Source of the DNA: Hormiphora californensis
Lineage: Eukaryota; Animalia; Ctenophora
DNA: 64,000 nt
Reading direction: 5' to 3'
Assembly (NCBI GenBank): GCA_020137815.1
Contig: CM035355.1
Coordinates: 2,170,001-2,234,000 of the forward strand
The notes beneath the pieces are model-generated. The model saw only the letters and a list, made by a program, of their open reading frames with translations. It was not told where the DNA came from and ran no database searches. A program made the translations under genes and the position numbers. This document shows, in pieces, positions 1 through 64,000 of this stretch. Every line of letters begins with the position of its first letter. Positions within the stretch are counted from its first letter, which is position 1.

Positions 1-781
1 ATGAAAAGGGCAAAAGCTAAAATCCAATATCCTGTAATTAGGGAATTTTAGCTAAGAAAGGACCGAAACTATGGAAAAATGTGTAACAAGCTACTTTCTT
101 CACTATTTGGTCCATATGTGTCCCTATAATCACCAAAAACAAAATCACAAAAAATCCACGATGGCGAAGATGGATTTTTGTTTTTCGCAATTACAGCAAA
201 AACGGTTGAAGTAGGAGCAAAATGTCTCTCAGAAGACCCCCCCAAAATCGGACCTTCTGAATCGTTTAAGCATAGTCTCAGGTCTCTACGATCAGTCGTT
301 TTTGAGATACAGGGAATTTATTTATTTCTGAAATGACGGCTTTCACAAAAAAACCTCTGTACAGCTTATCTCAAATAAGGACGCGCCCAAAATTTATGGC
401 CATATGGAGAATCGTTAGACGCAACTTTTGACCAATTTACAGCTTTCACATATTTTCGGAACTTGGCCAAATATGGCGTTAAAGTCAAAAAAAAGAAATC
501 CATCTCAGGACCGGAAATCAGCTCGGATTTCAAAAACATTTTTTGTGGCTACTCACCTCTTTGTCCTCTTCAAATCCACAAATTTTTATGATCCTATCTT
601 TACAAATGTATTTTTAAGATGCCAAAAACTTATTTTCAGTTCATTTTTCAAGCAGCTGTAGCAAAAATATGAATTCGACTTGAGAGCTCAAATTGCATAT
701 TTGAGGTCTCCTTGGCATGGCCTACAACCCTACGGTGAGAGATTTCCCTGCACTCGAAAAAAAATTTTGGTTAGCGTACCC
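1..781. mobile_element. Partial non-autonomous TTAA-target (Kolobok-like) DNA element, right end
   Basis: Ends ...gcgtaccc|TTAA (TTAA 782-785). Its last ~130 bp resemble the end of the 3740-5019 element (ctgtagcaaaaatatgaattcga...ttgcatatttgaggtc...cctacaaccc...cactcga...taccc). The left end is outside the window. Confidence 0.7.
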
Positions 782-1651
782 TTAAATGTAGGGAACAGAA
801 AATTAACAATGACAAATCATGAAATATGTCTAGCTATCAGAAAAAATGGTGCTAATATAAATATCGTTCAAGAAGAGTTAAAACTGTTTGAGTGCTTGAT
901 CAATCAAGTATGACGCGAGATTGCATTAAGTGCACGATCATTGAAAAAACAAGAGAAATCAAAAAGACGATCACGCAACTGTAAAGGATTCTATGTCCCT
1001 CTCTCTATCCCTCCTTCTTTCTGTAAATCTAGTGCGGCCACGGTGTTTACATGCAGTCACAGTCCCCCCTCTCTCTCTATTTCTCTCTCTCTCTCTGTCT
1101 TTCTCGTTTTTCCATCTATTAACCTTCATAAATTGCTCTTTTTTCGACTTTAAAAACAGCAGATACCACATCCCCCTGCATTGAATGTTCGGATGCACGT
1201 AATGATATCTTAGGGAAGAACTACATCACAATCCATGCGGCCGCGGGAGAGATGGAGGGATAAGGAATGAAAGCGGCATTTGGCGGTATATCGACGTTAA
1301 ACAGAGGGCACTTACAAACCCGGTATGATCATAGCAATGGTAAGTACCCCCGGGCCCACAGTTAATACTATAGCATGTATTGAACTATGATGTTAATAAA
1401 AAGGACAGATAAAATGTAGATGAAGCATGGATTGAAGCACGTTTATAGATCAAAGGAAATATGGTTGAAGTTATCATAGAAAGATACCGTGTCGTGGTAC
1501 CGCCACTCATAGATATGCTATGAACTAGCCGACTATGCAGGATTATGATAGTTTGTTGGATGGACTATGTGTCTCTACTCTTTAGCCATGTCTTTACTCT
1601 TTAGCTGACTAGTTTGATGGGCCGAATCAAACGGAGGGGAACTAAACATAC

Positions 1652-2841
1652 CTGGTCTTGTTTGGATTGAGAAAGGGTAGAAGTACTCTTGGGACAGACA
1701 AACCAACTCGCAACAATATCGTCGTTACTTGTCTGAAAACAAGATGGGAATTATTCAGAGGAATCAGGAGAAACTTTCGAGAAAAACAGCAGAATGATCA
1801 GTTCAATTGAAATGGTGGTCGGAGAAAGAGGTGATCTTGATGAAGAATGATCGTACAAAATCACAAAATGAAAGAGTTTGAAATATATTACAATTGAAGT
1901 TGGGGAATCCTCAACACTTGCTTTCGGAACCAGTCTCTTGTGAAGGTCAGTAAGGGTCGCTGATAGAACTTTGAAACCTTCAGGGGGTGGGAATAATTAG
2001 TGGTCACTGTGATTGTTGTAGGACAATTTCTGGCCAAGTGTCACTAATATTTTCAAGATATCTATCAGTGAACAGATATCTATCAGTGAACACACTTCAC
2101 AGATCAGTAGAACTAGAAGGACACCTGTGTCAAGGTGTGCACGATGTGATGAATACTACACACATGTGTAATACTGCAGTGTGAGAGTGAAGTAAACCAG
2201 ACACGTGGTAGCCCGTAGTGGCTAGTGTTCATTACAACTGATCACGTGACATATATATAACCTGTGATCACAAAATCTCACTGAAAATATCCACCTAAAC
2301 TGTCTACTGGGATTCATCTCCTTGGCAAGGGCTCAAGGCGCGGCATTACTACCGACAAGAGGAGGGGCTGCAAGAAACTAAAAAGTATCGCCATGACCCA
2401 CCTAGACTTGGTCCATCTTGTTTGATCATCAGCATGTTAGAGTTAACAGAAGGTCTCCGTTTATTTCTCTGTTGGTTACTGGACAGCATTGATCCTCTAC
2501 CTCCTCTACCTCCCCCGTCATCTAGCATTATCTAAAGAGAGAGGATGGGATGGTTAGAATGAAAATATTTTGTCAGCAGAAATTTGTCTAGAGACTCTAG
2601 TGTGTGCCCTCTTTTAATTCCCCGGCAGAGTGAGTTGAGGGAGTAGAGGGTACACAAAAACTTGACGAGCAGAAACTCAAATAGAGGAGTAATAAAGGAA
2701 ATCTTTCTTTAAAATTCAAATATGGACCTATATTTTGGATGTCCAATTTGACCGTACCTCTTTGAGGGCCTGATTGCTGAAGACCTCTGTATCAAGAGCC
2801 CTGGATATGTCGAACTTTATTTGGGGCTGCTGGGAAGGCAT
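1652..2841 (-). CDS. Putative spliced gene of unknown function (3' end unresolved)
   Basis: Exons ~2841-2758 (MPSQQPQIKFDISRALDTEVFSNQALKE) and ~2531-2402 (IMLDDGGGRGGRGS...) join in frame with AG/GT sites. Further candidate exons at ~1977-1922 and ~1732-1652. No family recognised. Confidence 0.4.
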
Positions 2842-3565
2842 CTTCTTCTGCTACCTAAATATAGGAGATGGTACGAGGTCAAAATTAGGAATGCTGGTAA
2901 GATATTAGTCGTAAAAATCACTAAAAACATCAATTGGGGTGGTGACTGAGAGACTAAATGAAACATCAAGGGAAACTAGCTTGGTAAAGAATTCAACTGT
3001 TTATATAACAGAGAGAGAACGACACAAAAGACGCCCAAAAGAAGGTGTTTCTTTTGGGTCCAGCCAGCTTATGATAGGTTTTACCCACTGGGTAAATGCA
3101 TATATATGCGTGACTATAAAATAATATCGCAGACCAGCTAGAGACAAAAGGCTCTTTTCAAAACGTGATATTTATATGAATGAGTGTCGGAATAAGACAA
3201 ATATAAAAACTTCTCACGGGATAGTAACTAGGACAGAATTGGCAAACACCCAAACTGAAAATAACTTTTCGCAAAATGAACGGTCCATGGTGCAGAGTTG
3301 GGCAGAGTGAGATAAGAGAGAGTATGGAGGGGGAGTACCATGGTGATGTCAACCTATAACTTATTATTAAATCAAACCACTCCCCCGCACAAGCCGGTAG
3401 TGGAACTTCTGGGCCGGGTTGGTTGGGTTCTCAAACTTCGAGTAATAATATGAGAAGGAAAAATATCATAAAGGGCGCTAACTTACAATTTGAGAATGAG
3501 CTGTAGGACGGAATAAAAATGGCAGAAAAGATATTTGAAATTGAGAAAGAAATCGGCGCCAAATA

Positions 3566-6523
3566 GGGTAGACCGGGGTAATTTGGACGGTTTTGGCATT
3601 CAATTGGTATTTCAAGAGCCATTAATTTACTTAATCAATTAGTTAGCTACTCAATTTGTGCAACTGAACCTTTATCTTGAGCCTCAGAACAAATTTGAAT
3701 CGAAAACATAACTTTTAGATAGCTAATTAACCTTGTTAAGGGTACACCTCGGCAAAATTTTTGTCGAGTGCCCGCTTAGCTCTCCATATGGGGTTGTAGG
3801 GCATACCAAGCCGACCTCAAATATGCAATTTTAGCCCTTAACTCGAATTCATATTTTTGCTACAGCCCCTCAAAGTTGGACCCTAAAAACCGGTTTTTAA
3901 GGTCCCTAAATTTTATTTTTAGGGCTAGAAAACTGAAAATTTGGGGATTTGTAGAGGATACCAAGGTGTATCAGCCCAAACATAAATTTTTTGAAATGGA
4001 GCTCAATTTACTGTCTGAGACTATTTTACTTTTTTTGACTTTGAGGCTATATTTGGACATGTTCCTATGGACCGTTAAGGCTAAAAATTGGATATTTGGT
4101 GCTCCTAACAATTGTCAAAGTAGCCACAAATTTTCAGGAGGTCCGAATTTGAAATGTGGCCTACAGGTTTCTTTTTGTAAAGCACATATTTTAGGAAAAC
4201 TTAAAATGGCTATATCTCAAAAACGGTAGGTCCTAGCGATCTAATTTTGTGCTAAATCGATTCAGCGGGTCCGATTTTGGGGGGGTCGTCTCTTGGACAT
4301 TTTGCTCTAAGTCTAACCGTTTTTTCAGAAATCGTATTTTAAGGTTTGTACATGTTTAGCAGAAATGCTTCTAGCTAGAGCTAATCTTACCTATTTCTGC
4401 TAAACATGTACAAACCTTAAAATACGATTTCTGAAAAAACGGTTAGACTTAGAGCAAAATGTCCAAGAGACGACCCCCCCAAAATCGGACCCGCTGAATC
4501 GATTTAGCACAAAATTAGATCGCTAGGACCTACCGTTTTTGAGATATAGCCATTTTTAGTTTTCCTAAAATATGTGCTTTACAAAAAGAAACCTGTAGGC
4601 CACATTTCAAATTCGGACCTCCTGAAAATTTGTGGCTACTTTGACAATTGTTAGGAGCACCAAATATCCAATTTTTAGCCTTAACGGTCCATAGGAACAT
4701 GTCCAAATATAGCCTCAAAGTCAAAAAAAGTAAAATAGTCTCAGACAGTAAATTGAGCTCCATTTCAAAAAATTTATGTTTGGGCTGATACACCTTGGTA
4801 TCCTCTACAAATCCCCAAATTTTCAGTTTTCTAGCCCTAAAAATAAAATTTAGGGACCTTAAAAACCGGTTTTTAGGGTCCAACTTTGAGGGGCTGTAGC
4901 AAAAATATGAATTCGAGTTAAGGGCTAAAATTGCATATTTGAGGTCGGCTTGGTATGCCCTACAACCCCATATGGAGAGCTAAGCGGGCACTCGACAAAA
5001 ATTTTGCCGAGGTGTACCCTTAATGAAGGTAAGTCGGAATATTTTTGATCGCGAGACACGGGGCAATTTGGACTAGTGGCTTCTAGACCAATCACAATGC
5101 GCGCATTCAATCACGTGACCGCGACACACCACATTGCCCCAGCTGTAAATCTGTGATGTAAATCAGAGCGAGGTTGGGGCTATTTGGACAAACTTAGATT
5201 GTAGCCACAGTTTTTGAGATATCGATTTCAAACTTTTCAGTCATCTAGTAATTTAGTATCCCGTGCTATTTCTTTTTTCAAAATTAGTTAATTAAGTAGT
5301 AATTAGCCTAATTAACCAAAAAATTTAGTGTTCATCAGATCTATATCTATAGGGTGCATTTTCGAAAGCTCAGGATTAGCCTAGTCGATTAGAAAAAGAT
5401 TTAATCTAATCCCAAATAGGGTTTTTGAGAAAATCGACATCAAAGATCAAAAAATCACAAATAAAGCTACGGTTTTCAAAGGAATGCTGTTTGTGTTTTC
5501 AGGTGCTTACAAGGCCAGAAATTACTATTATGGGGATCCAGTCTAATTAATCATGTTAGTGGCCGATTCCCACTCAATGCAATTCCCTGGGGTTACTATA
5601 GCAACGGAGTTTGTTACCATAGCAACCGGCGAATTTGCAGTAATGTACTATTTTCTTGCTCCAAATTCACCCATTACATCCGTATTATTAGACTATCGAT
5701 TATTTAAACATGATTGTGAGTCACAATGAGACATCAGACTACCTTCAGTTACCAGCCAGTCAGGGGCTTTGGTTATCAAATGTATGCCTATTGCTCTAAG
5801 TTAGCCTGTAATTTATCCCTTTATTCAGTTATATCAGCTGCATATGGATGATTATCATGATAAAACACTACTTTTGGTCATCAAAGCACCAGTCCTAGAT
5901 ATTCTGGAGCACCCTATGAAGTTGGTTTGTCGAATGCCACACCATGGATTGACTTGTTACCTTGGCATCCAGAGAATTGGTTGTAAAATGCGCCTTTTTT
6001 CTATTTTTTTGGTCTATTTACTCAGTTTTAGCCATCTATATTGATTGAATAGGATAATTATGAAAGCAGGTTGTCTATGGTTACCATAGAAACGAGTATA
6101 ATGGCGCCATGAGGCCAATTTGTATTAACCAATTTGCCCCATGGGGCAATTTGGTCTAGTCCAAATTGCCCCATGGGGCAATCTGGATTATGACCGAATT
6201 GCCCCCGATTTTTTCGTCCGAATTGCCCCAAATTGTCCGAATTGCCCCGCTTCATTAAAATGCCAATTAGCTAATTAAATCGAAAGCTAATGTCATTTTG
6301 ATGATGAAACTGAATAGAAAAGTATCATATTGTGAAATTCTGACCCTTAATTTAAATAATTATCATAATTAAGTTTACCGAAATAGAGTTTAACTTTAAA
6401 GTCGTCATTTTTCGTTATTTCACACTAAACACCACAATTTAAAAGTCCCATATAAATCACTAGTCCACATTGCCCCGTCCTGTGACCACATTGCCCCACC
6501 GTCCAAATTACCCCGGTCTACCC
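3566..6523. mobile_element. Non-autonomous TA-TSD DNA transposon (Tc1/mariner/pogo-type) hosting a nested element
   Basis: Perfect 26-bp TIR gggtagaccggggtaatttggacggt (3566-3591, reverse complement at 6498-6523), TA on both sides, and many internal ggggcaatt/aattgcccc motifs (~5060-5190, 6130-6250, 6465-6500). No transposase ORF. Confidence 0.8.
3740..5019. mobile_element. Palindromic (foldback) Kolobok-like non-autonomous element
   Basis: 627-bp inverted arms (3740-4366 and 4393-5019) with a 26-bp spacer. TTAA on both sides (3736-3739, 5020-5023) and GG...CC termini, the pattern known for Kolobok (TTAA TSD, purine 5' end) rather than piggyBac (CC 5' end). Confidence 0.85.
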
Positions 6524-7350
6524 TATGTAAACTCATTTGAAAATCAGATTTGAAAAGCAAATTACTTGTCATTTTCAAGTGGACGCAGGGCAAACTTTGC
6601 CAAACCCTCCCAGATAAGAGTGCAGTGTGAGCTATGTTAGGCAAACTTTGGTATTTCCAAAAAATAAAGTTTAATAAGTCGAAGTCATCTTTTAACTAAA
6701 GCCTGATCAGGTATCCTGAATCAATGAGTCCTGGTAGTCCCACCTGAAATCCCTACCACTAAACGGGGACCACTAAAGTTTTACAAAGCAGACCAAACAC
6801 TCATTTTTCCATTACTTGCGGTCAGTGGAATTGCGAGAGGAGGTAACTTTTAAACATTCAAAACTGGAAGCTCAAAATTGCCGAGAGAGAAAATGAAAAA
6901 AAGAGAGGAAGCAATGGAGTAATTTTCTGTGCACTCATGTGCTTACTACTGTTCCATGTGAAGAATAAACAGGGAATTTAATCAGCGTGCGAATCTCAGA
7001 TCTGATCATGATGATTAAGATGAAGATATTTATGAAGGAGCAACCATTCACTTATGAACTCTAATCTACCTCTTCCTTTCTTTTCAAAAACAAACATGCA
7101 TGCACTCAAAATGCAGCCAGTCGAGAGGAGACAATTTAGCATGAAAACAGCCTCAAGCTACATAGAACTCACTACCTTTATATCTCTATCTCTGTATATC
7201 TCTCCATCTCTCTATCTCAGAGAGGGAGAGAGAGAGATAGAGAATGCTCTTTAAAAGGCCGTTCAAACTGCACTGTTGTGTCGGCTGGCTCTAGAACACA
7301 GCAGTAAGGCGGCAGTATGGTATTTCAGCATGCTTTAACATGAACTCAGT

Positions 7351-7590
7351 ATATCACACAATGAACAGAGGGGGGGGGAACAGAGTATATCACAAGATGA
7401 ACAGAGAATATCACAAGATGAACAGAGTATATCACAAGATGAACAGAGTATATCACAAGATGAACAGAGAACATCACAAGATGAACAGAGAATATCACAA
7501 GATGAACAGAGAACATCACAAGATGAACAGAGTATATCACAAGATGAACAGAGAATATCACAAGATGAACAGAGGATGACACAAGATGAA
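7351..7590. repeat. 21-bp minisatellite (atcacaagatgaacagag-tat/aat/aac), about 10-11 copies
   Basis: Directly visible tandem array in a probable intron. Confidence 0.95.
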
Positions 7591-7667
7591 CCGAGAATGA
7601 CGGGTTTGTGGGGGAGGAGGATATATTATGTGGTGTGAGTGGGTATCACGTGATGTGCTGTACTTAC

Positions 7668-7779
7668 AAAAGGAGATGGGGAATAAACCAGATCTTCTGG
7701 AACGGTTGTCATCATCATTACTTAGTGGCAATTGTCTCATGGTCTTGACAGGGAACTCCATGTTATCATTGAGTACCAT
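7668..7779 (-). CDS. Probable first coding exon of an unresolved gene downstream of USP39
   Basis: ttatttAG-cttctata-ATG, then MVLNDNMEFPVKTMRQLPLSNDDDNRSRRSGLFPISF, then a gtaagt donor. Begins 196 bp after the USP39 stop. The next exon was not identified. Confidence 0.4.
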
Positions 7780-7975
7780 TATAGAAGCTAAATAAGGGGC
7801 GTGATTATAATCAAGTGTTCCACCATTCCATGCACAATAATTTCACGATGAATGCATTGATAAAAAACAGTACAACAAGCACTCATATATAAAGCATACA
7901 AGACGCAAACATAAAACATCATACAATGATGTATTCCCATTTAAATATTGTCTGACTCCTGCATCACCCCTAAAT

Positions 7976-10715
7976 TCATGGTGACATCCTGTTAGGGTCC
8001 ACAGAAAAGTCTGCTCGTTCGTAGATCTGAATATAACTCTCCGAGAGGGTGATCATCTGAGGCTGCAACTTGGTTACGTGCAGGTCCTGAAAGGGTGGGG
8101 GTGTTTACAATTGGAAGATGGGAGAGAGGGTACACATATGTTTGGTGGTAGAAGGGCATGTGAATTTTTGAGACCAAGGACTACTAGATTTTACTGTTTA
8201 GACCTTGTATATCAACAGTGAATACAATCAACAACTATTACTATTTACCTGTAATTCGAACCACTGGTTAGCACTGGAGAGATGAAGATGGGTGGAGTAT
8301 GTACCTCCCTTGGCACGGCCTTCATGGCAAATGTTGGACATTAAGTTGTACTCCGTGCTAAACAAGAATTATTTGCATTATGTATACCCATAATGCTGTA
8401 TTTCCCTGCCCAACTTCAAGGATATAAACTTTGAGTCAAAGTTTGACAGCCGGCATGAGATCTGGATTGTGCCACGCCTGCTTCTAAGTGGATGCTGATA
8501 TGTGAGCCGGTAAAGCTGATGGGTTGACTAATTAGACTCCAGTTTCAAGGTTATGTGATATCATGTAGTATTCAAGTCGCAGTTCATGCCATTGCCACAA
8601 CTCAAAAGTGAACACTGTACAGTACAATGACGTAGGGCGCGGCGCCAAAGTTATAGACTTTCTTTGAAGTGAAACATAAACGTCCTGTGCGCGCGCGAGT
8701 TTCCTGCAGGAGAAGCGCCTCGTGACATCATATTTCATCAAAACAATTAATTGATTTGATGAAGGAGCGTTGTCAAGCGTTGTCCGTGACGGACGGACAC
8801 TTTTAGTTAACTACACAATCTGCTGATTTCTAAACCCTTTATGATCTTTTTAGCACGTGCGTGCTAAAAACATCATCCCGGGTAAATGCCCTTCGGGCAT
8901 TCACCCGGGCAGGGAAAAAATAACGTGGTTTTAAACGTGGATACTGGTTATAAACTTATAGTTTCTATAACCACTAACATTTTCATACACACCCACCCCT
9001 TTTATCTCTAAGAAAAGGTCAAAGAGGAATATAACCCCGTTCCCGACGTGACCTCAGGTTTTTTCAGATGTTGACGTCATATAAACCAACAAACCAACAA
9101 ACAAACAGACATACAAACAAACAAACCCCATTTTCTGTATGTTAGCTTACCTCTTGTATTTGTCGGATACTTTGGTCTCAATAAACTCAGCCATATCGAA
9201 CGAGATGGGGAAATTCACAATCGTAGGATTCTTTTCGACAAAGAATCTGTTTTCTGTGAATCTGAGAGGAAGGTGTCAATTCTCACCAATATTTTGAACA
9301 CCCACTAGAACCTATTATAATCGTAAAAACATAATGACAATCCTCCAACTAACCGTTTGACAAATAGAATTAGGTAGCGGGGTAGTTTGGTAATCTCAAA
9401 TCTCCTCAAGAAAGTTGCATCATAAGTTTTGTGCTCAATTTCCGTCAGATTGTTGTACTTTTCCAGGAGCTTATAAATTGGAACCTGGCCAGAGAGAGAG
9501 AGAGAAGGAATTACCAGGCCAGAAGGGGACCATTTGTCATGCAGTTTTGAAATGCCGGTTATGTTTAAAAGATATTGTCGCAAACGTGTTTACTCAGAAT
9601 CCCCTACTTGTTTACTAATAACCTCACACGTCATGAATATGATGTAGCAAGAACGCTCTTATCTGCGTCATGAATGACATCATCACTACTGACGTGTATT
9701 GTGCACGTGCAAGAAGACTAACCTGTGGAATGATATTGTGATCACTATCATCAGCAAAGAGCGGGGCAGCAGGGAGCTCCAACATGAGGTAGAGGAAGGG
9801 AGATTTTGTGGAGACCGTCCTGAACTCCTCTCCAAGACCTCTCTCTCCGGGGGGAGGCACCTTCCTACTGTGGATCACCATCTCACCTATAACAGGGAGA
9901 GGGGAGCGGATTTATAGTTACGGGCCCTAACAAGTTCACTCTATTGGACACTAATATTGGGATAATAATATTGAGGAGCTGGGTAATAGGGCGTAGATCC
10001 CACACGAACTGAACTGAACATGGTTCAAATTCCTCTCTGACAAACCTTGAAAAGTATCAAAGACAATGCTTCTCTTCTTGATCTTCCCCCCAGTAAGAGT
10101 ATAGTGGAGTGAATTTAACAACCATGACAGAAAGGGAACCGGATCACCCTGTTCGGTGAACTGGAATTTCTTCTTGCTGCACACAACCACCGCTTGAAGC
10201 ATCTCGTGAGGGGAAATGTGGGATCTGAAGTTCCGGGGGTTCCATAACTTCCTTACCAGATCACCAAATCTCTGTAAAATACATGGTGTGGTAGGACAAA
10301 CAAACAAACAAATAAACAAACAAACACATAGACAAACAAACACAAACCTGAATTAGAGGAAACATGATACTGCCAGGAGGTAGTTTAGTGTTACTGTAGT
10401 TCTTTTCGTTTAGGAAGAATTCTCTGATGGGCATCACGTGACACAACGATATCAATATGACGTTCATGTAATCATTGGCCTGAGGGAGGGGGATAAATTT
10501 TATTAGACAATTTTAACCGGTTATCTAAATTTTCACAGTACACCGTGACCACCGGTTACAGTGTACTGTGAAAACTTAGACCACTGCAAAAACACTAGTA
10601 ATTATAAAGTAAAATACCGTTGCAGTGGTATGTGAAAAATTAGACACTTTCTAGTCACACGCACACAGTGTGAGCATTACAAACATTACAAACTGAGTGA
10701 ACGAGATAAAGATTA

Positions 10716-10802
<87 letters not shown>

Positions 10803-10978
10803 GTGTGTGTGAGAGAGAGAGATAGTAAAAGAGAGAATCGAAGGCAGAGAGGGAAAGCAGATGCAGGACGCTCATTGGCGTGGTGCCATCACGTGACGAT
10901 CACGTGACCTATAGTTGCAGAGGAGAAGAAAAGATAAGGGTTAGGGCGTGTGCACTATGCAGTAGTGACTACTGCACA

Positions 10979-11075
<97 letters not shown>

Positions 11076-11081
11076 TTCTCT

Positions 11082-11114
<33 letters not shown>

Positions 11115-13179
11115 ACTCAATCTTTATCTCTTTCACTCAGTTTGTTTCCAAAATCATCTAATAAAATTAGATGACTGCTTTTACATGCTCTATTACACAA
11201 CAATAATGTTAAAGATTCTTTCACTTTTAGGCCTCGCAGGCTCGGCCCAAAAGTACAACTACAGAGCTCGCAGGCTCGCTCGGTAGTTACACTTAGCGTG
11301 CCTCGCAGGCTCGGCAGCTAAGTAAAAGGATCTACCTCGACCTGTCGGTCTCGGTTCATTATTGTTGTATTTAGAACACTCGGCCTTCGGCCTCGTGCAC
11401 TAAAAAGTAATAGACCATTTTAACCAGTCATCTAATCATATAATAATTAGTAACTTCCAGTCTTAGAGCTATTAGCTCTATTCTTTGTCAGTTTTCAGGC
11501 CTTTGAAGAAGATTTTTTCTTTAAATTGAACATTTATCTCTCATCGACAGTTGTTTTGTTTTAACAGGGTCGAGCAAGGCAAATCTACAGATCTGTTTAC
11601 CGATTTTATCAGATTTGGCAGTGTGCTCCGCAGTGTGTTTTTATCTTACAGCGTGCGCGCGCTAAAGTGTTTGAAAGTCCCTCGCGCGAGCTTTTTTAAA
11701 TGCTAATAACCAAGAAGAAATACATCGCGCGCTACGTTTAGTGGGCGAGACCAAAGGAGTTGAGGCACACAAAAGACAGGAATTAGGAGAGAAAGAGAGA
11801 GAGAAGAAAAGAGAGGAGGAGAATGTACACTTCTCCGATGGTACCTTGATATTGTTGAGTCCCTGAATTCCCTGATAGTAACTGGTTCCATCCAATGCTT
11901 TGCAAACTTTTTGATTGGTTCTCAGTGCCACAATCTGCACAAGAGAGAGGGGTTTCACATACTCCACCACAGATGACAGAAGACGAAAAAGAGAGGAGTT
12001 TCAAAATGAAAGAGGCCCAAAAATGGTCATTATTGAAACAGTACCTCTTGTTGTGTGAAGGTTGGTTTCAACACAAACTTGATATCTTCCAGTGTCGCAT
12101 CAACGATCTCATAGTTATCAGGAAGACAGTAGAACTTGAGGGTGTGGAGGTTTAGATAGACGTGATGGTTGTTGTGTACACTGTGCGTATAGGCATGTGT
12201 GTTCTTGCCTCGACCTGGGGGAGTGTTTAGCATTACTGAAAACTCCTAATTTACTTGAATACAGGCTGACATACGAACTAAAGACCCTGGGGGCGATTCT
12301 GTGTTGCATTTACTATGGAAAATGGGCGAGTTCAAATGTTGTTTACCTTGGAAGTATTTTCCACAAACAAGACAGGCGTAGATATTCAGGTTAGACAGGG
12401 AAATAGAACACAACTGATAAAAAGAAATTCAGATTTAGCAACTAATGCAAATCACCCAATATTAATTAAAGGAAGACCAACGAAAAGTTGTTCAGACTGT
12501 CTCATGTGGCAGTAAATGAACAATTCAAGTAAGATGGGACACTTTTAAAACCATCAAACCTTCTCGAAATCAAAGTCCAAGATGGACCTCTGGATTGTGT
12601 CCAGATAAGGGCAATGTTTGGATTTCCATTGTCTCTCAGATTCAGAGATTATATGACTTTTATCCTCCTCCTCCTCTTCCACATAGTCTTCATCACTGTT
12701 GCATTCCTCTTTTATATCCACCTGTGTAGATATAGACCGGGGTGTTGGGATGTGGGCTGCAGGGTATTGAAATGGGGGTACAGGGTGTTGTAATGGGGGG
12801 GGGGGGGGGGTACAGGGTGTTGGAATGGGGGTACAGGGTGTTGTAATGGGGGGGGGGGGTATAGGGTGTTGGAATGGGGGTACAGGGTGTTGGTATAGTT
12901 TACTATAATGCCCAAGCTCCTAAATTCAGCATGGGTTTCAAAATATTATTGAGAGTGAAAGTGCTCGATCAAGATTCAGCCATGTTGTGTTTCCACACCT
13001 ACCTTAATTTTAACAATTTCTCCCTCCTCCTCCTCCTTTTCGACAGGTTCTTGTTTAATCTCCGTGACCTCCCCTTCTTCTCCCTGTGTAATCAAGGGCT
13101 TACAATCACCATTCTCCTCCTTGAATTCTGGCTCTGGTTTCTCATCATGCTCGAGCTTAATCCGTTTGGCTTCTGACAT
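7976..13179 (-). CDS. USP39: U4/U6.U5 tri-snRNP-associated protein 2 (Sad1/USP39), about 12 exons
   Basis: CPYLDTIQRSILDFDFEK; ZnF-UBP NIYACLVCGKYFQ/GRGKNTHAYTHS; FYCLPDNYEI; GLNNIK-ANDY (Asp in place of the catalytic Cys); LVRKLWNPRNFRSHISPHEMLQAV; C-terminal PQMITLSESYIQIYER. Confidence 0.97.
8723..8920 (-). mobile_element. Dispersed repeat, Helentron/HINE-like fragment (copy 1)
   Basis: Reverse complement of 18660-18839. Contains the palindrome tttttagcacgtgcgtgctaaaaa, a gacggacggac motif and the hairpin aatgcccttcgggcatt. Family assignment is inferred. Confidence 0.55.
10688..11145. repeat. Foldback repeat with (GA)n left arm and (TC)n right arm
   Basis: acaaactgagtgaacgagataaagattaagtga(ga)n...aagagaatgtg is mirrored by cacattctcttt...(tc)n actcaatctttatctctttcactcagtttgt. 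Lies in a USP39 intron. Confidence 0.85.
11230..11400. repeat. Array of five short GC-rich bulged hairpins
   Basis: ggcctcgcaggctcggcc, gagctcgcaggctcgctc, tgcctcgcaggctcggca, acctcgacctgtcggtctcggt and cactcggccttcggcctcgtg, spaced about 30-45 bp apart. Confidence 0.75.
12763..12892. repeat. G-rich intronic minisatellite (aatgggggtacagggtgttg variants with poly-G runs)
   Basis: About 5-6 visible units in USP39 intron 1. Confidence 0.85.
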
Positions 13180-13666
13180 ATTCTATCGTAAAGTTGAATT
13201 TTTATTTTTTAGGGTATCTGGCTTGGATAACACAAATGAATTAAAACGAAGTTTATACCGTGTTTTAACGACACAAGATAATTAATGATGAAGATAATAA
13301 AAATACATAAAAAATTGAACAAATTCTCGAGTTGATAAAGAACTCATAAAATATCTCTTTGTAATTTGTCAGCATCTCTCTCTCTCTCTCTCTTCAAGTC
13401 ATATATTTATCTCCTTTAACTATTTTACCACACACATGTGTATAGCTTGAAAGTCGGTTAAGCTTCACGTGTTCAATCCTTGATATAGCTGTCTGGTGCC
13501 GATCAGCTCAGCGCTGCCAGACGGTGATAAAGTGATAATGAAAGCCCGTTTCAGTACAAAATAACAAGAACACATTTCGTGACAGCTCTATGTGTTGTAA
13601 GTGCAGCAGCGATTATACGTATTATATCCGTCGATACAGAAAGGCAGCAATATGACACACACCACA

Positions 13667-14760
13667 TCACTCCAGCTTAGTCACATTATTTTGTGATTTT
13701 CTGTGCAGGTACACTAATTGTCTGCGGAGTGTCTCCCTACATTTCGCGGGTTTGAGATCAAACCTCTCGCCACAAACCCTAACCAGATTGTCAATGTATG
13801 CTTTGTCTAGGTACTGGCTGTGGTGATCTTTATCCCGTTCCTGACGGGCCATCTTTGGGAGATACCGGGGGTCTCCCCACAGCTTCTTTGTGGCTAGCTC
13901 TTCCTCTGTAAATCTCCTTTTCAAACCCTCTCTGAAAGTAATGGGTTGTGATTTACAACAAGATTAGTAACATCTTTACAACTAAACAAGAATTAGTAAC
14001 ATGGGTTGAACAGGTGAGACAATGAGGTTATGAGACTAATATCAAGCGTGGCAACACATGCACTCTATTAGTAACATGGGGGTGTAAAACATTTATATAT
14101 TCGTGTACTTGAGGAATTCGTTGTAGGTAGTAGTGGCACGGAGAGCTTCTCTCATATCCCTTCTCTCAGGATCGGGGTCATCTATCCAGGTTGTATCAGG
14201 TCCAACAACAGGCATGCCAGGCTCATATTTCACATCGGGCATAACACCACCTACACCTCCAGTATGAAGACCTAGGAGAAATTATAAATTGTGATAAATC
14301 TCACCAATTAAAGAAATATTAATAATATTGAAATTATAGCGAATGATCTACAAACCACGAATATTTCGGTCCACACGTTCCAGTTTAGTGGATACCGCTG
14401 AAAACCTCTCGTTCATCTTTTTCCGTAGTTCCAATAGTGAGCCTTGTAGTTTGAGGGTGGCTGCTTCTTGCTGTCTTTGTGACTTGAGAATTCGCATCAT
14501 TAGTTCTCTGTTGTCTAGCAAATTCTGGGGAAAACAAAATTAGTAATCATGGTACTATGTATGTACTATGTACTACTATAATTCTGAGCCCACCAGAGAC
14601 TATCGCAGAAGCAATAACGCCGAATAATAATCATTTGGGATAGAAAAAATCACTTGCATACCAAGTCTTCCAGCTCATGATCATTATCATTGCTATTGTT
14701 GTTGTTAGCGTGTGCACATGAATCCTCCAGCTTCACTCGCTTTGACTCTGCCTCTGACAT
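13667..14760 (-). CDS. Coiled-coil plus C-terminal BEN-domain-like nuclear protein, 4 exons
   Basis: MSEAESKRVKLED... / NLLDNRELMMRILKSQRQQEAATLKLQGSLLELRKK / GLHTGGVGGVMPDVKYE / LKRRFTEEELATKKLWGD...LDKAYIDNLVRVCGERF...RETLRRQL. The last exon matches the BEN pattern (F-x-x-EEL...G...LD...I...V...F). GT-AG junctions. Confidence 0.65.
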
Positions 14761-15572
14761 ACTACAGAGTGAAATGTACTTACTTGGCGCTACAGCTGTA
14801 CTACAATCACAGACTTGTTTATTACAACTAAACAGGAAAACATATCAAAATCATCATCACAATAACAAACACACACGGTATAAGTCCAGTATTTCAATTG
14901 TGTATAAACATTTTAAACCCAAGCCAATTTAAATAGAAAAACACTAGGCCAGCCGGCGCTACAACAGGTGGGAAAACGCTGTAGTAACAGGCAGTAGATC
15001 GGATATCTTCAGAGCAGTTCCTCACTGCAATGTAAAACCATATGCAGAACAAGGTTGTGATTACTGTTTGTTTTATCAGTACCGACATGACTTTCTTGAC
15101 ATTACATCTGGGATGAAATCAAGTTAAAATCAAAATATGTCAATTTAATCTGTGAAGAATTTAAACTATCGGGTAGAGAGAAGCAGAGGGTTAAGAGGAA
15201 AAACCTTTGTACTGAACTTAGATGACTCGGCTCGAAACCTCACGCGAATTGAGTACAGATCAGTTATAGCAAGTTTTTCTCGTACATTTTCTGTTTCCTG
15301 GGCCGAACTTAAAATAATGACATGTCCACATCGTCCAAATTTTAAAATTTTGAGCCATCAGGAAGTCTTTTTCTTCTACATGGCAGGAACGCTGTTCCTG
15401 GAACAGACCTGTAACCTGTGTTAACCAACCGAAGAGGTCAGATCAAGCATCGATCACGAGTGAAAGTAACAGCTGTTCTGAGTTTTGATTGATCAATAGG
15501 GATACCTAAACAGTTCAGAGAAAGCCTCGAGTCTAAGGCTCGATTTTGTTCGGACGGTTTTCCCTCCAGACC

Positions 15573-15845
15573 CAGGGGCGGTGCGCGGCGTTCATTCACG
15601 AAAAAAATTGTGGGTCCAGCGCTGCAGAAAATGTAACACGCGAGGTGGGTCCGGACCCAGCGCTGCCGCATAGTTTTTTCTCGCGCGCATTCGCTTTTTC
15701 AATTGAAAATCGGTTCATTTTTTCACTTTTTTTTGGTTGTTTTTGCCGATATTTTCACTTTTTAGCAAGTTTTCTCATTTTCTTCTCCTCTCTCGTCCAA
15801 AAAGTGGGTCCTGGACCCACTGGACTCAGCCTTGCTTCGCCCCTG
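15573..15845. mobile_element. hAT-type MITE
   Basis: Termini caggggcg...cgcccctg with an exact 8-bp TSD tccagacc (15565-15572 and 15846-15853). Subterminal gtgggtcc(n)ggaccc motifs. Confidence 0.9.
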
Positions 15846-16390
15846 TCCAGACCCCTGGTCACCGGGTGGCACACAAGGGGAGTACAGCACATGTCAAGCC
15901 TCTCAGTGCAGACTAAAAGGTGAATTTTAAACAGCCTAGCGGCGACAGTGGATAAACTACAAAACTTTTCCGGAGGCGCTCAAAAGTTTTAGTTTTTTTT
16001 GAGACGCGAGATCGAAACTTTTTATTTTTTAAATTTCGGAATAAATAAGTAAGGGTGCGCGGCGCGGAACACAGTTAATTTAAAATAGTTTCGCGCGTTA
16101 CAACCAGACCTTCCTGGTCTTTGAACCCCTGATGACGGCCTGACCTCTGAACCCCTGGGCCGGTTCAGGGCCTGCCTCGGTCTAAAAACAAGGATAATCA
16201 AAAACTGCACGCTTTATGAGCTGTAAAGAATATCAACATGAACATACAAACTACACAATCAGTTAACATATTTACATTCTGAATAATATTTAATTTTCTG
16301 TAATTATTGTCTGGTATAAAAATAAAATACTGTCAAGGTTCGTGTCCAGCACTGAAAAACTTCTCGATCCAGCTCATAGGGCACCTGTCA

Positions 16391-16503
16391 GGCCAATGCT
16401 CTGACAACTGTTCTCGCACACTCCTTATTTGAAAGAAATGAGAATAATATTCTCATTTCTTTCAAATAAGGAGTGTGCGAGAACAGTTGTCAGAGCATTG
16501 GCC
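16391..16503. repeat. Perfect 56-bp-arm palindrome just downstream of the CEP112 stop
   Basis: 16391-16446 is the exact reverse complement of 16448-16503. Confidence 0.95.
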
Positions 16504-16583
16504 ATATTCTGAATATGGCCAGGCCAATGCTCTGACAGTAATTCACCTACAATGTGTCAATGTAGCCTAACATAGTCCAATGT

Positions 16584-19500
16584 TTACCCTTTCACTTTCA
16601 GTGGGCTAGCACCAGTTCTCGATTTTGAGGGTGTCCTCCTCTGTTTGTTCTTATTCTCCAGTTCAGATTGAAGAATCGTTGCCTTCTGCTCTAATATGGT
16701 ACTCTGGGTTTTCAGGGCAGCAATGGTCTCTTCCAGCTCCTCACGAACACCCGCTGACACGCTCCCTGAGAGAGAAATATGATAAATTTAACATTGGTAC
16801 CATGACATAAGGTGGTGCTTTTTCGTGAGGGTATAGAGAACATTGTCTCATATGAGATGTCTCATATGAGATCGAGGTTGCGCGATGTACAGTCAGTGTG
16901 TGACAAAGAGAACACGAACCGCTGCTGTTCCCTGTCTGGCGCCGCGTCCCATCTGAGCGCACTGTCACGCGCTCATATCAATTTGAGAATCAAATGGGGT
17001 ATGGCGCCGCCATACAGGCTGTTCCTTACTACTCAACTAACGGTAGGTCTATGGTGATTTAACCATATGTATGAACAAGGAACAAAAAATGGGCGAGTTT
17101 TTTGTCTGCCCTTACCAATAGGTACTATAACTATTGATTCAGTCACCAATATCATAGATTGAGTAGTTGGCATGGTAAATAACGTTTCATTATTCATCAT
17201 ACCGTACTATTCGTCGCACTATTTATTTGTACCTTTAATTTTCTCTTCATAAAGAAGTCTGGTCCTGGTGAGCCGCTCCTCCATCTCAAGGGCCTGTACC
17301 TGCCCCTTCTTCTCCAGATGCTTTATCAGACCCCGCTGTGTCTCAACCTCTTGTTCTAGTGCCTGGGACGGGGGAGTTGGAGTTATATGACTTCTTCTAG
17401 CTTCCAAGAACGAAAGTGCCCTCTCACTCACTTTTTCTTGGTAACGCACCAATCACTTTTTTATCTGCAACCATCAACATACGTCATTGATTTAAAGTGA
17501 TACTCTGTCTAGATCCCGTTCTCGTGCACGTCACTGACGTGACGTCAGAAAGAAAGGGTCGAGGGGCAGGCCAGACATGTAAGACTGGGGGTAATGTTAC
17601 CTTGGTGATGTTTCTGTGACGGTGAGCCTCGTCCACCCGAGCCATTTCCACCTCCTGTTGCAGTTTCCTAACAGATGCCTCATATTGTGCTGCCTGTCGC
17701 TGGAACTCCTCCGCTTGAGAACTGTTTGCTGACCACGCTTTCTCTAGAGACTGTGGGGGAAATGGGGAATTAGGTGTAAAGGATGGTTAGAACGTAACAA
17801 GGAATTAGGGACTGAATACTGATTGTAAAATCTAAAATCACTGACACCTATACCACAAACTGAAACATGTATTATATTCCCATTTTTCCCATAAGACATA
17901 CCAGGGACGTTTGTTTGTATCTCTCACTAAAGTCCTCCTCCAGAAGTTTCATCTTGTGGGCTGTCTTGGCAATCACCTTCTCCAACTCCCCATTGTGCTG
18001 CTTTTTCAACCGTTCTATCTCTACAGAGAGAGAAAGGGAGGTTATCAGGGGGTACTTAGATTACTTGAAATTCGTTTCGAATTATATTTTACAGTGAACT
18101 CAAATCGGGGCAGGCATCGTCCCACTACAGCTGCAGTTGGCAGTCTATACTGCAACACACTGTAATCAGGTGGGACCTTGTGTGGTTCACACTGCCACTG
18201 TTATTACCCTGTTTATGTGTGTTGTTGAGTTTTTGATTTGCATTCAAACTAAGCTTCCTTTCCTTCTCCCACTGCCCATGGGCCTCCTGGAGTAGCTTCC
18301 TATGTGTCGCCCTCGTCTCACCTAACTCCTCTGCCATTGCTTCTAGTTTACCCTCTAGATCACACGTTACCTATTGAGGGAAGTTGTATTATAGAGCAGG
18401 GTGGTTTTAGTTTCATAATCTCTGTGTGAGGGTAAGGTAGATCAGTTTTTAGCTAACAAAGAGAAACGATTCAAATGGTATTACGTCAAACAAATATTTC
18501 ACTACCACGGATGGCAGATCGGCAGTGACGTCACTCACCATCCGTGGTAGTGAAACATTTGTTTACCGTAACCATTTGAATCGTTTCAGTTTGTTATTTG
18601 CTCTTGGGTAACCAGTTGAGCACTATCGGTGGGCTGGAGGCGTATTCTACGTGTGTCAATTTTTTCCCTGCCCGGGTGGATCTTTTTAGCACGCACGTGC
18701 TAAAAAGATCATTCAGGGTTTAGAAATCAGCAGATCGTGGGGGTTAACTAAATGTCCGTCCGTCACGGACAACGCCTGACAACGCTCGAGTGTGCTCCTT
18801 TATCAACTCAAATAACTGTTTTGATGAAATATGATGTCAGGACGCTTATTTCTCAAATCTGTGCGCGGCGCTAACTGTGACAGAAACCACAAAGCCGCGC
18901 ACGTTTCCTTATAGAAAATCCGTTCGGCGAAGCGTGTTACGTTTAGTTGACGCTGCTAACTTGCGATGTCGAACTTGGTGGTTGATGAAATGAGTGTTTG
19001 GGTTAGGTACTGTCGAATGCTCGTTACTAAGTTTGAGTTAGCGATGTGAGAAGTACACATCGCATGCATCTCACATTACCAAGCCTTGATATTGTGATAG
19101 TGTGATGATGGAGGGCAGGGAAACACCGCATTATGAATACATAATGCAATAATTCTTGTTAGCTAGCAAGCATGTTTCGTACCTTCGTCATATCTTCAAG
19201 TTTAGATTGCAGGTTAGCCTTTATTCCATTTCGCTCTTTTTCGAACTCAGCCTCTAAGTCTTCCTGAAAAAGAAATGATTGAAGAACGGCAGACAGACAC
19301 AAGCTAACTTGCTTCCTGGATCCAAGCCAATGTTCATTTTCTCGTGAAGAGAGAGATCTGTAAATTGAAAATACAGCGCGCGTCATATGTCGCTCGCATG
19401 TTTTCCCCATAACAGTGCCACCGCGCGCTACGCAAACTAAATTCCGTTGGAGTGACAAATCGGCCGAGCGGGGTGGGCTGCACGATCTGAAGTAGCAATG

Positions 19501-22500
19501 ATATGACATGATGTATCCGAAAAGGGCACGGAACTAGGAAGGGAATGAAAAAAGCTTGTTAGGATATGCAATGCTTGGATATCAGGTCATATAATATCAC
19601 CAATAGATTGTTCAGAAATGAACTATTCGTGTGCCATTACTTTCATTATTACTGCTATCATAATATAATATAGGAGTTAGATCCTGATTCTATGGCGCTT
19701 TCCAGTACCCTTTAAAACTCAGTTGGGGTACTCAAGGGGACGGGCCTTTTCATAATAATGGGTGTTATTTTCTAATTTCTTTCCACAATATATAGCCTGC
19801 CGTTGGCAAGAAGATCTAAACTCCCCGGTATCAGATCCTACCTTTTCTTTCTGATGTTGAGAGGTCAGTTTTCCAATATCTATATGATGTGACTCCAACA
19901 ACCGCTCTTTCTCCTGCTGTGTCGCGACATGCGATTCTGCCACCTGTAGAGAGGGAATGGGGATTGGGGCACACAGGAAATGAGATTTGAAAGACGAAAC
20001 TGCCGACCTTCTCCGGCTCTATTTCCCATACAGTGTGATGTAACTGGTTCCTCTTTATACCCGATCCCTCTATCGCTCTCTATCACTCTCTATCGCTCTC
20101 TTTCTCTCTCTCTCTCTCTCTTCTCTCTCTTTCTCTCTCTCTTCTCTCTCTCTTTCTCTCCCCTCTTGTTTCTCCTGAATAGTACTTGATTTCCGGACTC
20201 TTTTAACTTTTTCCTAATGAAATTTTGTCATGGGATCAGGCCATATTTTATTATTTAGGTGACAGTGTTTCTTAGCTTTGGTTTCATTTCTTCGCAATTC
20301 ATTGAATTAATAGGGCACAATAGCTGTGTATGCAGCAGGTAATCTAAGATTACTCTTATTTCTGTATGGCTGTCAAAGATCGATTACTAGGTTAATAAAC
20401 GGCCCAGATAATCAATCCGGGCTCGTATCCGGGATATTATCTGGCCTATCTGGATAAGTAACCCGCAATTTCATTGATTTCTCGAATTTTTGTCTGTAAC
20501 TTTTTTATGCTTAACCCTGTCATGGACTTGAAAAGAGAGACCAAAATATGAGCATATATTATGACATTTTAGAAGACAGCTAGAGAGTGACAAATTAGGA
20601 GACTCCACAGGAATGAGAGATAAGAAAATTCAAGTGAGCGATGGGCCACCGGTCACCCCAAACCGTTCTCTAAACGCTGTCGTACCATTTGCTCACTGTT
20701 ACGCCTCTCCTCCGCCTCTCTCAGTCTATACTCCTCCTCCAGGCGTTGCCGGTCTGCAACAATTTGTTCTTGAATCTCCTTGTACATCCTGGGGGAGAAT
20801 ATTAGTGTCATGCTACATAGGGGATGGGGTTATGAGGGGATGGGGTTGTGAGGGGATGGGACCTGGTGGTGTAGTTGTGGAAAGGGGTGGTGTGGGGGAA
20901 TTAGGGGGTGGAGTTTTGGAAGGGGGTGCCTGGGATAAGTGTGGGTGCGGATAAGACTTTCCTGCTGTTTAATATCCAAACAAGTCTAGTGATGATCTAA
21001 TCCGTTGAAATATCAGATTTATATCTATAAACCCGGATAATCCGGATAAGATTCGCTTTCTATCAGATATTAAAGTTTATTTAGTGCCTCACATCGTCAT
21101 TTTGTTTCTGTGAGGGTTCCCTAGATCAAGTACTGATTACTATTGTCCGGGTAGGGCAAATAAAAGAAGGCCCCAAGATTATAGGGAGATCCATGACGCC
21201 TCAAATAACTAGAATATTTTAGGGATTCATAGAAATTAACTAAGTTAACACTTTACATTGTGTGAGTTTTTGTAACACGAGATACTAGGCATTCATCATG
21301 AGGCCCTTGAGCATCTTTTTACCTGTGATGGTGACGTGTAATGCGTGGACTAATATTACTATTGTCTGAAACTCTAGCCCACACAAAAGCTCCGTTAATA
21401 GTGTTAGTGTAATGTTTTAGAGAGTAGTTAACTGCTCGAGAAACAGTCGCTGTACTTCCTATCTTTTAGGTGTTTGATGTTTCACTAATAACCCGTCTTA
21501 CCTGTCAGTGTTAGCTTGCATTTCTTTCTTTAGGGCACCAAATGCCTCCTCTGATTTCCTATTTTCTTGTTTTTGGGCCTCGTACAATGCAGATACCTCC
21601 TCTTCTCTCCCTCTGCAAGTTTTAATTCGATCTTAATAACATTTTTATTTTAAAATAGTAATGGTAAAATAATACATATTACTTAGTTCGATCATCGAAC
21701 TTTAGGCCAAGATAACAAGATCTTAAATTATCGAACTTGAATGATCCTCTAACTATTTATGCAGACCGGCAGTATATAACAACCCTTCCTACCCCTAAGA
21801 GAAATATCAGCCAGCAGCTGAGTAGGAAGGGGGGAGGGTGCATTAAAAAGGGCACTGGATAAACAAGAATTTATCATACACCCCACACCCCACATACACT
21901 AAATGCAGTGCTGCTAAGGTTGTTCCTCGCAGTGACCTATATACTTCTCGCTAACTAGATCTTATTTTATTTGCTAGGAAGCACAAAATAATCATATTAC
22001 TCATGATACGAATTTTGTCATTCTATACTTTTTACGAGGCTACCCTAACTACTACTATAGTGATTCTAGGACTGAATATATCTTTTCTGAGCTCGTTTTA
22101 CATGTTATTCTTGATTCAAACTATTTTTATTTGAATCTTGTCCGCCTGGAATACTAAATTACAAAATACCTAAGTTTTCCCCTCAGCTTTTCAAGCTCTT
22201 CCTCGGCTTCCTTTAGCTTTTTATCAGCCAGCTTTTCAGCAGCCCTCATTCTCTTCTCGTGCTGCCTCTCCAATCGTGACACATCCGCCTTGGCCCTGGA
22301 CTCTCCCTCCTATGGGTATATCAAATTTAGGTTATCTATCATAACGTTTGGTAGCCAGAAGAGCTAGAGAGATAGCTAGAAGAGGACTGGCAAATTATAC
22401 GAGGTAGAGAAAGGGGCTTGGCAGTTATACATGTTAGATGAAGAAAGGAAGGGGCGAAAACATAATATATGCGAAACTGTAAGAACTAAGAAAACATTGA

Positions 22501-25500
22501 ACCAGCGACAGAACAGTATTATATAGGGGACTCGCTATGACAACTAGTCGGGGTCACGCTAGGACAGTTTGTATTACGACATGTGTGTCTCTATTCCCCT
22601 ACTAATACTATACTATGTATTACTACTCTGTTCTAAGTAATTCATGGTTTTATAAAATCATATTCACTCACCCATAGTTGATCTTGAATCCGTAACCGTT
22701 CTTCTTCCAGTTTCACTTTGGCTCCCTTCACTTCGGCTTCCTTCTCCTTTGCACAGCTCTGTAGGGGAGAGGGGAAGTAGAGGGTATTTCGTGGAAATGT
22801 ATTATTATACTCCACTCATGCAGAATGTTCAGTTTTCTTGTGGGACCCGGGATAATAAAAATTATGATGCGCCTTGTTTTGTATTTGGTATACGTATATA
22901 ATATGTACCTTGTTTTGCATTTGTGATTTTGTTACAATTTATAAAAAACCTTTGCTTCAGCGACTTGAATCTCAAGTTGTAGTTTTTGTTTTTCCAGGCA
23001 AGCCTCGAATTCCTTTTTATTTTCCTCCACCTCAGTGGCGTGGGCTTGTTGTGCCGTATCTGCTTCCTCTACTACTTGTTTTAACCTAGGAAGATATAGT
23101 TATAATTTTCACCGCATTTAGTTCATAACTTCTAAACCCTGCGGTAGTTGGTGGAAGTGAGACCGCTTCACACCTCTCCTTGAACTTGAGCTTACAAATA
23201 GAGGTTTATTGTACCAAAAAGAGATATTCTTTTAATGGTTCCACCTAAAAAGATGTTAAAAAATTCTTCGCCCTAACTTTTCCAAATCCCTCCTTTTCTA
23301 GACTGATGAATTTAGTTGAGATTTCACTGCTATTACTATTGATAACTGCTGGAGATAGCACGATATACCAGGACGGTCATTGGATTAGTGGAAATAGGAG
23401 ACACCTCGCTACCGATGGGGGCCATGGGGAGGGTGTACGCTTCGACTTTGCCATAGTCAACCAGGATACATTACAGCTGTCCCATAACGACACTGGTTTA
23501 CTGGTGGCTGTTGACCCAGAGTCTCGAGAAGTAAGCAACGTGAAGTTATAGAATACTTATGAGTGTGTGGTTACATAAAGTCATGTCGATATATATGATC
23601 AATTGTTTTATATTTCAAGTGCAGTGAAAGTTTACTAAATTTATATTTATCAGATTGTTGGTACGGTTTGTGATGATTTGTTCGGTGCCAAGAATGCTTA
23701 TTTGGTCTGCCAGAGTATGCGCTATAAGTGTGCCTATTGGTGGGGTGCAGCCAGAGGTATGTATATATATATATAGGACCTATAGGTATTGGAGAGGGAT
23801 TGTTCATAATGACTTTTGATAACGTAGAAAAATATATGTTTATTAGAGACATCAGAGTGATTTAGAAATCGTATCTAACCAATCATCACCAATGATACTT
23901 TATAGACAGGGAGTATCCGGAATCAGAACTAAGGAACGAACTTCCCATTGCCATAGATGACTTTGAATGCCCTACTAATGCCAATGAAACACGACACTGC
24001 ACCTCTCTCTCCTCCGTCCATAACTGTTTTCACCCCGAGGACATCTTTATTGAATGTGGTAAGTTCCTCAACCCTCTTCTTTTTCTCAAGTATTTTTCAG
24101 GTCCCACAAATGGAGAATAATTAGTTTTATCATCATTGGTATATTTCGAAGCTCATATCATTTCAAGCACCGCGATTCCTAAATTATTGTACAATTTCTA
24201 GCACCGAATTCTAAAATGTTGTACAATTTCTAGCTGTCTAGCACCGATTCCTCAATTATTGTACAATTTCTAGGATACAGCTGTGATTATTGCTGGTTGA
24301 AGATTGAAAACCTGATGATTCTCCGCTAACACGGCGACTCTTATCTTTTTGAAAAAAATTTCACAAAAAATTTCACAAAAAAAATTCAAAAATTTTTGGG
24401 GGAAAAAAATCCTGTCCCTAAATCGGGGTGTCCCTAAATCGGGGGTCCCTAAATCGGGGTCCGACTGTATATAGGACCTAGGTATTGGAGAGGGATTGTT
24501 CATAATGACTTTTGATAACGTAGAAAAATGTATGATTATTAGAGACATCAGAGTGATTTTGAGTTTAGAGAAATCGTATCAAACCAATCATTACCATGGT
24601 GACACCTTATAGACAGGGAGTATCCGGAATCAGAACTAAGGAACGAACTTCCCATTGCCATCGATGACTTTGAGTGCCCTACTAATGCCAATGAAACACG
24701 ACACTGCACCTCTCTCTCCTCCGTCCACAACTGTTTTCACCCCGAGGACATCTTTATTGAATGTGGTGAGTTCCTCACCGGCCCTCTTTTTTTTCTCAAG
24801 TATTTTTCAGGTCCCACAAATGGAGAGTAATTAGTTTTATCATCATTGGTATATTTCGAAGCTCAAGCACCGCGATTCCTAAATTATTGTACAATTTCTA
24901 GGATACAGCTGTGATTATGAGTTCGCCCTGGTTGACAGACTTGGAAACCCCTCAACTAACAAAACTGGACTTCTCCTCGCTTCCCGGGCACAAACCAGCA
25001 CGGTAAAAATCACCTGACATTTTAATTATTTTGCAATTACAGTCGGACCCCGATTTACCGGGCCCCGATTTACCGGAACCCCGATTTACCGGGAGGATAA
25101 TCTTCCCCCGAAATAGGAAATTAACAGTATTCGACCCCGATATACCGGGCACCCCGATTTACCGGGCAAAACCCTTTCCCCCGAGCATCCCGTTAAATCG
25201 GGGTTCGACTGTATTATTATAACTCGACTCTATCTCTTCTTCGTTGAAGGCTGAGGCTGTTTCAGCCCTGAAGAAGCCCTGAGACAGAGGGATATGTAAC
25301 ACATTAGGGATATATAACACATTACACGAGCCTCTCTACTCTCTTACTACAACCACTTACACCATGTCATGTTTCCCGACTACCCAGAGAGGAACGGTGT
25401 GTGATGACCAGTTCCAGGGCCTATCAGCCAAGATAATATGCAAGGACATGGGATATGATTGTGCCTCCGGGTGGTCAAGTGGGACCTCCCCATCAGCCTT

Positions 25501-28500
25501 CCAGGTTGGTTACGAAGTCACCCCTGTTACTATATTGCATATATGAGCTATTATAGCGGAGGGGTAATTTCATTACCAACTTCCAGGAAAGTGAGACGAT
25601 CATGATGGATAATCTGAACTGTCCACCCCACGGGAAGACCATCACTGACTGTGTCTTTGAGTTGAACCATAACTGTGGACATAATGAGGATGTACACCTT
25701 GACTGCAGTAAGACTAGCCACTGTGGCCATTTAATGGCTCTTGACTGCAGTAAGATAGGGTAGAGAGGACTAGCCATGTGGTCATTTAATGGGGGGGGGG
25801 GGGGATAGACGGGAAACTTGGAGGGGGCCTTGAAAATAGAAGGGGCACATGTGATAGAAATCAGAAGGGGTAGGTATAGAAATGGGTATATTGAGAATTA
25901 GGGACGACTTTGGCAAGGGCAAAGCCTATCATAGTCAGGCACCAGTATTCTGTGCGGGAAACAATTTGATATTGTTAGAAAAGGGCTCGATAGTATGTAA
26001 TAGGATTTTCAGGTTTTTAGTAATCGGACTATTTAATATCTCTGTGTTAGCGACAAATTGATTTCTCCAACTAATAACTGATATACCCACTAATATTAGC
26101 ATCTTGACAGATTGTTTGGACGAAATTTTCACATTTCAATTGAGAAGCGAGGAGGGCGTGACTCAGACAGAAACCGGTCTTGGGTACCTCTTTGTCCAGT
26201 CATCGGACGAGGACCAGGTACGATTAGAATACTAGTCTAGTACAACTGCTAGTATGAAATGTAGCAGGTAGCTATTATTGCTGTTAATCCTGACAAGTTA
26301 CCATGGAAACTAAACCCTCCCCTGCAGATTGAGAGTGGTGCGGTGTGTTACGATAACATCAACAAAGAAACAATCGATCGGGTCTGCACGAAGATGGGAT
26401 TCGAGTGCAGTGTTCTGTGGACCAAGTCAGCCATTGAGGACGTAAGTAACTGTACATTCAGCTGTTGTTGTAAATGCATGTACCTATATGAGATAATTGG
26501 CTTTAACCTCGTGTTATGAATTAAATGGGAATTGGGTGCGGTTAGAAGACAAGTGATCACAACTCGTTCCTCCCTTTGCCCCAATAGTTCTTCTCCATCA
26601 CAGGAGGAGTTGGAGACGGTTATGGGAGATCTCCAGTGTATTGACGAGGATACATGTTTGTTCAGCCGAGATCCCGATTGTAGCAGAGAGCAGGTCTACC
26701 TAGCTTGTGGTTAGTTAGAAAATAGGACCTCTACCTGACGGCCGAACTACATACATTGTGTGCTGTAATGTTATCACTTGTATAATCGGATATATATATG
26801 TATATGTATAATTTTGTGTCATTGTTCATTTTATTTTGAACCGATATTGTTTTCAGGACGAGGGGAGGAGTGTACGGGGCACAATGTGAATCTGATGCTG
26901 TTTGACGAGTCAGGTGCTGATGTTTCAGCCAGTGGTCAGGGGCTTCTTATTGCTCAATCAAAAACTAAATCAAACGTGAGTTGTCTTTGGTAGTTCAAGA
27001 CTAAGGTGGGATACAGTATACGTAGAAAATTGATCCTAACGAGTAATTTACACCTTGATTGCCCGGAAAATAGAGTCTAAGCAAGTCAAATAACTACCTT
27101 TTTCCAGATAAAAGGAACGGTTTGTGACGACAACTTCAACATCAAAACGGCAAAGATTATCTGTCAAGAACTGGGGTTCCAGTGTGCACACACCTTTTCC
27201 AATGGGGGTGACTGGGACATTCAGGAAACTATGGAGATAAGGATGGACGAGCTGGATTGTACGGGGGCAACCGGGTTTGCGGAATGTACCTTTGAACAGA
27301 ACCATAACTGTGGGCACAGTGAGGATGTATTCCTGTCGTGTGGTAAGTTGCTTAGCAACGTGTGGTAGGTCGCTTAGCAACGTGTGGTAAGTTGCTTAGC
27401 AACGTGTGGTAGGTCGCTTAGCAACGTGTGGTAGGTCGCTTAGCAACGTGTGGTAGGTTACTTAGCAACGTGTGGTAAGTTGCTTAGCAACCATCATCCA
27501 ACGGCTAGGTCCCAGTCTAGTAAATTCTAGACTTGGGCCATGTCATAGACTGGTAGAATTATTTTCCGATTGCGAAGAACTTGGATCCTTATCATACATA
27601 ATGTTTTATTGATTCCTAAGAACTTATATGATCATAATAAACAGCTCTGTCTCGGTTACAACAAGAGGCCCAGCATTCTTTGAATTACAATCCAAATTAT
27701 CGATAAGGAGTTTTTCTAGGAATAACCAGGATGATCTCAGGATCTTAGTACTCGAAATATGTCATATATAATTCCCTTTATCGGCTCTACTTCAGTAACA
27801 CAAATTACTGATAAATAATTACTTTTTACCAGTACTCTAGGCCCCGCGAGATTTGCATTTAACCGGTTTTTCCTAGGTTCAGACTGTTCTTATCAGTTTA
27901 GGCTGGTTAATGACGAGGGAGAGACGACCACTAGCGGCCAAGGACTGCTTATCGCTTCCCAATCTGGCCTAGACAAGGTGAGATCTACGTAGTTTTATAG
28001 GTATCCCAAGCTGCCAACAAGCTGCAATATTATAGATCTCCACCATCCCATCACAGCACGAATTTCGTATGTAGCGTCCTCATCATGTGATTCACACCCT
28101 AAATATATGGGCCAATGGCAACTATACTTGTCATGAATTGTAACGTCATGAATTATATCGTTAGGAAGGGACAGTGTGTGATGATGGTTTTGGGGCGAAT
28201 GAGGCGGATGTTATTTGTCGTTCCATGGGATTTCAGTGTGCTGCAACTCACTTCTCTTCGGTAAGGAATATCTTCCCTTGTTATATGTTTTAACTCTCCG
28301 GCCCAGAGGCTCCGGGGCGCTAAGACGGGCTAAGACAAGGCAAAACTTCCCCACGTGTGTGCCAATATATATGTTTATCCTCTTTCATTCTCTCAAGGAA
28401 ATTTTATATTGGATGTCTCAGGCAAGCCGTAGAGTCCAGTTTACCTACGATATCCTGTTGGACAATGTGAACTGTGATGATGGTGTAACGGAGTTTGGAG

Positions 28501-31500
28501 ACTGCCAACACATGACTTCAACCAATTGTGATCACTCTGAAGACATTTTCCTACTTTGCAGTCAAGGTATAACAGCCCCCCCCCCCCCGGCCTCCCGCTC
28601 CCCCTGCTATAGAGTTTATCCAATCAATTGATATGTAGGGCCATGTCCATGTTAATCGAAGTACTAGCTGTTCTTTTTATCTTTATTTTCAACTTTCCCT
28701 TCAGCTACAAATTGTGGTGAGATGAATGAGAGTCCGATAACGTTTTCCCTGGCCAAGGCGGATGTTGATAAACACCACCTTCTCCAAGTGTCCAGGACTT
28801 GGGCAGACACATCTTACGTGAGTGACCCTAGTAGTCGATCAAACAATGCAATATTTTCTCATTCTGTATACTCTAGAACATTGATGATTGATGAATGATC
28901 TCTTTTGGCGAATCAATATAGTTTGTGAAACTATATTTCTTTGGAAACAGCAACATATTTATTTAGATGGGAACGGTTTGTAACGATTTGTTTGATGACA
29001 TCGCCGGTACAATTATCTGCAAGGAAATGGGAAAGAATTGTTTGAAGTCCTTTACCTCCCGCAACTCTCTCTCAATAACCAGCAATGTTTCTATGCCCAT
29101 TCTCCTGGATGATGTGTCGTGTACACTGGAAGGGGGCACCGAGCCCAGTTTTGAAGATAACTGCCAGTACAAATTCACACACAACTGTCAACATGGGGAG
29201 GATATTTTCCTACAGTGCGGTACGTGACTGTTTTAGTAGGTGGTACGTGGCCAATTTGGTGGGTAGTACGTGACTTTGGTATTGTGATAAGTTATCACTG
29301 ATAACCATCAAGAAGCGAAAAATATACGATATTCATCATAGTTATTCCAGTGGTCTTCTGTTCTGTTCTAACAGGGCTAATATTTCTACAGGTAGTGAGC
29401 AAGAATGTGCAAAGGATAATCTGGTATTCCGAATAGTAGACTCTTCCATGCAAACCTCCCACCTGGGTCGGGGAGTACTATTAGCTCAGTCCAGTTCTAA
29501 TCCGAGTCAAGAGGGTACAATATGTGGGGAGGAGATGAGTGTCGAGACAGCGGGCCGGATCTGCAATTTCCTTGGATTTAACTGCCTTCAGGAGCTAACT
29601 ACAGGGCAGCTTCCAGGACTTTCAGCAAGGTATATAACACTGGTGCACACTCTGTGGGTTCAATTGCGAAGTGATGAGCATTCGGTTTGGCATTAATTGG
29701 CAAGTTAATTAACTCAATTTGGTGACTTCGTTAAGACTCGGAAATTGTAATTTGTTTTTCAGGGTTACCAATTGTGGCAAGTGGTGTGGTGTGTGACAGT
29801 TCGAGTATGTCACAGTGTACATTTGAGGCCGGACCTGGAAGGTGTTCTCACCAGCAAGATGTCCACCTCTCTTGTGGTGAGTTCTAATGCATTATTCATC
29901 GAAGGCGATAGCTATAATCTCCTAGCTATTTTTTGTCTCAGCGGTACAAATTCGATCCTCCTCCTAGTAAAGTTTTCCATCCTCTTATCATTATTTGAAC
30001 CATTCGGATTCCATGCTTCCCCGGGACGAACAGTTCAACCCTTCTTAACGTACGTGACCTAATTCGTTTGCAGCTAACATCTGTGTCAGCAACGATAAAG
30101 GAACAAAGATAATGGCATCACTCCACCAGCCCGATCTAACACTTTCTACCGACGGATCTGGGCTGCTGGTCGTCAACTACTTTGATACCAGCGAAATGGC
30201 AAACATTGTAAGAATATAAAACCTCTTTCATTACTATCTCAATTTCTAACTATATCCTATTTCTATCCAAATCTATCTCTCTATTTTAGTCCAATCAATC
30301 TATCTCTATTCGATTCTCCTTTTCTTTCTTGTTATCTCTTTGTTTCCAGAAAGGCACAGTTTGTAGAAACGGAATGACCATGAGCACCGCCCACATAATC
30401 TGCAAAAAGATGGGATACACCTGTGCTAAACGTGTCTACTCGCTACCAAACCCAGTTACAGACCAGGTAAAATTACCGCTGGCCGCTGGTGTGTGCGGGT
30501 TAAAAATCAAAATTTTAATTTTAATTTTAACTTGGTGTGTGGTGACCCTTACACAACCCAGGTTTCCCTTCCGATACTGATGAGTGAGATGATCTGTACA
30601 GACGATGGGCAGGAGAACTTGAACTCATGTAGTTTCACTGTTAGTCACCACTGCAGTCACGAGAGAGACGTCTTTCTACAGTGCGGTAAGAGGGTTAGAG
30701 CTGTTGAAAACAAATTCCAATTCTTACTTTGATTGGACGTTGGGACACAATTTCCATTAACATAAGAATGGCGTTTGAATGGCCGCGGTTCCTGACCTAA
30801 TAATTTCAGGTGGGGTGTTGGACGTGATGAATCTACAGACGGTTGTCACTGTACAAACCGACCTGACCCACCCTGAAAATCTTTATGACGGGTGAGAACT
30901 ATAAGTAGGCTCGTTGCTTTTCATTTTCCAAACTATTTCACAATTTCTAGTTTTAGCAAACCCCGGCCTAATCTTTGAACAACAATTCAGGCAGTTGGCA
31001 ACGTATCAGGAATTCTCTGCTGGAATGTCGACAACCCTGTCCTTAGTTGGCCTCCCAGAGGTAGAATTCATCAAGATCTACCTGAGAGATCCCAGGAGAT
31101 GGGTAAGTTGGCTTTCTATTAAACATAGCAATCATGATTCATGGGTAAGTTAATTCGTTCAGGGGCGCTTGCCATTGCAGTTACCATGGAATATGTTGGC
31201 GATTCAGCTATCAACTTACCATTATATAAGGAGAACTCAAAATTACTTATTTTATTGCAGACATTTGAAGGACGTATCAGTTACAATGATGGGAGTAACA
31301 TTACGTTCGAGCACAGTGGCCAGCCAACTGAGATTCTGATAAACTTTGATCCGGTTCGCATTGATAAACTGCATATTTATGGAGTTAGTGGGACCATGGA
31401 GATTGCGGAAGTAACAGCATACAGCGCTGAATTCAATGGTACATACTACTTATAATTAGCACCTTAATTAGCACCATCTGCGAAGATCCCTGCTTGTCAA

Positions 31501-34500
31501 TATATCGATTCTGATTTAATGTTTAACCAATAGTTCAACTAGTAACTACACACATCATAACCCAGACACATGCGACACTACGTTCTCATTGGTGAACAAA
31601 GCAGGAAACCCATCGCATACTGGGTATGGACTGCTGAAAGCCCACTGGATGAAAGAACACAATCTAAACGCAGAGGTATTACATCTACCGCCACTTCCGA
31701 TATAATAAGAGTTCCATTATCGTCTATTGATAAGTTGTTGTGTTAAATAGGGACAAGTTGAGACGTGTATTGACCTCATTTTATTTATTTATTTATTTAT
31801 TTATTAAATACTAACTCATGTTATTCTAGTTGGTAGAAGGGACAGTGTGCGATGATGGATTTACCCAAGAGGCGGCAGACGCTATCTGTATGAGCATGGG
31901 CTACGAGTGTGCAAACTACTGGCAGAATGGAGAATCAGAAAGGTACATGGCATGATCGATGACTCTTCCCACTGTGGGGCCCATAAAATATAAGCAAAGC
32001 TAAAACTTGGGGCCAACTTCTAGTTTGTATTTCCGGGACCCGGAGGGAGAAGGTCGAAAAAGTCAAGTCTGTATGTCATCCAAAAAAATTAAATTTGTAA
32101 ATTTTCGTTCTGAATTTGTTTCTTAAACCACATTCATTTGTTTTGCTCAGGTGGAAAGTTCAGTACCTGCTGAAGATCGTCATGTTTGATGTATTCTGTA
32201 TGGGAGAAAACCCTGATATCTCAAACTGTACTTTTGATACACAGCGAATGAACTGTGCACACGATGAGGATGTATTCATTTCTTGTGGTGGGTAAAATCC
32301 TTTAGAGTAGCCCAGTGTTATGTCACAGTGTCACAGTCAGTACGTGATGATTGTAGCAGCTTTGCAATCTCCTAGTTACCATCTTTATATCCATGGTGCA
32401 TGCTATTGTGCAATTGAAACATTACAATTACAATGTCAGATAAGAGATACGACTCGCTGGGTTGTTGGGATGATGGAGATGATAATGCAGCCATCCCTTC
32501 CCTGGAGGGTTCCTTCCCGTACTCCAATAGATCCTGGGTGGAAAGACCTGATCCGATTGCTGCTTGCCGCCGGGCTGCTGAATCAAAAGGTTTGTAATTG
32601 TAGTTGGTCGGACATATATCTCGGATATAAAATATCCAACTTCTAGCAACTGCAGAAATCAGTAGCTTTCTAAATTAATCGTTCCCCTCCGCCAGGTTAC
32701 TCTGTGTTTGCTATCCAGAACGGTGGGTGGTGTGCCAGCTCCGCCACAGCTCAGAGCACCTACCGGAAGTACGGTGAAGCTGACAACTGCAGAGAAGATG
32801 GAACCGGTGGCTTTTATTCCAACAATGTCTACGAAATCACAAGTTAGTGGTTGCCATGACAACTGCATGTATGGTTACCATGGTTACAATATGCCTTTTC
32901 ATACTCTTGTTTTGTCCAAGGCTCATAGTATTACTCTTCTTTCAGGGACGGAACTCCATTCGTTAGGCTGTTGGAAGGATGATTATCACCGGGCAATACC
33001 AAGTTTGGAATTCACAGACAGGCCAGCTGAGCTGAGTGACGATCACTACATGAGATACGATCCCATCGAGGACTGTAAAAATATCGCTGAAAAACGCGGT
33101 AAGATCACACCGAATATGTTTCGATTCAAAATTTGAATGGTAAAGTTTGTAGCCCTGTCTCACTTCAATTTTCCTCTGACAGGTTACAAAGTTTTTGCAC
33201 TAACTAGAAATGGCCAGTGTTTGGGAGGTCCGGATGCCTGGGAAAACTACAACGCCAACGGTCGATCAGATAAATGTAACGACAATGGACTCGGCGGATT
33301 TGGGGCTTATGAAGCCTACAAAATAAGAGGTAAACATGTTCTACCCTGATTTCCATGTGTTCAAGTAAAAACTAATCGACCAAGATTAGGGGACAGCTAT
33401 CCCAGGTTCCTAAGACGTCTTTTATAAGCAAGATTCCTAAGACAAGCAAACAAACTACTCGTAACCCAATCTTTCAGAGGGAAAGTGTGGGGAGAGGAAG
33501 TCTAGTTATCGGTTTACGTTGATGGATGAGAACTGGAACAAGGGAGTCAACTCTGGTCTTCTCCTTGTTACCAGCTCAGGAGGAGACGAGGCAAGTAAAC
33601 TTCCCAATTTGCGTGATCCCTAGTACTATCTATATTATAAAGTACAAATGCGTGGCGTGATGAGGATGTCGTATCCCACGTGCAAATAGAGGGGGGTTGC
33701 CAAGGAGGTGCTCTGGGAGGGGTATTGGAGGGTGATACTGCACGTGCATGTTGTTTGTTGTTTGTTTCGTGTTCCTGTGTGGTTTTCCTGTGGTGTTTTG
33801 GGATCTACTGCTGGGGCCGCCATGATAGCCAAAGCCTTTCTACCTACGTACCCCGTTGATTTTCTACACAGCTACAATTCTACGGATCTTTATCACCTGA
33901 TTCTACATGTTATTCAGCGGGATTTCCCTTGATGTTTATCACCAGCGCTCTACCACTACCAACCTCCGTATTCTTTACCCCAACATGGAGAGACAAAGAG
34001 TAAGAGGGGGGGGGACATAGAGACGGGTGGGGCGGGGGCTGTTGTGGGATCTCAATGGGCTTTCTAGTCCTTATTATAATTTGCAAATGCGTGGCGTGAT
34101 GATGTAGTATCCACACGTGCAAATAGAGGGGGGTTGCCAAGGAGGTGTCATAGCCCCTACGCAGCGAGTGATTGATGGCTGCACGTGCGGGTTGGTGCAG
34201 CGGGTGAGAGGGGCGTTCCTGGGTGAGGGAGAGCGTGGGGATTCGGGTCAACGGGTGCTCTACTTCAACGGGCTTTCTAGTTCACTATAAATGCATAGTA
34301 TCGTTGAACTTTGGGAATGTGTCTCGAGAGAAATGTACTTGTTTTCGATTGTTTAATATTTCGTTTCATTGTAGCTGTCATCAACGGAGGGAACGGTATG
34401 TGATGATATGTTTAACCGGACTGCCGCTCAAGTAATCTGTAAAGAAATGGGCTACAAATGTGTTACAGGTAAGTTACAATCGTCAAATTTCGGTCACTTT

Positions 34501-37500
34501 TAGTTAAATAGTTCTCGATCACTATCAATTTTTCTTTATTCCTTGCCTTCTATAAGTATATCTGTAATGGTCCACCATATTTCAAATAGCATAAAGGAGA
34601 CAGCTTCTGTTGTTCACCATCAACAGGGTGCTCAGTACTTATTTTACAGGTTGGGGAACGTTCCACTGGGACGATGTCCAGAACAAGTTTCCCATTGTTC
34701 TGGATGATGTGGAATGTGGTAGAGAGAACATCACCTTCAGTGAGTGTGGCTTCAAGACCACCACCAACTGCGTGCATAACGAGGATATTCACCTCTCGTG
34801 CAGTAAGTGTTTTGGAGAGAGATTTGGAGTGTTTTGGAGAGTGATTTGGAGAGAGATTTGGAGTGTTTTTTGAGAGTGTTCTGGAGAGATTTGGAGAGTG
34901 TGAAAAGTTGTGGGAGGACACTGCGAGATAAAACTCACTTTTTAGACATGCACTGTAAAGAACCAACGTATAAGTTCCGATTGGTGAATGTAGAGACGGG
35001 AGAGGAGGTGGATGATGGGATTCTCCTGGCTACACTCAACGACACCACAACAATCATTGTAAGGGAGATATTTCAGGGGATTTAGCTTGGGAGGGAGATA
35101 TACTTAGTGTTTCCTGCCTTGTTCGACCCTTTCTCTTCACGCCCCATGTGAAGGGAGGGAGGGAGATATTCCATGTTTCCAGGAAATTAAGTCTCTTTTT
35201 TTCCAGGAAGGAACGGTCTGTGACGATATCTTTGAGATGGACACTGCCAACGTCATCTGTCATGAAATGGGCTACAAGTGTGCACGGAACTTCTACACTG
35301 TCGGAGGATCGTCTGAGGTAATTGGAATTTTGGAAACCATGCTGTTGACTGTTCTTTAACAAGATTAACTGATCAGAAGGCATATATTATTATTTGTTTT
35401 CTTCTTATTATATTGGAAGCTGATAGTTAGAAATCAGTCAGCACATGATCACCATTCACCACCCCCCCACCAGCACATGATCACCCTCCCCCACTTTTAG
35501 TTCCAAGAGGACAAGTTGATTGTGTTGGATAATGTGGTGTGCACCGCGGGATCGGACCACTTCTCCCAGGAGACATGCTCCTTTGTCATGGGCCACAACT
35601 GTGATCACATGGAGGATGTCTTCCTTAGCTGCAGTAAGATTTGTGTAGAGTTATCATAATACTAGTTACAGATGTAGCATGATTTGTATAGAGTTAGACC
35701 GTGAAGGGGCGTCCATAACAATCCTCAAGCATATAATTTTAGTTGCAGCAAACTAAAAGTGGCCAGTTGGTCATCTCCATGGTAACAACCATCGATGCTT
35801 CCAATAATGGAAGTTACCATGGTAACGTTACCATCCTCAGAGAAGACCCAGGAGGAGTGTGACAGAAAGGAGGGTATTGAGTTTTACCTGGCAGATATTG
35901 ACACCGGTGAACGAACTACGGGACTCTCTGGGATTCTCTTTGCCAACAGAACTGATGCAAAGAAGGTATTGGCAGACGTAAACATTTTACAAATTTTCGT
36001 CATATATTGATTAATTGTTATGTATGCAGCATGATAGTTCCAAACTGACTAATCACGTTTGTTCAACTCACTCTCCCTTCAGCTCGGAACTGTGTGTGAC
36101 GATGGATTTGGTACGGATACTGCAGACATAATTTGCCAGGAACTCGGCTTCAAAGCCTCGGTGACGTGGGCCACGGCTGAGGGTCAACCCTGGATGGTAG
36201 GTTATCAGAGAGGATGGGGGCGGGGAGGGTGGGGGCTAGGAGCCAAGATGGTAGGTCGGGGAGGGTGGGGACTAGCGGCTAGGGAGCCACGATGGTAGGT
36301 CGGGGAGGGTAGGGGCTAGCAGCCCGTGAATCGCGTTGGTAGGTCGTGAGTCCCAAATCCGTCGATAAGTTTAGAGACATCTCTTTGGCCCATCGCCCAG
36401 TTATTCGACTGATTTTCACCTACTCTCAATGCTAGGATATGAGATAATATTCCTAAAATTATGTCATTGCTGTCTGTTTTAGGAAAACCACACAGCAGTA
36501 CTGGACGACGTTCAGTGTTCTAACAATGCTACTTCTTTCTCCGACTGTTCCTATGTCACCTACCATGACTGTTCTTACTACGAAAATGTCTATCTTGTTT
36601 GCAGTAAGTATCAAATCTCTTACTTTATCTGAATTTGGAAGTTAAAATATGATCCTATTTCGTTAACTGAAACACTGGATTTCCTAGGTAACCGAGTGAT
36701 AAATGATGGTTTATCATTCTACGTGGTCGATGAACACGGAAAGCAGATAGTAAACGGTCTTGGCCTGCTTATTGCTCACCGGCTAAAAACTGATGGGGTA
36801 AGTACGAAATCATAATCAATCTCCCCTACCAGGGTGCAGAAAATTTTTGGCAGAAATGAATTTTTCGGAGCGTGATTCACGCACCGTTTAGGGTCAAGTT
36901 GCGTGCTACCAAGCTCCAGAATAGCAAATAAAAGTAATCCCATAATCTCCAAACAGGGTCCAGTGACGGGAGTGGTGTGTTCCCCTGGGTTCAATTCGAT
37001 GACCGCCTCGGTGGTGTGCAAACAAATGGGCTATACGAGTGCAGTTAATTTCGAAAATGGCAGTCACATGTGGGGTGTTCAGGTATTTTCCCTCCTATCA
37101 TAAGTCATAATTCCGATATATATGCATTCAGTCTCTGATGAATTCTTGAAATAACATCACCCGTCCTTTCGACGATTCCAATCAGGTTTCACAAAATAAA
37201 ATAAGTTTTATGTTAGTTATTAGTTTCATGCTTTTTACAGCCTTTTATCAAGTTAATCTGTTTTTTAACACCCCCTCTCTATCTCTCCCCCCACAGAGAG
37301 TCTACCCGTCCCTTGTGACGAACTTCACCTGCACGGACCCTGCGAACATGTCCCACTGCACCTTTGATTACGAGTTCAACTGCGAACACCCCAACAACAT
37401 CTTCATCGAGTGTACCACCTCTACCCACATGCGGTACATCTGTCCGGAGGGAGCTCACCAAGTGAATGAGAAGTGTGAACCGTGCCCCAGGAACACCTAT

Positions 37501-40500
37501 AAAGATGGTGGGTTCAGTGATGGGAGTTGTAAGGATTGCCCCGAGGGTTGGGCAAGTGATCCGGGATCCAGCAAGTGTAGGAGATGTCTTGAACCCATTA
37601 CTAAAGGTTATTGTCCCTGTCCACACGGTTCTGTTTTCAATGTTGCCCACGGATGTACCTCTTGTCCCACTGGGACGTACCATGTTGACTTCCGGTGTGA
37701 TGCCTGCCCAGATGACGCTGATTCAGAGCCTGGATCTACTACTTGTGATTGTGGCACAGCCGCTGTCTGGAACAAAGATACAGGGCTATGTGAGGTGTGT
37801 GAGGAAGGCAGTGTAAACGTGGATGAGGTGTGCACTGTGTGTGAGCTGGGAGTGGAAATGGGAAGGTGTAAGTGTGAGAAAGGCATGGGATGGGACTTTG
37901 GCACTCAATCGTGTACGGAGTGTTCCGGAGGCGAGTATGTGACAGATTCCGGATGTACTAAGTGCCCCGATTTCATGATCCCTAACGGGGGACAAGACGG
38001 ACTGTGTGTACTGTGCTGATAATGAATACTGGAATAGTGGGGTGTGTACCAAATGTAAGAGTGGTGAAATAGGACGATTTGATAATTGTGTTGAAAGTGC
38101 AAAACTCATCGGAACTTCATCGGATGCATCGTGGCGTATACCAGCTATTATTGCCGGTATCCTCTGTTTCATTTGTATTGCTTTGACTCTTGTCTCGGTG
38201 CGATTAAGAAGGGAGGTTGGACTGTTGAGAAAGAGGGGCATGGTCGAGGTTGAGGAATTGGGACCGATCGGTGCAGTCGAGATTGGGTTTGATAATCCCC
38301 ACTATACCGGTGATGAGGTACATTTGTTACCGGGTTCCGGGGACACTCAGATGTGATGGTGGGAGGAACTTCCAGAGCTCACAGGAAATGAAGTTAGTAC
38401 AGATGTAATGGAGGGATGCGAGGATTCCAAAAGATAGTGACCCCAGAACTAATGCTTGGAAAAGTTTGGACTGGTTATTATAGGAGCACAGAGACACTCG
38501 AACACTAGATTTCGACAAAACTTTGCGAACAAACTTGAATCAAGTTCAGCGTATGATCAGATAGGAAATATTTTAGGAACCCAGTTTTATTTTTCATATT
38601 TTGTATAATACATCCACATTCCACACACCGTGCCAGATGCATGTGTCAGAGACTCTTAGTATTTATAGTCGAAAACCACTCCAAGTGATCACTATAGTAA
38701 CTTTACACTCTCTTCTTTCTTTTAACATTTTGTACATAATGACATCTCTTCGACTGAAGTTACCTAAGCGTCATCATCGTGTGTGATTTGATACAAATAG
38801 AATACCTCACACAATACACAACGTGTTAGTATAATAATCCCAAACAAATCATGATCATAGCAGTGGTACGCTGTGTAACCAACCACTTTGAATCACCCAA
38901 GCAGTAGTAACCACCCATGGCATACCCGGTACAAGTTTTATTAACTTCACCCAAACGGCTAACAATTACCTGTACTTGTTCCTTTGACCACCCAACCACC
39001 CATGACCCATGACTTGAATGACCCATGTACAATTACCTCTTTTCAGTATCAGCCAGTTGTTCCTTTAGTCCATTTAGTTCTGCAACTAGCTCCTCTCTCC
39101 TCTCCACTTCCTTCCTGCGCTCCTGCCCAGATGCCTCCAGAGACTCCTTCAATTCAGCACTCCTGTCCTCAGATTCTTTTAAAAACTGATTCTGTAACAT
39201 ACGTGTGGTTGAACTTTATGGAGAATTACATCACATCCGTTCTGCCACATCGTAAATTATAGCTCGAAGGCTTAGTCCAATAAGTTACGATGTGGCAGAA
39301 CCGGCGTGCAATGTGCATCATGCCACAAAACTTCAATGAAAATGGTTTAATATTGGTAAAAAGACGCCTGATGGTCCGGGTCATATCGCACGAACCATGC
39401 TCTCAGTCTGCTGCTTATACTCTTCCTCCATCTTGGTCATTCTAGCAGTTGTCTCGTCTATAAGATGCTGTAGAGCACCCTGTTGACTATCCCGCTCCTT
39501 CGCTCTTTCAGCTTGATCATCTTCCCTCTGGCGAGCCAGCTGTGGGTATAAAAAGGTCTAAACCTAAAGAGCCTTGGAGGACACAAAGTATCTAACAATA
39601 GGCAAAATATCAACAAATCAACTCAAAGCTCGGACAGATCAATTTGTGACATACCCTTGCCTCCCACTCTTTTTTCATGTTGGCCGCAGAATGAGCCTGG
39701 GTATTTTTAAATTCGTACGCCTGTCGTTCCTTTTGTTCTTTCAGCCGGGCATTATCGTCTAACAACTGAGGGAGCAATCACTAATTAGTTCTACTGTTAC
39801 AGAGTCGAATAATGACAGTGTACGCTGACAGGCACCACTGTTCTCGTGCGATCCGAAGCACGGGAAGAGTGGTCAGTCATCACACCGACGGATTCCACAG
39901 GAAAGTTGGTAACCTTGGTAACCCTGGGTTACTTACCTGTTGTAACCTCCGATCGAGGCCCCTATTCTGATTTTCCAGCTGCAGAACTTTACCACGGTAC
40001 TCCGACCTAAACTCCTCCACTTCCTTCGTCTTTTTATCCAAAATCTGGTGAGGAAATAGCGTGGAAACTAGTGAGTAGTGTGGTAAGATTGGTTGACTGG
40101 ACAGGTTGGTGAGCTATGTGCAGGTTAGTGAGCTATGTGAAAAAAGGAAGTGTACCTTCTGTAACAGTTCGTCATGGTACCGCTGAATCTTCATTCTCTC
40201 CTCGTTATACCGGTTGCTGAGGAGCCGTTCCTTCATCTGCAGTTCCTTCTCAATAATGCCCTGTAGTGAAGGCTAGATACGAATAGAAATGGAATAAACT
40301 TTTCTACGAATTACGAAACACGTACAATTTTTTCGATTCTAATTTCGAAGCTAATTTTTCCCCTCTCTCTCATGCCAAATCCATCTCTATCTCTCTCACT
40401 TTCGTATTTTATCTTTCTCCCCTTGTTTCAGCCTTTCTCATCTCTCTCCTCTCTTCATTTCATGAATATATGTGACACAGCCGCCAGGTGCAGTCAGGCG

Positions 40501-43377
40501 TCCATAAACTGGTCAAGTCGCAAGACATTCCTTCTACACTCCCTCCATCTGCACACATTTTCATTTCCTCTGATCTACGGTATTCTATTTCTTTCTGATG
40601 TTTTCCTTGAAATACAGAACTACTATTTTGGTTTGCACACCGGTAAATATATTAATATTTTAGTTAGCACTTGTCTTCGCTCATTTATCACCCTATAACA
40701 CGACCCATGATCTCAAGCCGCGCTACTAAACAAGAACGTGTATCACGTGACTAAACCACGTGACTCAAATAGTTACCCTGTAGTTGGGTGGTCCACCAGC
40801 ATTCTCAGACTGATCCACAGCAGCTAGGGTTGTCCCCTGACTTGGCATTATCAAACCACTATCCAACAAACCTAGGAGAGAATTGTTAAGTTCATTATTT
40901 TGTTGGTGATGTCATCCCCTCACAGGATTCTTTTGCCACGCCTTGCGCGGGCCGTGGCTGGCAGCTGAGCTAGGGGAGACTGCGTTACCAAATTATTTTT
41001 CTGTCTGGCCAGCTGAAAGTGATTATTGTATAGTTCTATTTTTGATTGTTATAGTACTTACCAGCTTGTTGCAGTAACGGCCGACCCGGTGTCGAGGAAT
41101 AAATCTGATAGGAAGGGAGAGAAAGATGGGTAATATGATAGAGATTAGAGATGAATATAATATGTAGAATGGCTAAGTAGAAACAGTGTAGAAACAGGGG
41201 CCTATATATTTCGTGGAAATGAAAGACAGAAAGGGGGCTCTGAGAATGAACATGTGAGGCTCGGATTGTGAGCATAGAAAATACGAGGCAGGTGGTGGAT
41301 TGCACTACGGGAATGTCGCTAATGATCATCCAATAAACCATGCAGCTGGCTTTCACTCTCCGTACTATTCTCCACTTATCCCTTTCGACTGATAGGTACA
41401 CACCCTCTACTTTTCTAACTCTCTATATTGCACTCCACTAATATTGCCCTATGCTTTTCTAACCCTAACTATACACCTTTCTTTCACTTTTCAGTATTTG
41501 CTAAAGACACTTGTTCCTTGTTAGACCCAGATTCATTGTTTCAATTGAAATTTTAGCAAATATGTTTCACATGATAATTGCTGGTATAATTGCAAGTAGT
41601 GGACTTCTCTTCAACGCATTTTCACTCTACTACTTCATTAGGAGTAGACACAAGGTAACAAAGGTTGCATGTAAATAATTTCAGTATGAATCCTGCCATT
41701 TTAAACCTGCCTTTATTTCTAACAGAGCGTTGGTCAGTACCTCTTTATCCTTCTTAACGCAGTTGATTTGTTCGTCTGTGTAATAACAGCCCCAGCAATG
41801 GCCTTCTTTTACGACGGTATGCAGACAGTAATCAATATTTTCTGGTTGTCATGGTAACAATTCTGTACAGCGTTGTTGTTCATTTCTCATCCATAACAAC
41901 TAAGGTTTCCATGGTAACGCTAAATCAACATTTTATCCATTTCAGAGACACTTTCGGAGCTCTATGTTTCGATCGTGTGGGGCTCATTTCGTATTGGTAC
42001 GAATGTGAGTGTGTTTGTGACCACGACCCTCAGTGTGGTCCGGATGGTCGCCCTGATAAATCCATTTCATCCTATCAAGCAGAAATCCAGAGTTACCCTA
42101 GTGGTTCTGGGATATCTGATTTATTGTGTTGTGCGAGAGAGCCCTTACCGGTACATCAAGTGAGTTTTTAAATCACAATTTTAGACTCGGATCAGCGTTA
42201 AACTAAACACCGAGTTGTAAATTTACAGCTTCTCTCAAACTCCCCTGCACATATTTCATGTTTATGCTAATTGAAGGGGACAATGATAATTGCCCTCTGT
42301 AACTCTCGGTCTAGCAATGTGGCCATCTGTGTTGTCATTTTGAGAGTAGAGCGAGATAATATGGAAGATGAAGTTGAGGGCTCATCTAACACTCCTTCTC
42401 TCTCTCCTCTAGGTACTACCTAAAGTGTTGCCCTAACTACCAGAGATCTTGTCAGATTCTCAATGTCGTGGATATGGCGGTTATGATTTGCGTTGGGTCC
42501 ATCTCTAGTGGAGTTTCAATCCACAAGCTGAGGAGCTCAAAAGAGCAGTCAGTAGGGTGGGAACAAAAGTACCACGCGAATGTTACTGTTGCAATTCTCA
42601 CTTCCCTTGCGTTTGTCTGTAATCTCACATATCTGGCGGTATATGTGAAGTATGTGTTTGGATCGAGCTGTGACCAGGATGCAGATACATATCAGGACTA
42701 CTTCAATGTCGTTATCATGACCATACCCCTCAATTCAATGTTCAATCCCGTGGTGTATGTGATCCGAAAAAAGGAAATGAGGAATTTTATAAAGTTGTTG
42801 ATTCAGTGCAAGGACCTACCGGCCGTGCCCTCAGTGGCTCTCCCCTCCCACTAAGCACTTCATCCTCAGATGTTATACTCAGGTCGGGCAAGGAGGCAGC
42901 CTTTTTGTGTGAACTGGGGGTGTGGGAAAGTTTCCGTTTATCGCTCGGCCCTGGCTGCGAGTCTAGGAACATTGTGACTGATGATGGTAGGGGATCCACT
43001 GGGCCACCGGGTGGCGAGGAGAGGAAGGGTTCTCCAACGGAGTTTCGTTCTAACATAGTTCGGAGGAGTTCAGCGTGTTGATTTCTTGTGATCTTCCATC
43101 TCTTGTCTGTGGTGTTGGGTTCGTTCAATTTCCGGACCCATGATGCAATTCTTTTCTGATCTGAAAACGGTAGTTAATAATGAACGAGATATTTCTAATC
43201 GAAACGAGATGTTTTGTTCAAACTCCGAGTAACACTGTCGAGCACTTTCGCCAGCATCTCTTCTCAAATCAAGGAACGAGGTGTGATGGACTGTCTCTTA
43301 CCTTCCTTGTCTGGTAACCTCAGTACGAGAGGTTCTAGCTGTGCAACAAGATCTGTGTATACCAAATCTGCACTCAT
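16584..43377 (-). CDS. CEP112: Centrosomal protein CEP112 (N-terminal DUF4485 plus long coiled coil), about 21 exons
   Basis: N-terminus LEPLVLRLPDKE-DQKRIASWVRKLNEP...RNQHAELLRTMLERNSVGEPFLSSPPGGPVDPLP; IIEKELQMKERLLSNRYNEERMKIQRYHDELLQK-ILDKKTKEVEE; C-terminus YEEKIKG-SVSAGVREELEETIAALKTQSTILEQKATILQSEL. All parallel vertebrate CEP112. Phase matches across the 15.95-kb intron (AG|G TTA). Confidence 0.9.
18454..18596. mobile_element. Short hairpin MITE
   Basis: Imperfect inverted arms taacaaa..gaaacgattcaaatggt..aaacaaat.tttcactaccacggatgg and ccatccgtggtagtgaaa.atttgttt..accatttgaatcgtttc..tttgtta. Confidence 0.7.
18660..18839 (+). mobile_element. Dispersed repeat, Helentron/HINE-like fragment (copy 2)
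   Basis: tttttccctgcccgggtg..tttttagcacgcacgtgctaaaaa..gtccgtccgtcacggacaacgc. Inverted homologue of 8723-8920. Confidence 0.55.
23306..38356 (+). CDS. Large type I membrane scavenger receptor: signal peptide, 13 SRCR-like domains, a galactose-binding/discoidin-like domain, 2 WSC-like domains, Cys-rich repeats, TM and FDNPHY tail. Nested antisense in a CEP112 intron.
   Basis: Signal peptide MNLVEISLLLLLITAGDS. Thirteen G(T/A/V)(V/I)Cxx.F....A..IC..(M/L)G(Y/F) motifs near 23660, 25390, 26335, 27115, 28170, 28970, 29515, 30355, 31840, 34390, 35210, 36085 and 36970, each followed by HNC.H.EDV.L.C-type ends. LGCW.D...AIPSLE modules at 32.4-33.3 kb. CxxC repeats 37.4-38.1 kb. TM IPAIIAGILCFICIALTLVSV. 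One frameshift near 38001. Confidence 0.88.
23773..24918 (+). repeat. Tandem duplication of about 450-500 bp containing a 153-bp SRCR exon
   Basis: Copy 1 ~23773-24290 (exon 23906-24058) and copy 2 ~24470-24918 (exon 24613-24765), separated by a MITE right half. Confidence 0.92.
24291..24467. mobile_element. Right half of a pogo/Tigger-like MITE
   Basis: Repeated taaatcgggg units ending ...ggtccgactg|TA, the same terminus family as 25040-25211. No left TIR present. Confidence 0.7.
25040..25211. mobile_element. pogo/Tigger-like MITE
   Basis: TA|cagtcggaccccgattta...taaatcggggttcgactg|TA with internal ccccgatttaccgg repeats. Confidence 0.88.
27337..27490. repeat. 22-bp minisatellite x7 that includes a splice donor
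   Basis: Unit cgtgtgGTA(A/G)GT(t/c)(g/a)cttagcaa. The first unit overlaps the exon end at 27342. Confidence 0.95.
33629..34280 (+). mobile_element. Two head-to-tail non-autonomous Helitron-like elements (33629-34067 and 34068-34280)
   Basis: a|TC start. Both copies share a ~75-bp 5' block (attataa...caaatgcgtggcgtgatga...cacgtgcaaatagaggggggttgccaaggaggtg) and the 3' end tcaa(t/c)gggctttCTAG|t. The subterminal hairpin is only imperfect. Confidence 0.6.
41562..42854 (+). CDS. Rhodopsin-class (class A-like) orphan GPCR, 4 exons, nested antisense in CEP112 intron 2
   Basis: TM1 GLLFNAFSLYYF, TM2 LFILLNAVDLFVC, TM3 SVFVTTTLSVVRMVALINPF, TM6 ANVTVAILTSLAFVCNL, TM7 IPLNSMFNPVVYVIR. GT-AG introns. 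Confidence 0.88.
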
Positions 43378-43541
43378 ATTAACATTCTAAACCAATCAAA
43401 TTGGATTGTTAGTTGTTATAATTGCTCCATTGAATTAAAACCAATTTTAACTTAATGAAGAAAACAACATTGTATATGTAGTAGCTGACAGCTGTACCCC
43501 AATAAAAACATCAAAATTCAAGTGATTTTCACAGATTGCAA

Positions 43542-44411
43542 TTAGCTCTGAAGGTTTGAAACACTGTAACAAAACAACTCACTGCTTCCCGGGACAAAAT
43601 GAACGTTTGGCAGACGTCCAAAATTCTCTCGAAAATACACTGTCCTTGTGTCAGGGTCTTCATTAGTAACAGATAACAATACATCACAGCTTTCGATAAC
43701 AGTTTTTATAGGTTCAGGTTGTTTTGAAAATACAAACACATCCAAACACCCCTTATCTACGATAATGATACGGTTCCTAAAAGATTCTTCATTTCGCTGA
43801 AATTCGGGGTACTCTCCGTAAATTGATTTATCTCGTAGTGGAAAATACTGAAGAGTTTTAGTAAACTGAGATACGTTTGTAACGTCCAAAAGACTGCAAT
43901 ACATCCTTGGGTAGAGCATTTGAAAGTTATTGAACTCATCAACTCTTGTTTTGTATTTTGGTCCACCATTCCGTGTATTTGTCTCTTTGTCATCTCCAAA
44001 CTTTCCCTTGACAATTTCCAGACATTTTGGTGATACATCCGTGGTAATGCCTATGATGCTGTTATTCCATTGTTTCAAGGATCCTAGAAGGCGTGGTAAA
44101 ATAGGTGCAGTACCGCAACCAATCTCGAGTAATATGTTTGTCCGATCAGACGAGAGAAAAGATCGATCCGTTATTATCTTTGACAAAACAGGGGCGATTT
44201 CCTTTGAAGAACAATACCAAGAAGGTTGTCTCCCTGATCTGTATTCATTTTCCCAGGTCTCGGGATTGGCTAGATCATTTAAAATGGACGGTGGAGGTAC
44301 ATCCGAAGAAAAGTCCGTAGCGAGAAATGCTGTCTGCGGACGGAGATTTATCGGAGAGTGTTTTTGACGCAATAATCCATTGATAAGGGACCTTAACTTG
44401 ATTACTGACAT
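43542..44411 (-). CDS. CSKMT: Citrate synthase-lysine N-methyltransferase-like (METTL12 family), single exon
   Basis: 289-aa ORF with W(EN)EY start motif, SAM motif I LLEIGCGT, IVDKGCLD and EDPDTR (compare METTL12 EDPDVR). Arg/Leu/Ser-rich N-terminus resembles a mitochondrial presequence. Confidence 0.75.
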   Translation of the reverse strand: MSVIKLRSLINGLLRQKHSPINLRPQTAFLATDFSSDVPPPSILNDLANPETWENEYRSGRQPSWYCSSKEIAPVLSKIITDRSFLSSDRTNILLEIGCGTAPILPRLLGSLKQWNNSIIGITTDVSPKCLEIVKGKFGDDKETNTRNGGPKYKTRVDEFNNFQMLYPRMYCSLLDVTNVSQFTKTLQYFPLRDKSIYGEYPEFQRNEESFRNRIIIVDKGCLDVFVFSKQPEPIKTVIESCDVLLSVTNEDPDTRTVYFRENFGRLPNVHFVPGSSELFCYSVSNLQS

Positions 44412-44650
44412 GATGAACGGAGTTTACATGGACTCACGTCGTCCATTAAACGGTTAACAAAGCAGTAAACAGACAAAACGGTTCGGAGACCGAAAAACAA
44501 AAAAAAATCGCGACAACAGCAAAAAAACGTTTGCGTCGCGAATTTAAAAAACGGATATTTTTGCGAGGCATATAACGGAGCGCGCGAAAATATAAAATTA
44601 TTCAGTGCTTTATTGTGCCGCGCGCCTTTTATTTCCAAATCAAGAAATTA

Positions 44651-44790
44651 GTGGAAGCTCTTACGGTGTTCCCACGCCCGTGGGAAAAGAGAGATAGATA
44701 GAAATACTAAGAGAGAGAAAATTCTCTCTTTTAGTATTTCTATCTATCTCTCTTTTCCCACGGTCGTGGGAATACCGTAAGAGCTTCCAC
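44651..44790. mobile_element. Hairpin MITE with TA flanks
   Basis: ta|gtggaagctcttacggt...accgtaagagcttccac|ta with near-perfect arms of about 68 bp. Confidence 0.8.
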
Positions 44791-45001
44791 TAAATGAAAC
44801 TGGCTCAGATTTTTTGGCTGAAAGGCGGATTTTTTAAAACTGTCCTCCCCTTTTTGCATTACGGATCGCTGCTCCACCCCCTTGATAAGATAGAGACTTA
44901 AAATTTAGAGGTTAGGACTATCATGGCAAGTTCTTCCTAACTTCCAAATTTAAAGTCACAATTTTATCAGGAACCAGAAACATCTCTGATACAATACCAA
45001 C

Positions 45002-45331
45002 TTGAGAAAAGCACTGCACTTTCTCCCAGTAGCTGAGAGAATTGAGTTCAAAGTATGTGTACTGGTGTATAAATGTGTCAACGGTGTTGCACCTGGCTAC
45101 TTATCTGACCGAATTCAAAAAAGAAGGAGGAAATCTATGAGTCTCAGAAAAGATGACGACAACCTTCTCTTGGAGACACCAAGGGCTAGGTATAAACTAA
45201 ACGAAAGTGCCTTCAGTGTATGCGGCCCGAAGTTTTGGAACCAATTGCCAAGAAGACTTAGATCTGCCGAATCCTTAAACAGTTTTGAAAGAGATCTGAA
45301 GACGCATCTGTTTGGAAAGGTATTTGGGTAG
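45002..45331 (+). mobile_element. 5'-truncated LINE (L2/CR1 group) ORF2 C-terminus
   Basis: LHFLPVAERIEFKVCVLVYKCVNGVAPGYL...AFSVCGPKFWNQLP..LR...SLNSF...LKTHLF, the typical post-RT tail of L2/Crack-like elements. Confidence 0.88.
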
Positions 45332-45432
45332 TTTTGGCGTTAGAAGTCTTCTGTGTGGGTTGTGGTTTGTTTTCTGTCCTGGCGTTTGCGTTAGGCTTTG
45401 GTTGCATCGGGGGTTTGTAGTGTGGTCTTCCG

Positions 45433-45712
45433 GTGGAGTCTGTGAAGTGGTGGTGGGGTCTGTGAAGTGGTGGTGGAGTCTGTGAAGTGGTGATGGTGGT
45501 GTCTGTGAAGTGGTGGTGGAGTCTGTGAAGTGGTGGTGTCTGTGAAGTGGTGGTGAGGTCTGTGAAGTGGTGGTGGAGTCTGTGAAGTGGTGGTGAAGTT
45601 TGTGAAGTGGTGGTGGAGTCTGTGAAGTGGTGGTGGAGTCTGTGAAGTGGTGGTGGAGTCTGTGAAGTGGCGGTGGAGTCTGTGAAGTGGTGGTGAAGTA
45701 TGTGAAGTGGTG
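45433..45712. repeat. 20-bp minisatellite (tgtgaagtggtggtggagtc), about 14 copies
   Basis: Directly visible array just after the LINE ORF end. Confidence 0.93.
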
Positions 45713-45927
45713 GCGTAGCATGTGATGTGGTGGTAGGGTCTTTGAAGTGGTGCCTCTTTTGGCTTTGAAGTGAGGTTTTGAGGTGATCTGCTGAGTCTCG
45801 GTTTGGAGTTTTAGATTCATCGTGGGATAGGCTGTGGGAAAGGCTGTGTTGTGGTGAAGTCTCGGATGGGAGGTCTTTCCTTTTACGTCCTACATTCCTC
45901 TACTGTGCTACATTCCTATCATTACTA

Positions 45928-46692
45928 ACGGGTGACAACTAAAAATCTGGACAATTTTCTGTGAGCTCTAGCGCCGTCCCCGTTTGAGATACAGCTTCAG
46001 GACAATGATAGAACGATTTTTCAGACAATTTTGAATCAGAATAACATAACGGGAAAGACTAAAAATTTCATTTTCATTGCCATATCGCATCATTTCCTCT
46101 TGGCCCACCAAAGCATGTAGTACGGAGATTTGAGATTTCTATGTGATCAGAAACAAACTTCCCGATGAAATAGAATTCTCAAAATTGGAAGTCTGGTAGT
46201 TCATGCCATAACCAACATAACTGCCAAGTTTCAACATTCTAGCTCATCAGGAAGTTGGTTTTCCACGTCATAAATGTTTCGAGAGATCGTCAAAATGGCG
46301 ATTTCTCAAATTACCTGTAAACTACGATTTGAAAGGTTTGTTACAGATGATTCTGTGATCAGAATTGAGATTAACGGAGTGTGAAACAAAGTTAATTTCG
46401 TTCAAAATTGTCTGAAAAATCATTCTATCGCTGCCCCGAAGCTGTATCTCAAAAAGAACAGGCGCTAGAGGTGCTAGAAAAGTGTGTAAATTTCACGTAA
46501 TACATGCTTTGGTGGGGCAAGAGGAAATGATGCGATATTGCAATGAAAATGAACTTTTAAGTCTATCCCGTTGTGTTATTCTGATTCAAAATTGTCTGAA
46601 AAATCGTTCTATCACTGTCTTGAAGCTGTATCTCAAACGGGGACGGCGCTAGAGCTCACAGAAAATTGTCCAGATTTTTAGTTGTCACCCGT
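45928..46692. mobile_element. Tc1/mariner-type MITE with TIRs of about 190 bp
   Basis: ta|acgggtgacaactaaaaatctggacaattttctgtgagctctagcgccgtc... is mirrored at ...gttgtcacccgt|ta. A degenerate internal copy of part of the arm lies at ~46400-46490. Confidence 0.88.
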
Positions 46693-47779
46693 TACATTCC
46701 TATTTTGACTACATCCCCTATAACTACATCATCATCTGAAGTCGTTTCCTCCAACATATGAGTAGAGTAGGGGTCTGATATCATGTCAAGAGTGTCGAGT
46801 TTTTTGAGTATATTTTCTGGTTGTATTGTGACAGTGTGTGTTGAGTTTCTTTCCTTTCTGGCTAGAGTAGAGTCATAGGTTCTTTGAGCGAGCGAGTGAG
46901 CCAGCCTGAACAATGTTCAGTGAACATCACGGAGGGTATTACGTTCTCGAAGACATCAAGACGATAAACATACATGGACTTTATACGAGTGTGTTTGGAG
47001 AATAGACTCTAGAGTTTCTAAGTTGGGCAGCTCTTAATTTTATATCTTCTCTATCCTAGTTACCTTAAAATTACTTTAAATTAGAACCTAAATACTTACG
47101 TCTAGTACAGTTATCTATCTTACAGCTTACTATAATTAGCTTAACGTTTTTATCGTACATTAAATTTTAAACCCAACCGCATTAATTAACTTATTCTGAC
47201 TGGCCATTGCACTGGTCTCCTGCCTTATTATTTTTTTACCGCTCCAATTAATTAATTTATTAACAGCTTTGTATTTAACCTATCTGACTGACCTCTGGTC
47301 TCTTGCTTTTTATTTTTCTACCTCGTTATTCATTAATTTATTACCAGCTTCTTTAGAATTTTCCATAGGCCATTTATTAGATCATAACCTTATATAGCAA
47401 TTAATATGGTTAGTGTGTATTACCTTATCGGTTATCCTGTTACAGTTACTTTATCTATTAACTAATTACTTAGCTATTCGCCTCCTTTTTAGATCACTAG
47501 CCTTTTACTTGAATTAATTATTAAACTATACTACTTACTTAGTATTTACTCTATGTACTTATTAATCAACAGTTAATTATCTAACTAGTTAATTATCTAA
47601 CTAGTTAATTATCAATTATCTAACTAGTTAATTTCTCAATTATCTAACTACTTAATCACTCATCGAATTAATTACGCTATTTCTTAATTAGATATTTTAT
47701 AACCCTTATTTTCTACATACATTTATATATATTATATCGAATGACTGCCGACGGTTTTTTAAGGCCTTTAGGATCTTAT

Positions 47780-47935
47780 AATCCTATAAGAGCCGCTTTA
47801 GAAGGCTTGTTAGCGGTGGGTGCGTTGCTTCAATCGACTGATTGAAACGGCGTCCTCCTAGCACTAACAATGCATAGGCCCAAAAGCGGGATATAAATTA
47901 TAATTGTAATTGTAATTGTAATTGTAATTGTAATT
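47780..47935 (+). mobile_element. Probable LINE/SINE 3' end with (taattg)n tail
   Basis: ...aggcccaaaagcgggatataaat followed by about 5-6 taattg units. Resembles L2-group 3' ends and may be the far end of the 45002 element. Confidence 0.45.
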
Positions 47936-48396
47936 TTTACGAACTCCTGGGGTAGGGGCAGTTTTTAAATATCAGGAAGGTATCTCTAGTGAAAGAACAG
48001 GGATCGCCGCAATTCTAGGGCCTGGTGGATCCAACGGGTGCACACTGCACACTGCACAGACCTATCGCTTTATGCACATCCCCCGCTGAGAATTTTAGTG
48101 ACTGCCGAGTACCGCATCTCAAATTAATTTGTTTGAAGATTCACACAGGAAAAATTCTAGCACGTGCGCAGAGTTTACGGAGAGAGAAGTTGTCCCTCAT
48201 TCCACAACGTATCCAAATGCTCAGAGAGCTATGCTCTACAGCCTCCAACAATAATGTCCAATTATGTTTCTGAAAGTAATATTCAGTCAATTCACAAGTT
48301 CGTGGAGTGATCCGACAAGCGGTTTTCCCTGCCCAATTGTTACAATTTTACAATTGTTACAATTTTACAATTTCCTAGCAATTTTATAGCACAACT

Positions 48397-50747
48397 ATGA
48401 TGGCCATGCAGCAGATGGATTGTGGTGATTTTCTGGATGACATAGTGGACATGGAGAAAAAGTGAGTAATTTTCATGATCACCCTAGTAATCACTAAGAT
48501 GATTTATTATTAAGTTGACCGTCTATTTACAAATAAATTCCCCGAATTAGAATATGAATGCTATTTTGCCTGTGTACCTCGATATATACCGTGCAAAAAC
48601 TCTTTTCCCAACAACAGATTTGTTTACCTAAATTGTTTCAGTTGTTTTAACGAGGGTTACCAGGAAGGTGAGGTGAAGGGAGCTGCAGAGGGACAAGTAG
48701 AAGGATACAGCATGGGATTCAAGCAGGGTGCCCTGATAGCTCGAGAAATAACAGCTCACCGCTCAATGGCGGTATCCTTACTGGATAGTGGAAAATTTAC
48801 TGGGTAAGGTTGGACATTATTTTCTCTTCTATTATTTAGGCTCAATTGGGCCTTAATTGATCAATTAGTTACCAATAAGGGTGGATCTTTATTGGTAAGC
48901 CACCCTCTGGGTACCCACTACCCACCCCCTTATTGGCATGGCGTCACGAACCCCCCTCCCGGCCCCCTGGGCAAAAGTCGAAGTTTTGCCATTATTTTCC
49001 GATTGAACGCGTTTAAAATAGAAACTTCTTTTTTGTTTTCCCAGTTCCCACCCATTTGAAATTTTGTGAGTTGACCGTACTCACTGTAGCATCAGCCTAA
49101 TCAGCTACACGGCTATGGGACTCTGCTCATGCACAGGATAGATAGTGCATGATCAGAGCAGGCACAGAGAGCTCAGTGGATTGTCAGTAACTTCCAATTG
49201 GTTAGAAAGATCCTGGCAATCACAATGAGCTCCCCCCATAGGGGTGAGGGGACGGAGGAGGGGGGAGGTATAAAATGAGGTTCATCACTCCTCAGGTGGT
49301 AAAATCACACTCCCCTTACTCCTCCGTCACCCTCGATAAAATCTTGTGTTGAACAGTCTCCGTGGTGGTTGATAAAATCTCACTGTTGGTCTCCACTGTT
49401 TACTCGAGTTTGATTTGATCCTCTTCGGATTCTTGTCCAAGAGGGTCTTGACTCTGTTCCTCGGGATCCGAGGTAGGTGCTGGTAGTCCAGTGTTCTTAT
49501 CGGGGTCTTCCTCTGCAAAAGGTCCCACATAAATCACTGTTTCAGCAGCTGGTTGGACTAGGCGGGGGCTATTGGTTGGGCTGGTTACCGGGCTCATGAC
49601 TGGTGTCATTGCTGTGAACGATTCGGTTGATTCAATCATAGTCTGTGTTGTTGACGTCGTTAGGATTGGCCTTTTCCTCTTCAACTCTGTCTCAACAATG
49701 GTTTGCAACTTGGTCAAGGAGTCGGTCACGTGAGCAAGCCTTTTCACGACATTGGCGGTGATCAGCTGTGTATTAGAAGCCATCGTTTTGGATGCTTCTA
49801 GATCCGCAGCATACATAGGCAGCAACATATTGTTGGCCTTGCGGATGGTTTTCTTGATAAACAGAAGGCCTGCTACCATTATCATGGTTAATGTCAGCAA
49901 GGCTGAAGTTAGTAGAATGGTTTCTTGGTCCATGGTTTTGTTTCTGGAAATGTTTTGCAGAGCGGCAAATTCGAAACAAAAGAGGATTGACAAGCGGGGG
50001 ATAAGTTCTGCACGTGCAAACAAACACACAAAACGGGTGGATTATTGTTGCTATAGCAACACGTGCAGATGGGTCCTGCCTTCTTACAATCACACTCAGT
50101 TAGTTAAACACCAAACACTTCAATTTCAAACAAGCCAAATCGGATTGGAGTGAAACTTTCAGGTCTCTATAATTTTCAGAAAGTTGTGTTTTTATCTTAA
50201 ATCTGTCATTCAACTACGTAAGGTAGCCCAGAAAGTTTTACTATATAACTAAGTGTAATTACTAAGACTCTTTATCTACTGAAGTTTTCTCTCCTACTGT
50301 GACCACCCAGTTTACAGGGTGCGTGCATGCACACTGTTTTAACAAAAAAGAAATGAGGGTCAGAGTCAATATCTCATTTGTGAATTTTTTGACACATTTC
50401 CTATTTAGGCGCCTGAAGAAGGCTCTGGAAGGATTGAGGGATGCATGTACTGGGTTTGTCTTTGAAAACACTCAAGATTTAGATGATAGATTCATGGCGG
50501 TATCAGCTAAACATAAACAGGTTTGTGAAACTTTGTTGAAAGTTAGAAATGTGAGTGCAATTAGAAATCATGAACATGTATTTGGTTTGTTCAATCCCCA
50601 GAGAGAGCTGAGAGCTAGAGAGAGGATCGAACCATGTTTTTCTTTCATCAGGTACAATCTCTGCTGAAGGGCTCAGCTCCCAAGAGGGATAGTCCACCTT
50701 CCACAACATCTAACACGGCACCATCTCCTCCTAACCTCTCTTTCTGA
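48397..50747 (+). CDS. LTO1: LTO1/ORAOV1 (ABCE1 maturation factor), 4 exons
   Basis: DFLDDIVDMEKN-CFNEGYQEGEVKGAAEGQVEGYSMGFKQGALIAREI (GX3 repeats), KHKQ-VQSLLK, and a C-terminal LSF stop as in vertebrate ORAOV1. Confidence 0.88.
49400..49933 (-). CDS. Orphan single-exon protein (177 aa) with N-terminal TM helix, nested antisense in LTO1 intron 2
   Basis: catttccAG-aaacaaaacc-ATG; MDQETILLTSALLTLTMIMVAGLLFIKKTIRK (hydrophobic helix then basic cluster), a helical segment, a Thr/Ser/Pro-rich part and an acidic tail. Confidence 0.6.
   Translation of the reverse strand: MDQETILLTSALLTLTMIMVAGLLFIKKTIRKANNMLLPMYAADLEASKTMASNTQLITANVVKRLAHVTDSLTKLQTIVETELKRKRPILTTSTTQTMIESTESFTAMTPVMSPVTSPTNSPRLVQPAAETVIYVGPFAEEDPDKNTGLPAPTSDPEEQSQDPLGQESEEDQIKLE
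50047..50060. promoter_or_regulatory. Perfect palindromic RFX X-box-like motif flanked by CACGTG E-boxes
   Basis: GTTGCTATAGCAAC about 114 bp upstream of the nested ORF's ATG. Function is inferred from the motif only. Confidence 0.45.
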
Positions 50748-51297
50748 GGGAGAGCCTGCGACCAAAAAGGATACCTCAGACCAACCAGTCAATGGAATTG
50801 TTTGCAATATTCTACGACCTCAGATCAATTGTTGGCCACATTCTACGACCCAGTTTCTTTGTTTGCTATTTCGCATACAGATGTGATGATACAGCCCTCT
50901 GTTCCACGACAGGCCCCTCATCAGAGTGGAACAGATACCTGTGTCACAGTTTTGGTGGTCCTTGGCGCGCACGACGCGCGGCTCCCTTGTTTTGAAAGTA
51001 CACCACTTCAGCACTTGTCCCACCTCGCCACGCTACTGAAGTGTGCCGCTGATTGGGTGTGGGTCCTGTTGGGCAAGAGCAGGGGGTCGGGACCCTGTCC
51101 GTTATGTGTGATATGGATGGAAAAGGACGGTTGAAGACTTAAAAACAGGAAGATGAACACCCGTGAAATAGTATTGAACATTTTTTGTACTGATAATTTC
51201 TCTAATGCTACTGTCTATAACATACATCCGATCTCTCCCCGTTCCCTGGCTCTCTTTCGCGGAATCTAACTCCCTATAATTTTCTAAAGTGTAGCCA

Positions 51298-52840
51298 ATG
51301 TGTGAAGAAGAAAAGAGGGATGTATTAAAGCCATATTTTAAGGAATTAAAGCTCGAAGAAAATCTCTCCCAATGTATAAATACTGAGTGTGTGTACTGCT
51401 GCACCCTACAGCGACGAGATGGCAATATTTTAACACATCCTGATTATCCTGGTAGGTTATTTAATTTAACAATGTATCTAAATGTATAATTCTTACACTT
51501 CAATTTTGTAATTTGTTCGACCCTCTCTCCGCGGGGAGGGTTAGATCATAACAAGCAAAATGCACATGATCTAACATAATTCCCCAGGTTTCTACTTGAT
51601 CAAGAATGCTCTCCCTGAGACTACCCTCCGTCAGTTGTATTTGAAAACCCTTCACTGTTACCCGTGTGGCCGATCTAGTAACAATAACATACAACCTGTT
51701 AACGCCGATAATGTCAGGTACTTGATTATAGACTCGTCTTTAACTTAGATCTATATAAGTAGTCAACTAAAAGTACCCCTCCCTTTTTATACTTCTTTCT
51801 TGATTACTAACTACCCCCTCAGATCCAACCTGTCGTGTCTGGGAACACGGCCACCACCCAACCAAACCTACTGGGAGGCAGGCCTGATGGACCAACTCCG
51901 GTGGGTGTCCCTGGGTTACCATTACGATTGGACCAACAGGATCTACACTCCCAATAACCGATCAGATTTCCCCACTTTTCTCAGGGATACCGCTTCCACG
52001 ATTGTTAATCGGTGAGTTATGAGCTAGATATATGAGCTACCTCCCCCTACCGTATATAATGTTTAATTGTTTGATTCGCTTATAAATAGGAATGTATAGA
52101 AGTAATGTTAAGTAATGTCCTTTTAATTAGCCTGAAAATTATTCATAACATGGTTTTATTCACAGGCTTGATCTACCCGCTCTGAATGCTGATTCTGCCC
52201 TTGTGAATTACTACCGACCTAAGGATACCCTGTCCTTTCATAAAGATGATCTGGAGTGGGACCTTACCAAACCCCTCGTATCAATCAGCCTGGGTACGTA
52301 CCACAGATCTGTCCTAGGACTTCAGAACAATGATGAATGATTGAGTAATTTACCTTTAAAAGGTAGGATCCTCAATCATTCATCTGAAGTCTATGACGTT
52401 GAACTGTAGATTCCAATATCCATCAAGTCCAATAATCCCCTCCCCCCCCCCCCATGTTAGGTGTCCCAGGTATCCTCTCAGTGGGTGGTACAGACCGCTT
52501 CACACCCCCAATATCAGTCCTCCTCAATCACGGTGACGTAGTGGTCCTATCAGGTCCATCTCGAACCGCATACCACGCCGTACCTCGAGTCCTAGACATG
52601 TCCACAACGCTATGTGACCATGTTATTCTTGATAATAAAGGTTATGGAGTGACTGTGGAAAACAATGATAGTGAGCATGTGATTAAAAGGGCTCGGACTA
52701 GGAGGGTGGTACCGTGGAAGGATGAGGTCGTGGTGGGACAACTAGATAAACAATTTCCACATGTAAATAAGGAATTTGTGACACGAACTAGGATTAATGT
52801 TAGTATACGACAGGTTCAGAAGGAGTTTCTAGATGAATAG
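51298..52840 (+). CDS. ALKBH1: Nucleic acid dioxygenase ALKBH1, 5 exons
   Basis: LRWVSLGYHYDWTNRIY, ALVNYYRPKDTLSFHKD (HxD), PLVSISLG, GDVVVLSGPSRTAYHAVPRV, RINVSIRQV. Confidence 0.95.
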
Positions 52841-53002
52841 ATGAATTGCTTTTTATTTGTGAATCCTGCAATATTTTATTGCAGGATACTTCAACCACAC
52901 ACTGAATTGCTTTTGTAGATTGAAATTTGTTCATTTCGTTTTTTATCCAGCTGTTTTTTATCGCAACCATCCTAACACAGTCCCTGTTATTTCTAGCAGA
53001 TC

Positions 53003-53462
53003 ATGGCGTTTAGTTGTAGTGTAGAGATCCCATTTCCTAGTGAGAGGCATGCCAGGATAGCTATGAGAAGTGTTGGCGCTGACAAGGAACCAAGGAAATC
53101 AGGTACTTGGAACAAAATACCATGAACATCTCATAATCAGTTACATGTTTGAGAGCCTCATTTGCTGTGCATATATCAGCTTGAAAGTACATAGCAGCTT
53201 TACAGCAAATAACATCATCTGCTAACAGTCTCTAACAGTGTCATCACCCAACTGCTAACTTTGTCATCTAACAGTCTGACCCCCCTCCTCCCCCTGGACA
53301 GGTGTTAAGAGGGAGATGGTTGTGAAGGGAGAGATCCTGCACGTCTCCATCTCAGCAGCAGAACTCCGTCTTTTGAGGGTCTCTATCGGAGCTGTATTGG
53401 AGCACATCAGGTTATCAGTGGATACAATGGACATGTTCGACTGTAAAGATAACCACCCGTGA
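53003..53462 (+). CDS. LAGE3: EKC/KEOPS complex subunit Pcc1/LAGE3, 2 exons
   Basis: MAFSCSVEIPFPSERHARIAMRSVGADKEPRKS-GVKREMVVKGEILHVSISAAELRLLRVSIGAVLEHIRLSVDTMDMF. Confidence 0.92.
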
Positions 53463-53736
53463 AGAAGAAGAGTTCAGAGAAGAAGGAAATCATGACCACT
53501 AAACAAACACTACGGCAAGGATACTCTGAAGGCGCTATACGCGGAAGAAACAGAATGCATGGACCTCGCGTATCTAATTTATTTTATTTGAAGCTTTTAC
53601 AGACAACACCCTTGACCCTTCGATGTTTAACTACTACTTTTACTAACTACTTACTTTTGCGTGAGAGTCTGGGCAAAACCACTCTCCATTATATTACCAC
53701 ACTGACTTACCAACTCCATTGCTTAGTAGCCGCGAC

Positions 53737-54563
53737 ATGGAAACGGTTCAGCAACAGCAGCCAAAGAGGAAGAGACAGAAGACGTTAGCTGAAAAACAGA
53801 CCAAGAAGGTCACTAAGCACGTGCTTGACAACCCGTTTAGGATAGCCTGGCCCAGACACACGTCACAACAGGTATAACAGCCTGGAACAGGCGGCACATT
53901 GTCACAGAATACAGATTAACCAGTTTTGGTTAGATTTGTTCCTTGACTTACTTGTTCCCCTTCATGCCAAATACTTCCATACTATCCAAATAATTACTCC
54001 CTTCTCCTAATATCCCTGAATGCAGGTTGAATCTGTTCTCCTCACCCTTAAAAACTACATAACGGACCACTACTCTGAATCATGCCGAGAGGACCCGTCT
54101 CTCAATGACACCCGTGGGAAACGAGCCACGGGGCACAAGCTGGAACGTGATGGTCACGTGATATTCAGTATAAACCACGTTACAAAATGTTTCGAACGTG
54201 GTAACACCCCAACCCCCCTGAGAGTTATAGTTGTTGAGGAGAGTCTGGTGTCTAGTCACGTGTATGATCATTTCCTTCAGCTCTGTGCCATGTACTCTGT
54301 CCCTCTGGTCCGTGGTCCACTCTCCATGTATCTTAGCCGGGGTCCTGGGAAGGAAACAATTGGGTATTGTCGGGGTGGTGGACCCAGGGTTGGAGTCTCC
54401 CTGATCTGATAGTTCCAGTCCTCCCTCCTGCCCTAGTGGACTGGGACTCTTCCATCCGATGACACTGAGGGTGTTAGATGCAACGCCCAGTGAGGCAGCC
54501 AGGAAAAAGAAGGCACAGAGAGCTGAGAAAAAGAGGTTGAAGAAACAAAATTTGAAAAGCTGA
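53737..54563 (+). CDS. RNase P/MRP subunit RPP38/Pop3-like (L7Ae fold), with apparent frameshifts in the last third
   Basis: KHVLDNPFRIAWP, FSINHVTKCFER, LRVIVV and HFLQLCAMYSVPLV. Plausible continuation (LAGVLGRKQLGIVGVV...LRVLDATPSEAARKKK) is split over several frames. Confidence 0.62.
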
Positions 54564-54808
54564 TGAACAATAGTTTGTACTTTTATTTGTTTTTTAGTTT
54601 TATCTTGTTTGGTTTTTTATGATTCATGATTGTTTTTACCTTCTTTCCCTCCTTCTAATCACACACATTTTTTCCTCCCTCCAATCACCTAACCCCACCT
54701 AGCTTCCCTCCCTCTATTCACCTAACCCCACCTTTCCCTCCCTCTAACCAACTAACCCACCTTCCCTCCCCCCCCCCCAACTAATCCCACCACTTCTCTA
54801 TCTAGGAG

Positions 54809-57800
54809 ATGGTTCGAGGTGATTCCCGTCACTACTCACTCCAGTCCCGTACTAGCAGCGGCGGAAACGGCACCCTAATCCGCTCCACCACCCCGGACCA
54901 GTACGATGACGATGATGACCTCCTCCTCCCTCGCCCCAACTCCTCCAAATCACCACTCTCCAAATCATGCTCCAACCCTCTCCGTCTCATAGTGCTGACG
55001 GTGTTTGCTCTCCTTATCTTCATATCAGGAGCGCTATTCCATCTTCTAGTGGTGTCCCTAGGAGAACCGGTATCCCCGCATAAAATAGACAATGTTGCTA
55101 GTGTGATAAAAGCGAGCAAGGTAAAGGAGTTCCACACGGCTCTCACACAGAACAGTCATATAGCGGGTAGTGCGGAGAATTACAGGCTGGCAGAGTATGT
55201 CAGGGACAGGTTGCAGGAATTCGCTTTTGATACGGTACGTGTGAAGTGGTAACTCTGTGGCAGCTAGGGGCCATGTGTTTGGGTTTTGTGGTTGATGGTT
55301 CTGGGTTCCTTTCTCGGGTTCCTTTCTAATAACATTTTACCCCTACCTTACAGGTGGAGATGAAGAACTATTCAATGAGGTTACCCTACCCCGATCCCGA
55401 GCATCCCAACTCCGTCAAACTCCTCTCCTCTGAAAATGAAACCCTCCTTCATTCTTGTGCACCTCAAGAGACTCCCCTCACAGGTAAACTGAGAGTCACG
55501 TGATCTCCTTATTTGGTAGTGATTCAATCACGTGATCTCCTTATTTGGCAGTGATCCAATCACGTGATCTCCTTATTTGGTAGTGATCACGTGATGACTA
55601 AATATAAATAAGGTTATATTCCAGATTTTGAGAAGACCCACCCCACTACACCTCTATTTAACGCGTGGAGCCTGCCCGGGACAGTGAAGGCCCCCTACGT
55701 GTTTGCTAACAATGCCGAGGAGGCTGATTTTAATTATCTGGAACGACATAACATCTCAGTAAAGGGAAAGGTAAGCAAGTTCTGTCCCTAACTTTTTCAA
55801 CTTGATTTTCTTTAAATACCCCACAAACAAAGTGCTTCCTGCCCTACATAAAATTATAATCCCTCTCTACTTCAGACATTTTACTTCTAACGCTGCCCCC
55901 ACCTCCCTCGCCACTACATCTCTCAACTCCAGATGTAATAACCTCTATTCCCCCCCCCCCCCAGATAGTGCTAGCACGTGTTGGTAGCTCATTTCGTGGC
56001 AATAAGGTCGCTGCTGCAGCTGACCGAGGTGCAGTAGGGATAGTGTTGTTCAAGGATCTATACAGCCCCGAGGAGACGGTTAGGTTCCCTAAGTCAGAGT
56101 GGGCTCCTATCTCTAGTGGGGAAAGGGGCTCTATATCACTGTGAGTTCTATAACAAGGTTCTTGGAACTTTTTCCGTGTTTCAACTTAATTTGAAACTGA
56201 TCATATCCCAGAAGAGTTTTTCAATTTCAGAATTTTGGTTTTTGGATAAAAATAACAGCATTTTAGTTAGGTTACGGTTGGTTCACTTTAACTCCCTCTA
56301 ATCCCCTCTAATTTCTCTCCTTAGGAACGATGGTGATATGGACAGTCCCGGGTGGCCGTCTGTCCTAGATAGCCCAAACAAGAAGACTGGAACCCCACAA
56401 TACACAGCCATTATCTGTCAACCAATCACAGGGGAGGATGCTCAAGTTCTCCTTCGGGCGCTACCTGATAGTGGTGAGTAGCTGGAATTCAGCTTGGATA
56501 TACTTTGAGTTTCATAGAACATTCTCCAATTGTTCAGTATTCCCATTAATGTTCATCTCCTATCTCTATACGGCATACATAAATCTCTCTCCAGGGGTAA
56601 ATCCGGAGTGGAATGTTGGTGTGATGGAGGGAGAGACAATAAACGTTGGAGGAGGGGATGGGGACCCCCCCTTGTTGGAGGTGACCGTGTCCAACGTGGT
56701 CAAGAGGGTCAATGTGACTAATGTTATTGGGACTATTGTTGGGCAGGTGGAGCCTGACCGATGGGTCATACTAGGTAAGGTATTTGGGTTTGAAGTCCCC
56801 TCTCCCTCATGCGCTGTCTCGCACCTCTCATGTAACCCCTCGTTTACTGCTTATGCTGTTGAATACAATCAGCGTTACCAGGAAACCAGAAAGAGAAAGC
56901 CGTTCATATTTATATGTAACATCAGGGCTACTACACAAACACACGAAGTCACAAACATATACCCCCTATATTAGATAACACAAAAAAAAACCCCTGTCTC
57001 CTAGGTAACCACCTATCTCCTAAGCTAGGTAACAAACATACACCCCCTCTCCTAGGCAACCACCTGTCTCCTAGGTAACCACCTGTCTCCTAGATAACAA
57101 ACATATGCCCCCTGTCTCCTAGGTAACCACAGAGATGCATGGACCTACGGGGCAATCGATCCCGGCAGTGGGACAGCTGCTATGTTGGAAGTTGCTAGAT
57201 CTCTGGGGGAGTTCCTAGAGAAGGGTTGGAGACCGAGGAGGACCATTAAGGTTGCCAGTTGGGATGCTGAGGAATGGGGTCTCATGGGTTCCATTGAGTG
57301 GGTGGAAGAATACAGGTACAAATACGTGCTAGCTTTACCCTCTCTCCAGAGTCCAGACCAGGAGGATATGATAAGACTGTGGTCTTTCCTTGTGTGGCGT
57401 TTTTGTCCAATTGTTTACTCCCCATTCTCACAATCACACTCCCCCCTCTCTCTCTCGCATGTAGATCTCATTCTCACAAACACACTCTCTTGCAGGTTTC
57501 CTCTCCGTTCCAAAGCCGTTATCTATGTTAACACTGATGTTGCTGAGGGTGGACACTGTCACGAGGTTATGGCGTCTGGTTCCCCCATGTATGATAGGTT
57601 AACAACGGGGGTACTGAATAAGGTTAACGGAGTTAACGCATCTACAGCTCTCCCTCTCTCCGGAAGTAAGTACTGCACTGCGTTTTGATCTGTGAGGCCA
57701 ACTATTTTCCCATTAGCTACCTCCTTCCCAGTTCGTCGCCAGTTGGTCGCCCCTCTCCTTGTCTGTGTAGGAGATGAGGCGCGAAACATTGCACGCAAAC

Positions 57801-59238
57801 ACAAAGGGGCGCGAGGTGCCTAACCCCTCTCCTGGCATCCCACCACCCTCACCGTTACTATATATTTGAAACCACAGCTTCTAACCAATCACCCCCTCCA
57901 GGTGGTTCTGATATGTTTAGTTTCTACTGCTACGCGGGGGTATCTGTAGTTGATATCAACTGTAACTCATTTGATAATGTGTACCACACACTACATGATA
58001 ACAGACACCTGTTGGACCTGGTTGATCCTGATTATAAGAGTCTTGCTAAAGTGGCTTCTGCACTTGCCCAGGTAAACCGGTGCTCTGCTGAACATAATGT
58101 GAGCTACAGTGTGAGATACACAGGTAAAACTGTATGGAGAGGTGTGAACGCCAAATTCTCGTTTCTATCAAATAAAAGCGATGCGCCGACGAACTGACCG
58201 CCAGCCCTCTCGTGCACTTTATGCCCACTCTGTGTCTTTCCCTACACTGACATCTCCCTCTCCAGCTTCTCTCCTATAATTATAGGTTGTTGTGACCCGC
58301 CTCCCCCTAAATTATCTCTCTCTCTCCTAGGTTGTGGTGAATGCGAGTGAGAGTGTGTTGATACCGGGTAATGTTGAGGTCTACGCAGCCCGGATCTCAG
58401 AGTGGTGGTTCCAACACAGACCAGGTAATTAATTAATTAGTAATTAGTAACTAGTCGGTGGGTTGATTAATCCCAGATGGCAGATAAATTATTCAGTATA
58501 TCAATCATGATCTACCGAACGTTTTGATAATAACGGTGTGAGCCACAAAATATCAATCCTGTTTTTTTGTTGAACTAATAACACCCCTTCTCCCATTAGG
58601 TCTGGTTGAGGTTCTAATCAAGCTGGGGGAGAAGGAAAGTGCCCTGAAACCGGTAGATACTGCTATCTCAAATCTCAATGAAGCTGCCAAGCAATTCAAG
58701 GTTAGTGCTACAACTAGTGACCTAACTTTCACCCTTTTCATTGAAAGTCTTATTCACATGTGCGTCATTTCTATGAAACAAGTATGAAGTACCCCCTGAT
58801 ATCATCTCTATCCCACAGGCGAATGTATACGACCCCCTTTCTCCTGAGAGCGACCCTGCGGAGGTGAGACGGGTAAACGACATTCTCCTCCAATTCGATA
58901 GGGTCTTCCTGACTGATACCCAAGTCCCTGGGACTAACTCCTTCTATTCTCGGCACCTCCTCGTCTCTCCCAGTGCTGATGATATCTACTCAGGTAGGGG
59001 TGACAATATTATGACGTTACTAGAGATTGTCAATAATTTATTATTCATTGGAAACAATAGTTTTGTCGCTAGATGTTCTATAGGTATTATATACCATATC
59101 ATTCCAGGAAGTGGCTTTCCATCTCTCAAGTGGCTTGTATCAAAGAAAGACTCGATTACACGGGATCAGGTTTTGTATCAGTTAGAATTAGTTAGGTGGT
59201 CGGTCAAGTCAGCTAGGGACATTTTATTGTTCAATTAA
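54809..59238 (+). CDS. Glutamate carboxypeptidase II / NAALADase-like M28B peptidase, type II membrane, about 12 exons
   Basis: N-terminal [117 protein letters not shown]. Confidence 0.93.
56993..57130. repeat. Degenerate tandem repeat of a splice acceptor plus exon start (cctgtctcctAG-gtaaccac)
   Basis: About 6 copies precede the functional acceptor at ~57122 of the GNHRDAW exon. Confidence 0.8.
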
Positions 59239-59535
59239 TTAAGTTACTTTAGTTAATAAAGTTACTGAGAATTAACAATTTGTTGCTTTTAATGATACTT
59301 AATGTTATTTAATTGTTGTGGTGAAGTAGTATTTAAAAATTCGTTGATTTTCAGCGAATAATATTGTTTCTGTATATACCCGCTTTTAGCTTTACACTTT
59401 TACTTATTACAGATTAAACATTCTTGATTTATTGTTCCCCTCCCCCACTATCCACTGAAGGACGAGGAAACTTCCCAACTTCCCCAATCAGCAGCTAATA
59501 ACTCCCCACACTCTAGCTCTCTACTCCAATATACC

Positions 59536-61216
59536 ATGTCATTTCTGGATGAGTTGACGGAGCTCACCAAGACAGCTCCATCCATTGACCCTGAACTTGT
59601 GGGATTTGCTGATGAGAATGCCTTTCTATCCGCCAAGGGAACGGTAAGATATTGAGTAGAACCCGATTCACTAACCTCGAATTTAACTAAAAATTCTGCA
59701 CCCCGAACCATGTGTGTATATTCCGCTCTAACCCCAATATCCCCACTAGGCACGTCCCTATCACATCCTTGATGACGCTGACATGGGTAAACCTACCTCT
59801 CGGAAGGAGCTGTGGGGAGAGGACACCACCCAGGCAGATGATGGAGCGGTAGCTGCGCTGGCAAGGAATCTGGATGAGAGGCTAGATAACTTAGGAAGTG
59901 AGGATGATGAGAGTGATATTGGAGATGATGAGAGTGGTAATGATGATGAGATGGTAGAGAGTGATAGTGAGGAGGGGGAGGGGTATGAGACTGGTGATTC
60001 ACAGGAGGAGGAAGGAGAGGAATCACCCGAGGAGGAAGAGGAGGAGGAGGAGTTGAAGATTGTTAAAAAGGTGGACGGTGCAAGTGAGGAGATGAAGCGG
60101 GCTGCAGTTAAACACCAAGTTACCACATGGGATAGGTTGGTTCAGTTGAGGTTAAAACTACAACCCTCCCTTCAAGCTGCTTCTAGGCTGCCCTGTGCTG
60201 CTAAGAAGGCTAAATACATGTCCGGAGATGTCTCACAGGTAAGAGATGAGAGAGTTTTCAAAGGGAGTAAGCCCCTCTTTGATTAGAGAGTTTTGTTGAT
60301 TTCTTTTATCGCAAATTTGATCCCTCCTAGTACTCTTTAGTAGTTGATCACAAGTTCTCTTCCCAGTTCTCTCTAATGCAGAATGTCCCAATCAATAACA
60401 TCTGTCTCTCAGGGTCACCGTCAAGCCATCATCACCAACCTCCAGCACTCTCTAGACCAACTATTGGATCTGAAAGAGGCCCTTGTGGATGGGAATAGGG
60501 ACATCAAGGCTACAATGTCAGGCAAGAAGCAGTCCAGTGGAGAAGGTGACGATGAGGAGATACCCTCAGACACAGACGAAGAGAAATCGGAAGAGGAGGA
60601 TGAGGAGGAGGAAGAAGTTAGGCCAAAACGGAAACGAAAACAACCCTCTGATTTTTATCAGTCACACCTTGTGGAGCAGGGTGAAAAGTTTGAAAAGTTC
60701 AAGTCAGATACCATTTCCAAGTGGTACGAGCAGACTAAAGTTGTCGCTAAGAAATCTTCATTCATGAACAAGGAAACAACCGTAATAGATCAGATAAATC
60801 ATATCTTGTCCAACAAGGAGCGGCTAACAACCAGAACCCTTCAAAACCGGAACTCTGTTCACGTGTTCGGGGAAGGAACAACCGGGGAGGATGATAATAT
60901 CTCAGAGAACAGGGAGTTCTTCAACGATGACGACTTCTACCAACAACTTCTCCGTGAGATAATAGATAAGAAGATGGGGGCTATAGATAAGAGTGATCCA
61001 GATGCGATGGGGAGGCAATGGGTGGAGCTGGAAAAGCTGAAAATGAAAAGTAAGAAGAAAGTGGTGGATACGAAGGCTAGTAAAGGTCGGAAAATGAGGT
61101 ATGAGGTTCATAGTAAGTTGCTGGGTTTTGTGGCACCCATTTCGACTGAGACTCTCTCTGACGCGAGGCAGGATGAACTGTTTAAGAGTCTTTTTGGAGG
61201 GTGCAAGAAGTTGTGA
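59536..61216 (+). CDS. AATF: AATF/Che-1/Bfr2 ribosome biogenesis factor, 3 exons
   Basis: Acidic N-region, AVKHQVTTWDRLVQLRLKLQ, FFNDDDFYQQLLREII, KKKVVDTKASKGRKMRYEVHSKLLGFVAP, DELFKSLFG. Confidence 0.95.
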
Positions 61217-61383
61217 GAGAGGGAGAGATCGTTAATTTATTGAATGTCTTTTATCCATTTTTAGACTCAGGGTTACAGTCACCCTGTCACCATATAACTT
61301 GGTTAACATTTTGTCAACTTGAAATTCCCACTACTAACCCTCTATTCATTTATCTAGCTATCATGACGTAAAAAACTACTGTA

Positions 61384-63214
61384 ATGGCGAGTAAGAGACT
61401 TCAAAACCCGGCCAAGAGGCCTCCTATTAGGCAACCTGTGTTTAGTGTTAAAGCCCCACCTAAGCTAGCTGCAGGAGCCCCTCCCATGGACAGGTAATAG
61501 CACTCTTCAATACACAGTTGGTGGTAAAGTAGGGTATTAGATTAGCACTCTTTATTGTGTCATCGGATAACCTCTCGATAAATTAGGGAGAGTCAAGTTA
61601 TTAGGAATCCTCAAACGGTCCTTCTCTTACTAGGACAGTGAATCGCCAAGTTAGTTTAGGGAATGAAGTGGAATCTTTGGTAAAAATGTCAACTTGATCT
61701 AATTTATCTAGTTCTGCCAACTTCATTCTCCTCAGGTTTCTGAATTTTGGGCATCGAGTTCTCCACCAACTGACGTGTACTACGTTTCGTAAGATTGTAG
61801 TGGGATCTTCTCTCTTTATCTTCCCTATGGGGAAACACTTCCTTGAATACAGGTGATATTTCCTTCAATTCCGTATGAAACAACTCCAATCTTTCAATCT
61901 GGTCTCATTTCTATCGATCTTATTCTCCTGACTCCTCTGCAGCAGCTCCCTCTAAAACCCACCCTAATCTAATCTATATCCCACATCAGGAACACCCGGT
62001 ACAACTACCAAGTACAGCAGTCCACATTCTTCAAGGATACTCTGGAGTGTGTTAAAAGGAGTGGGGATGTTCTGGGAACGTATGGTAGGGAGATAAAACT
62101 GGGAAGAACCAGCATCTGGACCATGACATCGGGATTTGTGCCTTGGGTGAGTTAGTAGTCCTAATTTCACGCTCCCTGTCTCCTGACTCTTACATTACAT
62201 CCTCTCCCCGCCTCTCCCCTAAAAACTAAACCCCCCCTGTAACAGCTATCAGAGCGACATGTTTGGCTGCGTTTCCATGGTAACCACGGGGAAGGATGGA
62301 TCAGGATGGGTCTCTCCCGTTCTGACTTTGTGATGGAACAGGAATCAGTTAACGATCTGGCAAGGGATTCTAAACGGCAGATGAAGTTAGAGTTACAGCG
62401 GATCCAGGAGCTGGCAAATGAGGCAACTGGTGGGGCAACGAATGACGCGACTGGTGGTGGAGCAACAGAGGAGGCAACTGGTGGTGGAATAAGGGAGGAG
62501 GTTGCTGCAGTTGCTGAGGTAGCAGTTGGTGGGGTGGAGTCAACAGTCGATACTACTGAGGTAAGTCAACTGACTATCTGTTGAGTTGTTTCAACTGTTG
62601 CTTCTACCTTCAATAATTTATCTATTGTCAGGCTGTTATTCAAGACAAAGTTGAAGAAGAATCCCCGGTTGAAGAGGACACAGTAGCAATAGACGAGTCA
62701 ATGGGGACTGCTTCTATATTTGAGAAGATTGCTAAAGCTAAGGAAAATGCAGACAAGAAACAAATGGACCAGGTAGGCATGGTCGGGAGAGAAAACAACT
62801 TCTTTTCTAATCTCACTTTCACCCGTTTTTCTCTCTTTCTTTTCGTTTTCTCTAAAATGATTTTCCCACAATCAGGCCAAAATATATAAACGAGAGTTTA
62901 AGAAACTCTACCCAACGCTCCCTGATGATTACACCCAAAACGACCTCGACGAGGCCATGAAACTCCGGCAAGACAAGGAGGTTGACCTGGAGCTATTCGA
63001 CCGAACATGGAACCTCCGCTCAGTCACCATTCACCCAGAGAAAACCACGAACGAGGAAACTCCGCCAGTGTTTGTGTTGCTGGACCTAGATAGTGATTAT
63101 GAGGATGTGGAGCATGGGCCAACGGCATACCTTCTTAGGACTCCTTTCTTTTCTATACCCAAACCACGATCCTGGAGACCCGCTGTTGAAAAGAGATTAG
63201 TAGAATTGTCATGA
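61384..63214 (+). CDS. Uncharacterised protein, 5 exons
   Basis: MASKRLQNPAKRPP.../NTRYNYQVQQSTFF.../LSERHVWLRFHG.../AVIQDKVEEE.../AKIYKREFKKLYP...RLVELS joined by GT-AG introns. No family recognised. Confidence 0.7.
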
Positions 63215-63353
63215 GAGAGACATGTGTGTGTGATTTGTAATTAGAGTTTTGTACCTGTTAAAATTAATTTATGATACCGAGAAGATGTATAATTTTCTCG
63301 GGACCCATTCCCACTTCTTGTCATAAATCCTAACCCCCTTTTGTTTTCTAGCC

Positions 63354-63896
63354 ATGTTACACCGTATTCTCCTCCTCACCATTCTCCTTCCCGCCGTTAT
63401 TGTCTCCAGTGAAGGACTGTTCAACTTCAAGAACGGCTTCCCAAGTGTCACCAAGATATTCAGCTCTATGGGCAAGATGATGAACGACCTCTTTCCCTGT
63501 GGATACAGCTGTCCGAATGGTGGATATCCAACCGCTAAACTGGGATATAAACCCACCCCTAACGGCTGTGGATCGATTGATACCACCATGTTTGCCCGGG
63601 ATCTAGCCAGCTATGTCCCACAGGTGGAGCAGTGCTGTAACGTGCACGATGAGTGCTACGGAACGTGCTCTAGCGGTAAAAACAAGTGTGATGGAGCCTT
63701 CAGGGAGTGTTTGAGGGGAGTCTGTACTACTGCTAAACAGCTGATAAAGGCAGTGGGAGGGAAGTTTGATGTGAGTGAAATGTGTGAGGCTGCTATAACG
63801 GGGGTAACGGCTGTAGTTCAAACTGGGGGATGTCCTGCGTATAGGAGTGCACAGGAGGCTGCCTGTGTGTGCGCTAGTGGTCCTAATGAACTGTGA
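63354..63896 (+). CDS. PLA2G12A: Group XII secretory phospholipase A2, single exon
   Basis: Signal peptide, PNGCGS, CCNVHDECYGTC (His-Asp present), KNKCDGAFRECL, GCPAYRSAQEAACVC. Confidence 0.9.
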   Translation: MLHRILLLTILLPAVIVSSEGLFNFKNGFPSVTKIFSSMGKMMNDLFPCGYSCPNGGYPTAKLGYKPTPNGCGSIDTTMFARDLASYVPQVEQCCNVHDECYGTCSSGKNKCDGAFRECLRGVCTTAKQLIKAVGGKFDVSEMCEAAITGVTAVVQTGGCPAYRSAQEAACVCASGPNEL

Positions 63897-64000
63897 GAAT
63901 TCAGCAAAACTCTTTCACGCCCTGACTTTGATATTGACTCACTTTTGGTGCTAAATGCTAATGACTCACTTTTTGACTAAATAATTTAATCCCCTAATAA

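Follow-up and report, generated by a model that had tools for sequence, protein, structure and literature searches.

A head-to-tail string of eight Hormiphora californensis genes with candidate trans-splice acceptors: a possible ctenophore operon region

Eight genes lie head to tail on the plus strand of a 64,000-nt stretch of the Hormiphora californensis genome (contig CM035355.1; the window), with one antisense reading frame nested in the first of them:

48397..50747, plus strand: LTO1-like gene; 4 exons, 151 aa; first gene, without a branch-point acceptor
49400..49930, minus strand: antisense ORF nested in LTO1 intron 2; intronless, 176 aa; no family found
51298..52840, plus strand: ALKBH1; 5 exons, 326 aa
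53003..53462, plus strand: PCC1 (KEOPS subunit); 2 exons, 86 aa; Pfam Pcc1 above cut-off
53737..54563, plus strand: L7Ae-family RPP38/Pop3-like gene whose 3' end is uncertain (54563, or else 54409)
54809..59238, plus strand: GCPII/NAALADase-like M28 peptidase; 13 exons, 746 aa; Pfam M28/TFR_dimer above cut-off
59536..61216, plus strand: AATF/BFR2; 3 exons, 466 aa; Pfam AATF/TRAUB above cut-off
61384..63214, plus strand: unnamed (orphan) gene; 6 exons, 392 aa; weak Coa1 match, E 0.024
63354..63896, plus strand: PLA2G12; intronless, 180 aa; Pfam PLA2G12 above cut-off

Recomputed stop-to-start gaps are 550, 162, 274, 245, 297, 167 and 139 bp, which reproduces all seven distances of the original prediction, and one open GT-AG spliced frame was obtained for 7/8 genes. 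The exception is the RPP38-like gene, for which no open two-exon frame reaches the proposed stop at 54563. Reaching that stop would take indels or a weak 73-nt intron; failing this, the gene ends at 54409 and the following gap grows to 399 bp. Its L7Ae-family assignment stands as a lead, with RPP38 as a candidate identity from Atlas Pop3/L7Ae scores of 0.86-0.88; exon 1 had no match in the PDB. LTO1 was identified from a weak Yae1_N match (Pfam, E 0.009) together with homologues, its exon 2 finding no PDB match, and ALKBH1 from a 2OG-FeII oxygenase domain above the Pfam cut-off and a PDB match (E 1e-6). The suggested functional clustering in tRNA or ribosome maturation amounts to a housekeeping bias like that of other animal operons rather than to one pathway.

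The seven spacers, and the edge of the window, contain the following elements:

50748..51297, plus strand: LTO1-ALKBH1 spacer; 550 bp, CpG-rich (possible internal promoter); branch A 51269, AG 51289
52841..53002, plus strand: ALKBH1-PCC1 spacer; 162 bp; branch A 52975, TCTAG 52996
53463..53736, plus strand: PCC1-RPP38-like spacer; 274 bp, first half CpG-rich; branch A 53705, AG 53726
54564..54808, plus strand: RPP38-like-GCPII spacer; 245 bp, T-rich, no CpG; branch A 54784, TCTAG 54805
59239..59535, plus strand: GCPII-AATF spacer; 297 bp; AATAAA at +16; branch A 59498, TCTAG 59516
61217..61383, plus strand: AATF-orphan spacer; 167 bp; branch A 61337, TCTAG 61357, then a 2-codon uORF
63215..63353, plus strand: orphan-PLA2G12 spacer; 139 bp; branch A 63333, TCTAG 63351
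63994..63998, plus strand: CTAAT at the window edge; would be the branch point for a ninth gene, which in Mnemiopsis is MAK16

The stop-to-AG distance is 137-278 nt in six of these spacers, and AATAAA or ATTAAA occurs in only 1/7. CpG density reaches 40 and 36.5 per kb in the LTO1-ALKBH1 and PCC1-RPP38-like spacers, close to the 35 per kb found upstream of LTO1 (the presumed promoter), and is 0-14 per kb in the remaining five. By this proxy, the data suggest that two of the seven spacers may contain a promoter. No conserved RNA structure was detected in the spacers (best z -1.8 across 10 segments), nor any Rfam match at gathering score between 44 and 64 kb.

The acceptors before the ATGs differ from those of ordinary introns. 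Four acceptor/ATG strings quoted in the original prediction each occur once, at the claimed starts. The branch motif CTRAY lies 18-21 nt before the first AG near the ATG in 7/7 downstream genes versus 7/28 cis introns (Fisher p 5e-4). Scored as CTRAY followed by a first AG at most 45 nt from the ATG, the signature is present in 7/8 genes and in 4.3% of 2100 ATGs (P 2e-9), the 17-23 nt spacing window having been picked after inspection of the data. With an untuned spacing of 12-40 nt, 13% of ATGs carry CTRAY/AG (P 5e-6), and the enrichment persists in all three looser settings (P 5e-6 to 2e-5). TCTAG is found at 5/8 starts as compared to 0/28 cis acceptors (p 1.5e-4). A pyrimidine tract plus AG had been described before each ATG; the AG is confirmed, with the branch motif in 7/8 genes, whereas tract scores are modest at LTO1, ALKBH1 and PCC1 (0.3-4.5 bits; cis median, 9). 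The acceptor signal resides in the branch motif. Among six other starts, one shows the tight signature, first genes and wider-spaced starts being mostly without it. CEP112, located 164 bp behind a methyltransferase-like gene, bears the same CTRAY/AG signature, and the SRCR gene nested at 23306, on the strand opposite its host, has CTAAC and TCTAG at a 25-nt spacing.

The internal spacers hold no strong donor: the best scores 3.6 bits, while 25/28 true donors score at least 5.3 bits, and over 1375 nt of spacer approximately 4 sites at or above that value are expected and 0 are observed. LTO1 differs from the seven downstream genes, for which the predicted orphan acceptor holds, in having no CTRAY and a 5.7-bit donor 103 nt upstream:

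48276..48389, plus strand: possible cis 5'-UTR intron or outron of LTO1; donor at 48276 (5.7 bits), AG at 48378 and at 48389

Ctenophore spliced-leader (SL) trans-splicing was reportedly described by Derelle in 2010. The available text of PMC8527503 bears out this premise of the original prediction: it publishes a ctenophore leader for the family of the source organism and reports that reads carrying a leader make up at least 56% of the Hormiphora Iso-Seq data. For the phylum, a single abundant leader that ends in TGAG is established. In the window, one partial copy was found:

48118..48137, minus strand: 20 nt matching the 3' half of the ctenophore SL; next bases AT, not GT; no intact SL RNA gene

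An SL RNA gene at this position was rejected, since only the 3' 20 nt match, no GT donor follows, and the 5' half was not found there; the wrong strand and missing GT also rule out the fragment as a shared cis exon. Rfam contains no SL family. A metagenome scan with AATF returned five loci, of which only one, L001, is ctenophore-like (L002-L005, at 39-44% identity, were left out); a scan with PLA2G12 yielded 0/135 candidates. L001 is an intronless AATF contig that falls in the ctenophore clade with tree support of 100/100. It begins with TTTTAATTGAG, a leader-like 11-mer ending 4 nt before the ATG, for which the chance by composition is about 4e-4; the 11-nt match is one base off the published leader motif and could be an unspliced acceptor. 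In an RNA run (X1) from a relative approximately 80-85% alike, for which 3 and 29 records were aligned, one contig starts with the leader 3' end. A single-cistron GCPII contig from this run (species ~80% alike) extends ~304 nt beyond the stop; here, the stop-to-acceptor distance is 278 nt. Among the X1 pieces listed, none lies over any gene's 5' end and none joins two genes. Relatives of LTO1 on 2626- and 2728-nt contigs, and of PLA2G12 on a 2787-nt contig, have short CDSs and might represent read-through.

The branch motif with its AG, the donor-free spacers, a phylum that uses a leader, and the leader-like start of L001 together make it very likely, as judged from sequence, that the seven downstream AGs receive the leader by trans-splicing. 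An orphan acceptor indicates trans-splicing and not co-transcription, because the antisense SRCR gene, which must have its own promoter, displays a similar signal.

Gene order provides indirect evidence for co-transcription. Synteny was compared for 2/8 genes, AATF and PLA2G12. In Mnemiopsis, ACHWQZ_G014382 (AATF) and G014380 (PLA2G12) share a 17,080,198-bp contig and, by locus-tag order, are separated by a single locus (G014381), as here. The G014380 model fuses PLA2G12 to MAK16, and fused gene models are a known operon artefact (PMC7986045). In a second assembly, AATF (P0037) and PLA2G12 (P0006) each lie on a 1,359,039-bp contig. A search with ALKBH1 exons for relatives' loci gave no candidate, and none of the LTO1 relatives has a locus tag.

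With the short spacers, this retained proximity and the fused PLA2G12-MAK16 model indirectly support co-transcription of most of the genes in at least one multi-gene operon, a reading to which we assign a probability of roughly 60%. The string would be transcribed as polycistronic pre-mRNA, in one unit or a few multi-gene units, and would be resolved by 3'-end cleavage and SL trans-splicing at the branch point and AG before each of the seven downstream ATGs. A strong branch motif may compensate for the absent U1-bound donor, and promoters are presumably lacking from the five spacers that are short and poor in CpG (ALKBH1-PCC1, and those from the RPP38-like gene to PLA2G12). The most secure core runs from the RPP38-like gene to PLA2G12 and probably continues into MAK16 past the window.

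The same acceptors could also serve compact monocistronic genes, each with a small promoter in the spacer or the upstream 3' end, a short outron and leader trans-splicing, with no polycistronic RNA. Given a leader on at least 56% of Hormiphora reads (PMC8527503), acceptors of this kind would be expected at most genes in any case; the SRCR gene, nested but independent, shows a similar signal, and two spacers are CpG-rich. However, the other five spacers are CpG-poor, and in four spacers the 3' UTR, promoter and outron would have to fit into the 137-242 nt between stop and AG, little room beside the median Ciona outron of 458 nt (PMC11155486). The tight signature is likewise confined to 1/6 other starts, being absent from first genes and wider-spaced starts, and AATF and PLA2G12 have stayed close in Mnemiopsis although microsynteny between the lineages is reported to be limited. 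We consider separate promoters throughout unlikely.

Ordinary cis-splicing is improbable, whether each AG closes a 5'-UTR intron that has its donor and promoter in the upstream gene, the transcription units overlapping, or a single upstream non-coding exon is joined in cis to alternative genes. Three acceptors do have unused donor-like sites (5.8-7.9 bits) within the last exons of the preceding genes, 234-316 nt upstream, and the donor in the LTO1 flank sits at an intron-like 103 nt. For the ALKBH1, GCPII, AATF and PLA2G12 acceptors, however, no donor in the 400 nt upstream exceeds 4.9 bits, the acceptor signature is unlike that of cis introns, and the sole leader-like copy found has the opposite orientation and no GT. 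That the AG motifs reflect chance or start-context bias in a gene-dense stretch, with no splicing role, would fit the modest tract scores at three acceptors and the tuned spacing window, but P <=2e-5 in all three looser settings makes this highly implausible.

Within the co-transcription model, transcription of all eight genes from one promoter is the weakest part, given two CpG-rich spacers, the lack of an orphan acceptor at LTO1 and the nested antisense ORF, which would bring an internal promoter; we regard it as doubtful. LTO1 may be the first cistron or may stand apart as a gene of its own. Equally tentative is an extended version, in which an operon of at least nine cistrons (LTO1-MAK16) has been partly kept for ~180 million years and uses a dedicated acceptor code, CTRAY/18-22 nt/TCTAG, distinct from that of cis introns.

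Ctenophores are known to trans-splice a leader; no report of operons in them was found in the literature searched. The available text of PMC8527503 deals with leaders and with first exons that seem to be shared rather than with operons, and contains 0 occurrences of "polycistron". If the model is correct, ctenophores would be the earliest-branching animal phylum added to the lineages in which leader trans-splicing led to polycistrons, bearing on whether operons arise convergently wherever a leader exists. Annotated 5' ends would then not equate to promoters, which would affect regulatory work based on chromatin loops or single cells; trans-splicing goes unmentioned in the main text of PMC12221973. 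Neighbouring genes are merged in ctenophore gene models, as with PLA2G12-MAK16, and the 139-bp spacer could act as a linker for bicistronic transgenes.

Several known systems resemble this arrangement. Operons of Ciona intestinalis and Oikopleura dioica (PMC7986045) also join co-oriented, unrelated genes at short spacing, use one unspecialised leader for monocistronic and polycistronic RNAs alike, and reach ~7 genes in Ciona. They belong to another phylum, their intercistronic distances (median 1 bp in Ciona, ~31-57 bp in Oikopleura) are of another kind than the stop-to-start gaps given here, and the CTRAY/TCTAG signature was derived from this window. In C. elegans (PMC7986045), 3'-end formation and trans-splicing likewise resolve polycistronic RNA at a spacing of ~100 bp; that system needs a specialised SL2, of which no sign was seen here, and the present spacers have canonical AATAAA in 1/7. 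Paraspadella gotoi operons (PMC12460157) share the housekeeping bias and comprise genes <250 bp apart with leader evidence, the longest having nine genes; those were validated with SL reads, whereas the present string is known from its sequence and 3/7 of its stop-to-start gaps exceed 250 bp. The RFC140/flp operon of Hydra (PMC3273482), another non-bilaterian, has a spacer below ~400 nt, a T-rich tract and a trans-splice AG; it is experimentally proven and holds two genes, as compared to up to eight or nine predicted here. In Hydra, a spacer that by itself drove no reporter nevertheless allowed a downstream reporter to be expressed (PMC3273482). Ctenophore SL trans-splicing itself (PMC8527503) shares both phylum and leader and would account for the orphan acceptors.

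The arrangement of the eight plus-strand genes between 48397 and 63896 is real and non-random, and it constitutes a candidate SL-resolved animal operon. Gene models with exon ends snapped to GT-AG afford a single open frame for seven of the eight genes and reproduce all seven stop-to-start gaps of the original prediction. The RPP38-like gene is the exception, as its frame reaches the 3′ end only with indels or with a 73-nt intron that is weak. The frame breaks at 54330-54450, and plausible coding sequence goes on outside it, owing either to indels in the assembly or to a small, weak intron. The names ALKBH1, PCC1, M28 peptidase, AATF, and PLA2G12 are firm. LTO1 is named from a weak Yae1_N match and a relative covering exons 2 and 3, and its exons 1-2 are an almost full match to a protein of Pleurobrachia bachei. 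Atlas and PDB L7Ae matches make RPP38 a possible identity, to be read as a lead, and the orphan gene shows a weak Coa1 match and nothing else. PLA2G12 shares 49% identity with a cluster that includes KAL5254912.1 of Mnemiopsis leidyi. AATF is placed in a 9-row ctenophore clade (support 100/100) in a tree of 21 rows, for which hits P0009, P0013, and P0015 (of 21) were swapped for named cluster members or omitted. The LTO1, PLA2G12, and AATF results together point to a Pleurobrachia-like ctenophore as the source of the window. LTO1 also hosts an open frame for which no relatives were found:

49400-49930, minus strand, intronless antisense ORF of 176 aa inside LTO1 intron 2, its N-terminus hydrophobic

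CACGTG occurs twice upstream of this ORF and once upstream of LTO1.

In all seven downstream genes, the branch A of a CTRAY motif lies 18-21 nt ahead of the first AG, which is itself 2-26 nt ahead of the ATG. Among 2100 ATG triplets, 4.3% show the same configuration, as do 7 of the 28 cis introns of the string, although this tight spacing window was chosen after inspection of the data. With a looser spacing of 12-40 nt, 7/8 starts carry the motif versus 13% of ATGs (P 5e-6), as do 13/28 cis introns. A TCTAG ending is found at five of the eight starts versus none of the 28 cis acceptors. The 28 introns were also used to build a donor matrix, by which 25 of the 28 true donors score at least 5.3 bits; in 1375 nt of internal spacer, where about four strong sites are expected, no site exceeds 3.6 bits. 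Donor-like unused sites in the last exons of upstream genes count against orphan status for three of the seven acceptors. The proposal that an orphan acceptor precedes every ATG is not clearly borne out at LTO1, where the CTRAY/AG configuration is absent and a donor of 5.7 bits lies 103 nt upstream. Tiny ATG-stop uORFs lie between acceptor and main ATG in the orphan gene (61363-61371, plus strand) and in CEP112 (~43385, minus strand).

Among six other gene starts in the window, the tight signature appears at one, CEP112, which belongs to a second co-oriented string, listed here with a separate inverted repeat:

44412-7970, minus strand, intronless methyltransferase-like gene, CEP112, gene 14760-13667, and USP39-like gene
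44664-44778, long MITE-like inverted repeat with sub-threshold miRNA-type Rfam matches

The 164-bp gap between the methyltransferase-like gene and CEP112 bears the branch/AG signature, and the starts of gene 14760-13667 (no Pfam match) and the USP39-like gene have an AG ahead of the ATG without CTRAY. CEP112 hosts nested plus-strand SRCR and GPCR genes, and the SRCR gene carries CTAAC and TCTAG spaced by 25 nt. Because the SRCR gene bears a similar acceptor yet must own a promoter, the acceptor alone is no proof of an operon. Adjoining, unrelated minus-strand genes at 14760 and 13179 share similar N-termini, MSEAESKRVKLE and MSEAKRIKLE. The inverted repeat adjoins a fragment (44990-45331) that has no Pfam match and that we take to be reverse-transcriptase-like.

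CpG density, a weak proxy for promoters, ranges from 0 to 14 per kb in five of the spacers, and reaches 40 per kb between LTO1 and ALKBH1 and 36.5 between PCC1 and RPP38, versus 35 in the LTO1 flank, suggesting possible internal promoters in these two spacers. AATAAA or ATTAAA occurs in only one of seven spacers, and the first part of the spacers is T-rich (11-16 T per 20 nt). None of the spacers gives a better fold than its shuffled versions. An 11-bp perfect hairpin (52863-52887) lies directly 3′ of the ALKBH1 stop, in a spacer whose overall fold is not significant (z -1.8). The 550-bp spacer holds a GC-rich open frame of ~80 codons (50880-51134) behind an AG; it has no Pfam match and may represent an additional small cistron or exon.

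Traces of the leader were seen in X1, a sequence run, presumed to be RNA, of a divergent relative (~80-85% alike), in which one contig begins with the leader's 3′ end. The X1 GCPII contig (2530 nt) is a single cistron extending ~304 nt beyond the stop; in the window, the full distance from stop to acceptor is a similar 278 nt, which gives a cross-species hint only. An intronless ctenophore AATF contig, L001, starts with TTTTAATTGAG, followed by 4 nt and the ATG. This start is similar to the AATTTGAG/TGAG end of the published leader. The match is short, though, and an unspliced acceptor could also account for it. The window itself contains a leader-like element:

48118-48137, minus strand, 20-nt stretch that copies the 3′ half of the leader and lacks GT, located 260 nt ahead of LTO1

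Its plus-strand reading is complementary to the leader, and it is probably a retro-copied or decayed leader.

Synteny was compared for AATF and PLA2G12. In Mnemiopsis, these are ACHWQZ_G014382 and G014380, on a contig of equal length in both cases; if tag order follows position, one locus would lie between them, as in the window. In a further assembly, both are on contigs of 1,359,039 bp. In the G014380 model, PLA2G12 and MAK16 form one gene, so that in Mnemiopsis another ribosome-biogenesis gene follows PLA2G12 on the same strand; the fusion in the public model (P0004, KAL5254912.1) is probably an annotation error. At the window's end, CTAAT stands at 63994, the position expected of the next branch point. 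Colinear blocks common to Hormiphora and Mnemiopsis comprise at most four genes (PMC8527503), and the split between the two is dated to ~180 million years ago (PMC12221973).

These data allow us to propose a mechanism. Most of the string would be co-transcribed, the 3′ end of each cistron would form in the initial T-rich stretch of the spacer, and the leader would be added at the AG. For want of a helping donor, the strong branch motif would itself bring in U2, as expected from general spliceosome biology. Trans-splicing is very likely, and we assign a multi-gene operon a probability of roughly 0.6; transcription of all eight genes from one promoter, as originally predicted, is doubtful.

SL-resolved operons are already known in animals. 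Ctenophore operons are described as not reported in PMC7986045, and term searches found no mention of trans-splicing or operons in the main text and four of six supplements of PMC12221973 or in PMC11797021. Among the openly accessible papers listed by the literature searches, none was seen to report ctenophore operons, so novelty in this phylum is probable rather than certain. Five genes of the string act in tRNA or ribosome maturation, with RPP38 a lead. These five would be in keeping with the bias towards housekeeping genes described for chaetognath operons (PMC12460157).
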